Source: Candidatus Micrarchaeia archaeon (GTDB taxonomy: Archaea > Micrarchaeota > Micrarchaeia > Anstonellales > J096). Taken from it: a stretch of DNA of 17,099 nt. The stretch spans positions 1-17,099 of the forward strand of contig JBGQMB010000020.1 in NCBI GenBank assembly GCA_041500405.1, written 5' to 3'. Shown here one piece after another: positions 1 through 17,099 of this stretch. Position 1 is the first letter of the stretch; each line of letters begins with the position of its first letter. Made by a program: the position numbers and the translations under genes. Under the pieces are notes generated by a model. The model did no database searches, was not told the DNA's origin, and was given only the letters and a program-made list of their open reading frames with translations.

Positions 1-424
1 AATTCTCAGTGCGGTGATATATATCGGGGTCTTCCGGCTCATAAATGATTCCTATTATTGCCCTTACGCCGTTTTCCTTGAGGAAGGACTTTATTTTCGG
101 ATTTGAAAACAGCACCGCATCAAGGTGCCCGCAGGCTGATGTGAAAAGGCACATTGCACTGTCCTCTACCCGAACCATGACAAACGCATGGCCATCTTGC
201 CTTTCTATCCCGGACATCTTGAAAAGCGACTCCTCTATCTCCTCGGCGTTGCGTATTGTGCCTTTCATTTCCTGGTAAAGCGCCGCTGCCTTTGCGACTG
301 CTGCAGCATGGTTGGCGAATTTGGAGTTTGAATCCAAGAGTCTCTTCTGCATCTGAGCGAGCCTTGATACAACATTGTTTCCTGCGCCGTTGGTTTGGCG
401 CTCCTTTCCAACAGTGTCACTCAT
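1..424 (-). CDS. Hypothetical protein, partial (runs off the left window edge)
   Basis: Read manually, absent from the ORF track: ATG at 424-422, open for 141 codons to the edge (MSDTVGKERQTNGAGNNVVSRLAQMQKRLLDSNSKF...GIIYEPEDPDIYHRTEN). TATA-like CTTAAAAA ~24 nt upstream. Confidence 0.75.
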   Translation of the reverse strand, partial: MSDTVGKERQTNGAGNNVVSRLAQMQKRLLDSNSKFANHAAAVAKAAALYQEMKGTIRNAEEIEESLFKMSGIERQDGHAFVMVRVEDSAMCLFTSACGHLDAVLFSNPKIKSFLKENGVRAIIGIIYEPEDPDIYHRTEN

Positions 425-447
425 ATCCACAATATTACACCAAAGGG

Positions 448-455
448 TTTTTAAG
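448..455 (-). promoter_or_regulatory. TATA-like box for the 1..424 gene
   Basis: CTTAAAAA on the minus strand ~24 nt before ATG 424; same spacing as other genes in the window. Confidence 0.5.
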
Positions 456-480
456 TGATAAGGAATTCATCCGGTTCCGG
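448..480. repeat. Imperfect direct repeat, copy A (hmgS 3' end plus downstream flank)
   Basis: tttttaagtgataa-ggaattcatccggttccgg (448-480) vs tttttaattgataaagaaactcatccggttccgg (1538-1571); the last 14 nt are identical. Confidence 0.85.
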
Positions 481-588
481 CGTATCGGTTGAATATGCGT
501 AGAATGCGTCTATTGCCGCAAGGCTTTCCTTGCTCTTCCCTATGATGTAGGCTCCGTAGCCGCATTCTGCTGAATACTCCTATGCGTC
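467..588 (-). pseudogene. HMG-CoA synthase gene relic (internal fragment joined to the 3' end)
   Basis: 477-588 aligns without gaps to 2061-2172 (93/112 identical by manual count). It translates to DA*EYSAECGYGAYIIGKSKESLAAIDAFYAYSTDTP vs DALEYSAGCGGAAFIMGKNKESLATIDAFYAYSTDTP. 467-480 is identical to 1558-1571. Confidence 0.92.
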
Positions 589-1434
589 TTCTATCTTTTT
601 TGCCAAAGATTTCAGAGCGCCAATGGTTGCCACCACGTACGTCATGAATGCGAGGCAGAGGGACACCTTCTGATGCAGCCGTCCCCAGAATCCGGACACG
701 TAAGATGCGAGATTATCAAATGCGTAATGGCTGGCGTACGCCTCTTTCCATAGCTGCATCCCGGGGATGAGGGTGGCCAGTTCATATATAGAACGCGTCC
801 ATTTGTTTTTCTTGTTGGCATAATCCTTTGCGTGGCCAAGTTCATGGAGTGCAACCGCGGGAACATCGGAATAAAGAACTGCGACATTTGCGCCAGAACC
901 ATAGGCGTCTCCTCTGACAAAGGCCAGGCCTATTTCTCCAAAAAAGTCCTCGGCGAAGTTCAGCAATCTCATCAAAAACGGATATTTCGCCGCTATCTCC
1001 GGCCTCGTGAACATGCTTACCGCATCTTCCCAGGGGTTGATGTGGTTAAGGCGGATTGTCATATCGGTCAGTTTCGGATCCGTTTTTAGTTGCAGGTATA
1101 CCGAGGCGGCCGTCAGATTGCCGACGCTCGTTCCCACATGGGTATTAATGAGGATTAATTTGGCGGGCATGGAACCCACCCATCCGATCATTCTGACAAG
1201 TTTGGGGTCCTTGCCAACAACCATCCGGTTGTTCTTGCGTTTCATGTCCGGATCGTTGTTGTAACGTTCTACCTGACTTTGGAGAGAACCGGCATCGCTG
1301 GTTAGCGCCATGCGTTCTATGCGGTTTTTTTCTGCATTGAACGCGGCGCTTGCCGTTCGCGATGGGATTGAAGTGCAACTGAGATGGGCTGCAAGCGCTA
1401 TGGTCCCGATATAACCAAGAGTGCGCATCTTCAT
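580..1434 (-). CDS. Putative lipoprotein zinc metallopeptidase (HEXXH, gluzincin-like)
   Basis: 284 aa. N-terminal MKMRTLGYIGTIALAAHLSC signal/lipobox-like Cys20; VALHELGHAKDY motif (832-846); Glu of KEAYAS 30 residues after the second His; hydrophobic C-terminal helix. Confidence 0.7.
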   Translation of the reverse strand: MKMRTLGYIGTIALAAHLSCTSIPSRTASAAFNAEKNRIERMALTSDAGSLQSQVERYNNDPDMKRKNNRMVVGKDPKLVRMIGWVGSMPAKLILINTHVGTSVGNLTAASVYLQLKTDPKLTDMTIRLNHINPWEDAVSMFTRPEIAAKYPFLMRLLNFAEDFFGEIGLAFVRGDAYGSGANVAVLYSDVPAVALHELGHAKDYANKKNKWTRSIYELATLIPGMQLWKEAYASHYAFDNLASYVSGFWGRLHQKVSLCLAFMTYVVATIGALKSLAKKIEDA

Positions 1435-1458
1435 AGTTATAATTTATGTATAAAAAGG

Positions 1459-1466
1459 TATATAAA
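1459..1466 (-). promoter_or_regulatory. TATA box for the peptidase gene
   Basis: TTTATATA on the minus strand, 24 nt before ATG 1434. Confidence 0.65.
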
Positions 1467-1537
1467 TCTATATTTTGAGGCACTGGACAGAACAAACAAC
1501 TCAAGTTAAAGCCAGCATGCTCCGGAAGCGCATCCTC

Positions 1538-1571
1538 TTTTTAATTGATAAAGAAACTCATCCGGTTCCGG
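1538..1571. repeat. Imperfect direct repeat, copy B (3' end of intact hmgS plus flank)
   Basis: Homologous to 448-480. Confidence 0.85.
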
Positions 1572-2613
1572 TATATCCCTTGAGCTTGCCCCTGATCTTG
1601 ACGTACATTGAGTAGTCGATGTACTCCTTTTCGTTGACGTAGTCCATGGTCTTGGGCGCCCTTCCTGCCGCGCCCTCTATCTTGTCCGTGACTGTTATGC
1701 TGAACGAGTCGCTTCCTGCCCCGCTTCCGAAGCTTGTTGCCAGTATCTTTTCGCCCGGCTTTGCGTTGTCAAGGATGTTGGCTAAGCCAAGCGGAACGGC
1801 GCCGCTGTACGTGTTTCCGATAAGGGGCGTCAACAGCCCGAGCTTGAGCTTTTCAGGAGGAATGCCGAGCTTCTTTGCGGCAACCATCGGGAACTTCGCG
1901 TTCGGCTGGTGGAAAACGACGTGGTCAAAATCGTCCAGTTTCATGCCCGTTTTTTCCAAAAGGCCCTTTGTCGCGTTGATGATGTGCTTGAAGTATGCCG
2001 GTTCGCCCGTGAACCGCCCTCCGTGGCTTGGAAAGTCCTGTCCTTCGCGCCTCCAGAAGTCCGGCGTGTCTGTTGAATAAGCGTAGAATGCGTCTATCGT
2101 GGCAAGGCTTTCCTTGTTTTTGCCCATGATGAAGGCGGCGCCTCCGCATCCTGCGGAATACTCCAATGCGTCGCCTGGCTTGCCTTGCGCCGTGTCCGCG
2201 CCTATCGCCATTCCATATTTCACGTAGTTGGCGTCAACAAGGCCCATGCACATTATGATTCCGGACGTTCCTGCCCTGCATGCAAACTCTAAGTCAGCAG
2301 CAGAAAGTTCCGGCGTTATGTTAAGGCCTTCTGCTATGATTGACGATGAGCTTTTGACAACGTACGGGTGGCTTTCGCTCCCGACGTAAACGGCCCCTAT
2401 TTCCTTTGCGTTTATGTTCGCCCTTGCTATGGCATTCCTGCCTGCCGCAACGCCAATGGTTGCCGTGTCCTCATCCACGTTCGCAACCGCCTTTTCAATT
2501 ATCCCAAGGCCTCCCTCTATCCTTTGCGGGTCCCCTCCCCACACCCTTGCGATTTCCCTGCTCTTTATCCTGTACCTTGGGACATAAGCTCCATAGCCTA
2601 CAATGCCTGCCAT
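1558..2613 (-). CDS. hmgS: Hydroxymethylglutaryl-CoA synthase, archaeal type
   Basis: 351 aa. GIVGYGAYVPRYRIK start, GSESHPY, catalytic EFACRAG, DTPDFWRR, HQPN, GNTYSG and SFGSGAGSD motifs. Confidence 0.96.
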   Translation of the reverse strand: MAGIVGYGAYVPRYRIKSREIARVWGGDPQRIEGGLGIIEKAVANVDEDTATIGVAAGRNAIARANINAKEIGAVYVGSESHPYVVKSSSSIIAEGLNITPELSAADLEFACRAGTSGIIMCMGLVDANYVKYGMAIGADTAQGKPGDALEYSAGCGGAAFIMGKNKESLATIDAFYAYSTDTPDFWRREGQDFPSHGGRFTGEPAYFKHIINATKGLLEKTGMKLDDFDHVVFHQPNAKFPMVAAKKLGIPPEKLKLGLLTPLIGNTYSGAVPLGLANILDNAKPGEKILATSFGSGAGSDSFSITVTDKIEGAAGRAPKTMDYVNEKEYIDYSMYVKIRGKLKGYTGTG

Positions 2614-2634
2614 ATCCGGTTATCCCCTTATATG

Positions 2635-2643
2635 TTTAAAAAA
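2635..2643 (-). promoter_or_regulatory. TATA-like box for hmgS
   Basis: TTTTTTAAA on the minus strand, 21 nt before ATG 2613. Confidence 0.55.
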
Positions 2644-2705
2644 GCTGGCGGTTCCGCCTTCGTCTATTGACGTTGGCCCGTCTGAAAAAGGTCCGGGCGG
2701 ATAGG

Positions 2706-2713
2706 TTTAAAAA
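2706..2713 (+). promoter_or_regulatory. TATA box for paralog 1
   Basis: TTTAAAAA 24 nt before ATG 2738; ATAGGTTT context shared with the paralog 2 promoter. Confidence 0.6.
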
Positions 2714-2737
2714 GTATTGTTATAATAAATGGTATAT

Positions 2738-3334
2738 ATGGCATTTAAATTCCGGGAATCAAAAAGGATGAAAAAGGCCAGGCAGCGGAAGGAAACGCTT
2801 GAAAGATTCAAGGACCTTTTAGTGAAAGATAAAAATGGAAATCCTATAATAATGCTAAATAAAGAAACAGGAGAAAGAATCTCCAAGATTTTATCTGTCG
2901 ATATGAAACAGAAGGAAAGAATAGAAGCTGGACTTGAAAATATGATATTTGATGCTAAAAAGGAAATTGGACCTATAGATAGCGAGATACAGAGTTATGG
3001 GGTGCTAAAAAAAGGTTACTCAGAAAAGGGAATGATTAGTTATTTTTATAGAGGGAATATTTTTACAGGGAGCTTCTGGGGTTTCGCTGTTGGAGTCGTA
3101 TCAACAATCACAGCAAGGATATCGGTTGTTGGCGCATCTCCAAATTATATCACAGAACTAATCAATTCCGATCCTTTTGCTCCTGTTATGGTAATTGGAT
3201 GCACTGTTGCTGGAGCTGCCATCGGAACGATCAGTGCATTACGTAAGCATATTCGAGAGAATAAGAGAATTAGTGAATTTATAACTACGCTTAATGCGCT
3301 TGGCGTTCAGATAAGGAAAAGCCCAGAAAAATAG
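2738..3334 (+). CDS. Hypothetical two-TM membrane protein, paralog 1 (alternative start 2729)
   Basis: Basic N-terminus MAFKFRESK, two Gly-rich hydrophobic helices, C-terminal LNALG. Clear similarity to 3366-3842; start chosen by paralog alignment and TATA spacing. Confidence 0.85.
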   Translation: MAFKFRESKRMKKARQRKETLERFKDLLVKDKNGNPIIMLNKETGERISKILSVDMKQKERIEAGLENMIFDAKKEIGPIDSEIQSYGVLKKGYSEKGMISYFYRGNIFTGSFWGFAVGVVSTITARISVVGASPNYITELINSDPFAPVMVIGCTVAGAAIGTISALRKHIRENKRISEFITTLNALGVQIRKSPEK

Positions 3335-3337
3335 GTT

Positions 3338-3345
3338 TTTAAATA
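3338..3345 (+). promoter_or_regulatory. TATA box for paralog 2
   Basis: TTTAAATA 20 nt before ATG 3366. Confidence 0.6.
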
Positions 3346-3365
3346 GTGTTATGGCAAGGGTATTC

Positions 3366-3842
3366 ATGGCTTTTAAATTCTGGGAATCAAAAAACAGGAA
3401 ACAGAAAAGAAGCCAGAAGGAGTCGCTTTTGCCGTACAAGGACCTGCTTGAATTGGACAAAGACGGGAAGCCGATGTTCAAATTGAACGCCGACGCGTGC
3501 AGAAGCTGCATCATTGCCGCCAACAATTCGGACGAACCCGCCGTTAAAATACCGGCAGGGGAAGCGAGGATTCTCATTAATCGCACTATGATAAGCTGGA
3601 AAGACTACATAGTGGAATCCTGCCTGGCGGGGGGATTGGGCGGAGCGGCGCTGACTGCGTTAAGCGTCGGCACCAACGGGGTCAAAGAAGGAATAATAAC
3701 ATTGGCGGGCGCTGTGATTGGCGCAGCCCTCTACTTTGGATTGGCGGTATTTAATTTCAGGAGCGAAAACAGCAATGAAAGGTTCGCAAACCAGCTCAAC
3801 GCGCTTGGTCCGGCAATCAGGGAAAGGATGAAAGCAGAGTGA
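3366..3842 (+). CDS. Hypothetical two-TM glycine-zipper membrane protein, paralog 2 (alternative start 3351)
   Basis: MAFKFWESK...KDLLELDKDGKP, LAGGLGGAAL and LAGAVIGAAL helices, C-terminal LNALG. Confidence 0.85.
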   Translation: MAFKFWESKNRKQKRSQKESLLPYKDLLELDKDGKPMFKLNADACRSCIIAANNSDEPAVKIPAGEARILINRTMISWKDYIVESCLAGGLGGAALTALSVGTNGVKEGIITLAGAVIGAALYFGLAVFNFRSENSNERFANQLNALGPAIRERMKAE

Positions 3843-3885
3843 AGCCTTCCAAACCTATTTAAACATGTTCCCGCATATTACAACT

Positions 3886-4194
3886 ATGTACAAATCCATG
3901 ATCGTCGCGCTGGACAAGCCGTACATGAGGAAGCTAAGGATTGCCATGGACCGGCACAACAGCAAAAAGATGCGCGAAAGGGCAAATGCAAACATAAGGA
4001 GGGGCATTGCGCCGATGCTTGAAATCGCGAAGCTTCAAACTGAGATTTTCTCAAGCGCAGGCAGGATAAGCCCAACTGACAGGTTCTATATGAAAAAGAG
4101 GATTGCGCAGATCATGGAAGAGAAAAGAGAGGCAGAAAATCCCGTGCCGGACATGTGCGAGGGCACAGTGATAGGCGGAACATATGGGATGTGA
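3886..4194 (+). CDS. Hypothetical protein (alternative start 3865)
   Basis: ORF fills the gap before rps12. TATTTAAA at 3856-3863 favours ATG 3886. No recognisable motif. Confidence 0.65.
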   Translation: MYKSMIVALDKPYMRKLRIAMDRHNSKKMRERANANIRRGIAPMLEIAKLQTEIFSSAGRISPTDRFYMKKRIAQIMEEKREAENPVPDMCEGTVIGGTYGM

Positions 4195-4216
4195 AGCAGA
4201 AGGGTCTCTCAATATG

Positions 4217-4269
4217 TTTTTAAAGGAATGCCTCAAAGAAATAGACACTCATACCAATAGACAAGGTGA
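4217..4269 (+). promoter_or_regulatory. rps12 promoter/leader: TATA-like box and Shine-Dalgarno
   Basis: TTTTTAAA at 4217-4224; AGGTGA just before ATG 4276; AATAGACA repeated at 4240-4247 and 4256-4263. Confidence 0.55.
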
Positions 4270-4275
4270 AGATTA

Positions 4276-4713
4276 ATGGGAAAAGGCGCAAACGGCGAAA
4301 ACGCCGGAAGGAATCTGAAGAGGAAAAGGCAGAAGTACAAATGGCTTTCAAAAAAGTGGAAAAGGGCAAAGCTCAAGCTCAAGGCGAGGTTCGACCCGCT
4401 CGGAAGCTCGCCTATGGCCTCAGGAATAGTCGTTGAAAAGGTCACGCTGGAGCAGAAGCAGCCGCACTCCGGGCTTATCAAGTGCGTCAAGGTCCAGCTC
4501 AAGAAGAACGGAAGGATAGTGACGGCGCACGCGCCGAGGGACAAGGCAATAACGTTCATAAACGAGCACGACGACGTAATGATTGCCGGGCTCGGAGGCT
4601 CGCAAAGGGGCCCCATAGGCTCGATTCCCGGAGTCAGGTACAAGGTAACCAAGGTCAACAACGTGGACCTGCAGGCCCTAAGGCACGGCAAGAAGGAGAA
4701 GCCAAAGAGGTAA
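4276..4713 (+). CDS. rps12: 30S ribosomal protein uS12 (archaeal S12)
   Basis: 145 aa. GIVVEKV..EQKQP, KCVKVQLKKNG, IPGVRYKV and GKKEKP motifs. Confidence 0.97.
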   Translation: MGKGANGENAGRNLKRKRQKYKWLSKKWKRAKLKLKARFDPLGSSPMASGIVVEKVTLEQKQPHSGLIKCVKVQLKKNGRIVTAHAPRDKAITFINEHDDVMIAGLGGSQRGPIGSIPGVRYKVTKVNNVDLQALRHGKKEKPKR

Positions 4714-4718
4714 TGTGA

Positions 4719-5324
4719 ATGTTCAAGCTTTTTGACAAGTGGGACGTGGAAGGCATCGAGGTAAAGGACGCCAGCCTGAAGCAGACGATATTGCTGAAGC
4801 CCGGCATAGTGCCGCACAGCTTCGGGCGCAACGCATCGACGCGCTTCGGAAAGGTGAAGGTCAATGTCGTGGAAAGGCTGATAAACAAGCTCATGAGGGG
4901 GGGAACCGGCGAAAAGGTAAGCGGAAAGGTAATCCGCACCGGCGGAAGGCTCCAGGGCAAGAAACTCAAGACCATGAAGGTCGTTGAGGACGCATTTGAC
5001 ATGATATTCGCAAAGACAAAGCAGAACCCGGTGCAGGTCCTGATAACCGCGATAGAGAACTCGGCCCCAAGGGAGGAGGTCACCAGGGTTGCGGCAGGAG
5101 GCGTCAGCTACCAGCTTTCAGTGGACGTTTCGGCGACAAGGAGGCTTGATGTCGCGCTGAGGCACATAACGCTCGCTGCGCTGATGAAGGCGTTCGACGC
5201 CAAGGCGTCGCTCCAGTACACGCTCGCCGAGGAGCTAATCAACTGCGCAAAGGGGGACATCCAGACCAGCTATTCGGTCAAGAAGAAGGATGAAATGGAA
5301 AGGATGGCAAAGGCGGCGCGCTGA
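4719..5324 (+). CDS. rps7: 30S ribosomal protein uS7 (archaeal S7)
   Basis: 201 aa. KLFDKWD, VERLINKLM, NPVQVL..AIENSAPREE, VDVS..RRLD.AL and ERMAKAAR motifs; follows rps12. Confidence 0.97.
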   Translation: MFKLFDKWDVEGIEVKDASLKQTILLKPGIVPHSFGRNASTRFGKVKVNVVERLINKLMRGGTGEKVSGKVIRTGGRLQGKKLKTMKVVEDAFDMIFAKTKQNPVQVLITAIENSAPREEVTRVAAGGVSYQLSVDVSATRRLDVALRHITLAALMKAFDAKASLQYTLAEELINCAKGDIQTSYSVKKKDEMERMAKAAR

Positions 5325-5328
5325 GGCA

Positions 5329-5832
5329 TCATTTTTTCGCTTCTATCAGGCGCCAGTATTTCCTTATTCCCTCGGCAAACGGGGGAGTGTATTTCTCTGG
5401 GTGCAGTTTTACGTCAGCCCTCAGGCCGTCCAGGGTTATCCATTTTACCTCTGTCATTTCATAGTAGTCCGGCTTGACTTCCCCGTCCGTCCTTCCGACA
5501 AAGACGGAATGGAACGCCCTATCCGTCCCTTTTTCATAAAGGAACTTGAATGCGAACTTCACTGGGACTGAGATTCCGAGCTCCTCCTTCATCTCGCGCT
5601 TTATGCACTGCTCGTACGACTCGTCCTCCACAGTTCCGCTTACAGAACATGTGTAAAGGCCGGGATACCACCTTTTTCCCTCCGCCCTTTTCTGCAGCAA
5701 TATCTCGTCTTTTGGGTTGAACAGCACCAAGTGGGCGGCGCGGTGTATGCATTTGCCCTCGTAAACGTCCTTGCTCGGCCTCAATCCGATGATGGTGTCG
5801 TGCTCGTCCACAGCTATCATGAGCCCTTCCAT
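5329..5832 (-). CDS. Nudix hydrolase, type 1 IDI/YfcD-like fold
   Basis: 167 aa. VDEHD, HRAAHLVLFN..LLQKR..K..YPG, Nudix box ESYEQCIKREMKEELG, C-terminal PEKYTP. Confidence 0.85.
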   Translation of the reverse strand: MEGLMIAVDEHDTIIGLRPSKDVYEGKCIHRAAHLVLFNPKDEILLQKRAEGKRWYPGLYTCSVSGTVEDESYEQCIKREMKEELGISVPVKFAFKFLYEKGTDRAFHSVFVGRTDGEVKPDYYEMTEVKWITLDGLRADVKLHPEKYTPPFAEGIRKYWRLIEAKK

Positions 5833-5836
5833 TTTA

Positions 5837-6688
5837 TCACGCCTTGTTGTATTTCAGCTTCAGCGCCATTGCCTTGTAGACCAGCTTTGCCGCTATAAAA
5901 TCGGAAACAATGCTGTTCTTCAGCGGCATAAGCTCAACGCAGTCAAACCCAACAACGCTGTATGTCTTGAATGCGGCGTCCAAAAGCAATATTGCCTCGT
6001 ACCACGAAAGGCCCCCTGGCTCCGGGGTCCCGACGCCTGGCATGACGGACGGGTCTAAACAGTCCAGGTCAAAGGAAATGTACAGGGGCAAAGACGGGTC
6101 AAGCGCGGAAACTGTGTCAAGCGCCGCCATCGGGTCCCTTTTGTATGGATAATAAACCGGAATGTGGTTGTCAGCCATGAACTTTGACTCGTCCTGGTTC
6201 AGGCTCCGCACCCCAACAAGCGAGATGCTTTTTGATAAATCATAGACACGCCTTGTCGCGCAGGCATGGCTCCACTTGTTGCCCATGTACTCGTCCTTGA
6301 GGTCGGCATGGGCGTCAAACACAAGATAGTTTAGTTTCGGGTATTTTTTGATAAACCGCTCAAAAACCATCGGCGTTATTGAGTGCCCCCCGCCAAGCAC
6401 AATGGGAAACTTGCCGGCTGAAACGCATTTGTCTATGTTCGCAAGCGCGGTTTCCTTTTTTGGAGCAATGTCGAACGTGAAGACGCTTTTGTCCGCCATG
6501 TTGATCCCGAACTGCTCGTCAAACGGCTCAAGCATTTCCGATGCGTCAAGAATCGCCTTTGGGCCTTTTGCCGTGCCCTTCATGTACGACGTGGTTTTCT
6601 CGTACGCAAACGGGACCACGCAGAATTGCGATTTCTCAAACGTGGAAAACTTGTTCGCATCAGCGCAGAAATTTGTCTTTTTTGCCAT
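5837..6688 (-). CDS. speB: Agmatinase (ureohydrolase family)
   Basis: TTSY..GT..GP.AI..AS, GGGHSIT, DAHADL, SHAC and SFDLDCLDPS.MPGVGTPEPGG motifs. ATG 6688 lies 1 nt after the infB stop and is preferred to the 6715 start. Confidence 0.92.
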   Translation of the reverse strand: MAKKTNFCADANKFSTFEKSQFCVVPFAYEKTTSYMKGTAKGPKAILDASEMLEPFDEQFGINMADKSVFTFDIAPKKETALANIDKCVSAGKFPIVLGGGHSITPMVFERFIKKYPKLNYLVFDAHADLKDEYMGNKWSHACATRRVYDLSKSISLVGVRSLNQDESKFMADNHIPVYYPYKRDPMAALDTVSALDPSLPLYISFDLDCLDPSVMPGVGTPEPGGLSWYEAILLLDAAFKTYSVVGFDCVELMPLKNSIVSDFIAAKLVYKAMALKLKYNKA

Positions 6689-6689
6689 A

Positions 6690-8477
6690 TTAAACGCCCT
6701 TTCCCGATTTTTCAAGAATCGTGTTCATGAGTATCATCTTGTCTATTTCCTTGAGCAGGGCCTTTTCCCCCTCATTGAGCAAAGAATGGTTCTCCTTCCA
6801 GGTCGCTATGTCGTGCCTGTTGAGGTGCGTGAACAGCACCATCCTGTCGTTTATGTCCTTGTTGAGGACGGCGCCAGAGACGCTTACCGCGACCTTTACG
6901 CCCTTTACCGCCTCCTGCAGGGAGATGTTCTTGTCCTGGATGCCCTTCAATTCCCCGACAATCCTGCAATTCTGGTCCATCAGCTGGGCGCCTGGCTTGA
7001 GCACGCCCTCAAGGACCTCGACCCCGAACACCGCGGGGTCGGATTCCCTGAAAAAGTAGCCTCCGAGCACGCGCATCTTCGCAGGAAATGATATTTCGCT
7101 TTTAAGGCTGTCCTTTATGCGGATTTCCTCCTCCTTTTTCCAGATGCCGTATTCATCTATTATCCTGTAGATTATCTCGTTTGCTATTATCTTGACAGAC
7201 TCCTTTTCAGATATCTCAAGGATGTCCTTTCCGATTTTGACGTTGAACGCGAGTATGGCGCCAAAAAACCTGTTCTTTGCGCCCATTGTTTTTGAGAACA
7301 TGATGTCCTCGCGCGAGACGGGGCCCACTCCGACCTTGGAGATTGGGATGGATGCCTGGTTCAAAAGCGTTATCAGGGCCTCGGCGCTTCCCAGCGAATC
7401 CGTCTTTATGAAAATGCCCTCTGTGTCCCCCCTCTCGAAAATGATGCTTTTCCTCTGGTTGGCAAGCTCCTGCTCCTCAATCGCGTCCGCAGCCCCGCAC
7501 GGAGAGCCGGGAATCACGCGTTCGAGCCCTGGCGCAAAAAGCTTCACGCCGGCCGCGGCAACGACGCTGTCAACATAGACGTATTTCTCGTTCGGGTTGT
7601 TGGACGAGACGTTGGGCATAAGGAGGCCGCGGATTTTCGCCTTGAGCACGCCGTCCTGGCTTATGAATACCATCTCGGCTCCCTTCCTGAGCACGCCATT
7701 GTATATTATCACGTCGACCGTTGTTCCCATGCCCTTGAGCTCCTTGACTTCTATGACTGTCCCTTTTACCGGCTCGTCCTTTGAGACATAAAGCGAGTCG
7801 CCCAGGTATTTCTGGCTCATTCCGGAAATCAGCAAAAGAAGCTCGGCTATGCCGGACTTTGTCTTTGCGGAAAGGGGTATTATCGCGAATTCCTTTGTGA
7901 AGTCCCGGACCCTGTCGAACCGCTCTGCGTTCATGCCGTGCTCGCTGAGCGAGCCTATGAGATTGTACACCTTGTTGTCCAAGGCCTCCTGCGCGTCCTG
8001 CCTTTGGGATTTCAGGGACTCGAGGAAGCTCAGCTTTCCGGCGTCTTTCCAGCCGTCAATCATGTCTATCTTGTTGGCGGCTATCACGAACGGCGTCTTG
8101 TACTCCTTGAGGATTTTTATGCTCTCTATTGTCTGCGGCTGAATGCCCTGCATTATGTCAATCACGAGAATCGCCATGTCGCATATGCTTCCGCCCCTTT
8201 CCCTTAGGCTGGAAAACGCCTCATGCCCCGGCGTGTCAATGAACAGCAAGCCAGGAATCGTCAGCTCTGTCTTGAATATGGACTTTATCGGGGCGACAAT
8301 CTCCTCTATTGAGCCTATTGAAAGATAGCTGGCCCCGACCATCTGGGTTATCCTTCCCGCCTCCTTGCCAGCGACGTTTGAGCCCCTTATTGCGTCCAGA
8401 AGCGATGTCTTCCCGTGATCCACATGGCCTAGCACCGAAATGATGGGTGAGCGTATGTGTCGGGAAGAAGCGTCCAT
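6690..8477 (-). CDS. infB: Translation initiation factor aIF5B (IF-2)
   Basis: 595 aa. IRSPIISVLGHVDHGKT, EAGRITQ, DTPGHEAF, NKID and D.LGS.EAL motifs; no intein. Confidence 0.97.
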   Translation of the reverse strand: MDASSRHIRSPIISVLGHVDHGKTSLLDAIRGSNVAGKEAGRITQMVGASYLSIGSIEEIVAPIKSIFKTELTIPGLLFIDTPGHEAFSSLRERGGSICDMAILVIDIMQGIQPQTIESIKILKEYKTPFVIAANKIDMIDGWKDAGKLSFLESLKSQRQDAQEALDNKVYNLIGSLSEHGMNAERFDRVRDFTKEFAIIPLSAKTKSGIAELLLLISGMSQKYLGDSLYVSKDEPVKGTVIEVKELKGMGTTVDVIIYNGVLRKGAEMVFISQDGVLKAKIRGLLMPNVSSNNPNEKYVYVDSVVAAAGVKLFAPGLERVIPGSPCGAADAIEEQELANQRKSIIFERGDTEGIFIKTDSLGSAEALITLLNQASIPISKVGVGPVSREDIMFSKTMGAKNRFFGAILAFNVKIGKDILEISEKESVKIIANEIIYRIIDEYGIWKKEEEIRIKDSLKSEISFPAKMRVLGGYFFRESDPAVFGVEVLEGVLKPGAQLMDQNCRIVGELKGIQDKNISLQEAVKGVKVAVSVSGAVLNKDINDRMVLFTHLNRHDIATWKENHSLLNEGEKALLKEIDKMILMNTILEKSGKGV

Positions 8478-8500
8478 AAGGAAGAATTTCGGAAGTAGAT

Positions 8501-8557
8501 AATTTAAACGTTTGTAAATCCGGAAGCCAGGGCAGCGGCAAAGGCATGATTTAAAAA
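8501..8557. promoter_or_regulatory. Divergent TATA boxes for infB (-) and DUF92 (+)
   Basis: TTTAAATT on the minus strand at 8501-8508 (23 nt before ATG 8477); TTTAAAAA at 8550-8557 (24 nt before ATG 8582). Confidence 0.55.
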
Positions 8558-8581
8558 TACTGCACAGCCTAAGATGGCAAT

Positions 8582-9214
8582 ATGCAGATGTTCACACTGA
8601 ACAGCATAGGCGTGGTTCTTGCCATAGTGCTCGGGCTGCTGATAAACCATTTCATCGGGCTTAACGGCGTGATAATGATGGCCATTTTCCTGCTTGTTTC
8701 AGCTTACATAACAAGCTACGAGTACAACCAGAAGAAGGTTCTGGGGCTGTATGACTACGCAAGGGGATGGCAGAACGTCTTTTCAAACGGCATAATGCCG
8801 GTCATTTTCGCAATCGCATCCGGAGGATACGGCGTGTTCCCGTTCCTGGGAAGCGTGGCCTCCGTGATGGCGGACAAGATGTCCTCGGAAATAGGCGTGA
8901 TAGACAAGGATGCCTATGACATATTGGGATTCAAGAAGGTCAAGCCCGGCGTGAACGGCGGCGTAAGCCTCACAGGGACTTTGGCGTCGCTGACCGGAGG
9001 CGTGATAATCGGCATAGCCGCAACATACCTTTTCGGCATAACGCCGCTGCAGGCATTCATGGTCGGCATATGCGGCCTTGTCGGCTCGCTCGCGGACAGC
9101 GTTGCGGGCCACTTTGAGGAAAAAGGGCTTGGAAGCAAGGGCACGAGCAACATCGTCGGCGCAATGGCCGGCGGCATTTGCGCGATAGCCCTTCGGGAAA
9201 TAGGGATGATATAG
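8582..9214 (+). CDS. DUF92 / TMEM19 family membrane protein
   Basis: 210 aa, multi-TM. RGWQNVFSNG, ADKMSSEIG, V.PG.NGGVS..GT and GSL.DS..G motifs typical of DUF92. Confidence 0.88.
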   Translation: MQMFTLNSIGVVLAIVLGLLINHFIGLNGVIMMAIFLLVSAYITSYEYNQKKVLGLYDYARGWQNVFSNGIMPVIFAIASGGYGVFPFLGSVASVMADKMSSEIGVIDKDAYDILGFKKVKPGVNGGVSLTGTLASLTGGVIIGIAATYLFGITPLQAFMVGICGLVGSLADSVAGHFEEKGLGSKGTSNIVGAMAGGICAIALREIGMI

Positions 9215-9937
9215 ATGGAAAAACAGGCGGTCATACTTGCTGGCGGAAGGGGGCAGAGATTGAGGCCCTACACCGATGCGGCGCCGAAGCCGATGCTCAT
9301 GCTCGGCTCAAAGCCGATACTGGAATACACGGTAGCAAATTTGAAAAGGAACGGTTTCACCGACATAATGATATGCGCGGGATACAAGCACGAGATGATA
9401 AAGAGGCATTTCGGGGACGGAAAGAGGTTCGGGGTCAGCATAACATATTCTATAGAGGAGACTCCGCTGGGGACCGGCGGGGCCTTGGTTGCGGTGAAGG
9501 ACAGGCTGAAAGAGCATTTTGTCCTTGCGATGGCAGACCACGTGACTGACGCCAACCTGGCGGCGCTTTACGACTACCATGTGAAAAGCAAGTCGATGGT
9601 GACGATTGCGCTGGCGGAGATAAGCCACATAAGCGAATACGGCGTTGTTGACGTTGACGACGACACCGTCACGGGATTCAGGGAGAAACCGACGTTCTCA
9701 AACTTGGTCAATACCGCGATATACGCGATTGACAGGAAGATAATGGACCATATAAGGGAAAGGGACGACATGTCGACGGACGTCATACCCCGGATAATGG
9801 AAAGCAGGAAGCTTGTCAACTATTATGTCACAAAGGACTTCTGGAAGGACATCGGGACGGTTAAGGAGTACGAGCATTTCCGCGATTCCTTTGCGTCAAT
9901 AGAGGTTTACCACAACCTGTTCGGCGGGAAAATCTAA
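9215..9937 (+). CDS. Sugar-phosphate nucleotidyltransferase (NDP-sugar pyrophosphorylase)
   Basis: 240 aa. AVILAGGRGQRLRPYT..PKPM, EETPLGTGG, YGVV, FREKP and WKDIGT motifs; starts directly after the DUF92 stop. Confidence 0.93.
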   Translation: MEKQAVILAGGRGQRLRPYTDAAPKPMLMLGSKPILEYTVANLKRNGFTDIMICAGYKHEMIKRHFGDGKRFGVSITYSIEETPLGTGGALVAVKDRLKEHFVLAMADHVTDANLAALYDYHVKSKSMVTIALAEISHISEYGVVDVDDDTVTGFREKPTFSNLVNTAIYAIDRKIMDHIRERDDMSTDVIPRIMESRKLVNYYVTKDFWKDIGTVKEYEHFRDSFASIEVYHNLFGGKI

Positions 9938-10902
9938 ATCAGGAACAGGCAAACACCAATAACTGCGAACACTGTTTCTATTCCAATGAAGAGCAATACC
10001 AGATTTGTCTCCTCTATTCCGTTGAGCATCTTCATCGCAAGCTGCGCGAATCCCCTTGGCCTGTCATTGAGGCAGTAAAGCTTGCCTTGCTTGAATTCGC
10101 CCCACCAGCCTGTTGATGGAAATCCGTTCTTTGCCTTGATTGCGAAGTCAACCAAATACGGAATGAAAACAACTGCGTACATCTCCATCCTTCCTGCGAT
10201 CATCAAAACTGCCAAAAGCCCGCCAATCAGCAGGGTTGCAGTGTCCCCTGGGAACGCCCTTGCCTTTGGGAATCCCAATGCGAATCCTGCTATGAAGGCG
10301 CCTAGCGCAGCAGCCGCAACAAGTGCGATTGTTTCGTTGCCTGCAAGCGCCGCGATTATCAGCAGGCCCAGATACATCGGCATTGCCATGCCGTATTCCA
10401 TGCCGTTGAAGCCTGCAAGCATGTTCGTCAGGTTTGCGGAAACGGTTATTGCAAGCGCGATTATCGCATAGTATAAAATTCCGAAGCCCACCAGCCCGAG
10501 TATCGGGATGAAGATGGACGTGCTTGTGTTGAGCATTGCCGCGATTATTGGCAGGGACGCAAGCATGGGTATGAACGCCTTTGGAAGCTGCGGTATGGAC
10601 ACAAGGTCATCAATTGCGCCTATCAGCAGCAGGAGCGCGGCCGAGAGAATGATTGCAAAGAACAGCGTTGAATCTACCGAAAGCGTTGAAAACGAGATTC
10701 CAAGAATGGCGAAAAGCATGACTGAAAACAGCATGCCTAAGCCTGCGCCAAGGCCTCCCATCTCAGCGACCACTGGATAATCGGGCTTGTTAACGTCCTT
10801 TCCGGATATGCCCGCGCTGACAAGCCTCGGTATCAGGAACGCTATTATGGCGTAGGAAACCACTATTGAAAGCGCCATTGCGGCCAGAACTGCCGGTAAC
10901 AT
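9934..10902 (-). CDS. aglH: UDP-GlcNAc:dolichyl-phosphate GlcNAc-1-P transferase (AglH/GPT, MraY-like Glycos_transf_4)
   Basis: 322 aa, multi-TM. G.DVNK, AEMGGL, GAIDD, NLTNMLAGFNGME and FPGDT motifs; 4-nt convergent overlap with the nucleotidyltransferase. Confidence 0.88.
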   Translation of the reverse strand: MLPAVLAAMALSIVVSYAIIAFLIPRLVSAGISGKDVNKPDYPVVAEMGGLGAGLGMLFSVMLFAILGISFSTLSVDSTLFFAIILSAALLLLIGAIDDLVSIPQLPKAFIPMLASLPIIAAMLNTSTSIFIPILGLVGFGILYYAIIALAITVSANLTNMLAGFNGMEYGMAMPMYLGLLIIAALAGNETIALVAAAALGAFIAGFALGFPKARAFPGDTATLLIGGLLAVLMIAGRMEMYAVVFIPYLVDFAIKAKNGFPSTGWWGEFKQGKLYCLNDRPRGFAQLAMKMLNGIEETNLVLLFIGIETVFAVIGVCLFLI

Positions 10903-10924
10903 GGGTTATGTTGATGCGACGGAG

Positions 10925-11033
10925 ATTTAAAAAGCGTTTTGCCCGGAGTTATGGTAATTGACACACAATTGAACATAGAATACCAGAAACATTTAAAAAT
11001 AGAAGGAAATAAACAAAAGAGTGGATTTAAAAG
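10925..11033. promoter_or_regulatory. Divergent aglH/tfb promoter region with three ATTTAAAA boxes
   Basis: ATTTAAAA at 10925, 10991 and 11025. The first fits aglH (minus strand); the other two precede tfb. GGTGG SD-like element before ATG 11053. Confidence 0.55.
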
Positions 11034-11052
11034 ACTTACTTTTGGTGGGACA

Positions 11053-11292
11053 ATGAAAAAAACAAAGGCAAAGAAGAAGGCAACTAAGAAAGCTATCAAG
11101 AAAAAGCCGGCAAAGAAGAAGATGCTCAAAAAGGTCATAAAAAAGATGCCGAAGGCAAAGCTGAAGGCGAAGCAAAAGCCGAAGCGCCTGCTAAAGCATA
11201 AGCTGAAAGGCAAGGCAAGGCACAGACCAAAGGCGACGCTGAAGCACAAGCCGAAGATAAAGGCAAAGCCGAAGCACAAAACGATGAAAAGG
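11053..11292 (+). repeat. Low-complexity Lys/Ala/Pro-rich coding tract (H1 C-terminal tail-like)
   Basis: 80 aa with 37 K, 4 R and no D/E by manual count; KAK, KPK and KHK units. Confidence 0.85.
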
Positions 11293-12363
11293 GCCGCGCC
11301 AGTGCCGCAGATGATAACACGCGAGGAGCCGCGCGTAGCAGAGATAATAACTGCGCCGCACCACCCGACGGTGCGCGAGAGCTATATAGAAAGGCCTGAG
11401 CCAGCAAGGCAGTACCTTCACCACGCCCCGCCTTCGCAGACGGAGGAAAGCGACGAAACGGTCAAGAAGTGCCCTGAATGCGGCGGCTCAAACCTGATAA
11501 GGGACTATGAAAGGGGGGAGATAATCTGCAGGACATGCGGATTGGTCATAACAGACGCGCTAACGGATTTCGGCCCTGAATGGAGGGCGTTTGACTCAGA
11601 ACAGAAGGACAAGAGGGCAAGGACCGGCGGTCCGACCAAGCTTATGAGGCCGAACAAGGGCCTTGTAACGGAAATAGACCAATACAACAAGGACATAAGG
11701 GGAGCGAAGATAGACAGCAAACTGCAGGCGCAGCTCCACAGGATGAGGAAATGGCACAAGAGGATAAGCATCGCATCCAGCTTCGAGAAGAACCTTGCGA
11801 TAGCGCTGGGCGAGCTGGACAGGGTTGCAAGCTCCCTTGGTTTGCCTGACAACATAAAGGAGAACATAGCCGCGCTTTACAGGAAAGCTGTCAAAAGCGA
11901 GCTCATAAGGGGAAGGCTCATTGAAAGCGTCGTTGCCGCAGTGATTTACGCCGCGTGCAGGATATACGGCATACCAAGGACGCTTGACGAGATAAGCAAG
12001 ATAAGCGGCGTCGAGAAAAAGGAGATAGGAAGGGCTTACAGGTTCCTGAAAAAGGAGCTAGAGCTTGACATTCCGCTTACCGACCCGAGCGCTTATGTTC
12101 CGAAGTTCGCGGTTGTGCTGAACCTCAGCAGGGACGTCCAGATGATGGCGATTGAGATAATCAAGAAGTCGCTCAAGAAGGGATTGATTTCCGGAAGGGG
12201 GCCGACTGGCGTTGCGGCAGCTGCATTGTACATAGCGGCCGCGATGAAGAACGAGAAACGGACCCAGAAGGAAGTTGCGGACGTTGCCGGAGTGACTGAA
12301 GTCACGATAAGGAACAGATACAGGGAACTGAAAAAGGAACTGGAAATCGACATAAACCTTTGA
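11053..12363 (+). CDS. tfb: Transcription initiation factor IIB with a long Lys-rich N-terminal extension
   Basis: 436 aa from ATG 11053. Zn ribbon CPECG...CRTCG from 11470, B-reader GPEWRAF, two cyclin repeats, C-terminal TQKEVADVAGVTEVTIRNRY. The TTG start at 10939 lies in AT-rich promoter DNA. Confidence 0.95.
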   Translation: MKKTKAKKKATKKAIKKKPAKKKMLKKVIKKMPKAKLKAKQKPKRLLKHKLKGKARHRPKATLKHKPKIKAKPKHKTMKRAAPVPQMITREEPRVAEIITAPHHPTVRESYIERPEPARQYLHHAPPSQTEESDETVKKCPECGGSNLIRDYERGEIICRTCGLVITDALTDFGPEWRAFDSEQKDKRARTGGPTKLMRPNKGLVTEIDQYNKDIRGAKIDSKLQAQLHRMRKWHKRISIASSFEKNLAIALGELDRVASSLGLPDNIKENIAALYRKAVKSELIRGRLIESVVAAVIYAACRIYGIPRTLDEISKISGVEKKEIGRAYRFLKKELELDIPLTDPSAYVPKFAVVLNLSRDVQMMAIEIIKKSLKKGLISGRGPTGVAAAALYIAAAMKNEKRTQKEVADVAGVTEVTIRNRYRELKKELEIDINL

Positions 12364-12417
12364 GGTTTGACTTCCGCATCCCATTTGTTTTTAACACTTT
12401 TGATGCTTAAGTCCAGT

Positions 12418-12825
12418 ATGGGGGATGCGCAACTGGACAAGACTATTCCACGCACAGTCCAGCAGCAGGTCCCTGCCAAGAACGCAATGACAGTGGTGCT
12501 CCGCAAGATTGACCCCAAGCTTGACCTTGGGTTGATTGAGGAAATCAGAAGGGGCAGGAAATGCAGGATGGACGTGCTGAAGCACCTGCTTAATGCAGGG
12601 GCAAATCCGAACGCGCAGGCCGAGGACGGATGGAGCGCGCTCCACCTTGCCGTGAAAGAAGAGAACAGGAAGGCGTGCAAGTTCCTGCTGAAGAACGGGG
12701 CCAACGTCAACGCGCTCACGTACGGAAGAAGCACGCCCATGCTGGTTGCCAAATTCCGAGGAAATAACGGCATCATCAGGCTGCTCAGGAAGAGCGGCGG
12801 CGAATCGTCGGAAATTTTCGCTTGA
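12418..12825 (+). CDS. Ankyrin repeat protein (~3 repeats; alternative starts 12403 and 12367)
   Basis: LLNAGANPNA, GWSALHLAV...KFLLKNGANVNA and STPMLVA...IIRLL. TTTTTAAC at 12388-12395 favours ATG 12418. Confidence 0.9.
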   Translation: MGDAQLDKTIPRTVQQQVPAKNAMTVVLRKIDPKLDLGLIEEIRRGRKCRMDVLKHLLNAGANPNAQAEDGWSALHLAVKEENRKACKFLLKNGANVNALTYGRSTPMLVAKFRGNNGIIRLLRKSGGESSEIFA

Positions 12826-12832
12826 GCGTGCC

Positions 12833-12840
12833 TTTTAAAA
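12833..12840 (+). promoter_or_regulatory. TATA-like box for the three-gene operon
   Basis: TTTTAAAA 22 nt before ATG 12863. Confidence 0.55.
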
Positions 12841-12862
12841 CATTCTCAATCATCCCCTATTG

Positions 12863-13630
12863 ATGAATCACCAGGATGAAATCCTGAAAAGAGGCTATGC
12901 CGAGGAAGAGCGCAAGCAGAGGGAGCTGAAAAAAGAGGCGGTCGACCTTGGCACGAAGGAGGGCTTCAGGATAGCCTACCTTGCTGAAAAGAAAAAGGAG
13001 CCAACCCCTGTTGAAACAGAGAAGTTCAAGAGCGCGGTTATTGGGCTGAACACGCTGATATCCAAGTCAAACAGCATGGACGAGAAGATACTTTTCAGCG
13101 TCGCGGAGATGGTTGAAAGGGGCGACGCGAGGGGCATAAGCAAGCTTTTCGAGAAAAATCCGGATGCTGCAAAGGCCGCCAACGCAATGATAGAGAACAG
13201 GGAAATGTGCGAATTTGTCATAAGGAACGCGTATGCCAATATGGCGTTCACCAATGAGTTCGGCAGGGTAATGGACGTCAGGGACTTGCTGAAAGTCCAT
13301 ATCGCAATAAAGAAGGACCCGAAATATAGGGCGCTGCTGGAGGAGTTGAGGAAGGACGAAAGGTTCAGGGCGACCCAGGACAAGACAGACCCGATAATCC
13401 TGTACCTGCTTATGAAAAACCTGCTGCCCAGCCTGATGGCGTCCGGCATGTTCGGCAACGCGCTTAAGTCATTCATGGGAAAGATAATGGGAACGCTGAG
13501 CATAAATATAGCGTCGTCTGAAAAGGGCGCCTCGCTCATAGGCAATCTTGCAAAGGCGGTTTCAATTTTCGGCACAGGGGACGGATTCGTCCTTGGCCAG
13601 ATACTGGGGGGATTGGCATGGAAAGGATAG
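12863..13630 (+). CDS. Hypothetical helical protein with hydrophobic Gly-rich C-terminus
   Basis: 255 aa with native-looking codon style; charged N-terminal two-thirds; overlaps the next ORF by 13 nt. Confidence 0.85.
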   Translation: MNHQDEILKRGYAEEERKQRELKKEAVDLGTKEGFRIAYLAEKKKEPTPVETEKFKSAVIGLNTLISKSNSMDEKILFSVAEMVERGDARGISKLFEKNPDAAKAANAMIENREMCEFVIRNAYANMAFTNEFGRVMDVRDLLKVHIAIKKDPKYRALLEELRKDERFRATQDKTDPIILYLLMKNLLPSLMASGMFGNALKSFMGKIMGTLSINIASSEKGASLIGNLAKAVSIFGTGDGFVLGQILGGLAWKG

Positions 13631-14802
13631 ACGACTATGCCAAGGAAAAGCCGCTCAGCGGATTCGTAAACCCGCTCATGCTGTCATCTTCAATAGAGCC
13701 GGGAAAAAGCATGGCGTCCGATATTCTGGGCGCCGCCATGGACGGCTCGATAAGGGACATATTCTTTTCAAGGATGCTGTTTGAGTTCATGCCAACGCTG
13801 GGGCTTAGGTTCAATAAAGCCAAATGGCACGTGCTGGAGCTGGAGGAGAACGCGGGAGAAGGGATATGCCCGTATGGCCAGTGCGAGAACCAGTCTGAGA
13901 TGGAAGTGAGCGCCGACGGAACAGTGAAGCTGGGCGGTGAAAGGACCGAGATGCCGAACCCGTTCACCAGCATAAGGAAGCCGTTCAAGGCTGTGGTGAG
14001 GGCAGACCCGCTTGAGCCGTCCATCTACAGGGCAAACTTCGTGAGCTATTTCAACATCTCGGCGCTTGACATCTGCTCAATGGAATCAAACGGAAAGTCC
14101 TTCGGCTGGAAGATGAGGGAAACCGAGCTTCCGGAAAATCCGCTTTTCGCGCTTTCGGAGATAGCAGGCAACAGGGAAATAGGCGGGATCGAGAAGGACG
14201 GGGTCATGTATCCCAATCCGCTGCTGATGTGGAACGAGGCGTTCTCGCTGAACGTCTGCGACAAGTCAAAGGGCGCAGAAAGGATGAGGAACGACGCAAG
14301 GTACGAAACGTTGAGGGAGGCAAGCTCGTTCATAAAGCACTTTGTCTCGCTTGGCGGGAAGTGCGGAAGCGCCAACGAGGAAAGGCATCGGAAATACAGC
14401 CTGATGTCAAAGGACGTCATCCTGGGCGACAGCATAAAGGAAAGCGCCATCGGCGCAATGAACAAGGAGTTTGACTACAATGAAAAGGGCGGGATGACTG
14501 TGTGCAAGCTCGGCACGCTCCTGGCAGCCCTTGCGAGGGATTCGGACGAGGGAAGGATAACCCTGCGCTACAGCGAGCTTTCCGAAAAGGCCGCGAACCC
14601 GAAAGGCACGCCGAAGGAGGCGATGGTGGACACGGACCTGTTCCTTCTTGGCGACAATGACGTGAGCTTCTACAAGGACGGGAACGAGATAATCATCAAC
14701 ATATCGCTCAGCAGGATGACGAACGACGATTACTTTTTGAACATTCCGTACAGATACAGGACAGAGAGGATAAAGGACAGGATAGTGCTCATGGTGGAAT
14801 GA
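13618..14802 (+). CDS. Hypothetical protein
   Basis: 394-aa ORF with native-looking codon style, coupled to both neighbours; no recognised family motif. Confidence 0.85.
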   Translation: MERIDDYAKEKPLSGFVNPLMLSSSIEPGKSMASDILGAAMDGSIRDIFFSRMLFEFMPTLGLRFNKAKWHVLELEENAGEGICPYGQCENQSEMEVSADGTVKLGGERTEMPNPFTSIRKPFKAVVRADPLEPSIYRANFVSYFNISALDICSMESNGKSFGWKMRETELPENPLFALSEIAGNREIGGIEKDGVMYPNPLLMWNEAFSLNVCDKSKGAERMRNDARYETLREASSFIKHFVSLGGKCGSANEERHRKYSLMSKDVILGDSIKESAIGAMNKEFDYNEKGGMTVCKLGTLLAALARDSDEGRITLRYSELSEKAANPKGTPKEAMVDTDLFLLGDNDVSFYKDGNEIIINISLSRMTNDDYFLNIPYRYRTERIKDRIVLMVE

Positions 14803-15483
14803 ATGGAGAAGCTAAGGATGATGATGGCCGGGGAAATGACGATAAGCCCAAACCCAGGCAAGACCATGCGGAAATGGAGGGAAATCTTCCAGATAACGCA
14901 GGCGGAAGTGGCGCAGTTCCTCAAGATATCCGCATCAACCATAAGCGACTACGAGGGCGAGAGGAGGAAGAGCCCCGGCATAAGGACAATAAGCAGGTTC
15001 GTTGACGCGCTGTTCAAGATAGACGCCATAAAGGGCGGGTTCGCCACAAAGAAGCTGATGGAAAGCGAGAAGGATGAGAAGGAATATTTTGAGGCAATAG
15101 ACTTCTCGCAGGAGATATCCCTTGAGGAATTTGTCAAGATAATAGAGGGAAAGGTCATAACAAACCAGGACGTCGTCCCAAAGACCAAGATTTACGGATA
15201 TACGCTGATTGACTCCCTGAATGTCATACTGGACATGCCCTATACGTACTTCCCGAAGCTTTACGGCGGAATAACCGAAAGGGCTTTCATTTTCCTTGGC
15301 GTCAGCACTGGCAGGAGCCCGCTTGTCGTGATTAGGATGGCGGCAAGCAAGCCAAAGGCCGTTGTCCTGCACAACCTGGAAAAGGTGGACGAGCTTGCGC
15401 TGAAGATATCGGAGCGCGAAAGGATACCCATAATAACGACAAAGCTGTCAATAGAGGAAATAAAGAAAAGGCTGAATATATAA
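14803..15483 (+). CDS. Archaeal XRE-family HTH transcriptional regulator (COG1709-like)
   Basis: 226 aa. AGE.TIS..PG.TMRKWREIF.ITQ.E.A..L.IS.STISDYE..RRKSPG, YGYTLIDSL and GVSTGRSP.V..R motifs. Confidence 0.9.
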   Translation: MEKLRMMMAGEMTISPNPGKTMRKWREIFQITQAEVAQFLKISASTISDYEGERRKSPGIRTISRFVDALFKIDAIKGGFATKKLMESEKDEKEYFEAIDFSQEISLEEFVKIIEGKVITNQDVVPKTKIYGYTLIDSLNVILDMPYTYFPKLYGGITERAFIFLGVSTGRSPLVVIRMAASKPKAVVLHNLEKVDELALKISERERIPIITTKLSIEEIKKRLNI

Positions 15484-15508
15484 AAAAAAGAAGGGATTTT
15501 TTCCCTTC
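15482..15508 (-). terminator. Hairpin plus U-tract terminator between convergent genes
   Basis: GAAGGGA (15490-15496) pairs with TCCCTTC (15502-15508), a 7-bp stem with a 5-nt loop. It is followed on the minus strand by U8 (A run 15482-15489). Confidence 0.65.
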
Positions 15509-15950
15509 ACTTCTTCATCAGCACGGCAATGTAGTAGCCGATTGCGGAGATTATCGCGCCGCACACCGGGAACAGCAGCGCTATGCACACCGTGCCAATC
15601 AGCCCGCCGGTCATTGTGCCCGCTGTGCCGAGCACAGAGGCTATAACGGCGTCTTCGCTTTCGCTGGTCATGGTGACTGCGGCAAGCCCGAGCGCGTTCA
15701 GGATAATGCTGACAAGGAACTGGGACACGACATACACTATGCCGGCAACGATTGCGGCGATTGCGCCTACAACCGCGCTGTCGGCCATTCCAAATCCCTT
15801 TGCCTTAAGCCCATATCCCATCCATAGGTAAAGCGCGAGCATGACCGGCCACATGCAGCACGATATGAACGGCAGGTTAACCGCAATCTGCGCAAGCATT
15901 ATCAGCACTATCGGTATCATTGAAGCCATCAAAGAGTCAATTATCCTCAT
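15507..15950 (-). CDS. Hypothetical ~4-TM membrane protein (alternative GTG start 15959)
   Basis: Four or more hydrophobic segments; AGGTG SD-like element before ATG 15950; TTTAAAAA on the minus strand at 15985-15992. Confidence 0.8.
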   Translation of the reverse strand: MRIIDSLMASMIPIVLIMLAQIAVNLPFISCCMWPVMLALYLWMGYGLKAKGFGMADSAVVGAIAAIVAGIVYVVSQFLVSIILNALGLAAVTMTSESEDAVIASVLGTAGTMTGGLIGTVCIALLFPVCGAIISAIGYYIAVLMKK

Positions 15951-15994
15951 TTTATGCACCTTGGATTGCGTTTCCCTGCGCTTGTTTTTAAACC

Positions 15995-17099
15995 TTACAT
16001 GAAGTCGCCGATTCCCTTTTGCCTGGACTTGCTGTTGAAAACGCTCTCTATCTCCTTTGCGACAAGGTCGAGCCTCTGCAACATGTAGAACGGGAGCCCG
16101 TAGTCCAGGGATATCTTCTTTGCTATGTCAAGGTATTTCTCTATGGTTCCCTGGTAAATGGTGAGCAGAAGATCGCTGCCGCACTTCATGCACTTTCCGG
16201 AAAGCGGAATCCTCCTGAAGATGGCGTTGCACTTCTTGCACCTGACGCTCTGCCTTGAAAATCGCCTCAGGTTTCCGTAGATATCCGGAATAAAGTGGCT
16301 CAGGATGAGCTTTTCCATCGCGTCCTTCATGTCCAAGGCCCTTATCTTGCTCATGACCCCGACCTGCGCCGCAATCTTGTCGGGTATTGACTTTAGCTGG
16401 ACATATCTTGTCCTTGTCGGCCCCAATGATATGGACGACATGGGGTGCGTGAACGGTATCTCGCCGTACATGTCATCCGTTCCAAGGATGTTCTTTATCC
16501 TTTTCAGCTTGACTTCGCCGGGCATGGTTATGGCCTCTGCGGCCTCATAGAACTCAAGGGGATAGTGCCTGTCATCCAGCATTTCAATGTCGTGCGACTC
16601 GTCATCCACTTCCTTGGGGTTTATGGCGATTGTAAGCACGAGCGGCGCGTCCATGGTGCCGCCCCTGTTGCTGCTCAGGAACTTCTTTGAGAAATTCAGG
16701 AACCCGTCCATAAGAAGCATTATCGCGTCCTCGTCCCCGTCGCAGTTCCTCCTTTTTGCCGTTTGGAAGAACGGGTGCGCATACCCGACGTTGGATTTCG
16801 TGAACCCGATTATCCTTCCAACAACGCCTGCGGACGTGTGCGGGCTCAGCCCTATCACAAGGTGCCCGAGCAGGTCATCTTTCTTGCCTATCTTATAGAA
16901 CGGCTCAAGGCCGTAAAGGCTGATGAGCATGTCATCTATGAAGTTCGCAACCTTGGTAAGGTACCTTACGCCGCTTTCAGCCAGGATGATGTCCTGCAGC
17001 ATGAGCGGCACTATTTGGGCGTCGCTTTCAAGCGGCGCGCCTGTATAGTCCGCTTCATATCCGAGCTTCCTTGCCTGCTCAACCGTTATGCCGATGTCC
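15995..17099 (-). CDS. polC: DNA polymerase D large subunit DP2, C-terminal part (5' end outside the window)
   Basis: Frame is open to the window edge (DIGITVEQARKLGY...). PHTSAG, catalytic AKRRNCDGDED, RGG.MDAPL, PD..GNLR.F..Q and the C-terminal CKKC...CMKCG Zn finger. Confidence 0.97.
   Translation of the reverse strand, partial: DIGITVEQARKLGYEADYTGAPLESDAQIVPLMLQDIILAESGVRYLTKVANFIDDMLISLYGLEPFYKIGKKDDLLGHLVIGLSPHTSAGVVGRIIGFTKSNVGYAHPFFQTAKRRNCDGDEDAIMLLMDGFLNFSKKFLSSNRGGTMDAPLVLTIAINPKEVDDESHDIEMLDDRHYPLEFYEAAEAITMPGEVKLKRIKNILGTDDMYGEIPFTHPMSSISLGPTRTRYVQLKSIPDKIAAQVGVMSKIRALDMKDAMEKLILSHFIPDIYGNLRRFSRQSVRCKKCNAIFRRIPLSGKCMKCGSDLLLTIYQGTIEKYLDIAKKISLDYGLPFYMLQRLDLVAKEIESVFNSKSRQKGIGDFM

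Follow-up and report, generated by a model that had tools for sequence, protein, structure and literature searches.

What are 139 residues doing ahead of the zinc ribbon of an archaeal TFB? Few transcription factors are as conserved or as well studied as TFB/TFIIB, which normally has nothing but the ribbon at its N-terminus. The locus lies in a stretch of DNA of 17,099 nt (the window) from G000, a 0.92 Mb genome of the Micrarchaeota (DPANN) that is 86% complete. The TFB open reading frame runs on the + strand from 10939 (TTG) or 11053 (ATG) to 12363. Translation from ATG 11053 gives a TFB of 436 aa, in which the first Cys of the ribbon is residue 140 (Table 1).

Table 1. Features of the TFB locus in the window
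Feature	Position	Strand	Basis and remarks
Promoter GAAAC-A-TTTAAAAA-TAG, BRE-like purines and TATA box	10986..11002	+	Read in sequence; ~60 nt 5' of ATG 11053
TATA-like TTTAAAAA	10992-10999	+	Read in sequence
Second element TTTAAAAG	11026..11033	+	Read in sequence; ~27 nt 5' of ATG 11053
Shine-Dalgarno TGGTGGG	11043..11049	+	3-4 nt 5' of the start codon
Polybasic segment, residues 1-80, predicted disordered	11053..11292	+	Residue counts, AF2, dN/dS, alignment of 9 tails
P/E/H/R-rich linker, residues 81-139	11293..11469	+	Counts, tail alignment, dN/dS, AF2
TFB zinc ribbon (B-ribbon), residues 139-180, Cys 140/143/159/162	11467..11592	+	PF08271
B-reader / B-linker	11593..11793	+	Alignment to human and yeast TFIIB in PDB
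Two TFIIB cyclin-fold repeats, core binding TBP and BRE DNA	11794..12336	+	Pfam, PDB, AF2
Stop codon TGA	12361..12363	+	

We observed that the Pfam family Zn_Ribbon_TF (PF08271) matched residues 139-180 with an E-value of 3.9e-17, and that the two PF00382 repeats, at 11794-12054 and 12073-12336, were both above the Pfam cut-off (E 8.9e-47). C140, C143, C159 and C162 were invariant across 36 aligned sequences, as were W177, G192 and P194. Residues 139-425 aligned continuously to residues 14-291 of human TFIIB, and the Pyrococcus TFB core (1ais/1d3u) matched the core of the window's TFB with E ~5e-60. AlphaFold2 (AF2) predicted a confident three-stranded ribbon and a cyclin-fold core with a pLDDT of 90-96. 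When compared with the genome G001, the core was identical at 297/297 residues with 91 synonymous codon changes, and the B-reader/linker was 100% identical. Since this is the single TFB encoded in G000 and its core is held so strictly, the protein can be inferred to support promoter-directed initiation together with TBP and RNAP.

The preliminary description had placed the start at ATG 11053, with a TATA-like box and a Shine-Dalgarno site ahead of it and 139 in-frame residues before the ribbon, and reading of the locus confirmed this exactly. The promoter block GAAAnnTTTAAAAA was kept in 8 of the 9 aligned TFB loci (genera g1 and g3), while the locus of genus g6 was unalignable. The same eight g1/g3 loci kept the element at 11026-11033 as (A/T)TTTAAAA, a candidate second TATA or initiator-region element, and all eight had TGGTGG 5' of the tail ATG. 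Sites of the GAGGTG or GGTGG type preceded nearly all TFB orthologue starts that were read, and no such site was seen ahead of ATG 11122, 11284 or 11311 in the window. Further, Met 78 and Met 87, the internal starts at 11284 and 11311 that had been named as the alternatives, are I and V in G001, which also does not keep the upstream ATG 10951. A start at ATG 11053 is thus supported, because the TATA box, the Shine-Dalgarno site and the ATG are conserved there across two genera and the internal Met codons are not.

Translation from ATG 11284, 11311 or some other codon, with the K-rich stretch lying in an untranslated leader or forming a small ORF of its own, would agree with the disagreement among gene callers: P0276, another database call, starts at ATG 10951, and P0004 (364 aa), the call from a close relative, begins at an internal Met. 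However, the whole of P0004 is found unchanged inside P0272 (447 aa), a protein with the full basic segment, and P0004 was therefore rejected as a tail-less close relative that would show the basic part to be dispensable. The frame is also open in ten variants at ~50% amino-acid divergence, and the dN/dS of the tail is below 1. Along with the conserved signals at 11053, these observations make a mis-annotated start scarcely credible. An assembly artefact was ruled out, as the same TFB protein is present in independent NCBI, Logan and JGI assemblies. A search for RNA sequencing runs covering 10900-11700 listed none. Annotators should be warned that database calls of these TFB genes begin at three different codons.

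We examined the composition of the tail. Residues 1-80 contained 37 K, 4 R and 4 H with no D or E (net +41; K 46%, A 11%, P 7.5%), so that the 37 Lys, 4 Arg and zero acidic residues reported earlier stood up to counting. Residues 81-139, which had been called a Pro/His/Glu-rich linker, indeed contained 9 P, 9 E, 4 H and 1 D (net -3). The end of this linker, just before the ribbon, was genus-conserved as E-ESDE[TS][VI]K[KT] in an alignment of nine genus-level tails. No Pfam family matched residues 1-125 at E<=1, and residues 1-139 retrieved no usable match from the ESM Atlas. Residues 1-134 were modelled by AlphaFold2 at pLDDT < 50 and without secondary structure. Tandem Repeats Finder returned just three weak arrays in the tail region (16-38 nt, scores 32-39), and no GRP or AT-hook core was seen on reading residues 1-139. 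Among 3065 genomic ORFs with a length of 60 aa or more, the TFB tail was the longest polybasic tract and the second by 40-residue net charge. The proteome scan found long K-tracts on very few proteins, and TFB and TFE were the top two with known function. The tail is rich in K and not in R, and L/I/M/V are present at helical spacing; these features fit the binding of RNA or membranes equally well as that of DNA.

An open frame is by itself no proof that the tail has a function, since the essential core is translated through it. Between G000 and G001, codons 1-80 included 19 identical, 19 synonymous and 41 non-synonymous ones, and the indels were whole-codon. In the two least saturated pairs, dN/dS came to <=0.03 in the core, to 0.18 and 0.34 in the polybasic segment and to 0.20 and 0.05 in the linker, the tail values being taken from 71-75 low-complexity codons of uncertain alignment. 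Tails of 119-157 aa were found in ten distinct genus-level variants, and the eight that were measured had the same two-part build, with a basic segment of 69-86 residues holding 0-1 D/E followed by a linker of 59-73 aa with a net charge of -2 to -7. Across the eight basic segments we counted 29 R against 2 D/E; these variants are not independent, and the segments were bounded by a charge rule that by construction disfavours D/E near the ends, which makes this count partly circular. Rows L001-L003 begin at the upstream ATG 10951, and the window was represented by row P0001 instead. The composition of the tail is thus conserved and its sequence is not, the variants differing by in-frame indels.

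These patterns could also arise if the tail were tolerated junk: replication slippage within an A-rich tract would have expanded an ancestral short MKxKKK N-terminus into a near-neutral low-complexity stretch, which would last only because the N-terminus of TFB is exposed to solvent and the essential core needs an open frame ahead of it. The fast turnover of sequence and length is as expected from this (the strain-level variant P0277 is 20 aa shorter), and so are the common in-frame indels, an internal 27-aa duplication in the tail of G011 and weak tandem repeats of 5-12 nt. However, the dN/dS values are not close to 1, and the basic segments are nearly free of acidic residues even though one transition suffices for K to E, as it does for K to R. 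The best explanation, as judged from these comparisons, is that selection retains the tail for its charge and its composition, and not for its sequence, and that its length shifts by in-frame slippage.

The distribution of the tail was followed across genomes, with the TFB ribbons located by tblastn anchoring. Most TFBs read in the order had 3-15 residues ahead of the ribbon, in keeping with the earlier statement that TFBs normally begin near it. Within the family, tails of 30-226 aa occurred in genera g1, g3 and g6, all within one 15-row clade (SH-aLRT 97). Absence from close relatives, which had been put forward as evidence against the tail, was not what we found, since it was kept in all close relatives seen. 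Long open frames ahead of TFB in G097, G138, G083, G085, G150, G167, G159, G060, G111, G099 and G134 were considered as tails and rejected, as on reading they were non-coding upstream sequence. The tail is dispensable for TFB function generally, because most TFBs of the order, including those of many histone-less lineages, work without one. This absence from most relatives, and the short K-runs (13-15 aa) in TFBs of sister genera, would also be expected of tolerated junk. Separate basic gains were seen on the TFBs of L106 (106 aa) and G019 (43 aa), and on two others. P0121 has ~110 basic residues and an acidic linker, and P0123, whose core is 57% identical to that of the window's TFB, has five GRP AT-hook motifs and then an acidic stretch before the ribbon. 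AT-hooks are binders of the DNA minor groove. The recurrence of the basic-then-acidic order in these unrelated lineages argues against junk.

TFE-alpha was found to be a second tailed factor (G000:C1:49074-49766). It matched PF02002 (E 9e-14, residues 24-103), two CxxC pairs could be read, and its layout mirrors that of TFB, with a Zn ribbon, a P/H linker and a polybasic C-terminus. Basic C-terminal extensions of TFE-alpha were present in 5 of the 30 loci read (G000, G001, G002, G004 and G007), and in 10 of 23 database homologues. In the sister genus g6, the TFB and TFE tails were 34 and 65 aa in G007, 226 and 7 aa in G011, and at least 146 and 6 aa in G016; in these three genomes of one genus, a long tail thus appears to be carried on either TFB or TFE. 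TBP was also inspected, and it has no complementary tail, whether acidic or basic. The tail on TFE-alpha and the reciprocal pattern in g6 suggest that the functional unit is the initiation complex and not TFB alone, so that what had looked like a TFB plus a chromatin module seems better described as an initiation complex with polybasic tails. The parallel TFE-alpha tail and this pattern, though from three genomes, also speak against tolerated junk, which we consider unlikely.

Chromatin proteins were examined as well. A histone fold was found in none of the 19 genomes of the family, and in 51 of the 176 genomes of the order, while Alba was present in 18 of the 19. A count of TFB paralogs and histones in G000 gave one TFB and no detectable histone, and in this 86% complete genome HU and MC1 were likewise not found, Alba being the only one of these proteins detected. 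As for the proposed competition of the tail with histones, none of the latter were thus detected in G000. All of the tail-bearing genomes searched were without histones. These results, along with a composition like that of H1 tails, are what would be expected if TFB doubled as a global H1-like compaction or condensate protein for a histone-less genome. However, tail-less relatives without histones are the majority (in family f9, 93 of 99 genomes lack histones, yet the TFB N-termini are short), such a role would draw an essential, single-copy initiation factor away from promoters, and the tail is not homologous to H1, Hc1 or AlgP. We consider this role very improbable. Histone loss was also rejected as a sufficient cause of the tail, as the TFB N-terminus is short in the majority of those genomes of the order that lack histones. 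The suggestion that the tail might be tuned by Lys modification gained no support, the SIR2 and HDAC families not being found in the 86% complete G000.

Our preferred reading, which we hold at slightly better than even odds (about 0.55), is that the only TFB of this histone-less Micrarchaeota genome, started at 11053, uses its disordered tail as an unspecific electrostatic grip on DNA, with the initiation complex as the working unit. The 80-residue polybasic segment (net +41) is tied by the 59-residue, slightly acidic P/E/H-rich linker to the zinc ribbon, the module that docks TFB on RNA polymerase. The electrostatic grip would keep TFB on the nucleoid. Within the pre-initiation complex, the tail could reach promoter-flanking DNA from the polymerase-proximal ribbon, and this contact may stabilise the formation or the opening of the complex. 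The tails of TFB and TFE together suggest that, in this lineage, the factors that start transcription supply an unspecific hold on DNA of their own.

In TFIIB-Pol II structures, the B-ribbon sits on the dock, close to the channel through which RNA exits, and a contact with RNA is equally possible from there. A tail attached to this ribbon might bind nascent RNA beside it, or other RNA, and so aid promoter escape, TFB release or a link to RNA handling. Ribosomal proteins are among the other K-tailed proteins of G000, and K-rich IDRs are typical of ribosomal and snoRNP proteins according to PMC11528048, both of which are in line with an RNA-directed tail. However, the AT-hook version on the distant P0123 points to DNA, and a similar tail is carried by TFE-alpha, a factor that according to PMC13502027 binds both the clamp and the non-template strand of DNA. 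We regard an RNA-directed tail as quite improbable.

The DNA grip could be taken further, although we find this extension doubtful. According to PMC7289017, DPANN archaea lack TFE-beta. A polybasic tail with a P/H-rich linker, placed on the RNAP-docking ribbon of TFB, TFE-alpha or both, might be a portable electrostatic module of one histone-less, TFE-beta-less branch of Micrarchaeota, doing the work of extra factors or of chromatin, with the dose of charge balanced between the factors. If true, its work could be the clamping of flanking DNA, help in DNA opening, or nucleic-acid coacervate 'hubs' in ultra-small cells. The relatives provide a natural series of TFBs with 4, 13, 30, 65, 139 and 226 basic tail residues on an almost invariant core. 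This series, together with the TFE-alpha tail and the independent AT-hook version, is a ready-made experiment on how the unspecific DNA affinity of a disordered tail bears on promoter search and complex stability in a minimal archaeal system. To our knowledge, such tuning by disordered tails has mostly been addressed in factors of eukaryotes alone. The tails also bear on how histone-less DPANN archaea organise and read their DNA.

A literature search, with subscription journals outside its coverage, found nothing on a polybasic or AT-hook N-terminal tail of an archaeal TFB, nor on a basic TFE-alpha tail. The window's TFB shares the ribbon, the reader/linker and the two cyclin repeats with canonical TFB/TFIIB (PF08271 and PF00382; 1ais/1d3u; human PIC, e.g. 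5iy6). In the solved chains the ribbon match begins at residue 6-21, whereas here it begins after 139 disordered residues. Long extensions are present on other TFBs as well: 11 of the 16 fetched from the best 150 cluster representatives had ~88 or more residues before the ribbon, which indicates that the TFB N-terminus tolerates additions. Several of the other long extensions are of haloarchaeal type, acidic or S/T-rich (P0163, P0190, P0230, P0260, P0269), others look folded (P0128, P0139, P0157, P0252), and among the 16 only P0121 and P0123 had a basic one.

H1 tails, AlgP, Hc1/Hc2 and HupB have K/A/P-rich disordered tracts that bind and condense DNA, and AlgP and Hc2 have regular short tandem repeats of the KPAA type. 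The TFB tail resembles the H1 C-terminal domain, AlgP, Hc1/Hc2 and the HupB tail in being K-rich with A and P, acid-free and predicted to be disordered. It differs from them in having no homology, no globular H1 domain and no regular KPAA-type repeat, in having more L/I/M/V and His, and in being fused to a transcription factor. The linker histone winged-helix domain was not found, neither by Pfam in residues 1-125 (E<=1) nor as a folded element in the AF2 model of residues 1-134. The description of the tail as histone-H1-tail-like thus held for composition and predicted disorder, and did not hold for homology, the globular domain, AT-hooks or a regular repeat; the likeness to H1 is compositional only. 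AT-hooks with an R-G-R-P core mark the HMGA proteins, and AT-hooks are also present in the N-terminal domain of fission-yeast Orc4. Initiators of this type, TFB P0123 included, likewise begin with a basic disordered extension, in their case directed at DNA, that has been grafted on a conserved factor. P0123 shares the basic-then-acidic order with the window's tail, but has five GRP cores against none.

Rpo13 of Sulfolobus is similarly a basal part of the archaeal transcription machinery, with one end disordered and Glu-rich and the other Lys-rich; once its K-rich tail (aa 85-104) was deleted, unspecific binding of dsDNA was lost in EMSA (PMC3479171). Rpo13 differs in being an RNAP subunit that contacts downstream DNA and not an initiation factor, with a tail of 20 residues against 80 in TFB and without homology to it. 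By analogy with this K-rich tail, the tethering of the initiation complex to DNA is our best inference for what the 139 residues may do.

When read from ATG 11053, the TFB gene encodes 436 residues, with the first zinc-ribbon Cys at residue 140. We counted 37 Lys, 4 Arg, 4 His and no Asp or Glu in residues 1-80 (net +41), and 9 Pro, 9 Glu, 4 His, 5 Arg, 2 Lys and 1 Asp in the linker, residues 81-139 (net -3). This recount agrees in full with the preliminary description (139 residues before the ribbon, 37 Lys and 4 Arg, no acidic residue among the first 80). The likeness to a histone H1 tail that it had proposed holds in composition, but not in kinship: the protein is a full TFB family member, its tail falls outside all known families, and residues 1-125 gave no Pfam match at E<=1. 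An AlphaFold2 model (36-sequence alignment) was confident for the ribbon and cyclin domains; residues 1-134 showed no secondary structure and stayed under a pLDDT of 50. On the minus strand, the ORFs that overlap the gene (10863..11279 and others) are the F/L-rich mirror of the Lys codons and need no other explanation.

The genome (916,473 bases in 60 contigs, the window being contig C20; rated 86% complete) has a single TFB gene, both Pfam matches being the two cyclin repeats of one ORF. TBP is present, at normal length and with no charged tail. The genes on either side of TFB have no evident functional link to it. Apart from these and from the ORFs with no Pfam match, the genes of the window are housekeeping (ribosomal S12 and S7, an aIF5B-type GTPase, arginase family, NUDIX, HMG-CoA synthase-like, sugar nucleotidyltransferase, a PolD DP2 fragment and an HTH protein).

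Features of the window and of related proteins elsewhere in the genome
Feature	Position	Strand	Evidence
Long ORF including TFB	10939/11053..12363	+	ORF calling, window
TFIIB zinc ribbon	TFB residues 139-180	+	Pfam, E 3.9e-17
Two TFIIB cyclin repeats	TFB	+	Pfam, E 8.9e-47
Promoter element GAAACATTTAAAAATAG, TATA	10992-10999, upstream of ATG 11053	+	Read in sequence
Second element TTTAAAAG	11026-11033, upstream of ATG 11053	+	
TGGTGGG (SD)	11043-11049, upstream of ATG 11053	+	
Divergent family-4 glycosyltransferase, upstream neighbour	9934-10902	-	Pfam
Ankyrin-repeat protein, downstream neighbour, directly adjoining	12367-12825	+	Pfam
ORFs of 149-394 aa	12860-14802 (+), 580-1434 (-), 2729-3842 (+), 15507-15959 (-)		No Pfam match (E<=0.001)
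TFE-alpha, 231 residues, outside the window	C1:49074-49766 (= locus L122:575-1267)	+	Pfam PF02002, E 9e-14
100-aa protein, two GYLYYVG-DG-V repeats and 30-residue K/R tail	C19:15074-15373, locus L156	-	No Pfam match
331-aa protein, repeated RLRWQC-KGH-W...CP-C units	C9:6483	+	

Nine tail-bearing loci were aligned over the 130 bases leading up to the proposed start. The TATA box, the second element and a TGGTGG-type site were kept at equal spacing in eight of them (all from genera g1, that of the window, and g3); the g6 locus could not be aligned. Nearly all TFB orthologue starts that we read were preceded by a GAGGTG or GGTGG-type site, visible in stop-to-stop frames as an in-frame 'GG' ahead of Met. 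The internal starts that the preliminary description had named as fatal to its claim, Met 78 and Met 87 (ATG 11284 and 11311), gained no support, as these residues are Ile/Val in G001, a genome of the same genus, and have no SD. Nor is ATG 10951 (JGI call P0276) supported, since this stretch holds the conserved TATA box and G001 has a stop 15 codons before Met. On purely comparative evidence, a start at ATG 11053 is supported, and one further downstream is extremely improbable. Public gene calls in this TFB family begin at three sites, namely 34 codons upstream, the conserved ATG and an internal Met (P0276, P0004, P0006; 10951 and 11053 in the window), and database lengths therefore under- or overstate the tail.

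Between the window's genome and G001, the TFB core (residues 140-436) was identical at 297/297 residues, with 91 codons synonymously different. In tail residues 1-80, 19 codons were identical, 19 synonymous and 41 non-synonymous, and indels were of whole codons. We found ten distinct tail variants of 119-157 aa at the genus level (P0001; P0277, a strain variant of P0001 that is 20 aa shorter; G001; P0002/L100; P0003; P0272; P0005; G002; L101; P0007/L102). The eight that were measured share a build of 69-86 basic residues (0-1 acidic), followed by a P/H-rich linker of 59-73 residues with a net charge of -2 to -7, and the linker ends before the ribbon as E-ESDE[TS][VI]K[KT] (nine aligned tails). 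Absence of the tail in close relatives, together with no effect on DNA binding, had been put forward as grounds against the claim, and all variants found are tailed; the one apparent exception, P0004, is a gene call from an internal start, and its sequence forms part of P0272, where the basic segment spans 83 residues.

For the two least saturated pairs, dN/dS was 0.18 and 0.34 in the polybasic part, 0.20 and 0.05 in the linker, and 0.03 or less in the core, the tail values coming from few codons and low-complexity alignments. With the essential core lying downstream, the frame of the tail has to stay open in any case; what speaks for selection is the low dN/dS together with the exclusion of acidic residues. 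A near-neutral expansion by slippage is, on these figures, an unlikely origin. On this comparative evidence, the TFB tail is translated, predicted to be disordered, strongly basic and under compositional constraint, and it is carried by the sole TFB.

TFB was matched at E<=1e-40 in 167/176 genomes of the order (150 matches listed and 37 beyond these), and we inspected every locus retrieved plus twelve picked for the longest open frames. Within the window's family, the tails of g1 measured 139, 142 and 157 aa, that of g3 65 aa, and those of g6 226, 34 and 30 aa, plus one of at least 146 aa that runs into a contig end; K-rich N-termini of 13-15 aa occur in g2, in g4 and in two genomes of g5. Of the 19 genomes of the family, five are known by open-frame length alone (317-325 aa, leaving at most ~28 residues). 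Outside the family, the only basic tail among the loci read was that of G019 (43 aa, net +11); the remaining TFBs of the order that we read have 3-15 residues before the ribbon, as the preliminary description had expected of ordinary TFBs. Long open frames upstream of TFB in G097, G138 and others proved to be upstream non-coding sequence. Among metagenome contigs, L103 has a tail of 72 aa and L106, from a different clade, one of 106 aa (net +37). The 31-residue TFB N-terminus of contigs L111-L113 alternates E/R/K (EVERVREKEKEREKEIERKEIERED) and is mixed-charge, not basic. When 95 TFB cores were placed in a tree, the tailed forms of the family fell in one 15-row clade (SH-aLRT 97), with L106 and G019 elsewhere.

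We also scanned 1.84 billion cluster representatives with HMMER and inspected 16 of the best 150 matches (14 with the match starting at residue 40 or later, 2 intein-type; P0204 was left out). Two of the 16 have basic extensions. P0121 (core identity 55%) has ~110 basic residues and then an acidic linker; in P0123, the extension is ~315 residues long and holds five GRP AT-hook motifs ahead of a D/E/S stretch that is strongly acidic. P0123 is a distant TFB of 617 aa (57% core identity), from ENA, on one 2119-base contig. The other long extensions inspected were acidic, S/T-rich or folded-looking. Basic N-terminal tails thus arose several times, in the common order basic-acidic-ribbon, one with a recognised DNA-binding motif.

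When all ORFs of the window's genome were scanned for Lys-rich tracts, few real proteins emerged, and the best of known function after TFB was TFE-alpha. Its zinc ribbon is followed by a P/H-rich stretch and a polybasic C-terminus with ~45 K-rich residues; 66 residues, 22 of them Lys, lie beyond the aligned core. This tail mirrors that of TFB. In 30 loci read from relatives, a basic extension of at least 30 residues was seen only in G000 (the window's genome), G001 and G002 (g1), G004 (g3) and G007 (g6), and the ten closest of 23 database homologues all have one. In g6, the TFB and TFE tails measure 34 and 65 (G007), 226 and 7 (G011), and at least 146 and 6 (G016); with three genomes, this is no more than suggestive of a reciprocity in which either factor may bear the long tail. 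According to a passage of PMC7289017, DPANN have no TFE-beta.

Two further proteins of this genome were noted. That of locus L156 resembles PQQ-type beta-propeller blades and designed 'Cake' propellers (PDB, E 1e-9) and occurs in 19/19 family genomes, most with a tail-less paralogue of 70-74 aa; a role as a small, oligomeric binder of nucleic acids is possible. The 331-aa protein has zinc-ribbon-like units and a short K-rich tail at its end.

No histone fold (PF00808) was found in the 19 family genomes, the window's included, five of which are at least 90% complete; Alba was found in 18/19, and searches of the window's genome (86% complete) for HU and MC1 gave no match. Across the order, 51/176 genomes have the fold, patchily by family: f6 40/42, f12 2/2, f3 2/2, f4 1/1, f9 6/99, f1 0/18, and none in f2, f5, f7, f8, f10 and f11. 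This is consistent with a review table that lists Micrarchaeota as histone-positive from ARMAN-2 (PMC6136690). All tailed lineages searched are histone-less. However, 93/99 f9 genomes also have no histones, yet their TFBs read as short, so histone loss does not explain the tails, although it may permit them. A global, H1-like role for TFB is very unlikely.

The zinc ribbons of TFB and TFE-alpha are RNAP-docking modules, and both tails are attached there. We propose, as the most likely role, that the TFB tail would bind nucleic acid unspecifically. With a ~60-residue linker joining it to the ribbon, the tail would have promoter-flanking DNA within reach in the pre-initiation complex. It would lengthen the dwell time of TFB on DNA and stabilise either the formation of the complex or its opening. 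The linker, being mildly acidic, may fold back onto the basic part, or may be a plain spacer. Binding of RNA at the exit channel is a distinctly less probable role; for DNA as the target, the AT-hook protein P0123 is independent support at the level of sequence. Our literature search found no paper on polybasic or AT-hook tails of archaeal TFB, or on a basic TFE-alpha tail. Tails of graded length on a TFB core that does not vary make up a natural series, for which recombinant-protein experiments are straightforward. With its extension, P0123 is a basal factor built in an HMGA-like way. For the proposed DNA binding of the TFB tail, the closest tested precedent is the Sulfolobus RNAP subunit Rpo13, whose unspecific dsDNA binding, according to a passage of PMC3479171, needs its 20-residue Lys-rich tail.
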